Under the pieces are notes generated by a model that was not told the DNA's origin, made no database searches, and saw only the letters and a program-made list of their open reading frames with translations. The position numbers and the translations under genes were made by a program. Shown here piece after piece: positions 1 through 64,000 of a stretch of DNA of 64,000 nucleotides. Numbering within the stretch: the stretch's first letter is position 1; every line of letters begins with the position of its first letter. Origin of the DNA: Octopus vulgaris (Eukaryota); the NCBI GenBank assembly GCA_951406725.2, contig OX597816.1, positions 81,592,001 to 81,656,000 of the forward strand, written 5' to 3'.

Positions 1-1264
1 GCCTTTCAGACCTCAGATTGTGGCCATCTCAGAATCAACAAGTGACTTGCTCTTACTTCTGTAGGAGGGAGCAAACCTAAACTGTACCTTTTTTTTAATT
101 AGTTGTTACAACTCTCTTACTTTTCCATTTTGTCTCTATCGTTACTTCTTTCAAGAGCATCTTCTGTGCCCCTTGTAACAGATGAAATTATTGCTAGTCA
201 TTGGAAACACTGATGTACTACCTAACTGATCATCTAAATAACTAGCAGGTTCCAACCTCAGTTTATTTTCAGCATCTCAGTGACTATCCTTGATAGCCCT
301 GTTGTTTTCTCAGTTTTCATACACTCAATTGTTCTTTCAACATCTTTTCACCATCAACTTCAATAGCTAGTCCTTTTGTAGAGTCTATTCAGTTGGTCCT
401 TATTTCCCTCATATATTCTTCTCAACCTCTCGAGTAGCCTTTGTTAGGGTGATAGGTTAAGACTATCATCCAAGAAGGCTACAGCAAAATTTGAATTTAG
501 AATGCAGAGTTGAAACAAATACTGAAAAATTCTCATGATTCTATATCCTAGACTGGTATTTTATAGATCCCAGAAAGACGAAAAGTAAAGCTGACCTCAG
601 TAGGATTTCCTCATGAAACAAGGAGCCAGACTGCAAGGGAATTTTTTCAATGCTAAAATGATTCTGTCAGTAGCTATGACTTGGAGACATTAGACTACAG
701 TATTGAATTCCCCATTCTTAAAGTCACTGTAAGGACTTTTAGCATAACTATGGCAAGATATGACACCTTAACAACAGCTACATCCTCCCCCTACTAAGTG
801 TCATAAAGATAGTTTCAAGCTAACCCTCTCTGCCTTGTACCATGAGACAGCCTCTTCACTAGCCATCATCCCGCCCATCTTTAAGGACTGCATGTTATTT
901 GAAAGATAATAATAATAATAATAATAAAAAAAAACAGCCACTTCAACATCAAGCTGATATATCACAAAAGGAGAAAATTAACATACATTCAGATTAATAA
1001 CAATTCTAGTAATTGTGGTATGATCAAACACCAATGCTACACAATCACCACAGTTGTTTCTAGGAGGGCATGCAGCCATTAAAAGCTCCTGCTAAAATAT
1101 CCACCAAACACACATCAACATACACAACATAAACACATACGCAACTGACTTTTTTTTACTTATAATTATGACAATGCATCTTACATAACTGAATTGTTTT
1201 TAGCACATGCACTGCAAGCTACATACATAAAATTATTGGCTAAAACTTTAATGTCAAAATTTTT

Positions 1265-1616
1265 GTGTGGTAAGTAGCTTGCTTACGAACCACATGGCTC
1301 TGGGTTCAGTCCCACTGCATGGCACCTTGGGCAAGTATCTTCTACTATAGCCTCGGGCTGACCAAAGCCTTGTGAGTAGACGGAAACTGAAAGAAGCCCA
1401 TCATATATATGTATGTGTGTGTGTGTGTCCCCAACATCGCTTGACAACCGATGCTGGTATGCTTACGTCCCCTTAACTTAGCAGTTCAGCAAAAGAGACT
1501 GATAGAATAAGTACTAGGCTTACAAAGAATAAGTCCTGGGGTCGATTTGCTTGACTAAAGGCGATGCTCCAGCATGGCCAGTCAAATGACTGAAACAAGT
1601 AATGGAGTAAAAGAGT
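1265..1616 (+). mobile_element. tRNA-derived CORE-like SINE
   Basis: A/B-box head (tgtggtaagt…gggttcagtccc), CORE-like ggcaccttgggcaagt, central (TG)n and tail gaaacaagtaa. Confidence 0.85.
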
Positions 1617-1964
1617 ATATCATAAACATAAATTTGAAGCAGAGAAAGAGCCCACATCTCTTGCTTGGTAGTCACAAAGAAACAGTAGATATGCAATTCA
1701 GATCATGTCATTGGTCCTTCCAATGTTTAATACCCAATATAAATTGCTTAACTAGATCCATGACAATGAGGAATTTGAAGATGACAAAGGCTATTTGGGA
1801 TTCTAATTAAAAGTAAAATCAGGTGCAAAATTTCACATTTCTAAATAAAAAAAAAAATATTAGTTATCTCTAGAGCAAAGGCCTGCTGAAGTAGAGTTGA
1901 CAGTGACTTCCAAGGGAATAAAAACAAGTGTTTTACAACTGAACTAAAATGATACTTCATTAAT

Positions 1965-2184
1965 TTAACCCTTTAGTATTTAAACCGGCCATATCCGGCC
2001 AAAATAGTTAATCTGTTTTATATTCAAACTGACCAGATCCAGGCTCTCACACTCACCCTACAATGTTATTAAGTAATTACACCATCAACATCTTGAAGAT
2101 ATGAGATAATGCATGATTAATTCAAATCAATGTGAATCAATAAGCATTATGTTTGATAGAATAATCTGATCACTAAAGGGTTAA
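1965..2184 (+). mobile_element. piggyBac-type MITE (TTAA TSD, CCCTTTAG TIR)
   Basis: ttaa-ccctttagt…actaaaggg-ttaa. Confidence 0.88.
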
Positions 2185-3394
2185 GGCAATATTTTAGTGA
2201 AAGTCTGGTTATTCATGAGATAAGTTATTAATCAGAAATCAAGTCTGTTGCCAAGAACATATAGTTAATGATGTCTATGCAATAAAAAAATTCAATAATG
2301 ATTGAAATAATAATAATAATGAAGATGGTTGAACATACACAAGAATAGGACATACTGAAAAACTGAATGATTATGTGGCCATAGTTTGCAGAATGTTGGA
2401 TATTTAGTAGAATTTGAAAAAAATATCCACAATTTTGGTTTACTGATAACTGGAAAACAATAAATTTTTATATAAAACTGATGGAATCTTTACCTATTGT
2501 GAACATTACCTTAGTCTCAATTGGATTGATTTGTAAAGGTTTAATAACTGTCTACATTGAACAAAATGATATTTTAACCTTCTCACAAGCCCTTTGATAA
2601 AATGACATCAAAGGAAAACAACAACAAAAAAAAGATAGAAACTAGTGTGAAGCATCTAATAATTTTTCCACAGCATGAATACATGAATTAAATATCAATA
2701 ATCATGGATTTATTAACTAATTTTCTATTTAATCTTGCTAGTAAACCTCTTACTTCTTTCCCACCTCAAATTCAATTGTCTGACCAGACCAATGTCAGAA
2801 TATAAAAAGAGATACTTCAATATTGTGAGATCATCCTTACCTATGGGTTATCTCGTCACATAGTGATGCCTTTGCTTCTATTCTCAAAATCCAGACTGCT
2901 GTTTACCTAAAATTAGGTATCATTCCTATATCATGATTAAGGTATTAAAGCTACAAGGACACTATAATTATTTTTCATTATTAAAACTAACAGTTAGTAG
3001 AAGTGCAAAAAGCAAAACAGTTATAAGGTTTCAGGCGCTGGATTACTGCTCATATGCGAATAGATTTTAAACCTTGCTCTTTAGCAAGGTAGCTAACTCC
3101 GTTTGCCTAGTTGAACAAAAGCTTCCACATCGCTACAAACGTGGAACCGTTACACAGGTTGCTGTAGAAAAAGTATTAAAATAAATTGGGTATCAATTTC
3201 TTCAGTGAAGATAGCCAAGAAAGTTTACATGTGGACTGATTATTTATTGTATCTAGTCTTACTGCACTATTTTGAGTTCAACTTTCTGAAATGCCAACTC
3301 TGATTTTCAATCTCCAAGTATCAGTAAGACACTGGTGTCAACTAATACTAACTATTAAATATTATCACCCCTTTCAAAAGGGGTCATATGATCA

Positions 3395-3608
3395 TTAACC
3401 CTTTTGATACCAACCTGCCTGAGAATGCTCCGAGTTTTATGATACGAAGTTTCAATTTTAAAGTGATTTAAATTAAAATCTCCCATCAAAACCTTATGTT
3501 ATGTTCTAAACACCAGCTTAAAAGTGATAGGTATTTTAATAAATTCTTCTTTTAAAATTAAAACAAAGGTAGTGTATTTCAATATAAATATGGTAATGAA
3601 AGGGTTAA
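3395..3608. mobile_element. Second piggyBac-type MITE family
   Basis: ttaa-cccttttgatacc…ggtaatgaaaggg-ttaa, with a different body. Confidence 0.75.
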
Positions 3609-3664
3609 AAAAGAAATCAATGCTGTACATTGTGGAAGAACATCAAACTTTTAATACAAGTTTT

Positions 3665-3670
3665 TTTATT
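3665..3670 (-). terminator. Candidate SF3B6 polyadenylation signal AATAAA
   Basis: First canonical minus-strand AATAAA I noticed downstream of the stop codon, about 900 nt away. The background is AT-rich, so this is weak evidence. Confidence 0.3.
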
Positions 3671-4567
3671 CAAAGGTTAACTTTTACTTTCATACCTCGT
3701 TTGATAAAATAAACACCAGTAGGTTAGATGCTAGTATGGATTGGAAGGGTTTACCATACAACATATCATTACTCATCTTATTCTTTCATAATCAATTGAT
3801 CCTATACTCCTACAAATGCACTATACCATTGGTTTATCTACTAAAAGTATTGTGTACAACAAAAACTTCAAATATCTGTATAGTTTTGTGTTCAACTTTC
3901 CAGTTCATAGCATCCATCAAAAAATGACTTATTGATTTCAGAGAAGACAGAAAATAATAGTCGTGAGGTTATTGGTTTTATGAATATGAAAGGATGTACA
4001 ATTATTAGCATGATAATTTATGCAAGAATTTCCATGTGTCAGCACAAACTTGCATGGAAAAGTATAGATGAGTATATACTTTTAAATAATTAAAGACAAA
4101 TTGTAATGATAAATACCAACATGAACAGTTCAACAAATATTATTTTTATGAAATCTGCCTTTTATACCAAATACATATCCTATTAAATATAGGCGTGAAC
4201 ATTGAAATGTGTTTGGATGTCAAATAAAGAGAAAGAAAAAGTAGGTGCTCTGAAGCGTCTTTTTTTTTCTTCTTTCTCTTTATCTTCCCATTACATATAT
4301 TTCTGTTCCCATGTAAAAAAATGTAAAAAAAAATAAAATGAATTAGATGAAATTTAAAAATGGAAACCCAAATAGTTTCAAAGATATACTACATCCCATA
4401 CTGAAACAAAATTTGAGGTCAAAGATATGGTTTGTGTATATGAAGTTAAAGTCTCAAATTTAAGATGACAAGTAAAATAGCAGATGGGAGATGATGTTTT
4501 TTCAGTAGGATATTCACTTCACATTTTTTTTTTGTAATATCTGGTCCATATTTTGTGTATAGAAAAA

Positions 4568-4660
4568 TCATTTCTTGTTCTCTGGTGTGCTTAATCCATA
4601 TTTTGTTTTTATTTTATCAATATCATCTTTCTTTTTGTCCTGGTCAATTCGTTTAAAAGC
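4568..4660 (-). CDS. SF3B6: SF3B6 coding exon 4 (C-terminus and stop)
   Basis: tttttttcag|GCTTTTAAA... translates AFKRIDQDKKKDDIDKIKTKYGLSTPENKK*. Total CDS is 24+119+139+93 = 375 nt, or 124 aa. Confidence 0.95.
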   Translation of the reverse strand, partial: AFKRIDQDKKKDDIDKIKTKYGLSTPENKK

Positions 4661-7382
4661 CTGAAAAAAAAATGTAGAGAATGATAAAATTTATGTAAAA
4701 ATTTGAGAAAATATATTTTAAAGAAGACAAACAGAGAAACATTTTTTTTTTAAATGAAATTAACTTGGTGTTATTTTTAGATAATTTGCTTCTTAAAAAT
4801 TAGTCTTCTGGTTTACACTGATGAAACATACAAAGCAGTACAAGTCTGAAGTTTATTAAAGATAGGCAACTTGAAAAGAAGAGTATTTTATAAAGAGTTA
4901 AAACACAATGGGTAAAGACTCAGAGATACATATATACATACACAAGCATAAATATGTGTATATATTTATGTGTATTTTGCATGCATTTTACTTGTATGTA
5001 TACAAGCCAACATGGCTGGACACCATACTTGATAAGAGAAACTTTAAATAAACAAAACAAGCTTTTCCTATCTTCTAAAGAAACCATTCATAACTCAAAT
5101 TACCAAATATGTCTACAAAACCAGTACACTACATACCAGTATGGGCTGGATGACTTAGCTGTACAGCATATCTTTCATCATTTCAGTCTTTCATAATCTC
5201 TTAGGAGGCTCAGTGCTCTGAAGTCTGATCTTCTCCTTTAATTTTTTAATACAGGTACCCTCTACTGAGAGAACTCGGAGTCCATACTAGTTAGATTCTC
5301 TCTCATGTACACTGCTGATGCCTTTAAAGTCTAACCATTTTTTTCAGTCTGTACTCAACCTTTCATGCAAATTAACTTAAGCATTCAATGGATTATGGTT
5401 GCCTAGTCTGCACAGGTCTTTCACATGCAGAATCACACTCTTATGTATACATCATTGCGAGAAATCTTTTGCTAACATAAGAAGCAACAGATATCTGGGC
5501 ACTGTCCATCCCTTAACTGATCTGGTAATTATGCTTTCATTACAGCCACGACCAGTACTAATTAGCTCAGGTAGGTAAGAAAGTCTAGTGAACCAACATA
5601 ACACATGGTGAGTGTCTGGTTCTCTATACAATATATCTATTAACCTAGATCTTATAGTTGAAAATGGTGTGCTATGCCAGTAATTTTCAGAGTAATATCT
5701 TCATGCGCAACTAGATTTACTGAGTAAATTTAGTTGTGCAAATATAAACTTGCCTATCAGAAAGGAAAAGGAAGCGGAGTAGTCATGACTGTGTTGAAAT
5801 ACTGATCAAGATTAAGACATCAGATACATAACAGAGTTATGCCCCTTAATCTAAGCACATTTCCAATTTCTTTCTCGGTAGTAGAGGCATGAAGGCATGT
5901 AGATTAGTGGTATGGGCTCCAGATCGTACTGGTCGTGAATTCGATACTTAACGGCGCATTGTGTGGTTGAGCAAAACACTTTATTTCACGTTGTTCCTGT
6001 TGATTTAGCTGGCAAAAATGAATAGTACCTGAATTTCATAGGTCTAGGCTTGTCACATTCTGTTTATGCTGAATCTCCCTGATAACTATGTTGAGGTTTA
6101 AGACACTCATTGTAAGCAACAGACAGCCAGTTAGTAATAAAGCTGGAGTGTTGTAAGTTGGTATTTAGATTCACTGTCCTACTAGCTGATATCAGACTAA
6201 GGAAGGACAGCAGAGCAGTGGTTTACAACATAAGGAATCAGAGAATGCTTTGCCATGAATACCACAAACATATGAGATCAAATCTTAGGTGAATAGTAAA
6301 ACAAAGTAGTTGTTGCATAGTCAGTGGTGACAGCTGCACTTCATTTGGAGTGGACAACAGAAAGGAAAAGCATACTATAATGTAAGCCAAAAGCAATTGA
6401 AATATTTATTAATAACATCAATGGTACTTGACACTGTTTGATGGAACATTGTTATTGTTTGAATCATTGTGATTTTTTTTTGTTGACAGTTGAAGGAAAT
6501 GTCTCATATTACAAACTTTAAGTAACATAAACTTTCATATTCATCTTTGACCTACTTTTTAACTTCCAGAAGTGATAGTTCACAATAAGATGTTAGATTG
6601 GCAAAGCAAAGTCATTGGAGCACTGGATAAACTGCCGAGCAGCATATGTTCCAACACTTTCTTCTCTGGCAGAAAATTCTACCAAGATCAACTCTGTCTT
6701 TCTTGAGGCAGTGGGAGCTGTTACAGTGTCAAAGAAGATGCTTTCCAATATCTGCATCAGCTCTTGGTATTTTCAGACAACAACACTGATGCCAAGCTCT
6801 GTTGGCTTTGGCCTTGCAGAAAGGTCCCCCTTGGATAAAACTGGTATAGTGGAGATGGAAAACTTGCATGCATGAGTAACTGCTGGGCTTCTAACATAAA
6901 AGAAAAATGTTCAGGCTTGTGCTTATAGGTATCAATACATCATCAACCCAGATGGAGAGACCTAACCAAGGTAAAGTCAGCACTTTCACTAGATCTAATA
7001 TTGAATTTGACAAGATCCTTATCAATTTAGGAGATTTCTCCTCCATCATGATATGGCTTTATTGTTGTGATTCAAAAAAGGGTAGCCAGTGGTATATCAA
7101 AATTAATCTTTCAGAATATAAAATGCTACCAGCTGTAAATTTCATATTCTTGCAATTTGATAATCAATATTATTTTTTTTTGTGGAAAATGAACAATTAG
7201 AAATCATAAAAAAAAAAAGTGAAGTCCAACATACATATTTCTTTTGCTGGTAATTATATTCATAGTGAGACAACCAGAGGATATTACAATGACTATAGTC
7301 AATAGTTAAGCTTAACCTTGTAGCCATTTTGCTTCATTATGTTAGAAAATGAAAAAAAAAAAAAAAAACAATGAATTCTCAC

Positions 7383-7521
7383 CTTCACTGCTTGATAATA
7401 TAGTACCACAAGGTACCTGTTGCATACATTGAAACCAGATAAATGATCACAAGCATTCTTTGCATCAAATATATCTTCATATACTACATATGCAGTTCCT
7501 CGGGTTTCAGCTGTGTTACCA
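7383..7521 (-). CDS. SF3B6: SF3B6 coding exon 3 (RRM C-half)
   Basis: ttttccag|TGGTAAC...GTGAAG|gtgaga, 139 nt. Translates (L)[46 protein letters not shown]. Phase is compatible with exon 2. Confidence 0.97.
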
Positions 7522-10500
7522 CTGGAAAATAAAATGGTTAAATTTTTAAAGACAGTTTTGATGTTTCAATATTTGCATGCTGAACTAAAACCAGTAAATT
7601 TTAGACTATGAAAGGTGGTATTCCTTCACTCTCTCTCTCTCTCTTCCTTATTAGATATAAATCATAGTTTATATCTAAATAAATTAGATATATTTTATTA
7701 TATTTAATGATATGTCAAACAGATGTCAGTCACTACTTCATATTACCATTTTAGAATCTTTTGCTGAATCAATCTGCATGTCATTTTTATGAATCAATAG
7801 AGTGGCTCATTAAACTAGTGAAGGGATTTGTTTGCATTGCTCAAGAATTACACTAACAATATAGCCAAAGTTAAACCTATTGGTTTCACTTATTGGATGG
7901 CAGCCATTGAAGGATTTTACCTTCAGGGACTTTAGTCAGTCATATTGATACTAGTTCCTTTCTATCCATCATTATTTATCAAACTGCTACATTACAAGAC
8001 ATAACACCAATTGTTTTTAGACTGATGTAAACATAAACTGGGACACATGCATGCACACACACAAAACAGGTATCTGAACAGTTTCCATCTAGAAAATTTA
8101 AATAAAAAAGTATTGGGTCAACTAAGACTAGGGAAAACAACTGATCAGGGTTCTTCTCCAACTTTACACTAACCAGCAAACTGTATCGTCTCTGTGTCAC
8201 ATCTGATGCAGCTATTGTGCCCATCATCTCTGTGTCACATCTGAGCTCATTGTACACTTTCCTGACTTTGTATACCTATTTCTCCTTTTACTACCATCTC
8301 TGTTGTCCCAACACATCTCCAGACCTGCATCCTCTCAGCAACTTATGTTTAACGTTTAACTAACCAACCTCATTTAGTTATCTCCTAGTCTATGTATATA
8401 AATGAATAGACATTTACTTAAGTTATTTCTTCTAATTCCGATCAATATTCCAAAGTATATTTATGTTTACCAAAACCTATTTCTAGTATCACCCAGCTTA
8501 ATCTCAGACATTTCAATATCCATAAATTCAAGTGTGGTGGATGACAGAATCAGTAACATCAGACTCACAGCATTCAGTTATGCCCTTAGTACAAATTCTG
8601 CTGGGGTTGACTACTTTTCGTTCTTCCAGGACTAATAAAATAGTAATATATTGGCAGTCAATTCAGACCTTTATATCGTCCTTACAAGTGTGTGTCCTTA
8701 TGCCAATGTATGAAGTAAATATATGTAAATTCAGAAAAATAACACCCAAAATGATATTCCTTTGCAGAATTATTAAAATCATTTTTGTTGCTGCTGCTGA
8801 TGATGATATAGTATGAGAGTCTTGTAAAAAATCTACTTGTTAGTTGGATCTATGAAAGATAGCTAGATGCTTATTGGCAAACTAAGTAAATGAAAGATAA
8901 ATTGTAACTCTGGATGAATAGCTTGTCCATCGCAAGTTGTTGAAGTAAACAGAATGAAGTACCTAGTAGAACATTTAAACAACATGCTAAATGTGTGTAT
9001 TAAGTCAATTAGTCAAAGAGACTGAGATTTAAGTAGTTGAAAAAAAAATAAATAAAATTCATTGACTTTTGGATGGTAAAAACTATTCCACTATGGAAAT
9101 TTCAGTGAAATGAACCATTGTAAATTGTCTTCAATATTCTCAAGCATACATGCACTGACTTAATGAATTTTCACTCAAGTTTTACAATAGAGGATTCTGT
9201 ATGCAAATTTTGACAGTTCATGAGCAAAATCGATAGAATCATTGTTATAAAACAATATTCCATAGGATATCAGGTTAACATAGGTAAATAACAACTAAAA
9301 CGATTTATTACAGCTGCTGCAGAGAACAATCATAGTAATGATTATTTACTTATGGAAAATTAGAAATCCTTTTCTACAATAGAGGTATATTTAACAGTAA
9401 AGAAAGAAAACTATATACCAATGCACAGTAATTTCAGTTGCTGCAATTCTAAATAATATAAGCAAAACTGAGAGAAAAGATAAGATAAAAAAGGGCTTGA
9501 TAAAGTTTGAGAGAACTGACATAAATTAGTAACAAGAAGATAGATGACAAAAACATCAGTGATACAATTAATATTATTTGATTAATGTTTAAACTGTGGT
9601 TCACTTACATTCTTTTTGGGCCTATTGTTTTAGAATTAGCAAATGAAGATTTGTTCCTTGAAGACTGAATTGGCACACCTAAATTTAACTTTACTACATA
9701 TTTAAAGTACTTTCAGTCACATCTGCCACACTGTAGAACACAACTACAATGTCATCAGGACACTATCTATCCCATCTAATCCAAAACAACACAAAACAAA
9801 TATATAAACAAAATAGCTGTCTGCATCAATCACTCCACTAATCCTAATCCCTGTACTGGGATGTAAAACACTTAAAATAGGTGCTAAAGAGAAACCACTG
9901 TAACTCCTCGACCAAGCTCATCTCACCGCTCTCTGTTGTGGCTACCAGATCTATACAACTGATTCAACAGTAGCAGAAATGCAACACGTCCATGCTGTTA
10001 CAATGTCATCTGTACTATAAACTACTATAAATTTCAGTGCAAACGTGGACTTCAGCTAGATGAAGACATAGTACATCTGGAATGCTAGTTCCATTGGTCA
10101 CACCCATACATTTAACTAATTAGCTACACGCTAAAGAGGGATAATTGAGGCTATATAACAAAAACAGTATTTTGTCAAAAAAGCATTTCCAACCACCAAG
10201 GAAATCAGTCAATGATACCAATCTGTAACATAAGACATGCTATCAAAACTAAGACTAGCTGTTTATGTTTTCGTGTATTTTCACCAAGTCAACTGGTTAC
10301 ATTGATGCACACCACCCAACCCTCAATTTACAAGACATACAATGCAATAGACATAGAGTATGTGTCCTGAACTACAGGGATAACTGTTTGAAGTTCTCAT
10401 CTATACAACATCTTGGTACTTTTAAATATATAAGTAACAGTAAAGAAGAAATCTAGTGGACATTACATAATAGGGACTAAATAAAAAAAATCTCAGAAAT

Positions 10501-11715
10501 AAAACTGTTTCTACCAGATCATCTTTCATAGAGCCATAAAATCTTATTTGGTTAGTGAAGAAAAAGTCAAATGAGTGTCTGTAAAATTTGGAAATTCTAA
10601 TGCATTATATTATGATTTATATTAATCAGAACTGATTCATCATCATTTAACGTCCACTTTCCATGCTGGCATGGGTTGGACGGTTTGACTGATAACTAGT
10701 AAGCCAGGGTGGGTGGGCTGCACCAGGTTCCAAGTTTACCTCTTTTGTTCTCATTACTTTTAAAACTTTCGCTTCCTCCTCCATATTATGCAGAATGGCT
10801 GCCACCAGCCAATCTCAGAGTACCTCAATCTCCAGGGGTACTCTGCCAATCCTTACCCTGGCCACTCGTTTGCCACAGTAAGTCAGCAGAAGTACCCACT
10901 CTGGTGTCCTTAGTGCCTCGCTTCTTGTTCGCTCACAAACCTTACCTCCACTGTGCTGTAATTTTTCCCTCTGGTATAGAAAGTTGTGAGGCTTTTTACC
11001 TCTATGGCTTCCACAGTAGCTATTTCAATTCTTTTTGTTGCTGTGGACAGCATTCTATATACCACTTCCACTTCATCACACTAGCTGTCAAATCTTGTGG
11101 CTAGATCAACCTCAAACTGGTTCCCTCCTTTTCAATAAGCCTGTTAAACTCCTTCAGCTTCTTTTTCTCCATCTTCACCTCTCAAACCTGTAGTACATCC
11201 ACAGTTAAACTTCTTTCAGTGGCTGATGCATAGCTGCCAGCTGGGACTGGTTCACTTTCCAACCTTCCTTTTTTCCCTACTTCACCCATAAATGGGGAAG
11301 AAAACAATTATTAATTCACAGGCAATAAAAAACAGCAACTAACAATGAGCTTCGACAATTAGGTTCACCCTTACAGGAGACCTTCAACAAATAATTAACA
11401 ATGCGACTCACGTCTAACAGTGATCAAAAATGATTAAACCGAACACCAAAAAAAACAGCGGCGACTATTCACTGTTCAACTACTGACTGATAAACCAACA
11501 CACATTGAACTAACACAGTAAACCAACACGGTCAAACTAACACCATCAACTACTCCCTTGACAGTTAACTCAGTCCTTATTTATTGTAATTAGTCCACCT
11601 TCGGTCATGTGGAGGTGTTCAGGATTCTACCATAACACATACTGAGATCATTGCTTTTCTTACTAATAAAAAACAAATTGCTTAAGAAAGGATTCTGACG
11701 AAGACAAGTACTTAC

Positions 11716-11834
11716 AGTCTAATTTGTCGTATGGCTCCATATTTTCCAAATATATCATACATTTCTTCAGTTGTGATTTTGTAGGGTAAATTTCGAATAT
11801 ATAATATCCGATTCACCTCCGGCGGCAGCCGCAC
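11716..11834 (-). CDS. SF3B6: SF3B6 coding exon 2 (RRM N-half)
   Basis: ttttccag|GTGCGGCTG...AGACT|gtaagt, 119 nt. Translates [39 protein letters not shown], nearly identical to SF3b p14. Confidence 0.97.
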
Positions 11835-12034
11835 CTGGAAAAGTTTTCAAAAGTTAACACACATAAAACACATTTAAAAAAAAAAAAATCATAATTGTAA
11901 CAAAGTTAGCTGTTACAGCTAAATTGGTTTTAATCAACATCTCCAAGGTATCTAACATGATACCTGCACTGAGGCTAAATATACTATCATTTGCTTCAGG
12001 TGAATGCTTAGAAGTATCACAGTCCTTTATATTA

Positions 12035-14112
12035 GATAATGGTTCACTTGCATTAAACAAGGCTGCAAAGAAAGAGGTTTGGAGATGCCACTATGAAAGG
12101 TTGCTAAATAAAGAGAATGAATGGGAGAAAGAGAGTCTGCCGAATGCTGACTCAACAAAGGGACCAGCTATCCGAATTGACAGTACCTTGGTAGATAAAG
12201 CAATTAAGGGTATGAAGATAGGGAAAGCCCCTGAGCCATCAGGAATCACCGCAGAGATGCTCAAAACATCTGGTGGTGTCGGCTATAGCCGAGTCACCCA
12301 TATAGTTAACCAGGTGATACATGGAGTCATACCCAATGACTGGTGTAGCAACAACAGTCAACCGCTACAAAGGTAAAGGTGACACTTTAGATACAAATAA
12401 TTATAAAGGTATCAAGTTGTTGGATCAGGTAATGAAGGCCACGGAGAGGGACATAGCCCAACTAATTAGGGAGAGAGTTAGTCTAGATGAGATGCAGTTT
12501 GGTTTTGTGCCAGGGAAAAACACCACCGATGCTATATTTTTTGGTAAAACAGCTGCAGGAGAAATACCAAGCCAAAGATAAACCTCTGTACCTGGCTTTC
12601 ATTGACATGGAGAAAGCCTTTGACAGGGTCCCCCGATCCCTTATTTGGTGGTCAATGAGGAAACTAGGGATAGATGAATAGTTAGTGAGAGTTGTGCAAG
12701 CCATGTACAGGGATTGCTATCAGTAAGGTGAGAGTTAGCAACGAGTACAGTGAAGAATTCTGGGTAGGGTAGGGGTCCACCAAGGATCAGTCCTCAGCCC
12801 CTTCTTATTCAATCTTAGTCCTCCAGGCAATAACAGAGGAAATCAAGACAGGATGCTCCTGGGAGCTCCTCTATGTTGATGACCTTGCTCTAATTGCCGA
12901 GTCACTATCAGAACTAGAGGAAAAGTTTCAGGTGTGGAAGCAAGGATTAGAATCAAAGGGCTTTAGAGTCAACTTAGCTAAAACCAAAGTCTTAATAAGT
13001 AGGAAGGCAGACAAACCACAAATCCCTTCAGGCCGATGGCCCTGCTCAATCTGTAGAAAAGGCCTAAGTAGAAACTCCATATGATGTACCCATTGTAAGC
13101 TATGGACACATAAGAGGTGCAGCAATATCAAAGGAACTGAGAAGAAAGTTTTTGTATGTGGCAAATGCTCAGGTGCTATAAACACTGAAAATGTGCAGAG
13201 AATAGCTTCTGTCACATTCCAGGGAGAAAAACTAAAATAGTTGATAGCTTCTGTCACATTCCAGGGAGAAAAACTAAAATAGTTGATAGCTTCTGTTATC
13301 TAGGTGACCAAGTCAGTAGTGGGGGTGGATACTCTGAAAGTGTAGCTGCTAGAATAAGAATAGCCTGGGCAAAGTTCAGAGAGCTCCTACCTCTGCTGGT
13401 GACAAAGGGCCTCTCGCTCAGAGTAAAAGGTAAACTGTATGACGCATTTGTACGAACAGCCGTGCTACATGGCAGTGAAACACAGGCCATGAGTAATCTT
13501 GCAAGGAATGAAGCTAGTATGAACCGCTGGATGTGTAATGTCAATGTGCATACACGACAGAGTGTAAGCGCCCCGAAAGAAAAGTTGGCAACAAGACAAG
13601 TGAGACCATAACCCGTGGTCTATGCCAGTGGGTGTAACCAGCCCACTTATGAGTACCCCTCATTCATTGGACAATAAACTTTGCTTGTGAAGACCTATTG
13701 CAGCAAGCGAAATCAAAATCAAAATCACTGACATGGCTGATGACAGTGGAACATTAAAAGCACATCTGAGCGTGATCGTTGCCAGCATATGTGCCAGTGG
13801 CATGTGAAAAACAACATTCGAGCATGGTTGTTACCAGTGCCACCGGATGGCTCCTGTGCAGGTAGCATGTAAAAAACGCCTTTTGAGCGTCGTCAGTACC
13901 AGAACCACCTGACTGGCCCTTGTGCCGGTGGAATGTAAAAGCAACCACTAAACTCTCGGAGTGGTTGGCATTAGGAAGGGCATCCACCTGGAGAAACTTT
14001 GGCAGATCAGATTGGAGCCTGGTGCACCCTTCTGGCTTGCCAGTCCTCAGTCAAACCGTCCAACCCATGCCAGCATGAAAAGCGGATGTTAAATGATGAC
14101 GACAATGATGAT
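12035..14112 (+). mobile_element. Decayed 5'-truncated RTE-clade LINE in SF3B6 intron 1, antisense to the gene
   Basis: Frameshifted RT motifs QFGF, DMEKAFDRVPR, HQGSVLSP, YVDDL, CYLGD and HGSET. Internally repetitive 3' UTR ending in (GAT)n. Confidence 0.9.
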
Positions 14113-15841
14113 AACATTTCTCAAGCAAACAATCATTAAATCAATGAGAAGTAGACAGTACAACTGTGTAAGATTCAGATAGATTAATAAGAATGACTTA
14201 AAACTGACCAGTTGATGTTAAAAAATGTCTTCTATATATTCCATAGATACAAAAATAACCTGAAGAAAGAAGGAATGAAAGCTCAAAGATTCCTCAGCCA
14301 GAAGTAGGTTTAGAGAAGTTCAAGCTTATGTGTATGAGGAGGAGGCAGAGACAGAAACTTCAAAAATATAGGACAACTTGGAATTTCTACAAGACAATCT
14401 ATTGTGCACTACATATCAGAGCAGTGAATGGAACAATGCTCCAATCTGACAGAAGATGACATTTTAGCGGAATGTTACAGTAGGCGGAACCATAAAAGTT
14501 AAGAAACAGAAAAATTGGAAGAAAGGTCAGAGCAAGGAATAATTATCAAGTGACCACAAGAGATGAGCAGCTGAAAGTAAGGTGTTTGTCCTTTGGTTTG
14601 TCCAAATTGTTAAGAAGTTTTCTTTTCCATTGCTAGTTTGATACCATAGAGTGACATCTTGGACGAATGTTTTCTTTTACTATAAGCTTCAGGTTGACCC
14701 CAAATTTTATGAATGAGACTGGATAGACAGAAATTGAGTGCAAATTAAAAGGATGGATTTTATCTGTAATTCAAAGGTCCAGCATTGTTATACACTATAT
14801 CACACCAACTCTGAGGATTATAAGGGTACATGTGTCCATGAAATAATCAGTCACTTAATTGCTAATTTAATAGGATTCTATTTTTTGTATGAAGGGTAGA
14901 TTGTGAAATGCCTACATACCAAGTGCAATTTTACATGGTAAAATATAGGCATTGAGTATAGTTTGAGGGTGTGCTGGAAAGAAATTATGCAAGCATGCTC
15001 CACTGGATGTGTAATGTTGGTGTGCATGAATGAAAGAACACAAGAGGCAAGAGAATAGGGGATGAGAAAGATCAGATGAATTAAGACAGAAAACTCTGTT
15101 GGTATGATGCATAGAGGATGACATTGATGACATAGGTGCCAAGTGATCCAACAGGAAGAGGTGGAGTGAGGAAAACACAGGAAGAAGTAGTTGTTGACCA
15201 GAAGAATGTTTGACAAGTACCATGCACTGTAATCTGGAGTTACTCAGAAAATTAGGTGTAAATGAATGGCTTGTTTCAAGAGGCTGAATTTTATGAAGCA
15301 GATGGTAACAGTAACAAGAGGCAAGATACTGAGGTAGAGAAAACCTGTCTAATCAACACAAGTATGGAAAGAGGAGTATAAAATGATAATGATTTTTGCT
15401 TCTTTAAGATGTCTACATTAAACATATTTAATACTAACTATATTTGTTCATGTGGATGGCGTCCACGAGTAGTTTTCCTTAGTTATTTTAGTTTGAAAGT
15501 ATTGAATTCTGCAATAAAGAATATAATTAAATAACAGTTTCGTTTGAAAAATAAGTAATGCACAAGTTATGTTTAATGTTAATAAGGACCAATTGAGTCA
15601 AAATGGACTAAAATTCTAAGAGTACATAACATCTTTAACAATATACCCAGTTATTGGTATAAATCAGAAATTTACTGCATAATCTTATGAAATCAGGCTG
15701 TGTTCTTATAGTTCCATTCACATCTTTGATACTTTATAGGAGTATCCCAATTTTTAGTGCATCTGTCTTCTGCCCATTACTCGGTTTAATTTATTCGAAC
15801 TGCTAAAAATAAGTCAAATCTCTCCAAAATTACAGTTAATA

Positions 15842-15956
15842 TATAGTTCAACACCTGGTCACCAAAACAAAAGAAAAAGTCAAATTTTTGTTTTCTACAC
15901 ATTTTAAAAATCCTATTAGACTGTTTTCTGTTTTGGTGACTGGGGGTTAAACTATA
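15842..15956. mobile_element. Short TA-flanked MITE
   Basis: Imperfect terminal inverted repeats of about 30 bp: tatagttcaacacctggtcaccaaaaca / tgttttggtgactgggggttaaactata. Confidence 0.65.
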
Positions 15957-17042
15957 CACCAACCAAAATTACATGCTACCACTTCAACGAATATATTGGG
16001 CAAGCTCGGTGTACATTATACGAAGGACAAGGTAGTTATGGCTGAAATGCTTAATCAGAGCCGACTAAAATCTAAACAGAATCTCCTTGGTTTGCCAGAA
16101 AGCTGTTTAGACTTAAGTCGGTAGGAAGAAATGTATTAAATGGCAGATCAAAGGCTTACAGGCCATGGGAAACAGACTTAGTTACCTACTGCTTTGAACA
16201 AGTGTTTGGTTGCAAATATTCTTTATTCAGCAAGCTATTAAACATGTGATGACAATGAATATTCGGTTAAACTAAAGCGTTAAACCGTAGCCCTTTAAAA
16301 TACTAGTTCTAGTGCTATATGCCTATTTGTTAATTGAAGAATTCAATGGTTTTGTTTTGAAGAAATAGAGTTTAGATTCTGACATTAACCCAGATAGTAA
16401 TAATACCTATTCTCTAGTGGATAATAGTTTTAAGCAACATATAATTTCAATGTTTTGAAATCAAACTTTGTTATTATTTGGATAATACTCTGACAGGATC
16501 CTTCGAACAGATAGAAATAGAATGTGAATTCCGAATAAAAATAGTAGATGTAATGATATGTGTATGCATTGAATAAGCTTATTGGAAGACCTAGGAAGAT
16601 ATAACGAAACGTATGAGAGGGTTGAGATTACTCTTGAAAACTAGTTGTGGATATTTCATTATTTGTGGTGCCAAAATAACTGAATAATCTTTTGTTTAGT
16701 GCTAATTTTAAAACGGTTACACAAATATAATCAATCTTTTATCTATCTGGATAAATTTGCGAATGGTAATAAAGTCTGTGGAAGAACAAAAAAGAAAAAC
16801 ATTTATGCTTGTGTTTATAAATTATAAAAAATTTCAAAATAAAATGACACACGTTGTTAAAAAACGTGAACGGAACCATTACACATGAGATTCGTAGCTA
16901 AGCGAAGCCATTTGGCAAGTTATAGAGATCAAAAGGCGATAAAATAAATCAACCCAAATTATAATTAACTACGAAACTTACTTAAAATGTTAATTTATAT
17001 TGTTGAAACGGATTATAAACAAATATTTTCTTAAAAACTTAC

Positions 17043-17066
17043 GTTTCCTTTCCTTCCCATAGCCAT
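17043..17066 (-). CDS. SF3B6: SF3B6 coding exon 1 (MAMGRKGN)
   Basis: Minus strand reads caacATGGCTATGGGAAGGAAAGGAAAC|gtaagt. Phase 0 joins exon 2 to give MAMGRKGN-VRLPPEV, matching the MAMQAAKRANIRLPPEV N-terminus of SF3b p14. Confidence 0.9.
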
Positions 17067-17455
17067 GTTGCCGGTTGTTAGTTGACATTCACTAAACTAT
17101 AATGAAACCTCGTCAACTCTCCAAGTCTCGTTTACTAAGTAAGAAAACAATTTTAAAATCTTTATTATTTTTGTTTAATCATATAGCGATTACTATTTAA
17201 AATTAAAATGTTGTGATACATTTTAATTAAAATAAATTTAATTATCTTTATAAACTCTCGTCATAATTCCCCCTGTTCACCAAGTTGCATGTGTGTGTTG
17301 GCTTTCACCTGGCCGCCATCGCAGACGAAAATTACCGCAGACGTAGAATAAACTTTCATAGTGTCCGGGCAGGAAGAAAATAACATTAAGCACAAAAAAA
17401 GAAGAAAAATCATTCAAAAATATTTAAAATTAATTTCTTTTTCAAAATTTAAAAA
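17067..17455. promoter_or_regulatory. Bidirectional promoter and 5' UTRs between SF3B6 and a divergent gene
   Basis: 389 bp between two outward-facing ATGs. CpGs are retained over about 16.8-17.7 kb, unlike the flanks. YY1-like GCCGCCATC lies at about 17312. Confidence 0.65.
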
Positions 17456-17507
17456 ATGTCTGTACCTTCTAAAGACGATGAAATGTTTAGCCCGGAGAGT
17501 CCGAAGG
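17456..17507 (+). CDS. Candidate first coding exon of an unidentified divergent gene (MSVPSKDDEMFSPESPK, phase 1)
   Basis: aaaaATG context, 17 open codons plus 1 nt, strong donor AGG|gtgagt, located in the CpG-retaining island. No downstream exon was confidently found. Confidence 0.6.
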
Positions 17508-18539
17508 GTGAGTAGTTATATATATATGTATACATTTTTTTTTATGTTTCTAATGCTTGAAAAGTTGCGTGTTTACCTTTTTTGAGAAATGACGTGTTAC
17601 TCGTCACAAAGTTTTTGGTCGCGTCTGTATTTTTCTTGTCAACAGAATTATATGGCTACCCCAGGTCCTTTTAATCAATCACGATTTTCTAATTAGAAAC
17701 ACTTTGTAAATAAGCAAAGTTTTCTTTCTTTTATTTAAAAAGTAGTTTTTACTTTGTAACATCATAGGGCGGTGGTGGTAACCAGGGGCCCAAGTGTCCC
17801 AGACCAGATTTTACTAATAAAAGTTCACAAAACTTTCATAAGTTTGTGTACCGAGAAGAAAAGTGTAATTTAATGTTTGGGATAAGGAGGAACCATGCCA
17901 GAAATTTAGTTTCGCCCCTCCTAATTTCAAATCCCATTGAAGTTTTCCTTTCAATGTGCCTAGATCGATAAAATAAGTACCTGTAATACTGCTAGTATAT
18001 TGAAATCGATCGACTACTTCTACTCCCTGGCTTATTCTAAATTAAAATAATTTTTTTATCAATGTTTATACATTTTGCAAAACATTTTTCTAATGTAAAC
18101 ATGAAAGAAAAATGTTTAAAAAAGCTACAAACTTTTACATGTGTTGGCCACTTCATCTGAATAGTTATTGTGGAATATTCTGTTTCGATTTGAAATCTGC
18201 ACTCTAGGTAGACATGTGTAGATTGTGTCTAGGAAAAAAAGAAACAAATGCACTTAGTATATTTTCTTTATTTTCACCACCTTTTTTTAAATATGTCCTT
18301 TTTGAAAGTTAGAAAAAAAAAAAGGTAACATACCAGCTGTTACGTTAAATATAATTTAATTTTTGTTTTCAGATTTTGAGTTGATGTTTAAAGTTATTGA
18401 GTGTTTCAATATATGTAATATATTTATTTGAGTGTTGATAACTTAAATTTAACCCCTGAATGTAATCATTGCACATATCCCTAGATATCTAATGTGGCAG
18501 CAATTCCTTACATTAAAACAAGTCAACAATGGATCTTTT

Positions 18540-19010
18540 ACGTGGGTGCTCGGCCTGCTAATAATAGCAGCCAAATCTTCAGATCACACCTTACTGTCTT
18601 AAAAATGAAATGATACATTGAATGACAGTCATAGATAGTTAGTTACTATATCACAGAGAAAATGACAGAATACTTGAAGCTGAAACGCCTTTTATTATAG
18701 GTCACTTCGATCGGGGTTGATCTGAGGCGACCCAGTAGGCAACATGAATCCGATTGTTCATGTCTTCAACGTAGTTGCTTCGCTGTCATTCGACCTTTTA
18801 GAAATAGCAGTCGAGTATCCCTTAAGTCCCACACAACCATATTTAAAAAAGTGAATGACACTGGATAATATATAATCTTAATTCTATTATGTCTGAAAGA
18901 AAGAAAAAAAAAAAAAAGAGTGGACGAAACGGAATGGACACGGCTGTTACTTCTTTGATCACAGTTGTGCTCATACAAGGCTGACTTGGGACTATACAAA
19001 CAACTGTTAT
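18540..19010 (+). repeat. Two copies of an old dispersed repeat (ctgctagaaatagcagccaaatct… family)
   Basis: Related decayed copies at about 15800, 40180, 46700, 52110 and 57970 (plus) and about 52850, 57320 and 61330 (minus). Confidence 0.65.
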
Positions 19011-19874
19011 TTAGATACCTGACTGAATTTTTTTTTTTTTTTTTTGCATTCGTACATGTATTTACAGTTTTATCACATACACATGCACGCCTGCGCATAT
19101 GTGAAGGCCAAGCAGGCTGAAATATGTACTCTACAAAAAGTATTGAGTTATCCTTCAGTTAAATGTAAAATTGTTTTTGTCATAACTCGGCCCAAACTTT
19201 GATTGTTTTACACATTTTATTGTCATTGTGCGATTGTCTTGATTTGAATTTCCCCTGAGTTTCTGTTTAACTTGGTCCCAGTGTCTCATCTTTAAATGAA
19301 AAGCTATTTCGTTCAGTTTATTCGTGTATTCACAAACAAGCTGTTGCGGTTTTCAGAAACGTGAAACTCGGAGTATCGGTTTAGGAAATTTTCAGTTTCC
19401 AATAAATTTAATAAAACTCTACATCTTGTATTGGGTACACTCTTTTCTTCTTTTTAGCACATTTTTTTCTTGTATCAACACACTTACATATAGTTTGTGC
19501 TCTTGTGTGAGACACACCTTCAGAGAACTTTCATGCTTAAGTCTATATGATAAATTGCATTATTTTCACGCCCAGTTATCACCATTCTTGAAGTCGCTAG
19601 ACAGGTTTCTTTCTTTTTTTTTATGTCTTAAAAAAAAGGTAATATCCATGGTCTCTTTACTCTGTCCTACATTGTTATTTAGGATTTGCGATCTATCTGT
19701 CTGTAAAATTTTTGAAGCTTAGTTGTTGGGGAGAAATCGTAGCCCACCCAATTACAAACATCAAATAGATAGTATTTGTATATATTGGACTAATTTCCGA
19801 ATTAAACTAGTTTGTTCCTCTTGAAATTATGTTAGCATAAAGAAAAGTAGAGTAAAGATTTTAAAATATTAGGC

Positions 19875-20456
<582 letters not shown>

Positions 20457-20461
20457 TATAT

Positions 20462-20493
<32 letters not shown>

Positions 20494-22559
20494 CACGCAC
20501 ACACACACATTTACTGTTCATTTATGAGGAAAAAAGAAACAAATAAAACACTGCTTTGGGAAAACTTACTATTTATTATAAAAGATTTCAAAGTTAGGTA
20601 AGAGTAAAAAACCCAAACAAGCTCTGTGTCTCACTCACAAATTATGACAACAAACTTTGAAAACATTTTTCTAATTTATTGATTATATTTGTACAATTTA
20701 TATTGCTAAGATGAGTAATTTTCACTGAGAAGATTTTACACACCCACAATTAGAGGACAATTTGATTCATCTGGAATCAAATTCTGTATGAATATCTAGC
20801 TTTATATACATATATCTTTAGATGTATAGCTACTTTATTTTAGTCAGTTGCCTCTTTGAACTGAAAGATATTTGGGTATATAATCACCAAAATAAATTTA
20901 ATGTATATCAAATAAAAACCAGTGTTCAAAAACTTAATTGTTCATTTAAAATTGATTTGGATTTTAACTAAACTATTTCGAAAAACAACTTTTCAGTTTT
21001 AGAACTTGGACATGAGTTGAAATGATATGGATTCTACGTGTGAGCACTTTTGAATAGTGATTTATTTTGGTGAGCAAAGTCCATGCTTGTGATTTATTGC
21101 TAAAGAATGGCATGAACAGCATAGCTTTTTATCATCTTCCTTGACATCAATAAGATGTAGATAAATGTATTTATTATTAGCAAGTTTTTCACAGTTGTAT
21201 CTATAATTTTACTGATAAATTTAATGGGTTAGATGTGATGTGAGAAATGGGTTGGCAGAAAATAGACCATGGACTAATTAGAGAGTCTCTAATTTAGAGA
21301 CAGATATTACAAGCAAACATTTGTAGCCTGAATAGCTATTAATGTTATACAAGGCATATGTCCACCATAGCTCAGTGTAGTACTCCTACATATGGCACAG
21401 CTGTTTAACAAGAAAACTTTTACTTCACTATCATTCTATGTTATCATGAATTGTGTCCCGTACTCAGTAGACCCTGTAGTAAAACCATAACTAACTCTTC
21501 TTCCCAGTACTATATAACCTTGTGAAATGCCTTAATTCTAAGGCTTTCTTTGAAAATTTAAATGGACATTAATTAAATTAACCTCACTCAGTTTGATTCC
21601 TAAAGTTCAGAGTAGATACATGTGAAAAGACTATTGCCACTATTGTTTGTTCAGTGTAACTAATAATGATGAGATGATGATGGTGATAATGATGATTTCT
21701 TACATTGGCACAAAACCACATGTTTGTACAGTCTATTGAAACATTCCTTAGGCAATATATGGTACTTATATTGAACTTGGCTAGACAAAAAGCTAAGTCT
21801 TACAGGATTTGGACTAAGTTAAATGTTAAAAGAAAAACAACAACTTTGTAATCATGCTAAAGTAGAAAAATTATAACTTTTGCTAATCCTGTTCAATGAT
21901 ATTCAGTAGTAACATTTTACTGGGTTAATAAAATATTTTTGCAGTTATTTATGTTCTTGTATATTATATTTGTCTAACTTGATCAGATATTAAATTTTTA
22001 CTTGATTATTTTCATTACTTTGTCAAAATTCTAATTTTTTTTTTTAAACATTTTCATTTTAAAATTTGATGGTAAATATTCTGGGTAAGAATTATTACTT
22101 ATATACTATCCTGAATGAAGTTAGGACTTTTACAGTGTAAAGTATTCTGTTAATCTGTTCCGTTTATTAAACATTTGTCTGTATAAAATTAATCAGTACA
22201 TTTCAAATATTCTTTATACTACTTACTCATATACATTCCTAAAGTATTCTTTTCCAAATAATTTATAACTCCATTCTGTTCATTCACAAAAATTCTATAT
22301 ACTTTTCTAATCATCAGTGATCTCTAACAACATTGAAATATATACTAAGTACTACTAAAAAGTCAAATATTCTCTCCTACATTCTGTATTACATTCTAAG
22401 TAAAGTTAACAGTCTTTGTATATTTTTGTATGACTAACAGGTCTTTCACATTGCATTCATTTTAGTTTCAGCACAGTCTCAGATCAAATCACCTGACAAG
22501 TTCATCTCCAACATTTCTTTATTAGCTTTTAACAAAAATTCAGTATTGCTTCCCTCTAG

Positions 22560-22895
22560 GTGCAGGCGTAGCTGTGTGCTAAGAAGCTTGCTTCCCAACC
22601 ACATGATTCTGGGTTCAGTCACACTGCATGGCACCTTGGGCCAGTGTCTTCTACTATAACCTGAGGCCAACCAAAGCCTTATGAGTAGATTTGAGAAATG
22701 GAAACTGAAAGAAGCCCATCATGTGTGTGTGTGTGTGCATCAGTGCTTGTCCCCCAATACCACTTGACAACCGGAGACTGATAGAATAAGTACCAGGCTT
22801 TGAAAAAAAAAGAGTTCTAGAGTCAATTTATTTGGCTTAAAGTTCTTCAAGGCAGTGCTCCAGCATGGCCACAGTCTAATGACTGAAACTGATAA
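22560..22895 (+). mobile_element. CORE-like SINE
   Basis: Same family as 20055-20456. Confidence 0.85.
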
Positions 22896-23667
22896 CACCA
22901 CACACACACAATCAGAATTAGTTATTTAGAAAATGATTGCTTTCATTCCTAAAGGTGCAGTTTTAATTTATCAAAATTTCTTGGCTCACTACATCATGTA
23001 TGGTAGATAATGTACCCTGTTTACCATTAGGTCCTTTTATTATTATCAATGACACATTGTGTGGATTTCTAAGTTTCTGGATGATTGCATTATTTTAAGG
23101 TAAAAATAATGAATAACGAGACATGTGAGAACAGTTACTATGGACATATGAATTGATCTCCTTTTCTTCTTAGCTACTTGAGTTGAGAATTGTACCAGCA
23201 GGTTTTGATCAATATTTAGTGGACATAATTTAACCTATGTGTCTTCTTTCCCATGTCCCAATCTCTCTCTCTCTCTCTCTCTCCCTTGCAGACAGAAAGC
23301 ATTAACTCTACTACTTGTTGCTAGCGTTTAGAATTAATTTGTTAATGCTATTTCTTAAAGAAGCTATTGTTCAGAATGCTCTACTAAACTATAGATACAT
23401 GTACATAAAAAAAAATATTTAAATTGATGTGCTATGCAACTGATTGATGCCTTTTATTTGAAATTGTAAACAATATATCCGTTTTAATGCATTGAAACTT
23501 AAAGAATTCCTCAGCATCTCTGAAACAGTTTAGCTTAAATGAATTGAATATATATTATTATTACCTTGAAATTCATATTGATAATGATTGTAAGTATTTG
23601 ACACAGTTGGTAATTTAGGTTACAATGAAAACGTGAACTGGGCTTTTCTTTTTATTATTTTCCTTTC

Positions 23668-23946
23668 AAGTGTTGGGCCTCATGGAGGCAATGACTGAGA
23701 ACTTTGGCATTATGTCATGCTTGAGAAGACCCATCAAGCTAAGCAAAATTGTAGTTGTGACAGATACTGGTGTCATGCAAATAGCACCCATGCTTGTGGC
23801 ATGTAAAAGCACTCATTACACTCTCAGAGTGGATGGTGTTAGGAAGGGCATCTAGCCATAGAAAACCATGCCAAATCAGCTTACCAGTCCTGGTCAAACC
23901 GTCCAACCCATGCCAGCATGGACAATGGACGTTAAATGATGATGAA
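23668..23946 (+). mobile_element. RTE 3'-UTR-only copy
   Basis: Matches the 3' UTR and tail of the 13.9-14.1 kb element. Confidence 0.8.
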
Positions 23947-24876
23947 TACATTCTTTTATTTTATATTTATTTTTCCTATATGATATAATGGAACAATGCT
24001 TTGTGGTCTAAATATTTTATTTAAATAGCTAATATTTTTCATGTAAAGTAGTCTATTTTGTTTATTTTATATATTTACTAGTTTTCATCAGAAAACAGTT
24101 TCTTGTTATAACTTTTCCAGAAAATTACTTAATGTGAATACAGGAATGATGAGTGTTTAGCCTATAAAATGTCTCCAGTTCCTAGTATTTATCTGCTTAA
24201 CTTCACTAACATTACTGACTGTTTTGAGGAAAGGGAATGATGCACATCCTTTTTTTTTCTTTTTTCCCTTTTTTTTTGTATAAATATATCTCCTTGTTCC
24301 ATCAAAAGGTGTATTTACAAATACTGCACCAATGTTTAAACACTGTGTCTCATAAAACAGAATCATTCCTAAATTTCATTTTAAAGAAAAGATTTGACTC
24401 TTTTTACCTCTGGTAGAGACTGAATATCTAAGAATAGTCAAAAAATGAAACCCAATACCATCAGCACTGTAAGAAAAAACATCCAATCCACCCTACAAAA
24501 ACACCTTTAAAATGTTTCAATAATGAGTTAAGGGCTAGATACACCTCTTTAGAAATGTTTAATACATGGCAAAATTAAACCGTTAAAACATTTTATAGTT
24601 TTATTTCCTCATCAGTTATGTTTGATAAAATGTAGACATTTGTATGATGTTTTGGATGAGGTGTTTTACTCTTTGCTAATAGCAGTAGAAAAGCAAAATA
24701 TTAAACTGGTGATGATGTTAGACCCAAGTAGAATTAATATTTTATCCTAAGACACTTATCATATATGTTTTAATTCAATGTACCACAAATAAAAAAATCT
24801 TTTAATTACTACTATTGTGATTCTGTGATTGTTTTCAGTTATCCATTTTGTTCATAAGATTTTATAGCACTAACAC

Positions 24877-25103
24877 TTAACCCTTTAGTGTTCAGATTAT
24901 TCTATCAAACATAATGCTTATTGATTCACATTGATTTGAATTAATCATGCATTATCTCATATCTTCAAGATCTTGATGGTGTAATTACTTAATGTAGAAT
25001 AACATTGTAGGGTAGATGTGAGAGCCTGGATCTGGTCAGTTTGAACATAAAACAGATTAACTATTTTGGCCAGATATGGCCGGTTTAAATACTAAAGGGT
25101 TAA
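24877..25103 (-). mobile_element. piggyBac-type MITE, inverted near-twin of 1965-2184
   Basis: Same TSD and TIR. The body aligns almost base for base in reverse complement. Confidence 0.88.
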
Positions 25104-26514
25104 GCCATGTCTTGTGTAAATTGTACTGCAATTCATTGAATTTTTCATCAGATTTTCAGTGATGGCAAAGATTGGATTATAAATTTGTACATCCAGTATA
25201 TATTCGATAAAAAAGTATTTATGGCTTAGTGCACTTCTATCATAAAATGTGCTAAAATGCTTTTTAGTCAATCTAAATAATTTGTGCAGACCTTTAGTAC
25301 AATTTTGAGAAGTCATGTTTCAGTAAATATGTTTAATAGTGCTAGCATGGAACAAGGACGTTAAATGATGATGATGAAGACTAAAATTGCTATCAGTTCA
25401 GTATTTATTTAATTATTTTTGAGGAAGCATTTTATAATCTGAATGCTTGATTGAATTTATTACATAATATGAAAATTTGGTAATTTGAGAAGTGTAAACA
25501 TGATTCTTCTTTTCAATAGAAGAAATTTATGGGTGTACATTCAGTTTTTTTCAACAGCACACTGAATGTTATTATCGCCTATAATTTAGCAATAAATTAG
25601 CAATCCTGATAACTCATTAATGTAATGTAGGATATAATAATTTAAGGATATAATTTCTTATTCTGCTAATTTGTGGTGAAATATAGTGAGTTTTCAAGTG
25701 CCCTAGTTAGTAGAACAATACTACTCCTGATAAGTTTAGGAACTTGTATACTTTGAAAGTAACTTCAGCAATGTAACAGAATACTTTATTTGGTCTATTT
25801 TTGCTTAGCTCTTAATGTTTAAACATTTGGCCACAGACATATGTTTCTAAATATATATGTGTGTGTGTGTGTGTGTGAAGAGCAGAAAAAACAGTAGCTT
25901 TTGGTTTTATGAAAAGACTGTCCAGAACATAACTATTTAGTTAGATAGTAAATTAAATATAAATAGGTTATTTATATTTATGTTACTTTTATGAATTTTA
26001 TGAACAGTGTCATTGGTTATAGACATTCAATGAACCAATCGTATGCTTATTGCATTTCTGATGGTATGAGTGACAAGAAAGTGACAATGCAACCTGTGTG
26101 CAATAAATGCCACAAGGAATATTTTTTAATGCATCAATTTATTGGTGAAGTGTGTGAGTGTGTGTAGCTAAATTTAAAACTGGGACTTGTTATTTCCAGT
26201 CAGGAAATCTAGGACAAACAACTGGACACATTAAAATGACAGAGGGTCAGCAAATAGGTAACTGCCAAAGTTTTTCAAGTGCTCATTAAATCAGTTGATG
26301 ACAGCAACATGAAACTGACCAGTCAAGGTTGTTAACTGTGAATCAATCAAGCTTTGATATAAGCCCCTTCATCAAGACAGCAAGCCAAGAAGAGGAATGG
26401 ATGTAATGAAGCATTGAGTCCTTCAACTATCAACATTTTGTTTTTACAGCTAGACTCCTCAACAAAGAGATTCTGAAACATGAACTACCTGCAACCCACA
26501 TCCATTATCTCTCA

Positions 26515-26915
26515 TCTTTTACTTGTTTCAGCCATTAGACAGCTGCCATGCTAGGGTACCACCTTGAAGAGTTTTCGTCGAACCAATCAACCCCAATATT
26601 TATTTTTAAAGCTTGCTGCTTATTCTATCAGCTTTTGCTGAACCGTCAAGTTATAGGGACATAAACAAACCGAGACTGGTTATCAAGTGGTGGTGGAGAC
26701 CAAACACAGAGACACACACACACTCATAGGTGTGTGCATGCACACAGACACACATGACGAGTTTCATTCAGTTTCTGTCTCTCAAATCCACTCACAAGAT
26801 TATGTTGCCCCAGAGCCATAGTAGAAGACACTTGCCTAAAGTGCCATGTTGTGGGGCTGAACCTGGAACCATGTGGCTGGAAAGCAAACTTCTTTCCACA
26901 CAGCCATGATTGCAC
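26515..26915 (-). mobile_element. CORE-like SINE
   Basis: Reverse complement of the same family. Confidence 0.85.
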
Positions 26916-27094
26916 TTATGCTCTGATTATCATAATTTGTTTGGTTATATGAAATTAGCTACAATTTTTGACCAACCATATTTAAAAAAAAACAATCAAC
27001 ATCATTTTATATATGTATAAAAAAAAAACCTGTCCTTTTTCTGTTGATTTGCCTGACTGTCATGTTCAATGTCATGTTATTAACAATATGCATA

Positions 27095-27545
27095 AGGCAG
27101 CGAGTTGGCAGAAACATTAGCACGCAGAGCGAATTGCTTTGCAGTATTTTGTCTGCCATTACGTTCTGAGTTCAAATTCTGCCGAGGTCAACCTTGTCTT
27201 TCAACTTTTCGGGGTCAGTTAAATAAGTACCAGTTACAAACTGGGGTTGATGTAATTGATTTAATCCCTTTGTTTGTCCCCTCTATGTTTAGCCTCCTGT
27301 AGGCAATAAAGAAATAAATATACACAATCTATAGGGTGGTGAGCTGGCAGAAATGTTAGCAGGCCAGGCGAAATGCTTAGCGGTATTTCATCTGCCTTTA
27401 CATTCTGAGTTCAAATTCCTCTGAGATCAACTTTGCCTTTCATCCTTTCGGGGTTGATAAATTAAGTACCAGTTGTGTACTGGGGTTGATCTAATCAACT
27501 GGCCCCCTCCCGATAAATTCCGTGCCTTGTGCTTAGAGTAGAAAA
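27095..27545 (+). mobile_element. Two tandem tRNA-derived SINEs with a Meta-like central domain
   Basis: Heads gagctggcagaa…gagttcaaattc and core ctttgcctttcatcctttcggggttgataaattaagtacc, resembling the MetaSINE domain. Confidence 0.8.
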
Positions 27546-27579
27546 GGATATACATACTAACAATCTTACAGGGCACATT

Positions 27580-28610
27580 TGCCTCCTTTCTTTCTAACCA
27601 TTACAAGTATTTTGCATTCATTACAATACAGCATAGCAGTTCTAACATAAGTATCATACAATCTACCCTTCACACTGACAAAAAAAAAATACCTTCATTG
27701 CCAGCAGAGGTAGTAACTCCCTGAATTTTCTACAACCTGTTCTTAAATTGGTTTCTATGGTTTAAGAACAACCACCTCCCTTGCTAATATCACCTATGTT
27801 ACAGAAATGATTGACTACTTCCATTGAACCAACTAAGCATTTGAGAAAGTGCTTTTGGTGCATATTACTCCAGTGTATCTGCCACATGCAGAATATGCCT
27901 TCTCTGTTAGTATACCTGTGATCCCACTATATCTCTTGGATGTCCATAACTTACACTGAGTACAGCATATAGAGTTTGTAGCTACTCCTTTTCTGCAATT
28001 TAAACATGGCCAATTTCTTGATGGGAATAGCCTTGTTCAAGATTCCATCTTCTTTCCTACTTATTAACTCATAAGTTTTTGCTAAGTTTACCTTAATGCC
28101 TTTCAATTCAAGGTTTTGTTTCCATGCTTGAAATTTTGTCTCTAATTCCAGTATAGATTTAATTATATGAATTAAATCAATGACATATAGAAGTTCCCTT
28201 TAACAGATAGTCTTAAACTCCTCTGTGATGGCCTGTAAGACTATGATGAGTAAGAGAGGGCTGAGGACTCTACCTTGATGCCCCATCCCACATCACACAT
28301 ACATTAAATTCGTTGCTGAACCCATTATTGACTCTCACCTTATAACTTACTTCACCTTTGTACATAGCATGAACAACCCTCACAAACTACTCATCTACAC
28401 CTGGTTCCCTTAGTGACCACCAGATTACTGATTGTAGTACTCTATCAAAAGCATTCTTCAAGTCAATGAATGTCAGATACAGTGGTTTACACTTTGTCAA
28501 ATATTTCTCTTGCAGTTGTCTTACTACAAAGATTATATCTGTGGTACTTCTTCCAGGTACAAAGCCAAATTGCATCTTATCTAGAATAACTATTTGATCA
28601 GTTGTGCTCT
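27580..28610 (-). mobile_element. Decayed RTE LINE fragment
   Basis: MQFGFVPGRSTTDIIFVVRQLQEKY…DLKNAFDRV, collinear with the 12-13.6 kb copy. Confidence 0.85.
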
Positions 28611-30951
28611 GACTCTCTCTGACTTTCATAGTCACAAAGAGAGACATCCAACAGATTGATGCTTCTATAATTTCTTCTCTCTGAAGCACCCCCTTTGCTT
28701 TACAATGATACTGCAATGCCAGTTATTGAGTATTATTTGAATAAGTAGGATGGAGATACCATGAAAACAACAGAATATAAAGATGGACAAAATGCTGCTA
28801 AGCATTTTACCCAACTTGCTAATGATTCTGCCAGCTCATTCCCTTGTATTCCTGTTAATATCTCCAGAAATTCAATGAAAGTATTGACTAGATCAACCTT
28901 GACCTTTCTCTTTGCAACATCAAAGAGGTTTTTGTTCATTTTGTGAGCCTTGCAAAACTCACAAATGTGGGATTGTTCACTGCAGTGATTAATAATTAAG
29001 TTTAAGTCTTTGTTCCTGTACTAGAAATTGTTTGTTATTGAATGAGGGTGAGAATGTGTATAGACATTACTCATCAGAACATGCCCATATCAAAGTTCAC
29101 ACAAGTGTTTTTATTCTCTTTAGATACAGTTTTAATTTTTTAGCCATACAGTTAATTTATTTTTATTGTCACTGTTTACAGTAGTTTTTCTGAGGAGCTT
29201 TCAGGAAACTAACTGTATTTTGTTTGTCAAAAGCATCCTGCTGAGAATTCAGTGCAGATGAGTAGGACATGTTGTTCAAAAATGATCACATTATGAAAAT
29301 TCTTTCATATGGCCAACGAGTAGAAGGATACTGTGGTAAAGAAAGATCCATCCTTAAGTATAAGGATAAATTGAAATAGTCACTAAGATCTCTACAGCTT
29401 AATTTGACATTCTGGGAAAGTTATTGCCTAGATTGATCTGCATGGCATAAAATGTGTCTGATGCATGAAAACTATTTGAGTTGAAGTAATAGAATTATAT
29501 CCTGCAGTCAACAGACACATTTGTCCAATCCCAGGCAAAATCAAAATCATCAGTTTCTCCATTGTAATTTCATAGCAAAATCTATACCTGGACTCAGATT
29601 ACATTTATGCATCCATTACAAATAGATGCAGCTTCTTTTATTTTTAGACTTCTTTTGTTTTCTAAATCCTTTCCTTCAAACACTCATATGTCAAAATTGA
29701 TGTGAGTGGCCATTATTTATCACCATGTATTACATTAGTGATTTGCTTACACCAAAGTTATAAATATTGTTATTCTAAACATAAATGTACAACAGTTATT
29801 AGTGGAGATGATAGCTATTTCTAATTGATGTTTAAATAAGATTCTGACTTGAGCAAATATGATTGTTTTTAGTGTTAGGAATGTTTTTATATTTCTCTTT
29901 TCTCTGTATGTTGAGATTTTTGTCTACTTTCATTGCCATTATGATTGTTTAGGCTTTACATGTTTATTATTCAAATCAAGCAAAACATTAATTAACATTT
30001 CCTTACTTAACTGCATAAATGGCAAGCATATTATCAACTACTACATGATGTTTGTTTTAAACCAGTCTAAGTGTTGCATCAGTATTAAATGTAGTTTAAT
30101 ATGATGTAATATTTGCTCATTTTTTCTGTACTCTTATGGGTTTAATTACTTTACCACCTTCATTGTCCTCTTTCAATCTGATCCTACTTTTAGTTGTCAC
30201 ATACTTAAATAGATTTTTCTCTTTTCTCTCCTAGAGTTTTATGGCATTTTTTCATGGTTGGTTATCTTAATCATTTATTTGAATCACTTGTTTGCTCACT
30301 TTTTATCATCTATTTTCCCTGTCATTCTTATATAATATTTTTCTTTCTTCTTTCGATCTTATTAGATCTCCTCAGTGAAGCACATTCAGCTTGGGTGACA
30401 AAGCAGTGATGTGATCACTATATATTGATAGAAAAGGATGAGCTCTGTCCATTGCTTTCACCAATTGATTCTAAAGACAAGATCCACTCCCATCTGCACT
30501 ATCTTAAATTTCCCAAAATTGTGATTAGGTGAAATTATTAGAGTTATTTCCCATGTTTTTTTTTTGTTTTTTTTATATTTTAGCACCTTTAGGAAGACTT
30601 TTGTCTACTAATTGCATGGATAATCTTGATTAATTGAATTTTTTCATCTCACTATAGTACACCCCCTACTGTATGTGTATTTAGTATGCAGAATGCTCCT
30701 TTGAGTTTTTTTATCTACTCAATCAAAATTCAATTGAGATCAACCTTTGGTAAAATAAGTATTTATTAAGTACTACAGTTAATCTAATCAACTGTACATG
30801 TCTCCAAAATGTGTGATCTTCTACCAATGTTAGAAATTATTATTGTTATATTGATGGGTTGTGAGCTGGTAGAATTGTTAACATGTCAGGCAAAATGCTT
30901 AGTGGTTTTGCTTCAGGCTCTTTAGGTTCCAAGTTCAAATTCCACCGAAGT

Positions 30952-31335
30952 GGAAGCATTCCGTCGGTTACGACGACGAGGGTTCTGGTTGATCCGAATC
31001 AACGGAACAGCCTGCTCGTGAAATTAACGTGTAAGTGGCTGAGCACTCCACAGACACGTGTACCCTTAACGTAGTTCTCGGGGATATTCAGCGTGACACA
31101 GAGAGTGACAAGGCCGGCCCTTTGAAATACAGGTACAACAGAAACAGGAAGTAAGAGTGAGAGAAAGTTGTGGTGAAAGAGTACAGCAGGGATCACCATC
31201 ATCCCCTGCCGGAGCCTCGTGGAGCTTTAGGTGTTTTCGCTCAATAAACACTCACAACGCCCGGTTTGGGAATCGAAACCGCGATCCTATGACCGCGAGT
31301 CCGCTGCCCTAACCACAGGGCCATTGCGCCTCCAC
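30952..31335 (-). mobile_element. Young full-length tRNA-derived SINE (third family) nested in a Meta-like SINE
   Basis: tRNA-like head gtggaggcgcaatggccctgtggttaggg…ggtttcgattccc. TSD tccaccgaagt (30941-30951) / tccaccaaagt (31336-31346). The host SINE spans about 30855-31470. Confidence 0.9.
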
Positions 31336-31747
31336 TCCACCAAAGTAAACTTTGCCTTTCATCCTTTTACAGGTCAATAAAGTAAAATCTCAATCAAGTA
31401 CTGGAATCAGTGAAATTAACTAATATCTCCCCACTAAAAACCTAGTGGCCTTGTGCCAAAATTTGAAACCATTATTATACTGATGGGTGGTAGTTAGCAG
31501 AATTAGTAGAGAGCCAGATCAAATCCATTACAGTATTCTGACCGTTTCTGTCAGTAAATATATCTATGTGTGTGTGTCTTTGTGTCTGTGTTTGTTCCCC
31601 ACCCCACCACTTGACAACTGGTGTTGGTTTATTTGCAACCCTGTAACATACTGGTTTTTACATTATTTCAAGTGACACTTTTTTTTCAATTAGAAACTCA
31701 GATATAATATACAGTTCTTGTAGCACTGATTAATTCTTGTATGAAAT

Positions 31748-31982
31748 ATATTTCTTTATTGCCCACAAAGGGCTAAACATAGAGGGGACAAACAAGGACA
31801 GACAAAGGGATTAAGTCGATTACATCGACCCCAGTGCGAAACTGGTACTTTATTTATCGACCCTGAAAGGATGAAAGGCAAAGTCGACCTCGGCGGAATT
31901 TGAACTCAGAACATAACGACAGATGAAATACCACTAAGCATTTCGCCTGGCGCGCTAACGTGTCTGCCAGCTCACCGCCTTC
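31748..31982 (-). mobile_element. Young Meta-like SINE
   Basis: CpG-intact reverse complement of the 27095 family. Confidence 0.85.
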
Positions 31983-32261
31983 AGCACTTTTGGAGCTTCC
32001 ATCAATATTTTGAAACCATGGTTATTTTGATTGTTGGAAGTTTATAGAGAACTATGGAATACATCATTTCTTTTGAAATTGTATTTAATATCACATAATA
32101 GATAATTTCTTCAATTTCATTCCATAAGTTTTCAGTCAGTTGTTTTAGAAGTAATGTTAATGTTGTGTGTATAATAGATTTTAGCTTCAAATTTTAATAT
32201 AGTTTTAGTATTACATATATAAATGGTAGTAGAATAACATTATAGATAAGCTGTATATAGG

Positions 32262-32639
32262 GCACAGCCATGGCTTTGTGATAAGAAGTTTGCTTTCCAA
32301 CCACATGGTTTCAGGTTCAGTCCCATTGTGTGGCACTTGGCCAATTGTTTTCTGCTATACCCTCAGGCCAACCAAAGCCTTGAGAGTGGATTTGGTAGAC
32401 GAAAACTGAAAGAAGCCCATTGTAAATATATCTGTGTGTGTCTTTGTTTGTTCCCCACCCCACCACTTGACAACCGGTGTTGGTTTGTTTACATCCCTGT
32501 AACATACTGGTTTTGCAAAAGAGACCAATAGAATAAGTTCCAAGCTTCCAAAAAAGCACAGGAGTCAATTTATTTGACTAAAAACTCTTCAAGGCAGTGC
32601 CCCAGCATGGCCACAGTCTAATGACTAAAACAAGTAAAA
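32262..32639 (+). mobile_element. CORE-like SINE
   Basis: Same family; abuts the CR1/L2 tail. Confidence 0.85.
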
Positions 32640-33262
32640 TATAATAATAATAATAATGAAATTATTGTATCCAGTGCTTAGGTGCACCACAACTTGTCAA
32701 AAGTGCGTATAAAGCATATGCAGTAATGTACAAATGTCTGGGAAGTGAACAGTGTATGAGTCAGATACATGCTTGCGTGTGTATGGAGGGGAGAAAATCA
32801 GGTGTAGTGTTGACGAATATTGAAGGATGCAGTGCTCTGACAACTAACAACTGATGCTGGCAGTTTGCTCCATACTTCCGCAACTCTTAGAGTGAAAAAA
32901 TATTTCCGAAAGTCATGGGAGCTGTGCTGCTTTCTGACTTTGTAAACATGTCCACGGGTTTTAGACAGGTGGAGTTTGAAAAGGTGCTCAGAGTTATTGT
33001 TAGTAAGATGGTTAATAATTTTATGGGTGTCTGCCAAGTCAGCTGCCAGAAGTTGGAGTTTCAATGTATCCATGCCCAGGGAAGTAAGGTGTTCAGAATA
33101 TGGCAAATGCCTGATGGAGGGTATTCTCTTAGTTGCACGTCGCTGAATGGTTTCCAGACGATTAATATCCTGGGCAAGATAGGGGTTCCAGACTGGTGAT
33201 GCAAATTCCAGGTGAGGCCACACCATAGCTATATTAAGCCTCAGATAGATAGCCGGAGAGCA
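32640..33262 (-). mobile_element. 3' fragment of a second CR1/L2-type LINE family
   Basis: PHLEFASPVWNPY…LETIQRRATK…RGHVYK…WSKLP, then a 3' UTR ending in (ATT)n. Confidence 0.88.
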
Positions 33263-33736
33263 GAAATGTAACATTCAAATAAAAAGAAAAAAAAATTTTT
33301 CAAAAATCTCCCAGTGATTTAACATCTGCACCTTAGCATAAGTAATTGTTTTCTGCAAGACATGGTCATCATAAAATTCAACTTTCAAAAAAAGACCATT
33401 ACATTTCTGTCATCTGTGATATTATTTTGTTACGATCTTTATATACAACACTATGCCTTGGCATTCCTTCTTTCCCTTCTCTGTGAATGTTGCCATCTCC
33501 TCCACCAATCACCTGCAACTCCAATCACTATAACTCCTCCTCCTGCATCCCATATTTCAATTTTCTTTCTCATTCACTGTCTTTCTCTCTTTCTCTCTTC
33601 CCTACCATCTCTCTGCTATATATTTTTTTGTGACAAATGGCCCAACTAAGGGACCAACACAGAATGCATATTATATACATAGATACATGTAATATTTTTA
33701 CTTAATATAATGATTTAATATTAAAAAATGTAAAGT

Positions 33737-33950
33737 GGGCAAGCTGGCAGAATCATTAGCATGCCAGGCTAAATGCTTAGCAGCATTTCGTCTGTCTTTA
33801 TGTTCTGAGTTCAAATTCCATGAAGATCAACTTTAACCTTCCATCCTTTTGGGGTCGATAAAACAAGTACCAGTTGAGCACTGGGTTGATGTAATAGACT
33901 TGCCCCACCCCCGCACTTGCTGGCCTTGTACCAAAATTTGATACCAATTT
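33737..33950 (+). mobile_element. Meta-like SINE
   Basis: Same family. Confidence 0.8.
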
Positions 33951-35264
33951 TAGAAAATGTAAATGTTACTTCATTTAGTGAGTCTATTTTGACTTCACCA
34001 ACATTTTAATGTTTGGATTTGAATTACTAAAAATAGCAAAAAAATTCTTCAGATTCAGTCGATCATGACTTCATTTTGTTTTTTGGGTTTTTTTGTCAGT
34101 TTTGGGGATGAAAGCATTAACTCACATATGTTTATTATTTCAAAATGTTTGATGTAACTCTGGACAAATTTTCTTCGTTTTGAACAATGTTTACAAAGTA
34201 ATAATGATCAATAGAAATTGTGTTAACAATATTTGGAATTGAGAGAAGCTCAATAATGACTTTGTTTCAAGTTAATAAGTTTCATTTGTATGTTACTATG
34301 CATTTTTATGTTTTTATTCTTAACTATTTTTTGACTAAGTGCAAATAAGTTTATAAAAGCAAGTATGGAATCTTCTTTGTCAGTAAAATTGTGAAAATGA
34401 CTCATACAATAATCTGGGTTTGTTTCATTTTCAACATATTTTGTAAAATTACTATTGTCACTTAGTTCTTTAAAGTGCAGAAACTGGTTCAAATTTTCAT
34501 TTTCTAGCTGAAAAGTTTGAATTTCATCTGGAATGCATTGATATCATTTACTAAGCTAGGAAACAATTTTTCTCTTGTCCTACAATTAGATCATTTGGCT
34601 GAATAGTTACATAATCTAAAAATGCTAAATCAAATAGCCATTTATTATCACTTAAAAGGGCTGTTTTTTTCTACAGGCAGCATATTTTTCCCTTCTAGGA
34701 AATTTCAAACAGTATTTTTCAATTTCCTAAATTTACCCTGAACCCATCTTCTTGAAACCCAGCATGCTTCACAATGGAGTGCTAAAGTTTGAAACCAATA
34801 TTTTGCAATTTCTCTGAATTCTTATCTATTTAAAGTTCTTGCATTAATTTTATTTATGCTTTTCCAAGTATTCACATAATATGCTGCAAGTTTAAAGTTT
34901 TTCTGCACAGTGACTATTGGTGTATATTGCAGCAATACTTTAGTACCTTGGTTCCCAAACTTTTTCAAAATTTTCATCCTATGGACCCCCACCCCAAAAT
35001 GAAAAAAATCAGAGAAGACAAACAAAGCAAAAAGATCTTGTATAAAGTAATATTTCATGAGGTAAAATTTTACTGATAAAATAAAAAATTTCAACGAGAG
35101 GGGTGAACTTGTTTGGTCTGTATTAGGCTGTGTTTTTGATAATGCAACCCCTCATGTTATGCGCAACATCCAGTTTATTGTGAGCCTTTGTTTTAATTGC
35201 GAGTAAAGTTGCAAAAACCATCTCACATTCATATGCCACCATTTCTGCTCTGAGATTAAAAACT

Positions 35265-35600
35265 AGTTCTGGGTTCAGTCTCATTGCATGGCACTCTGGG
35301 CAAGTGTTTTAACTATAGCCTCAGGCTAACCAAAGCCATGTGAATGGATTTGGTTGACAGAAACTGAAAGACACCCATTGTATATAATATATATGTTTGT
35401 GCATGTGTGTGTCTTTGTGTCTGTGTTTATCCGCTATCACCACTCAACAACTGATGTTGGTTTGTTTATGTCCCTCCAACTTAGCAGTTTGGCAAAGGAG
35501 ATCAGCAAAATAAGTACCAGGTTTGTAAAAAGTACTGGGGTTCATTTGTTTGGCTGGATTTCTTCAAGGTGGTTCCCTAGCATGACAAACAAGTAAAAGT
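35265..35600 (+). mobile_element. CORE-like SINE, 5' clipped
   Basis: Same family. Confidence 0.8.
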
Positions 35601-35951
35601 TATCTTAGTCTCACAGTGAAAGATTTTTTCATACACTGTTCACTTTCCTGACTTTTGTACTTAATTCTATGTACTGTACATGTAGTGCACCTGAGCACTA
35701 TACACAATAAACCTATTGTAAACCTTTGTGAATTTTTATACTTTCTTATCTTTGTTATAATTTCATTTCATTGTCTTTTGCAGTTGAGTCGGGTATTCAG
35801 TACAAGAGCATTTTCAGATTACCTTCTTAGCGCTTCTGCAAACATATGTCAGTTATATAGTGCTCCCACTTTTTAAACTGGTTATTTGAACTTACTCCTT
35901 GTATTTATCTATATTACATAGATGTGTCAGTGATATTTAAGTACCATAGTC

Positions 35952-37097
35952 ATAGTCGTGATACAAGGAATCAACTGTTTAACTTATGGGCTTTTTTTTT
36001 TACAGCATATCCACTTGCGGGGCTATGATTCTCACATCTACATCGTTTAGATTCTTTTATTTTTTACTTGTTTCAGTCATTAGACTGTGGCCATGCTGGA
36101 GCACTGTCTCAAAGAATTTTAGTCGAATGAATTAACCCCAGTACTTATTTTTTTAAAGCCTGGTTTATTCTATCGGTCTCTTTTGCCAAACTGATAAGTC
36201 ACGAGGGCATAAACACACCAGTTGTTACATAGTGGTGGGGACAAACACAGTCACAAAGATACACACACATATACACATGCACATATACGACAGGCTTCTT
36301 TCAGTTTCTGAGTACCAAATCCACTCACAAGGCTTTTGTGTGCCCAAGGCTCTAGTAGAAGACACTTGCCTGAGACACCATGCAGTGGGACTGAACCCAG
36401 AAGCATGTAGTTGGGAAGCAAGCTTCTTACCACAAAGCCACGCCTGCGTTGTTTCCAAACTTAATTAACTTGTCGGTTTTTTTGTTGTATTCCTTTGTTA
36501 ATTATTTGTCTTCAGTCTGTTGCATCAAGTTAGAGCTTATCCTGGTTGCTATGGTGTACAAGTGATCAATAGCACAATACTCCCCCACCTCCTGAAACAA
36601 ATGCCAGTTTATTATTTATAACAAATTACAGAAACCTTATGTTATTTTGTAATCGCAAGAAATGTGACAGTGTTTAGTTTACATATGGCATAAGCTACTT
36701 TAAAACAACAATTAATATTTAATTTCTGTTGAGATTTATCTACCTGTGTACTAATATCTGTTGTAACTGCTTCTCAGATTGAGTACTAGCGAATTAGTTT
36801 TTTTTTGGGGGGGGGGTTATCTGAACTCAACTGAATAGCTTGGTTTAAATTCATGTAATTGAGCTGATTAGTTTAGCATGCAGCTGAAATAAGGTTAAAA
36901 GCTTAAGCTTAGTTAATCTTTATTATCATAGTTGTTGTTATTTATTGATATGATTGAAAATGTATGAAAATTGTAATCTCTTTAATTAACATTAATATAT
37001 ATAATTGCTCTGAGTATTTTAATCTAGCATATTATGACATAAAAGTATAAAAAAAAAAAACATAAGTTAAACAGTTGATTCCTTGTATCATGACTAT
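35952..37097. mobile_element. Non-autonomous TIR element with 37-bp inverted ends, containing a nested SINE
   Basis: 35952-35988 is the reverse complement of 37061-37097 with one mismatch. Poly-T and poly-A tracts extend the symmetry inward. Confidence 0.65.
36058..36448 (-). mobile_element. CORE-like SINE
   Basis: Reverse complement of the same family. Confidence 0.85.
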
Positions 37098-40000
37098 ATA
37101 GATGTTTAGGGTCAGGTCTTAATTAAGCAATCTTAATGAATATTTCAATTCTTGATTTCTTGGAAGTTTTATATCATTGTTATTGCAATAAAACTAAGAT
37201 TCCATGTACCAATTTTTCCCCTTCTTTTTTTTTTTATTGAGTAAACAAAATCATATTGACAGGCCACAGGCATAGCTGTATGATTTAGAAGTTCACTTCA
37301 TAATCAATTGGTTCCTTATTTGATCTTGCTGCATGGCTCCTTAAGCAAGTATCCCCCACTCATCTTTGATCTGAATAAAGCTCAAAGCAAAATTTGGTAG
37401 ATGGAAGGTTTAGGGAAGTCTATAGAGTATGTGTGTGTATACACACACATCTAAATTGATTCTCAAAAGTGTTTAGCAATGCACTATGGTCATTTTGTCT
37501 ATCATACTTATTGTGTGTGTATGTAATGTATATAGAAGAATTGATGTGTCAAACAAAATTATCTTATGGTATCTCATTCCACTACCCATGTCCATTTTGG
37601 CTTTCTTTCTTCCCTTCTTTTGTTCTTATTTGAAAAAAGAAGTACCAGAAAAAGTACTTCAGTTGATAAAATCAACTAAAACCCTTGAAACCAGTGCCTC
37701 AATCAAGGACATTTATGAAATGAATTCAACAGAAGTTGAAACCTTATGATGATTCTTTACTGTTTACGCTACGGGACATGTCATTGAGTAATTAGATAAC
37801 TTCCAGCCTGTTTAATTACTGAATTATAAATGAATGAATTATTAATCTTAATTTAGCACAAGACTTTTAAGTTATGAGTGAAGGGGAAGCTTTACAGTTG
37901 ATCTGAGAGAAGATTAATGATTCTGTCCCAATTACTCATACTAAGTATTCAATAATATGTTTTGGGAACTTTGTTATTGGTAGCTCTGTAGAAGTAATTG
38001 GTATTCAAACCATCAGATCTGAAAAGTTAATTGTAATTTAATCATCCCCCAAAATTTTTAGCTACAGAAGTTAATTGATGAAATTTCACTGGTTTTTTAT
38101 TAATGTTTTTAAGCATGTGTTAAGGAGTGTGTTAAATAGATTATCACAATTCCATCAAATCACACCCTAAAAGTTTTTTTTATCTTCAAAAATTCAACTA
38201 ATGAATTCTAAAACAGAAAATCATCCCTTTCTAAGACCAGTAAATTTGGATAAATTTTCTGAAACAACAAATTTGATGTTTTGATTTCTGTAATGTTAAC
38301 AATTTTATATCTACAAACAAAAGCATATATGCATACATTTCCTGTCTTTCAGTGTAAAAGAAAAATTTCTTCTGAATCAGCTAACAACTATTAGATATAG
38401 TCTGAACATTTACATATTTAGTACTGATATTTTAGCTACTAAATTCTGTTCCTTCTATATTTTGTAACCAGCAATATAACTGAAGTTTAGTAAATTATAG
38501 TTTGAGTTCAACTGCCTCTGGCACTACACTGGGAACCTGGTAAAGATACTTAAATCTTTTTACCAGTGTACATCATTTTGAATAGACAGTTCACTGCTTT
38601 GAGCAACAGATGCATTGTCTAAGTGTTATCTGTAAAGTTCATATCTTTCCTTGGGTTCCAGAGAAAGCAAGTATATTCTCTTGAATCTGTTTCAAAAAGA
38701 CAATCTCCAGTGATGTCCCAATAACCCAAAACAGTCACAGGACATAACCTACATATATGTAATGATATAATGGACAAGTGGTTAAATTTCTAGATTACTG
38801 ATTTTCTATCCCTTCCCCAAAAATGGATTAATTCTACTATCTGCAAAGCACTATACACTGCATGTGTCTATTTATCTCAATTAACTTGACTGAAAAATTA
38901 TTACTTCTCTAATTGTATAGTTAGGGTGGCCATTTATAAAATAAGACATCTGCAGCAAAGCAATTTTGCTAAATTTGTCAGAACCATCTGTGTACGTGTG
39001 TGTCTTCGTGTTTGTCACGTCACCACCACTTGACAACTGATGTTGGTTTGTTTACACCTCAGTAACTTAGTTGTTTGACAAAAGAAATCAATAGAATAAG
39101 AACAAGCGTACTAGGGTTGGTTCAGTAAAATTCTTCAAAGTGGTACCCCAACATTGCTGCAGTCAAATGACTGGAACAAGTAAAAGATAAATCTTAGAGT
39201 AATAAAATGCCAAGTTAACAAATAAGGTTTGAACCAAAACAGCATATGTGCTGTTACCACTGTGCTAACCTGTCCCAATCCACTTGAATCTAACTGTGGA
39301 AAATAGATGTTGTCATTCTGTCTGCACTCCTCAGCTAAGGCTTTCAATTAGATAACCAGATTTATTTACATTATGCATATTTTAGGTATTCTGATCTATG
39401 CCGTGTTCTGCATAAATATGCACCAGATGAAAAACTGAGAGAGTAAAATAGGATTGAATAATGTAGTTATATGCTGAAATCATTTTGTAGAAGTGAAATT
39501 TAGGTCATGAATTCCTATCTAGTTGCTTCAGCTTACAAGCTATAGAAAACACAACCATAATGAATGACTCACAAGACACTTTATGTCTTTAAAATAATAA
39601 ATAATGTTCCAGAAAATCAGCTTATATCTCATAAAGTCAGTGTTTGAGTTACTGGCAAGTGATGGCTCAAGAAAACACTGGCCAAAACTGAAGTATGTTG
39701 CTTAAAGCCATTGAATATAGTAATTTCTTTGGATATACTGGCTGCAAAAAACTGATCTCCTATCAAAGAATTGTTTTCATTCACTAGGTTTTTTTTTTAT
39801 ATTTGTTCTTTGCAGTTCTACCGATTTTCCTAATTTTGATATTTTTTTTTTTTTTGCCATACAGGACCCCAAACAAAGGAGTTTCTGCATTAGCAATCTC
39901 CAGTCTTTTCTCATTGTGACCCATCAGTTATCTTCCATGACTGTTTTTAAATATTTATTTAAATATAATTCTCCAGAAATACCATGACAGCAATCCAAGT

Positions 40001-40305
40001 AAAACCAGTAAAAAAAATAAGTGTAGTGTGCATTTGGTTCTTTTCTTGGGGAAATACTCCTCAGTTTTTGTCATAAATGTGGGTTATTCATGAACATTTT
40101 ATATTTTGTCACATATTTCAAAAGATGAGGTTTTGTCTTCATAACTAATAGGTTGGAAATTGCTGCTCTACATATTCACTTGACATGCTAGAAATAACAA
40201 CCAAATCTCCCTCAAAAGTGCATTGTAACCATCTTAAAGAAAGAACACGGATAATGTAGTACTACATATTCATAAAAACATTGGATGTACACAATTGAAA
40301 TTCTT

Positions 40306-40534
40306 TTAACCCTTTAGCATTTGAACTGACCCATATCCAACCCAAATATTCTACATGCTTTATGTTAAAACCAGCCAGATCAAACCTCTCACACCTGCCC
40401 TACAATGTCATTCTAAAAATAAACAATCACATCATTGAAATTTCAAAACCACAAGATAATGTATAGTTAATACAAAACAATGTGAAGAAATAAGCATTAT
40501 ATTTGACAGAGTAATCTGAATGCTAAAGGGTTAA
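40306..40534 (+). mobile_element. piggyBac-type MITE, more diverged copy
   Basis: ttaa-ccctttagcatt…aatgctaaaggg-ttaa. Confidence 0.85.
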
Positions 40535-41106
40535 TTAGGGCTATAGAACACAGCTCAGTTAGAGCTATCTTGAGGTTAAACAACTACAACCAGTCTTCAA
40601 GGAAGAGTTGTGATAAAAAAATCAACCCCAATGAATTATAGGCATTTATTTAATCATCTTCATAGGAATGAAAGGCAAAGTTGGTTATGTTGAATTTGTG
40701 AGTTAAGATTAAACACTGTGAAGTATTTAGTCATAAACTGTGCCACTTCTGCCAACTTGCTGCCCTCATTCTTGCTAATATTGACTAGTAGCTACTTGAC
40801 TAATAGGATTTACTGCACTTCTTAGATATATTTCAGTCTGTTCATCACATTAATTCATGCATCAGTTATCTATTGCAGCTCATTGTGTTTTTAATTATTG
40901 CATCAATCAATTAGAAGGTGAGGGACAAAAATTAGAAAGCTATATCTATTGAAAGTAGGATCAACAAGAAATAATTAAGAGACTGTCATTTTTAAATTAC
41001 TTCTTTGATACTTTTGCACTTGAATGAACTATATTTTATTATTGCAATATTATAACTTTCTACAGGCATAAACCGCCTAAAAGATGACATTAATTTTGTT
41101 TCCATT

Positions 41107-41466
41107 TTGGTTGGAGAATTGTTCTCTGTGAACGAAAATGTCAGTGTTCTTAAGGTCGCTCGGCTAGGAAGATTCCAAGCGAACCCAACCGCAGATACTA
41201 GACCACGCCCAATAAGGGTAATCTTTTCTTCTGATCGGGAGGCTTCAGTCTTTCTGAACAGAGCTCAGACGCATGCCTGGGAGGACCCCAATATGGGTTT
41301 TCGCGAGGAATACTCACTAAGAGAGAGAATTCGCCGGAGGAACCTGATATCCGAGCTAAAGATGAGGAAACAAATGGGAGAGAAGGGTTTACGAATCCAA
41401 GATGGACAGATAATCAAGTCCTACCTCTGGTCCCATGCTGTAGTGCTGACAGGGAAAGGGATGTGA
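41107..41466 (+). CDS. LINE ORF1 C-terminal portion
   Basis: RLGRF…RPRPIRVIF…ER.RRR.L..ELK.R…GEKGL.I.DGQII is typical of CR1/L2-like ORF1 C-termini. It is 5' truncated. Confidence 0.8.
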   Translation: MVGELFSVNENVSVLKVARLGRFQANPTADTRPRPIRVIFSSDREASVFLNRAQTHAWEDPNMGFREEYSLRERIRRRNLISELKMRKQMGEKGLRIQDGQIIKSYLWSHAVVLTGKGM

Positions 41467-44351
41467 GGGCAAATCGAAGTGAAGTTGATACCCCCGTCAA
41501 CGATGCTATCTCTGATGCCCTTTATTCTGCTTGTTCCCCAACTCCCGCCCCTCAGACTTCACAGCTCAGCATCGTCTACACCAACTCGTGCTCCTTATTC
41601 CCAAAGTTCAGTGAACTATTTACACTGGCCATACGTGACTCCCCTGATGTGATAGCTATCACCGAGACTTGGCTGACTCCAGCAGTAAAGGACTCAGAAA
41701 TCCACCTGCAGGGCTACGTCCTTTTCAGATGTGACAGAGGAAAAGGGCGAGGTGGAGGTGTTGCTGTGTATGTTAAGTCTGAGCACAAACCGTCCTGCGG
41801 TATTCTACCCACAAATGCTCAACCTACAACCAAATTCGATGCCGTCTATTGCAAGCTGAGCCTATCTGAGTTTTGCCTGCCCGTGTTGGCTGTCTACAGG
41901 CCGCCTCTAGCCGACCCCCAGGACGATGCTCATCTACTCGAAGCGATAAGATTCGTTTCAGCTTCGCATGACTGCTTGGTACTAGGCGACTTCAACGCTC
42001 CCACGATCGATTGGCCCGCATCAATTTGTACAACATCTTCCCGGTTCGGCCAGGCCCTTCTTGACGTGGCTGAAGATTGTTTTCTATCGCAACATGTTGA
42101 ATATCCGACAAGGCATCGGTCTGGGCAGCAGCCATCTATGCTAGATCTGGTATTCTCCCGCTATCCAAGATCAGTGTCAGACGTATCTGTGTGCGCCCCT
42201 CTTGCCAAGAGTGATCATGCGGTCCTGAAGTTCGTCATGCACACAACTTTTTCCACGCCCGCGATTACTTCGCTGCCACGTAGAGTCTTCTCTGCAATTA
42301 ATCTTGAAATTCTAACTGAGGCTTCCGCGCTTCTGGACTGGCGATCCCTGATGACGTTGTCCTCAGTTGACGAACTATGGTCATCCCTCAAAGCATATGT
42401 AATCTGTTTGACTGACCAGGCAGTTCCCGTTGGGCTTCCCAAGAGGAAGAAACACAAGCCCTGGGTGACGAAGAAGGTTAAACGAGAACGTCAACTCAGA
42501 GATATTGCTTGGGCTGAATTCAAAAATCTGGATTCGACTGCAGCTTTTGAGGTGTACAAAACTCAACAAGACCGAGCCGTGAAAATTGAAAAGAAAGAAC
42601 GCTTCAGTTATGAATACAAAATCGCGGCAAATGCCAGTAGCAATCCAAAAACCTTCTTTGCCCATGTCCAGCGGAATTCCCGCTTGAACAACCAGATTGC
42701 AACGTTGGCAGACTCAACAGGCGTATCGATTGAGGACCCTTATCAACAGAGTCAATTATTTGCCGAAGCTTTTTCAACTATTTTCAAACAAGATGATGGT
42801 CGTGAACCCCCTCCATTTGATAGATCGGTACCTCCAATGCTTCGATTGATCATCACGCGGGACGAAGTCAAACGTGTTATTCAAGGCCTCGATGTCAACA
42901 AGGGTCACGGCCCTGACGGCATACACCCACGGGTTATCAAAGCGTTGGCTCCGGTCATCTGCGAGCCCTTAACACGACTATTCAATATGTCATTGGCGAC
43001 GGGTGTTATACCTGCAGACTGGAGAACAGCGATAATCTGCCCAATTTTCAAGAAAGGGAGCCGCGAAGACCCGCTTAACTACCGACCGGTTTCCCTTACA
43101 TCAATAATCAGCAAGATGTTCGAAACCATCCTTAAGAAAAGTATGATGCTCCACCTCCTAAACACAGCCTCGATCACTGATTCCCAACACGGCTTCGTGC
43201 CGAAGAGATCATGCTTGACCAACTTACTAGTAATGGAAGAATTGGTGACGCGCATCCTCGATGATAGTGATGCTGTTGACATCGTTTTATTGGACTTTGC
43301 CAAAGCTTTTGACTCGGTAAACCACCGCCTACTACTTGTCAAGCTTCAAGCATATAGTTTCCATCCGGATATTGTACGATGGGTTGGTGCCTTCCTCTCA
43401 GATCGCTCCTTCCAAGTTCAAGTTAATGGTTCGCGGTCCGACGTCTCCAGTGCGAGCAGTGGCGTGCCTCAAGGTTCAGTGCTTGGGCCCTTGTTGTTCT
43501 TAGTCTTCATAAATGACTTGCCCGATGACCTCACGCAACACACCCTTCTATTTGCCGACAATATCAAACTGGTCGCTCCTCGCGGTAGTATAGAGGATCT
43601 TCGTCGATGCCTCCACCAAATTTGGAAGCGGTCTCACGATTGGGACCTGTGTCTGAACGTGTCAAAGTGCTGTCATCTGCCTGTCGGCTCTACTCCTGCA
43701 ACTCAACTTGATTTCGAGCCGGGTCGTCTGCTGCTGGAGAGGACCGATCAGGTAAAGGACCTGGGTATCTTGGTGGATTCCTCCTTTTCGCCTTCGGCCC
43801 AGTGCGTCCATGCTGCCAACAAAGGGCACGAAATTCTGTTTTTGATTCGACGGTCATTCGGAATGCTCACAGCAGCCATATTCCTGCCACTCTATGTCAT
43901 GCTGGTGAGACCCATATTGGAGTATGGGATTCAAGCCTCTTCTCCTTATCTCCTCAAAGACATACAGCATCTCGAAAGAGTCCAGAGGCTGGCTACCCAC
44001 ATGGTTCATGGTCTCAAAAATTTGTCCTACGAAGAAAGGCTGAGGACGCTTGACCTTTATTCTCTTGAAAAACGCCGCCGCCGTGGTGATCTCATTCTCG
44101 CCCACAACATCATAAGCGGGAAGTGTAACCTCTCGAAAGAGCTGTTCTTCACTCCTGCTCCGGAGCGTCGGCTGCGGGGTCATTCCGAAAAGCTCTACCT
44201 GCGACGATTTCATCTCAATCGAAGGAGAGGAGCTTTCTCCGTCCGGGTTGCGGATCCGTGGAACAAGCTGCCAGACAAGATGGTGAAGATGCCGACGACC
44301 GCTTTGTTCAAAGCCTCCCTGGACCTCAAGTGGCCTGAACTCTTTACATGA
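41463..44351 (+). CDS. LINE ORF2: APE endonuclease plus reverse transcriptase (962 codons, catalytic motif reads FADN)
   Basis: APE motifs YTN, IAITETWL, GDFNAP, LDL and SDH. RT motifs YRPVSLTS, QHGF, LDFAKAFDSV, GVPQGSVLGPLLF, FADN and KDLG. CR1-type C-terminus RGH…WNKLP. Confidence 0.95.
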   Translation: MRANRSEVDTPVNDAISDALYSACSPTPAPQTSQLSIVYTNSCSLFPKFSELFTLAIRDSPDVIAITETWLTPAVKDSEIHLQGYVLFRCDRGKGRGGGVAVYVKSEHKPSCGILPTNAQPTTKFDAVYCKLSLSEFCLPVLAVYRPPLADPQDDAHLLEAIRFVSASHDCLVLGDFNAPTIDWPASICTTSSRFGQALLDVAEDCFLSQHVEYPTRHRSGQQPSMLDLVFSRYPRSVSDVSVCAPLAKSDHAVLKFVMHTTFSTPAITSLPRRVFSAINLEILTEASALLDWRSLMTLSSVDELWSSLKAYVICLTDQAVPVGLPKRKKHKPWVTKKVKRERQLRDIAWAEFKNLDSTAAFEVYKTQQDRAVKIEKKERFSYEYKIAANASSNPKTFFAHVQRNSRLNNQIATLADSTGVSIEDPYQQSQLFAEAFSTIFKQDDGREPPPFDRSVPPMLRLIITRDEVKRVIQGLDVNKGHGPDGIHPRVIKALAPVICEPLTRLFNMSLATGVIPADWRTAIICPIFKKGSREDPLNYRPVSLTSIISKMFETILKKSMMLHLLNTASITDSQHGFVPKRSCLTNLLVMEELVTRILDDSDAVDIVLLDFAKAFDSVNHRLLLVKLQAYSFHPDIVRWVGAFLSDRSFQVQVNGSRSDVSSASSGVPQGSVLGPLLFLVFINDLPDDLTQHTLLFADNIKLVAPRGSIEDLRRCLHQIWKRSHDWDLCLNVSKCCHLPVGSTPATQLDFEPGRLLLERTDQVKDLGILVDSSFSPSAQCVHAANKGHEILFLIRRSFGMLTAAIFLPLYVMLVRPILEYGIQASSPYLLKDIQHLERVQRLATHMVHGLKNLSYEERLRTLDLYSLEKRRRRGDLILAHNIISGKCNLSKELFFTPAPERRLRGHSEKLYLRRFHLNRRRGAFSVRVADPWNKLPDKMVKMPTTALFKASLDLKWPELFT

Positions 44352-44684
44352 ACACCACCCTGTACTTAACTCCATGTCCCCCTACATGGCCTTGCTATTT
44401 GCTTTTGAGCCAAATTAACTAACTAACTAACTAACTAACAAAGCCAACAGTTTTGGCAGGAAAAGGGTTAGTCAATATAATCAACTCCATTACTCGACTG
44501 TGTTTTATTTTATTAATCCCCAAATAATGAAAGGCAAAGTTGACATTGCTAAGATTTGAGCTCAGGATGTAAAGAGCCCAAAGAAATAATGAAAGGCATT
44601 TTTTTAGGGTGTTCTTATGATTCTGTCAGCTTTCTCCCTTATATTTTACCATTACAACTGATTATACTCTGTGAAAAGAAAAGT

Positions 44685-44795
44685 ATGTATGTATGCATGT
44701 ATGCACAGACACACACACACACATGCATGCCCACACAGACACACACATGCACGCCCACACAGACATACACACACACACGCATGCATGCATGCACT
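44685..44795. repeat. Compound (CA)n/(TGCA)n microsatellite
   Basis: Directly visible. Confidence 0.85.
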
Positions 44796-47368
44796 ACTCC
44801 CCACCTCAGCAGAGGGATCTTGCCTTGCAGGTTACTTAGTGACCTTGCTGGTGTTGGTACCATGTAAAAAGCATTCAGCATACTCTGTAAAGTGATTGGC
44901 ATCTGGAAGGACATCCAACCACAGAAACAATGTCAAAGCTTGCTGTAGATCTTGGTGTAGTCCAGCTCACCAGTTCCTGTCAAACGATCCAATAGATACA
45001 TATATCAAAACAGGAATGTTGAAATACAAAAAAATTTCCACTTTCCTGTTTTGTTATACGATAACTCTGCAAATAATATTTCCATAATTCCCATTTTTAA
45101 TATGTATTTTGACTAACATACAGCAGCAACTGTGGATACATATTGATTGTAATAATGGAAATGCCAAGAGGAAAAAGTTGGGATTTACCCAACTTAGTGA
45201 ACTGTCTTCTCCTGTCACTTTGGGATGATTATTTTGTGAATGAAATTTGAGAGGCAAAATCCGTGCAGCAGCCTGTAGTGTGTGTGTGTGTGTGCGTGCG
45301 CACGCACTTTACTTGTATCAAATTGCATCTCTTAGTCAAATCTGTAACTTAATTTAATAGAAATCGATAAAATAAATACCAATCTGAATTGAGTGAAGGG
45401 GTTAGGAGGATTGGCTTAAATTCTTTTCAACTGAATGACAAGCTAATAAGAAGAAAAGAAATTTCTATTTATAGTTCTTTTAGTGAAATAATCCGTAATA
45501 CAATTGAACTGTTGGGGAACTATTGGTGGTTTTCTTTGTTATGTAGTGATGTGAAAATATACTGGGGTTGCTTCCACTTACATTTACTTGTTAAAATTTG
45601 TGTTAATTTTACAAGCTAATAAGATGTTTCTTTATTATAATAATGCTCTAAAGTGGTGCAATGATAAAGATGATAGCATACCAAACTGTGTGACCTTTGA
45701 TATTTAATTTTTTTTCTTTTCATTCTGAGTTGCAATTTTGCTGCATCTATTTAGTTTTCATCATCTGTATTTGTTGTTGCTCAAATCCCCTTATATTCTG
45801 AGTTCTAACCCTTCTGATGTTGACTGGCTTTTATTGAAGTCAGCAAAACAAATAATGAGTACTATAGTTGAATAAACCAATTGTACCATCATATCCCAAA
45901 TTGGAAGCCTTCTACCAAATTTAGAAATCATTATTTACATTCTGTATTAAATTCTTACCAAGGGCAACTTTGCCTTTCATTCTTTCAAGATTGTATTGGG
46001 GTTGATGTGTTCATAATTGAAGTTCAAATCCCTTTGGAATAATAAAGTACTAATAATATTTTGGAATGAAATTTATCAGCTGTGTCCCTCTCCTATGAAA
46101 AAATGGCTTTGTACTCATCAAAAGAATTCAGTAATAATGATTTGTTACACAGTAATAAAGGCTCAGATTTTTAGGTGAGGAGAAGTGAGGTAACCATACT
46201 GTTTTGTACCTTTCCCAATATCATTAGTGACCTATGAGAAGTGATTCACTCTGAACTGAAACTGGATTAGTTGACCAAAATCTTACTGCACCACAATTCA
46301 ATCTTGTTTTCTGTGTGACATGATTCTTTCATCAGTTATTAGAAGGAAAGTTATTTCTTAGGAACTTGTAGAATTCTTTTACATGACAGGTAAACTGTTA
46401 ATGATATTTATATGCCAAATATGAACAATAAAGAAAATCATTACATATGAAGTAAAAAGTGGAAGGAAAACTGAGAATAGTCACTTAGGAAGGATCAAGG
46501 AAGTTAGACACTCTAAATGACCTCAACTCTAGACAACAGTATTATTGAACTGCAGGAAAAACTGAAGACTTATTCATCGGTGCCTACTTTTCATAAAATT
46601 CTCTGAAATAGAAAGTGATAAATATGTTGATGAAAAAAACAGAACCCCCTCCCCCTGACTGGCCTTTATCTCTTCAGCCTTGTTCACTTATTTTTTCTAA
46701 ATCTCATAGAAATAACACCCAAAATTCCTCAAATCAAACTTCAAGCCTTACAAAAAAAGTGAAAAAAAAAGAAAATGGATGGTTGTAGCTGGAAAGCTTT
46801 TCATCTTAGATTTGTCTTATCAGGGCTGACAACTACTTTTACTTCACAGGCTTAATTTCAGTTGATTAAAAGGTGCTTTTGGTTCACTACATTATGTAAC
46901 TATTGTATTTTTCATGCAGAAGGCAACCCTTAATTGTGTTTATGAAATTCTGCTTGACTTTTCATGGTAGCAGGACAGACCTCACAGTGATCTACATCGA
47001 CAGTCAAAACTAGCTCTCATAATGGCTAAATGTTATCAATTGCATAGAAGATGGATTCATGCCTTCTTTGCACTTCTATAACCACCCAAGTAGTTATATT
47101 TCATACCTATCCAACTTAATTTCTATTGTTAGTTGCTTAAAAAAGTAGCCCTAGTTCTATAGCATAGTGTAAATACAGAAGTAAATTTACACACAGGAGA
47201 AAGCACTTGGACTTTTGTTTCCAGGTGTCATTGTATTATTTTAAAAGCTTGTAACTGCTGGACCAAGATGGCATACTAGTCCACTGTTTCCTACATTATC
47301 CTCTCCAAATCCTCACCACATTAGTTGATTGTAAGATTGCATTGAGTGAATGTCTCTAGCCTTTTTCT

Positions 47369-47598
47369 TATTTCTTTATTGCCCACAAGGGGCTAAACAT
47401 AGAGGGAACAAACAAGGAGAGATAAAGGGATTAAGTTGATTACATCGACCCCAGTGCATAATTGGTACTTAATTTATTGACCCCGAAAGGATGAAAGGCA
47501 AAGTCGACCTCAGCGGAATTTGAGCTCGGAACCTAATGGCAGAGGAAATACTGCTAAGCATTTCGCCCGACATGCTAACGTTTCTGCCAACTCGCCAC
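47369..47598 (-). mobile_element. Meta-like SINE with target-site duplication
   Basis: Flanked by ctctagcctttttct (47354-47368) and ctctagccttttct (47599-47612). Confidence 0.88.
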
Positions 47599-47612
47599 CT
47601 CTAGCCTTTTCT

Positions 47613-48140
47613 GCAAGATGACTTGTTCAATAGCAGAAAAAGTGGAAATTGAGGAAGCATATGTGAGAACAAGTTCTGCTAAGCAAACGTGTGAAATTTT
47701 TGAAGTCAGGTTTCCAGGCAAAGACTTACTGACAAAAAGAATGATACAAATGTTGGTTGAGAAGTGGTGTACTATGGGGTCAGTGCACAATTCTCCAAGA
47801 CAAACAAACCCTACAGTTCAAATGCCAGAAGTTATTCAGTACAAGGATTACTCAAAGACCAAAGAAGTCAACACAAAAATTGGCACAGTAGTCTCACATA
47901 AGCAGGAGGTTATGCCAATGAGTGTTGAGAAGTCTAATGTTGAAGCCATGTGTACAGCAATTAAAAGTGGATGACAAGAGCTAATGAGTAAATTACTGCA
48001 CGTGGCTTCTGAATAGCAGTTACGAGCAGTCAAAATTAGATGATGACACTTGCAAATGAAAGACCATGTTTGTAAATTTATTTCTGTATTGACACTATGC
48101 TATCAAACCCGAGTTACTTTTTCATGGGCCACCCTGTATA
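47613..48140 (+). mobile_element. Tc1/mariner-superfamily relic (N-terminal HTH and right TIR)
   Basis: EKVEI.EAY…FEVRFPG…IQMLVEKW…GSV resembles the HTH region of mariner-like transposases. Ends …ggccaccctgTA, a Tc1/mariner-style end. The left TIR was not located. Confidence 0.7.
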
Positions 48141-48149
48141 ATCAGTAAC

Positions 48150-48413
48150 ACGTCACGGCACAGGTGCCAGCATCGCCTTACTGGCACCTGTGCCGGTGGC
48201 ATGTGTAAAAGGATTCGAGCAAGGTCGTTGCCAGTACCGCCTGACTGGCCCCCGTGCCGGTGGCACGTAAAAGCACCCACTACACTCTCGGAGTGGTTGG
48301 CGTTAGGAAGGGCATCCAGCAGTAGAAACTCTGCCAGATCAAGATTGGAACCTGGTGCAGCCATCTGGTTTGCCAGACCTCAGTCAAATCGGCCAACGAT
48401 GATGATGATGATG
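48150..48413 (+). mobile_element. Young RTE 3'-UTR-only copy
   Basis: CpG-intact version of the same 3' UTR with a (GAT)n tail. Confidence 0.8.
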
Positions 48414-48769
48414 ACTTTCTGTATTGGCACAGACTAGTAGTCGTATTTGATGAAAGATAAAAGTTTATCTCTGTGCATGGTTTGAAGTCAGAAAATATCT
48501 CACAGTGGGTGCAGTTATGAGTTGTAAATGATTTGAAGTCAGGATACGAAGAGACGAAACTAAAATAGTGTATAATAATTGAGTGTGGCATTAACAATTC
48601 ACTGTCTCACAATATAATAATAATAATAATAATAAGGTACAGATTTTTTTATAGTGAAGCAACCTCATATCTTAGACATAACTCTACATTTTATACCCCA
48701 CCTCATCCCACTTCCAACTTCGTTTACTTATAACTTTCTTAACAATCCTCTTTTTAAAGGAAATTTTGC

Positions 48770-51040
48770 AGATACGTTTTCGAGGATGTAGATCACAATA
48801 ATGTTAGTGAATATTTTTAATCAATTCATTTTGGGATTCTGAAAGGAAAAGAAATCTATACCCTTTTAACTTATTCAATAACTTGCACGTCGTTGTTGCA
48901 CAGCATAAAGAATACCCGTATTATATTGATCGATATTAGTCATTGAAAAAAAATTCCCGAGTTTTCCTATACAGATGGAAAGTATTCAGAGCATTAAGGA
49001 ACTAGTCAACTACAATACAGGTCAAATATATTCTGGACGATACTCTATCATCTTATCTCAGTGATATCATTATGATGTGTGCGCCATGAGCAAGTTAAAA
49101 AAGGTACGAACATCTTTTCTTTCTGACCTACCATCACTACTACTCAAAAGAAAATTAAATTGAAAAAAGTTTTCTTTTCACCAGTATCCACGAAAAAGAT
49201 ATCTGCAAAAATTCTTTAAAATATACGCATTAGTAAGAAAGTTGAGGAAACAGAGTTGGTGGGAAGCACTAAACTGTAATTATGCTTAGTACTTATTTCA
49301 TCAAGCGCGGAAGTTTGACTGGGTGGGTTGCGAAACCCAAAGATGTTGATAAATAACAATTATTATTGTTTTCCACACAAGCATGCGGTGTGATATATAT
49401 ATATTGAAAGGAGATAAAATGATAAGTTCTGTGAAGTGATCGAAACCAAATGATGGATTGTTTAGTCTTCTGCTTACTCTATGAACATACTGAAGTGTTT
49501 TGATGGAGAAACGGCTTGTTTTGATGGTCGTTGGCAGATGTGTCAGTGACTGGTAAGACAGACAGACATGCAAACAGCTAGGCGGACATGCAGGTTGGTT
49601 GGCGAGCTGGCTGGCTGGCTGGCTGCTCCTGCTCGTTCTGCAATTTCTAGTGACTTAGGCCAGTTAACTGTTTATACATTTTAATATCTTTTACGTTTTT
49701 TTTGTCTTCACATTTTCTTTAATTTGGGAGAGGTCTCCTCGGCAATCATGATGGCGGAATCTATTGGGTTATCCAGCTATGCAATAGAATTTGACACAGA
49801 TATTGACGGTTTTTATCAATTTTTTTCATTTTACATTTTTTAAAAATAATTTCCTTTTAAACTTTACTTTCTTTTTCTTGCATGATCACCATTCCGATCA
49901 CCCTTCGACTACATCATCGCTACACTTATTAACTTCGACGTGTTTTTATTATGTTCTTCGTGATAAAAATGGAGTTAACGACCCGGTTTCGATTTCCCAA
50001 CTGGAGCCGCTTTATTTATGTTGCTAATGCTCGAAAGAAAGACATGGGCTTCATAAATTTATATTTCTTCATATCTTGTAACTCTGAAGACTTGTGAAAA
50101 AAAAAAAATCTACTGTCCCTGGAGAATGCACTAATTTACTTGTCTAGGCATCATAATGATCTAAATACTACTACTTTCGTGATTATTTGTGTTCAAGTTA
50201 TGAATCATACCTTTTTTTACACTTATATAATGAAAGTAATTTATTTTATTGTAAATTGTACTGCTACACAGTTAACAGAAGTATAGTGGTTGCTATATAC
50301 ACACGAATGTATTGATATGCATATATATATATATAATGTATGTGTGTAATTATGTTTATAATTATGTATATGTGTATTTGCTTTGCACCTTAGAGATTAT
50401 ACTATACTGCTATGAAGTTGTTTATTCTTATGCTTCCGGCAAATATCAGCTGATTTCGATTTTCAATGTCTCGCATCTAGTAAAATATCTCCGTAAGATT
50501 TTTTTTATTCAGTTTGGGAATACCGAAGCCATTTCTCTCCCTTCCGGTAGTGCACCTCTTAAGCACATGTTCGTTTATGTACTACACCCCTCTCACTACA
50601 TTTATGTTTACATACACGTTTCGATTCAGCAACATTAGCAAGCCTCTGTAATCGTGATGAGTTTGTTTGTAATGAATGTTTCGTTCATTAAGCTAAAGCT
50701 TTTGTGTGTGTGTGTGTTATTGATTTTTCTCTTTCCTTTTTGGTATTATATTAAACCTATGTTTATGGTTTTATACCTATTACATCCCGATTGGGATTTA
50801 CATATTTTTACAAGTATTATTGGTTAGAAATCTATTAATATGCATGAAACAAATATAATATTTATGTGATGTAGACACCAGTATCTTTCAATGAAAATGA
50901 TGTACTCTTTCTTGTTGCAGTAAGCCGAGAGAAATACTAAATCAATCTTTCTCTTTCATTGCACTCTCCAAACAGCCTTGCATCATCGTGGAATGCGGAT
51001 GATGTGTACGTTGCATGTTCGTTTGTGCATAACACTCGGA
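48770..51040. promoter_or_regulatory. CpG-retaining, repeat-poor island; probable promoter or regulatory region
   Basis: Many intact CpGs compared with the flanks and no recognisable SINEs. Contains an ETS-like GCGGAAGT at about 49307, a (GGCT)n tract at about 49608-49625 and ATGGCGG at 49751. Confidence 0.55.
49748..49808 (+). CDS. Candidate alternative first exon (MMAESIGLSSYAIEFDTDID, phase 1)
   Basis: atcATGATGGCG start, then an abrupt switch to T-rich sequence after G|gttttt. Same phase as the 17456 exon, but the donor is weak. Confidence 0.3.
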
Positions 51041-51113
51041 CATTTTTTTTTTTCATTGGGATAACCCATTGATAAATTAAGATTTTGTAAATTAACTGCT
51101 ACTGCACAACTGG

Positions 51114-51115
<2 letters not shown>

Positions 51116-51166
<51 letters not shown>
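51116..51166. repeat. (TA)n microsatellite
   Basis: Directly visible. Confidence 0.95.
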
Positions 51167-51169
<3 letters not shown>

Positions 51170-52666
51170 ATTACAAATATACAAAAATATAGGCTATGTT
51201 GAAGAAAAAGCAGGCTATCAAAGATGCCAGAAACGTCATGTCTGTCCCAACAAAAACTTAAAAAGTTACTGGTTAGTTAAAACTTTATAACTCGGTGTAA
51301 ACTCAGGTCCACTAATAACATAATATTATGTTCCTTTGTGAATCCTCCTCGAATTTATCAGTACATTATAAACATGTAGCGTGTGGCCAATAATTTTTAA
51401 TGGCTTATAAGCAGTAAATATTGTCACTTCCTTTACATTAGGGCTGAGAAATTGTCACATTATGATTCCCTTGCGATTGAAAGAAATGCTAACCAATTCA
51501 TAGAATATAAAGAACAAATAATGAACCGACTGTTTCATTACCAGTTGATTTTAGGACCACTCCTTTAATTAGATACTATTCGAATTTCATTTTCTGTGAT
51601 AATTAAAAATAGTAATGTTTGAATATGTACATTGGGCAGGTGTGTGTTCTACTCGAGCCTCAGGTGACCATTACTTTGTGAGTAGAATTTGGTAGAAATT
51701 TCACACATATACATAATGTGAGTGTATCTGTGTCTGTTTTTATGTTGTATCCCACTATGTTCTCTAACTTTAAAGTTTTGTAAATAGAAATCTATAAAAT
51801 AAGGACTTGACTGAAACAGTTCTGACGTTGATATGATCACCTAAACACCATGAATATGGTGCCCCAGCACAAGTCCAGTGGTTGAAACCAGTAAAAGGAT
51901 ATGTATACATGTTCACATACATTGCAATATTTATAATATCTGAGTCAAAATCATTGTCATTTGCTTTATTGATTCAGCACAGCATATACATGAACTCAAA
52001 TCAATCACACTTATTGACGAAAGCATTATCATCTAGCAATAAAATAAAATGAAAACCTTACAAAGCATAACATCAATCCACAAGTTAATGAGGGTGCCTC
52101 AGTGCAGTCAGTCAACCTGCTAGAAATAACTACCAGATATCCTTCAAAACAACTATACTGTTTTATGAAAGTAAGGATAGATTAGATTATGTAGTAGTCA
52201 TAGTTACTACACAAAGCCTAACTAACAGAAAAGATGGCATGGTTACCGTTGGAACATGTTTTGATTGTGAGGTTGCTTGATCAGAGCTGACCTGTCATTA
52301 AATATCAATGATGAACAGGTCATCCAACCCATGCAAACACAGGGCTAGGGTGAATAACAATTCTGGATATTTGATGGCTAATTAAAATTATAATACCACA
52401 CTTCTTTGCTGCAGATCATTCCCATTGAAAAAGAATTCTTGCTTAAGAGAATTTCACCAGTTAAATCATACTTTATGTAATCTTAATTTAATTTTATTTC
52501 ATTGTGTCATGCTGATGCACAATGAGCTTAGACGTGTGAGACTGTGTCCAGATGAGCCTGCGTGTCAGTAGTGTCTAAAATGATGTAGGTGTATACTTGT
52601 CTTCAGAGGAGAAAAAGTGTTTATAGACAAATATTACTAAATATTATACTGGCTAACCAATCTGAT

Positions 52667-52697
<31 letters not shown>

Positions 52698-52971
52698 TAG
52701 AGAGATCCAAGTTTCAATGGTTTAGTTCTCATTTGTCATCAGCTCAAGAAAGACAAATATACTACTTGGTGACAAATAAACTGAACCTTTCCATTTTAAC
52801 CTCAGATAAACTGATTGAGTAGATCTATCATTAACTATCTTCCCACTATAGCCATCATATCTTTTTAGAAGTATATTGGGCTACATTATCCAGTGTATCC
52901 TCCACCCCCCTAAGATAGTACGATGTGATTTAAAGGTGATTTGACTACTATTTCTATCAGGTTTAACAACC

Positions 52972-53615
52972 ATGTGATGTGTATGGATGAGGACAGCTGT
53001 GCAAAGAGTGCCAATCTCTAACTGTGGAGGGAACCTGTGGTAGAGGTAGATTCAAAAAGACGTAAGAGGAGGTGGTGAAGCATGATCTTCAAACTTTGGG
53101 CCTCACAGAGGCAATGACTAGTGACCAAGATCTTTGGCGATATGCTGTGCTTGAGAAGACCCATTAAGCCAAGTGAAATCGTAGTTGTGGCTGATGCTGG
53201 TGTCACATAACTGGTACCCATGCTAGTGGCACATAAAGAGCATCTTTCAAGCTTTAAGCCTCACAGAAGCAAAGTGGCTGATGCTGGTGGCACATGAAAA
53301 GTTCCTTTCGAATGTTGGGTCTCATGGAGGCAATGACCTAGACCTTTGGCATTATGTTGTCCTTGAGAAGAAGACCCATCAAGTCAAGTAAAATTGCAGT
53401 TGTGACAGATTCCATGTCATGTAAATGACACCCATGCCAGTGGCACATAAAAGCACCCATTACACTCTCGGAATGGTTGGCATTAGGAAGGGCATCCAGC
53501 CATAGAAACCATTTCAAATGAGACTGGAGTCTGGTACAGCCTTCCGGCTTGCCAACCCGGTCAAACCATCTGACCCATGTCAGCATGGACAACAGATGCT
53601 AAATGATGATGATGA
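52972..53615 (+). mobile_element. RTE LINE 3' end
   Basis: C-terminal …VEGTCGRGR… followed by the repetitive 3' UTR with aggaagggcatccagc and a (GAT)n tail. Confidence 0.85.
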
Positions 53616-54180
53616 TAGATTAAATAGTAAGTTATTTGTTAGAGTTCACTAAAGCTCAGTATATATCTTCAAACCCACATTTTTTAACACCATTGTTGAA
53701 GCAGTTCATTACAGATGTACATAGAAGTGAGTTACAAAATAGAAATAGTGGGTGCACAAATGATGCAGTATACTTGTACACTGATTTGGAACTAAAATAT
53801 AAGTTATATAATAAATAGTGCAATCATCTGAAGATTGAAAATCTTGAATTTGACGAATTTATTTACTTCAAGAAGTAATTAAGTAACCCAAAAAATGCTA
53901 TTAGCACTGCAATTTGTTGAGAAAATAGCATAATTTCTAGAATCTAAAATGACTGGAATGAGATTTAGGAACTGCTGGTTGTTGACGAGTGTGTGTGATA
54001 CTGTGTGCCAGTGAAACTTGACCTGTTAAGTCAAAAGACTTGCAGGAGTGAAGAGAAATGAGTTACATCAATGTGCAATGCAAACTTGATATCAATTTAG
54101 CACGGGTTTTGAGGGAGTGCCTACATACCCCAAGTATTAACCAATGCTATTAAAAGTAGTGATGAAAATGGTATGGAAAT

Positions 54181-54211
<31 letters not shown>

Positions 54212-54234
54212 GAGCTCTTCTAGAACTTAGTTTG

Positions 54235-55630
54235 ACTGAGTTGGACAGGTCTTCTCAAGAACTATCTATCATCAGCCATCCAAACTCTTTGCTATCTCCT
54301 CCGTGAGGTTCAAGATCCTGAGATTAGCCTTCACCAATTTGCCTCATGTCTTCTAGGGTCTCTCTCTCTCTCTCTCTTCTACAAACTCCATCCACATTGA
54401 AATCAATACTTCTTTATATAGCTATCATCAGCTATATGAATCACATGTCCATACCAGCGCAGTCTTTTTCTGGGACACTACATTTGATACTTATTATGCC
54501 CAGTTTTTCTTTTGGCACATTCATACTATATCGTTCATGCACACTTACATTGTACATCCAATGGAATATACTCACCTCATTTCTTTCCAATCTTCTCAAG
54601 TCCTCTGCATTCAAGGCATATGTCACACTACAATGCAGCATCACAGTTTGAACATAAGTGTTTTACAATCTGTTCTTCACTCTGAGGGAAAAGACCTTTA
54701 TTACCAGCTGTGGTAAAAGCTCCCTGAACTTATTTCATCCTGTTCTTAGCCTTGCTACAGTACTTTTGGAGCAACCATCTCCCCTGTTAATTATGTCTCC
54801 TGGGTAACCAAAGTTATTGATTTCTTCTCGCATGTCATTCAAGTATTCAAGTGAATCTATTTCCAGTGTGCTCATAGTATGTACTGCTCCAGAGGATGAC
54901 ACATAATAAGTTTACTTTCTCTGTTAGCCTGTAATTCTACTACACCTCTCATGTATCCTTAACTTACATTGGGTACAGCTTTTGGAGTTTATACCTACTT
55001 CTTTCCTGCTTATCAAGCAAGACCATTTCACATAAGATACCAAGGTCCTGTAGTATTTCCTACTTAGTCTTTACTAAGTTTATTTGGAAACCTCTTGAGT
55101 CAAGGTTTGTCTTCCATGCCTAGAATTTCCTCTCTTATTCCACTATAAATTTATCATCAATATATTCCACTATAATAAAATCACTATAAATAAATCATCA
55201 ATATATAGGAGCTCTTGTGGCCAATCTCACTCTGTGATGGCCTGCTAGACTATGATGAATAGGGGAGGACTAAACTTTGATGAACTACCTTCTCAGTAAA
55301 TTCGTCACTAAATTTTTGCTGATTCTCACTTTACTTACTGCATCTTTGTATAGTTTTCACAGCCCCCACAAGTTATTTGTCTATACCTAGCTTCCTTAGT
55401 GACCACCAAATTACTGAATGTGGTCTCCTGTCAAATGCCTTCTCCAAAGCAATGAAAGCCAGAAATAGTGGTTTATTCTTAACCAAGTATTTCTCCTGCA
55501 GCTGCCTCACTAGGAAGATCGCATCTGTGGTACCTCTTTTGGGCATGAAGCCAAACTACATCTCATCTAGGTCTACTCTGTCACAGACTATGACTCTCTG
55601 TGACCTTCATAATCTGATCCATTTGTTTTA
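54235..55630 (-). mobile_element. Decayed RTE LINE fragment
   Basis: Reverse complement gives RQLQEKYL…EKAFDR and EDLRRLERNE, the same family as above. Confidence 0.85.
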
Positions 55631-58399
55631 TTCCTTTGAGTATGCCTTCATTCCAAGTACACTGCTTGCCAATGGCATTGTGGTGCTCCCTTACACATTG
55701 TTTCACAATTCTGAACACTTCATGCTTCCGATACTCAGATTGTTGGACATGTGCAAATCTCTTCCTTCATGTGTAGTTATTTTTTTTTTCCGTAAATCTC
55801 TACATAGCACACCATATGTGGCTTATATTTGGCTAAATTGATAAAATTTCAACCAAAGTGTGCATTCCATACTTGTGTGTTTGCAGCCAGTGCAATTACT
55901 TCTCAAAATGACTTTATCAAACCTTTTGTGAATAAGTACCGAGTTTGGTATCAACCTACAGACTGTAAACAGCAAGAGCTCTGTATAACTAACAAGTATT
56001 TCTTTATCTTACTGTGTGAAATTTTTGAGTGTTGGTTGGAGAGGTATGAATGAACTTTGCCTCACTGACTTGCCCTAGATACACTATACTGAATACAAAG
56101 TCTTCAAGAGCAGCCCTTATGACTCAGTGGGCTATTAGACTCCTTATTACTTATTGTCATTTGGTACAATGATTTAACAGGTATTTGCTCCTTTAAATGA
56201 GTAATTTCCATTTACAATCTTTATTTATGGAATTGGCATTGATAAAAATAACTAAAATGAGTGCTAGCTATGATTCAGTTCTCATTGCAAGTTATCTATA
56301 ATTATGACCCAATTATATAGGTGGTTATTTTCAACAGCTTGGCTGTAATTAATCATATTCACTCAGCAACAGTTGATTTCATGGTTTTGTTGTTTTTGTT
56401 TTCACTAGCATCTGTCATCATTTCAAAAAGATTACCACCATTGGCCTGGGACATTTCAACCTAAATATACAAGAACTGTTAATATAAATGCTGTTGTTAT
56501 TTAAGATGAGGAATATACATAAGTTTATGCAACAGTCTACTTATGGGTAAATTCCTCCTAACCTTATTTAACTTTTACTTGCTGACCAAACTGTTTTTGG
56601 ATTTATTTATATATCTCATTACAAATAGTTAAACAAATATGAAACTCCAAATTAATTAATGTTTCAAATAAGAGTTGCTTAACACTTGAAGTGTTGTTCT
56701 TCAGTTCCTGAGGAGAATGTCAGATTTCATTGGTCTCATCACACTTGTTGCTGCATATATTATCTTCATTGCTTTTATTTCTTCCATTATTGGCATTGTC
56801 ATATTATATAATTAATTTGTTTTCTTTTCTATTATTGAAAGTTTTTTTTTGTTATGGGTTCTTCATATTTTTCAAATCAAGAATATTATTTTCTGAGATT
56901 AACATTGCCTCAGTGAGTTCATGTGTCACAACCAAACACTTTGGTTGCTTACATCTTCTGTGTTAAACAACAGTATTCAGTGAGCTGACTGAGACAAAAC
57001 TGGAATAACACTGTGGTCCTGTGTTAGTTACCGTTAACAAACTGTGGCACATCGAAGTGAGATGGTTGAATGGATTAGGTATTGGATTACCAGTTCATTT
57101 TGTTTTGTTGCTGTGTAGATTTTATTTTTGTCAGTTTACTTGCATATCAGAAATAAGTACCAGATTTTTTAATAAAAGATCAATATCACTAATCACATAT
57201 TTATGCATACTTAAGATAATATAAGTTGAAGTAATTGACTAATTATTGCACCAGTAGATGGAATAAATAAATATTCTTACATCTGATATACTGTTAAATG
57301 TTCTGGTTATCATTTACCATTAGCTCAGCTCCGATTGAGAAAATCTTGGACCAAATGTATTCTAGCTGTGACTATCTTTTGACATATTAAAATGTCACTG
57401 ATGAATGTCTTTTTCTTTTTTAAAACATTAGGGTATGGTATGAAAAAAATCTACTGCTATTTCTACCAGGCTGGGCAGACATTTAGTGATTCCCTCATTG
57501 GTTTGTAATTTTAGTGATTGATCAGATGCCAGTGGCATGGAAATAGCTCATAAAACCCTTGAAAACAATCCCAAACTCACCACAATGGCTGTACTACTCT
57601 TCTGTCTCATCTGGGCTTATGTTGTCCACACTGTTTCATTGCATGATATAAATTGTTAGTAGTTAATGTTATACAGTGTGGTCAGTAAACACTAGTGTTT
57701 ACTATTTACTACTTTGATACTTGCATAGTTGTATTATAGAAGGTGTACTCTATAGAGGGTGTGTTCTGGTAGTGATGTTTCTTTCACTCAGTACCAGAGC
57801 ACACCCTTTGATAGAAATTCCAAATTGTTTCTTAAGTTTTCTGTAGACTAAATTTACAATAATATTCCATTTTGTTTTTATTCATTTAGTTTATTGGGTT
57901 TATCTTTTAGAGACAAACTTAATAAATGCAGAAACCTTTTCTGACTCAATAAAGGAAGTCTCTAAGCTGTTAATCAACCCACTGGAGGTAGCTAATAACT
58001 CTTTCAGATACCAGATACTGCTGTCTTAAAAGAAAAGTTTATTGTATAATTTAATCCTGACTATAGAAAAAAAAATCCTTGATGGTTATATTTGGGATGG
58101 TTATATATAGGTTTGCTTGATTAGAGCCAATCTGAAGCTAAATAAACAACTAGCTTTTTCTTTATGATAGCAGACATTATTTGCCTTTTAGTTATATATT
58201 ACTAATGTTACTTATATCCTGAAGTCTTTGTTTTAAATACATTCACAGGGTTTGAATGTCAAAACATTTTATTTATTTTACAAATATGCTTCCAAAACTT
58301 AGTAACTGATATGAGGGGGGAAAAAACTTAAATACTGAGGTTGGAATGATTTACACATACTGAGATATTGCAATAAAATGTAATATTAAAATAAAAAAT

Positions 58400-60031
58400 T
58401 ATCATCAGCTAATGTTCGCTTTCCAAGCTGGCATGGGTCAGATGGTTTAACTGGAACAGGTAAGCTTGAGAGCTGCACCAGGTTCTAATTTGATTTGGCA
58501 TGGTTTCTACAGCCAGATGCCCTTCCTAATTCCAGCCACTCCAAGGGTGTAATAGGTGCTTTTTACGTGCCACTGGCATGACACTGACAACAGCCGTGAC
58601 TACAATTCCACTTGGCCTGATGAGTCTCCTCAAGCACAGCATATCACCAAAGGTCTCAGTCACTTATCATCACCTCTGTGAGGCCCAGCATTCAAAGGTC
58701 TTGCTTCACCACCTCGCCACTGTGAGGCCCAACATTCAAAGATCATACTACAGACAACAGCCACAATTATGATTTCACGGGTGCCATTTACATGACACCA
58801 GCAATGGCCATGAATACTATTTCACTTGGCTTGATGAGTTTTCTCAAGCACAGCATATTGCCAACGGTCTTGGTCACTTGTCACTGCCTCCGCAAGGCCC
58901 AACATTTGAAGATTATGCTTCATCACCTCGTCCCATGTCTCTTTATGCAGCTGTCCTCATCCATACATGTCACTTGACAATACCAGCACATTCGTCTCTC
59001 TTGCACATCACATCTGACGCCTCTTGTGCCCAGTTTTCAAGGCATTATCAACACGCAAGACACTTACACTCTGTTGCACATGCACACTGTCATGGCAATC
59101 CAGCAAAGCATACTGGCTTCATTTGTTTCAAGCCTTTGCATGTCCTCTGTGGTCACAGCCCACATTGCACTGCCATGGAGCGTGGATGCTGTGTTTGCAC
59201 ACAGTCATTATACAGTCTGCTTTTCATTCTAAGAGAGAGGCTCTTTGTTATCAAAAGAAGTAGATCTCTGAACTTTGCCCAGCCTATTCTTATTCTAGCA
59301 GCTACACTCTCAGAGCATCCACCTCCAATGCTAACTTGGTCACCTAGATAATGGGAGCTATCAACTATTTCTAGGTATCACCCTGGCATTTGATGGAGTC
59401 TATTTTCTGTACATTTCTAGTGTTTATTGTACCTGTACATCTGCCACACACAAAGAGTATTTTCCCTGTTAAACTTCCTCTTATATTGCTGCACCTCTTA
59501 TGTGTCCATAGCTTGCACCACATGGATTTTATGGAGTTTGTACCTACACCTTTTCCACATATTGAGCAGGGCCATCTACCTGCAGTTTGACTTAAATTCC
59601 TCTGTCTGAGGACTCATCCTTGATGTACCCCTACTTATCCCCTGGGGTGTCCGAGGACTCATCCTTAGTGTACCCCCATTTATACCCTGAATTCATTGCT
59701 ATACTTGTTGCCAACCCTCACTTTAATGACAGCATCCCTGTACATAGCTTGTACAGCTCTCACCAACCACTCCTGTATCTTTAGTTTCCACATTGACCAC
59801 CAGATAAAGGAGCAGGGAACCCTGTCAAAGGCTTTCTTTATGTCAACAAAAGTCAAATACAGAAGTTTATTTTTGACTGGGTACTTCTGCAACTGCCTTA
59901 CCAGAAATATAGCGTCAGTGGTACTTCTCCCTGGCACAAAACGAAATTGCATCTCATCTAGACTAACTCACTTCATAATTAGTTGGGCTATGATCCTCTC
60001 TGTAACTTTCATCGCCTGATCCAACAATTTG
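58400..60031 (-). mobile_element. Decayed RTE LINE with 3' UTR and an internal deletion
   Basis: MQFRFVPGRSTTDAIFLVRQLQ…KKAFDRVP, Cys-rich insert, 3' UTR repeats and tail at about 58400. Confidence 0.88.
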
Positions 60032-62679
60032 AAAAATACATGTAGAAAAAGAAATTGAAAAGTAAGTGTACATATTTAAAGTATTGAACGTACTTATGTG
60101 GGGAGGAAAACATTAGATTAATTTATCATTAATCTTTTCAAACCCCCCACCACCACCACCACCACACACACACACATGATTCTCATCATTCATTCTTCCT
60201 CTATGCTTCCTCAGACCTTCTCTTGAATGAGATGATGTTTCTACTTGTCCTGAGAATTGCCAACCTGGGCCTTTCAAAAGTATATGAAGTCCATATGACT
60301 GAAAGGCCATAAGAATTTTGGGGTTAAGGCAGCAGAAAGCATGGATGAAGTGGGAGAGTCTGAGGCAGCACTGTATTATTTGGCCAAACAACATGCATGC
60401 CTGTATCATTTTTGATTATTTGTCCAGGCTATTTACAATGCTATGCCAAGCCTTGCTAACCCTCACATCTGGACAAAAGTGTTACACCATCCTGTTCTGC
60501 TCTGAAAGAGGATTGTTAGAAAATCGTTCAGCTTTACTAACTGTAATTAGTCATAGTGTCCTGTAAATATTGGTGCTCATGTGTCTTTGAAACTTTCATC
60601 ATTTTAACATCCACTTTTCCATGTTTGCATTGGTCAGACAGATTATTGAAGCACTTTTCGATTGCTGGATTCCCTTCCTGTCACCAACCCATATCTGTTT
60701 CCAAGCAAGGTAATTTTTTCCCCATGACCAGACATGTTTTCATAGAATATTAGAAATGAATGAATCTTCTGTTATGCTTTTTTTATAACATAATGTGATG
60801 TCAAGATTAGGAAACACAAACACACATACACTCACACACAATGGGGTTTCTTTCAGTTTCCATCTTCCAAATCCATACAGCCACACTTGTGCCTATGATA
60901 TTAGAAGCTAAAAATAGTTATAAAGTAGAGCAACATAAAATGAAGAGAATAATTTTTCAGTAAGATTTTTTAAATTGTTAAAAAATGTTTTAGTAAATCT
61001 TTTTTTATTAATGAACAAAAATAACTAAACTGGTTTCCAGTATTTATGGAATAATGTTTCTGTGGCACATAACAATTCAAAAATCATCCAGCAGGGCATC
61101 ACCTGATTTAATGCCATCACTTTTCCTTGGTCCTTAGGTCCTTCAGTAGTGTCCATTCTGTTGCAAGTATTTGGGTTAGGTTTCTATTCCGAGAAGAATG
61201 TGAATAACTTCCTCCCTTCTTCCTGTTGGAGGCCTTGAAAAGGGGTTATAGATGTTACTTGTCTTCTGGCTTTATCAAACAAAAATTATATTAAAAAACA
61301 TACATTATTGTTATTTATCTATTGGTTTGCACTGATCTGGTAGACTTATGTTCAAGATGTTACAGTTATGACACGCCCATCTTTTACTCAGACACACTGT
61401 ATCTAAGAATTACATTACCAGTATCCCTAATTTTTTTCAAGATGGTAGAGTATAATATAAGGGAAGCTAACTGCTGTTTAAAGTGATTGAGTCACCATAT
61501 AAAGGCTCTCTCTGGTACATCTTGTCAAGTCTACTTTTTGCAATCTGTGTCACTGAAGCAACCAATTTAAATAGATGCTTTTAGTGATATCCATTGTTTT
61601 TGTAATGTGAGGTAGGCTCTCCTGAGAGTTTGGATTTAAAACATGTGGTCAGTTGAGATTTGAACAGAATCAAGTTGCCAGGGGGCTGTAAATTCCCTTG
61701 CTGGATTATTTTTTATTCTTTTGCTAACATCATTTAACACTGCATCAATAGAATACTTGCTGTCTTGTAGAAATTTAACTGATATGATAAATTTTTGTGT
61801 AATGTTTAAAGTTTTTACTCCCCTTTTTCTGCGCAAATTGTATTGCTACACAATCTATTGAAATATTATTTTTACTAATGTATAAATACTATTGTTACAA
61901 TATTTTCATCCATTTTAAGGATATTTGAATACAATTGGTGGAGATTTGATAGGATGAGTGATTATGCAGAGGCTCATTTATAAATAAAGAGGCAAAATGG
62001 ACAAAATGTATGTAGGAAAAGGCAAGAAGATTGGGTTGATGATTAACAGGCTGTATATCAATAAATCCTGCTTCAAATGGACTTTGAAGTCCATGGTTGT
62101 GGTGGCAGTTTAAATTGAATGAATACAATAAGTAGGTCTGAAGTGTACAAGCAATATACTGTTGTCATGGTTACATTACTAACTACCTGTGTCATACATT
62201 TGCAGAAATTAAATTCCTTTGTAATGTAAGGTTGAAATTATGTCTGCTGTCTGCCAGTCAGATATCCATCGTCTTATCTTTTTCATATATATAATTCTTT
62301 TGTTTGTATGCTATAACTTGTATTTTTTTTCTATTTAAAATTATAATCATGTACTGACTAAGAAGAAAAAGGAAGTTATTGGGAAAAGTAATGGAAGTAA
62401 GTTTGACAAGAAAAATGTATAAATAAAGAAATCTGATCCTAAATGGATCATAGTGAACTGAGCTTAATGGTTCATAACATTAAGAAAATGAGAGACACTA
62501 TGAAAATTTGGTGTCAAATTTCCTGCATTTAGCTAAACTGATTGCCCAATATCTTGTCTATTTAGTTATTTCATTTCTACATACTTGGAGTATATAATTA
62601 AACTTTAATGTATTTAGACCCTTAAATACATTAACATTTTCCTCATTGGCTCACTTAGCTAGCATGAAATTTATTGTCT

Positions 62680-63000
62680 TCATCAGCATTATTTAACATC
62701 CACTTTCCATGCTGGTATGGATTGGATGGTTTGACTGGGACTAGTAAACCAGGGAGCTGCACCAGGTTCCAATCTGATTTTGTATGGTTTTTTTACAACT
62801 GGATGCCCTTCCTAACACCAACCACTTCAAGAGTGCAATGGTTGCTTTTATGTGCAACCAGCAAACAACATTGGCAACACCCATAACTACTACAACTACA
62901 ATTTCACTTGGTTTCATAAGTTTTCTCAGCACAGCATTGCCAAAGGTCTCAGTCACTTGTCATCGCCTCCGTGAGGTCCAACATTCGAAAGATCATACTA
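62680..63000 (-). mobile_element. RTE 3'-UTR-only copy
   Basis: Contains ggatgcccttcctaac, the reverse complement of the same UTR. Confidence 0.75.
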
Positions 63001-63164
63001 CTGCCATTAGCAATCTTCTGCTATTGTTTCACCCACTAATGTCATTACCTATAGTCTAGTCTATTGACCTGTTGAAGCACCACTGAACAATCCATGTTTA
63101 TGTAGTGATCCACAAGACAATTACACTATAACAGCACTACAAGTTGGTAAAACACCATTTATTC

Positions 63165-63865
63165 AATACAAGCAGAGATACCCAGCATTGCTCAGGATTA
63201 AAATGGAATAGTTTGTTATTGTTTTACATGTTTCAGTCATGTGACTGCAGCCATGCTGTAGCACCATCTTTAGTCAAACAAATCGTCCCCAGGATTTATT
63301 CTTTGTAAGCCTAGTACTTGTTCTATCAGTGTTTTTTGCCTAACCACTAAGTTATAGGGACGTAAACACAGCAACATTGGTTGTCAAGTGATGGTGGGGG
63401 TACGAACACAGACACACACAAACAAATCTATACATATTCCTGATAGTCTTTTTTCAGTTTCCGTGTACGAAATCCACTCACACGGCTTACCCATCCCTTA
63501 CACCCACTCCCACATATCCCACCCCACCCCATCCCTTACAGTCACTCCCACATACCCCACCTCTATCCCCACCCTCAGTCTAACCCACATACCCACCCTC
63601 AGCCTAATCCACACCCTACCCTTGCTTTCCCCACTCTCGCCTCCCCCACATCCTAACACCACCATACCACACAACACCACATCACATCACCAAGCACTGA
63701 TCACTTCCCAGCCCCACCATCCACACACCTACACATACATGCTGTCTTGTACACATATGCACCTTTGTTTTGGGATCACCACTACTTTATTATCTCCCCT
63801 TCCTAGCTCTCCTCTGTGACCCCCTTTAATAGAAATTCCAAATTGTTTCTTAAGTTTTCTGTCTG
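63165..63865 (-). mobile_element. Helitron-like non-autonomous element remnant
   Basis: tacaagcagagatacccagcattgctcagg resembles a decayed Helitron 3' hairpin plus CTAG in reverse. C/A-rich internal repeats. Shares atagaaattccaaattgtttcttaagttttctgt with 57811. Confidence 0.45.
63225..63483 (-). mobile_element. CORE-like SINE, 3' part
   Basis: Reverse complement of the same family. Confidence 0.8.
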
Positions 63866-64000
63866 TTCTCAATACATTCTCAAACTAAACTCTGCTTGCG
63901 AAGACCTGTCGAGGCAAGTGAAACCGAAATTGAAATCAAATTCGATCACTGGCATCCATCCTAGTAGAACACTAAGAGCACCATCCGAGCGTGATGATGC

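Follow-up and report, generated by a model that had tools for sequence, protein, structure and literature searches.

The PHD fingers of the CR1 and L2 LINEs were reportedly described by Kapitonov and Jurka in 2003. According to PMC4120745, the top structural hit of these PHDs is Pygopus (2vpb/3zpv), and PHD-guided targeting was proposed for both families at a time when, by that account, no LINE PHD had been tested. Chlamys Penelope-like elements, which belong to another class of retroelements, are described in PMC8557442 as carrying a PHD inserted within the reverse transcriptase (RT) in five algal families, the site being either between RT2a and RT3 or in the nuclease. In R2, loop 6a (residues 672-677, between RT motifs 6 and 7) is described as reading upstream target DNA and as needed for nicking (PMC10499050), and PMC11601368 gives the same account. 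Within the RTE clade, the subgroup meant here is the animal/plant one, with subgroups taken as in PMC2887409. An octopus member, RTE-2_OV, is presented in PMC9115989 as an element of 1109 aa with a C2H2 finger, and no PHD is mentioned in that description.

Here we describe a LINE family of Octopus vulgaris in which a PHD finger lies inside the catalytic RT palm. Like the RTE clade, the family has one ORF (APE endonuclease, RT, thumb), a 3' tail of short tandem repeats and frequent 5' truncation, and from such sequence features we take it to be RTE-type; unlike that clade, it carries about 65 extra residues, including the PHD, between RT motifs 6 and 7. It shares with CR1 and L2 the presence of a PHD on a LINE, Pygopus as best structural hit and the same targeting idea, but the CR1/L2 PHD is found in ORF1 or at the N-terminus. 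Penelope-like elements likewise hold their PHD inside the RT domain; unlike those five algal families, the PHD here occupies the motif 6-7 site and belongs to a large clade. The insertion falls at the same place in the RT as R2 loop 6a, which, however, has six residues, reads bases and belongs to a site-specific element, whereas a folded, putatively two-zinc domain sits here in a dispersed one. The original prediction had left the novelty of this arrangement to be settled. No report of a PHD in the RT of an RTE element was found in full-text searches of the literature (subscription papers, Repbase Reports and supplements may hold one), but a PHD within an RT as such has the Penelope-like precedent (PMC8557442). 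Many database entries already bear both RT and PHD as automatic Pfam labels.

The window, by which we mean the whole 64-kb stretch of DNA that was analysed, contains four RT-bearing copies of the PHD family by tblastn, all of them broken (Table 1). Copy 1 consists of the RT, PHD insert, thumb, 3' UTR and a degenerate (GAT)n tail, without the endonuclease part. By blastn it is 83% identical to the young copy L201 over 12039-13588, with further blocks at 13592-13726 and 13909-14112, and a single in-frame TGA stop interrupts its finger at 13082-13084. The C4HC3 spacing originally predicted between motifs 6 and 7 of this copy was confirmed with all eight ligands and within the predicted coordinates. 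That the insert occupies the same place in every copy needs qualifying for copy 4, which shows the motif-7 side only. The four had also been called independent; they are separate insertions, 65-83% identical in DNA to a young copy, but they belong to one family and so do not amount to independent evidence of function, which was therefore sought in intact relatives.

Table 1. Positions of the PHD-family copies, their RT motifs and fingers, and other LINE-related pieces in the 64-kb window
Feature	Position	Strand	State or basis
Copy 1	12039..14112	+	5'-truncated, broken RTE-type LINE; blastn to young copy L201, tblastn
Copy 1, RT motif 5 (YVDD)	12872..12883	+	YADD in intact relatives
Copy 1, RT motif 6 (GFRVNLAKTK)	12959..12988	+	aligns to R2Bm via PHD-less RTE
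Copy 1, C4HC3 PHD finger insert	13037..13168	+	8/8 ligands; Pfam PF00628, fold
Copy 1, exact 42-nt tandem duplication, then frameshift	13202..13285	+	decay
Copy 1, RT motif 7 (FCYLGD)	13291..13308	+	other frame
Copy 2	27617..28733	-	old and broken; tblastn, blastn
Copy 2, RT motif 7	27789..27806	-	
Copy 2, finger	27875..28012	-	5/8 ligands kept
Copy 2, RT motif 6	28074..28100	-	
Copy 3	54409..55651	-	old and frameshifted; tblastn
Copy 3, RT motif 7	54795..54812	-	
Copy 3, finger remnant	about 54883..55025	-	
Copy 3, RT motif 6	55063..55092	-	
Copy 4	58398..60033	-	broken; tblastn, blastn
Copy 4, RT motif 7	59339..59356	-	motifs 5-6 gone by internal deletion
Copy 4, finger	59437..59574	-	7/8 ligands kept
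Another LINE, intact 1038-codon endonuclease-RT frame	41235..44351	+	(CTAA)n tail
3' fragment of the young PHD-less control LINE	32798..33274	-	
Pieces of the element's 3' UTR	10637..10685, 23784..23945, 48165..48397, 53426..53616, 62677..62863		match only the last 50-230 bp

The intact frame of the other LINE, which we take to be CR1/L2-like, lacks a PHD. The fragment on the minus strand belongs to a young, presumably CR1-like LINE family that served as a control for insertion sites. The pieces confined to the end of the 3' UTR are either short truncations or a SINE with the same 3' end. In 13 of the 16 4-kb bins of the window, CpG o/e lies between 0.13 and 0.34, which suggests a methylated gene body.

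Searches of the O. vulgaris genome gave 3608 candidates at the DNA level, 40 of which were scored, and 94 scored places at the protein level; 60 copies were retrieved. Ten of these 60 young copies encode the endonuclease, RT, finger and thumb in a single 1059-codon ORF, and intact relatives have, by Pfam, one ORF with an APE endonuclease followed by the RT and no RNase H. The 3' UTR of young copies is 600 nt long, and a (GAT)n 3' tail is present in 55 of 60. The family was active recently, given that 45 copies have a median identity of 99.4% to L201. Of 51 young copies, 22 lack a target-site duplication of at least 7 bp, and most of these lie outside microsatellites; what the remainder show is mostly TA-rich simple sequence. 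The longest young copies (L199, L162 and L167) have tandem units of ~550 bp in their 5' region (oriented about 1500-2560), resembling the promoter monomers of some L1s.

The finger of copy 1 scores 26.4 bits (E 6.8e-6) against the Pfam PHD profile PF00628, whose curated cut-off is 24 bits; five of seven intact relatives score above this cut-off and two below. A C1 or RING identity was rejected on its weaker Pfam scores. Modelled alone, the finger is predicted to form a self-contained fold (pLDDT 80). The top Foldseek rows for this model are PHDs at a probability of 0.96-1.0, but with E values of 0.027 or higher, and VIA ranks Pygopus best (Z 5.2, rmsd 4.2, 53 residues aligned), the middling Z being expected for 62 residues. 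Profile and structure prediction thus bear out the proposed PHD fold, and the ligands suggest that it binds two zinc ions. The closest solved PHDs are those of Pygopus (E 1e-7), BPTF, PHF2, PHF13, TAF3 and others, which, going by entry titles, are mostly H3K4me readers. By title, PHF2-VRK1, MLL4-TET3 and Pygopus-BCL9 entries are also among the fold matches; the protein atlas lists PF27108 as PHD_Pygo.

Among relatives, 137 of 141 proteins could be anchored, the other four having been dropped for want of the anchor motif. Seven of the eight predicted ligands are invariant in all 137 and the eighth is present in 136; a tryptophan and a proline of the finger are invariant as well. The 141-protein set came from queries that contained the finger, so a second search was run with the RT alone, and the finger was present in 115 of the 120 nearest proteins. 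Of the five without a complete finger, three end or break inside the insert, one has a deletion and one is a distant catfish element. Linker lengths between motifs 6 and 7, obtained for 244 of 297 proteins having RT and thumb, form two groups: 157 finger-bearing proteins have 80-99 residues and 85 PHD-less ones have 10-29; the two odd rows are deletions. A chance cluster of cysteines and the capture of a host exon by one copy were rejected on this ligand conservation and these linker lengths. Mean identity is 0.61 in non-ligand finger columns, comparable to the thumb (0.62) and endonuclease (0.63), versus 0.34 and 0.29 in the flanking linkers. Two silent changes and one replacement in 49 finger codons between two young subfamilies are too thin to read.

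Public sets contain many intact relatives, 1000-1100 aa long. Among named proteins the nearest are those of Octopus bimaculoides (84%) and O. vulgaris (69%), and one PHD-bearing relative is from amphioxus (RT and PHD by Pfam), the host range of the clade resting on these three named proteins. No relative was found in the viral contigs searched, and a search of sequencing runs listed no RNA run that contained the family. P0004, an RT-PHD protein with 67% identity, carries the label of a bacterial MAG and is likely animal DNA in the MAG bin, and an octopus gene model that fuses an RT-PHD piece to a PF07766 domain (P0002) is likely a gene-prediction artefact.

For phylogenetic analysis, 145 PHD-bearing and 76 PHD-less proteins were thinned to 26 and 47, and the tree was built on 418 RT and thumb columns with the insert columns left out. 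All 26 PHD-bearing rows fall in one clade (support 100/95), on which grounds repeated gains of the finger were rejected. The simplest reading is a single gain of the finger by one RTE-type LINE branch, in the loop that follows RT motif 6. The clade nests among PHD-less relatives in a tree that leaves out named Repbase reference elements, and it is old, as identity within it falls to 36%. The identity of the PHD, its location within the RT and its conservation are upheld by profile, model, alignment and tree. A donor PHD was not found in the protein atlas, which returned only small PHD clusters; that the CR1/L2 PHDs share Pygopus as best structural hit hints that the donor may have been another transposon.

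The clade also holds one PHD-less row, P0349, which is a dead copy without catalytic aspartates. As the only PHD-less member is dead, the protein may now depend on its finger, and PHDs that bind non-histone peptides occur among the fold matches, both of which would suit a finger that binds a non-histone host protein (an import, repair or silencing factor) or that mainly braces the palm. We consider this the least probable of the explanations: no partner is indicated, and a brace sits poorly with variable linkers on both sides of a self-contained fold.

An AlphaFold2 model of the intact relative P0007 (pLDDT 87) keeps the RT fold, with L1 ORF2p and R2 as best fold matches at full length. In it, the finger (790-836) lies between the motif 6 strand (773-777) and the hairpin preceding motif 7. 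When R2Bm is aligned to RTE motif 6 via a PHD-less RTE, residue 668 is the last of its motif 6 strand, so the finger hangs from the loop that matches R2 loop 6a. By analogy, the finger may face the same upstream target duplex. Since it sits where R2 touches target DNA, the finger likely grips chromatin at the insertion site. We tentatively propose that it is a grip on target DNA or on a nucleosome next to the nick, which would help the enzyme to seat itself on chromatin for target-primed reverse transcription. The two variable linkers weigh against this, as on them the modelled finger may point elsewhere than at DNA.

The charge of the finger bears on this proposal. Net charge ranges from +1 to +11 (mean +6.3) and is positive in 176 of 176 fingers that fit the spacing, drawn from 328 proteins scanned. 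Its basic face might bind the DNA backbone. The same charge, together with the single 1059-codon ORF and the 600-nt 3' UTR of young copies, would also fit a finger that binds the element's own RNA, loading or chaperoning the template in place of the missing ORF1 protein. We regard such a role as improbable, as PHD-less single-ORF sister elements manage without the finger, the matching loop of R2 faces DNA, and the conserved pocket would be left unexplained.

That pocket was compared with the one in the Pygopus PHD, an H3K4me2/3 reader whose pocket is described as having walls of W366, Y341 and D352, a base of V350 and A356, an acidic face and an E360 required for binding (PMC2726290). Four of these five methyl-lysine pocket positions are kept in the finger: among the 176 fingers, the Y341 place is Y, W, F or H in 172, the V350 place is V in 166 and the A356 place is S or A in 172, and the W366 place is tryptophan in all 137 aligned proteins. 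The I357 place is I or V in 175 of 176. In contrast to Pygopus, a loop shortened by two residues lacks the D352 place, and none of the eight residues seen most often at the E360 place (150/176) is acidic, with T, S, N or K predominating. When the finger was modelled in complex with the unmodified O. vulgaris H3 tail, the score was 0.01, to which we give no weight either way.

Retention of these aromatic, valine, small-residue and tryptophan places, and best solved matches that are presumably mostly H3K4me readers, with Pygopus first, speak for a finger that reads a histone methyl-lysine (H3K4me2/3 or a different mark found on transcribed chromatin) and so steers insertion. Chromodomains steer chromoviral integrases in a comparable manner. 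We hold such steering doubtful and rank it second, behind the grip. The D352 and E360 equivalents are gone, although Pygopus binding needs E360, and the finger is uniformly basic as against the acidic Pygopus pocket face. The basic charge weakens histone reading without excluding it, since PHF13 is a basic PHD that reads H3K4me3. If the finger is chiefly a grip, its half-pocket might contribute a weak contact to methyl-lysine without setting the target.

Insertion sites were compared for 78 young copies (55 from a first set and 23 new, that is 30 minus 7 duplicates). Of the 78, 39 have a (TA)4 run no more than 30 bp from their 3' end. The young control LINE has one in 11 of 59 (p 1.7e-4 against the first PHD set) and an older PHD-less RTE in 7 of 25 (borderline, p 0.053; another 5 of its 30 copies lacked a clear end), and random windows reach 3.9% (n=6640). 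The endonuclease or microhomology of the tail may account for the (TA)n bias.

Median flank CpG o/e is 0.37 at the 78 young sites versus 0.69 at 80 random sites (p 1.6e-5), and 0.44 versus 0.75 in an independent subset (p 0.002); the low value also holds against random sites beside TA runs. Octopus methylation is described as lying on the bodies of expressed genes and not on transposons or most promoters (PMC9476566), so a CpG-poor flank is likely a gene body. Young copies would thus lie in methylated bodies of expressed genes, as a mark reader would predict, and the older PHD-less RTE is not CpG-poor (0.77, n=25). The young PHD-less LINE, however, shows a similar shift (0.445, n=59; p 0.008 versus random, p 0.13 versus the PHD family), and flank CpG is a proxy used without annotation, so the bias cannot be assigned to the finger. 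Flanks above 0.8, which are promoter-like, are rarer than random (7/78 versus 30/80); this counts against steering, and promoter targeting was rejected on it. It is also unlikely that the finger reads methyl-lysine and nucleosomal DNA at once and directs insertion into transcribed, methylated gene bodies, as a non-LTR counterpart of chromovirus targeting.

The fold, position, single origin, strong positive charge and kept half-pocket of the finger are directly supported. A grip on chromatin is favoured by the position at R2 loop 6a, the charge, the constraint and retention of the finger, its single clade and the non-random (TA) sites; our preference stays short of an even chance. The aromatic pocket is kept as well as the basic positions and would be unneeded for binding the DNA backbone alone, the (TA)n bias has other possible sources and is borderline against the PHD-less RTE, and sister RTEs transpose without a finger.

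The finding bears on how dispersed LINEs engage chromatin: here the finger lies in the catalytic protein itself, at a site whose role is known in R2. The existence of PHD-less sisters and of young intact copies in O. vulgaris makes tests by swap, deletion and pocket mutants direct. According to PMC13708176, RTE elements serve as tools for gene insertion. A natural 65-residue domain at the motif 6-7 loop marks a site at which the RT tolerates a targeting module and, if mark-reading proves true, this loop would offer RTE gene writers a site that tolerates grafts for retargeting.
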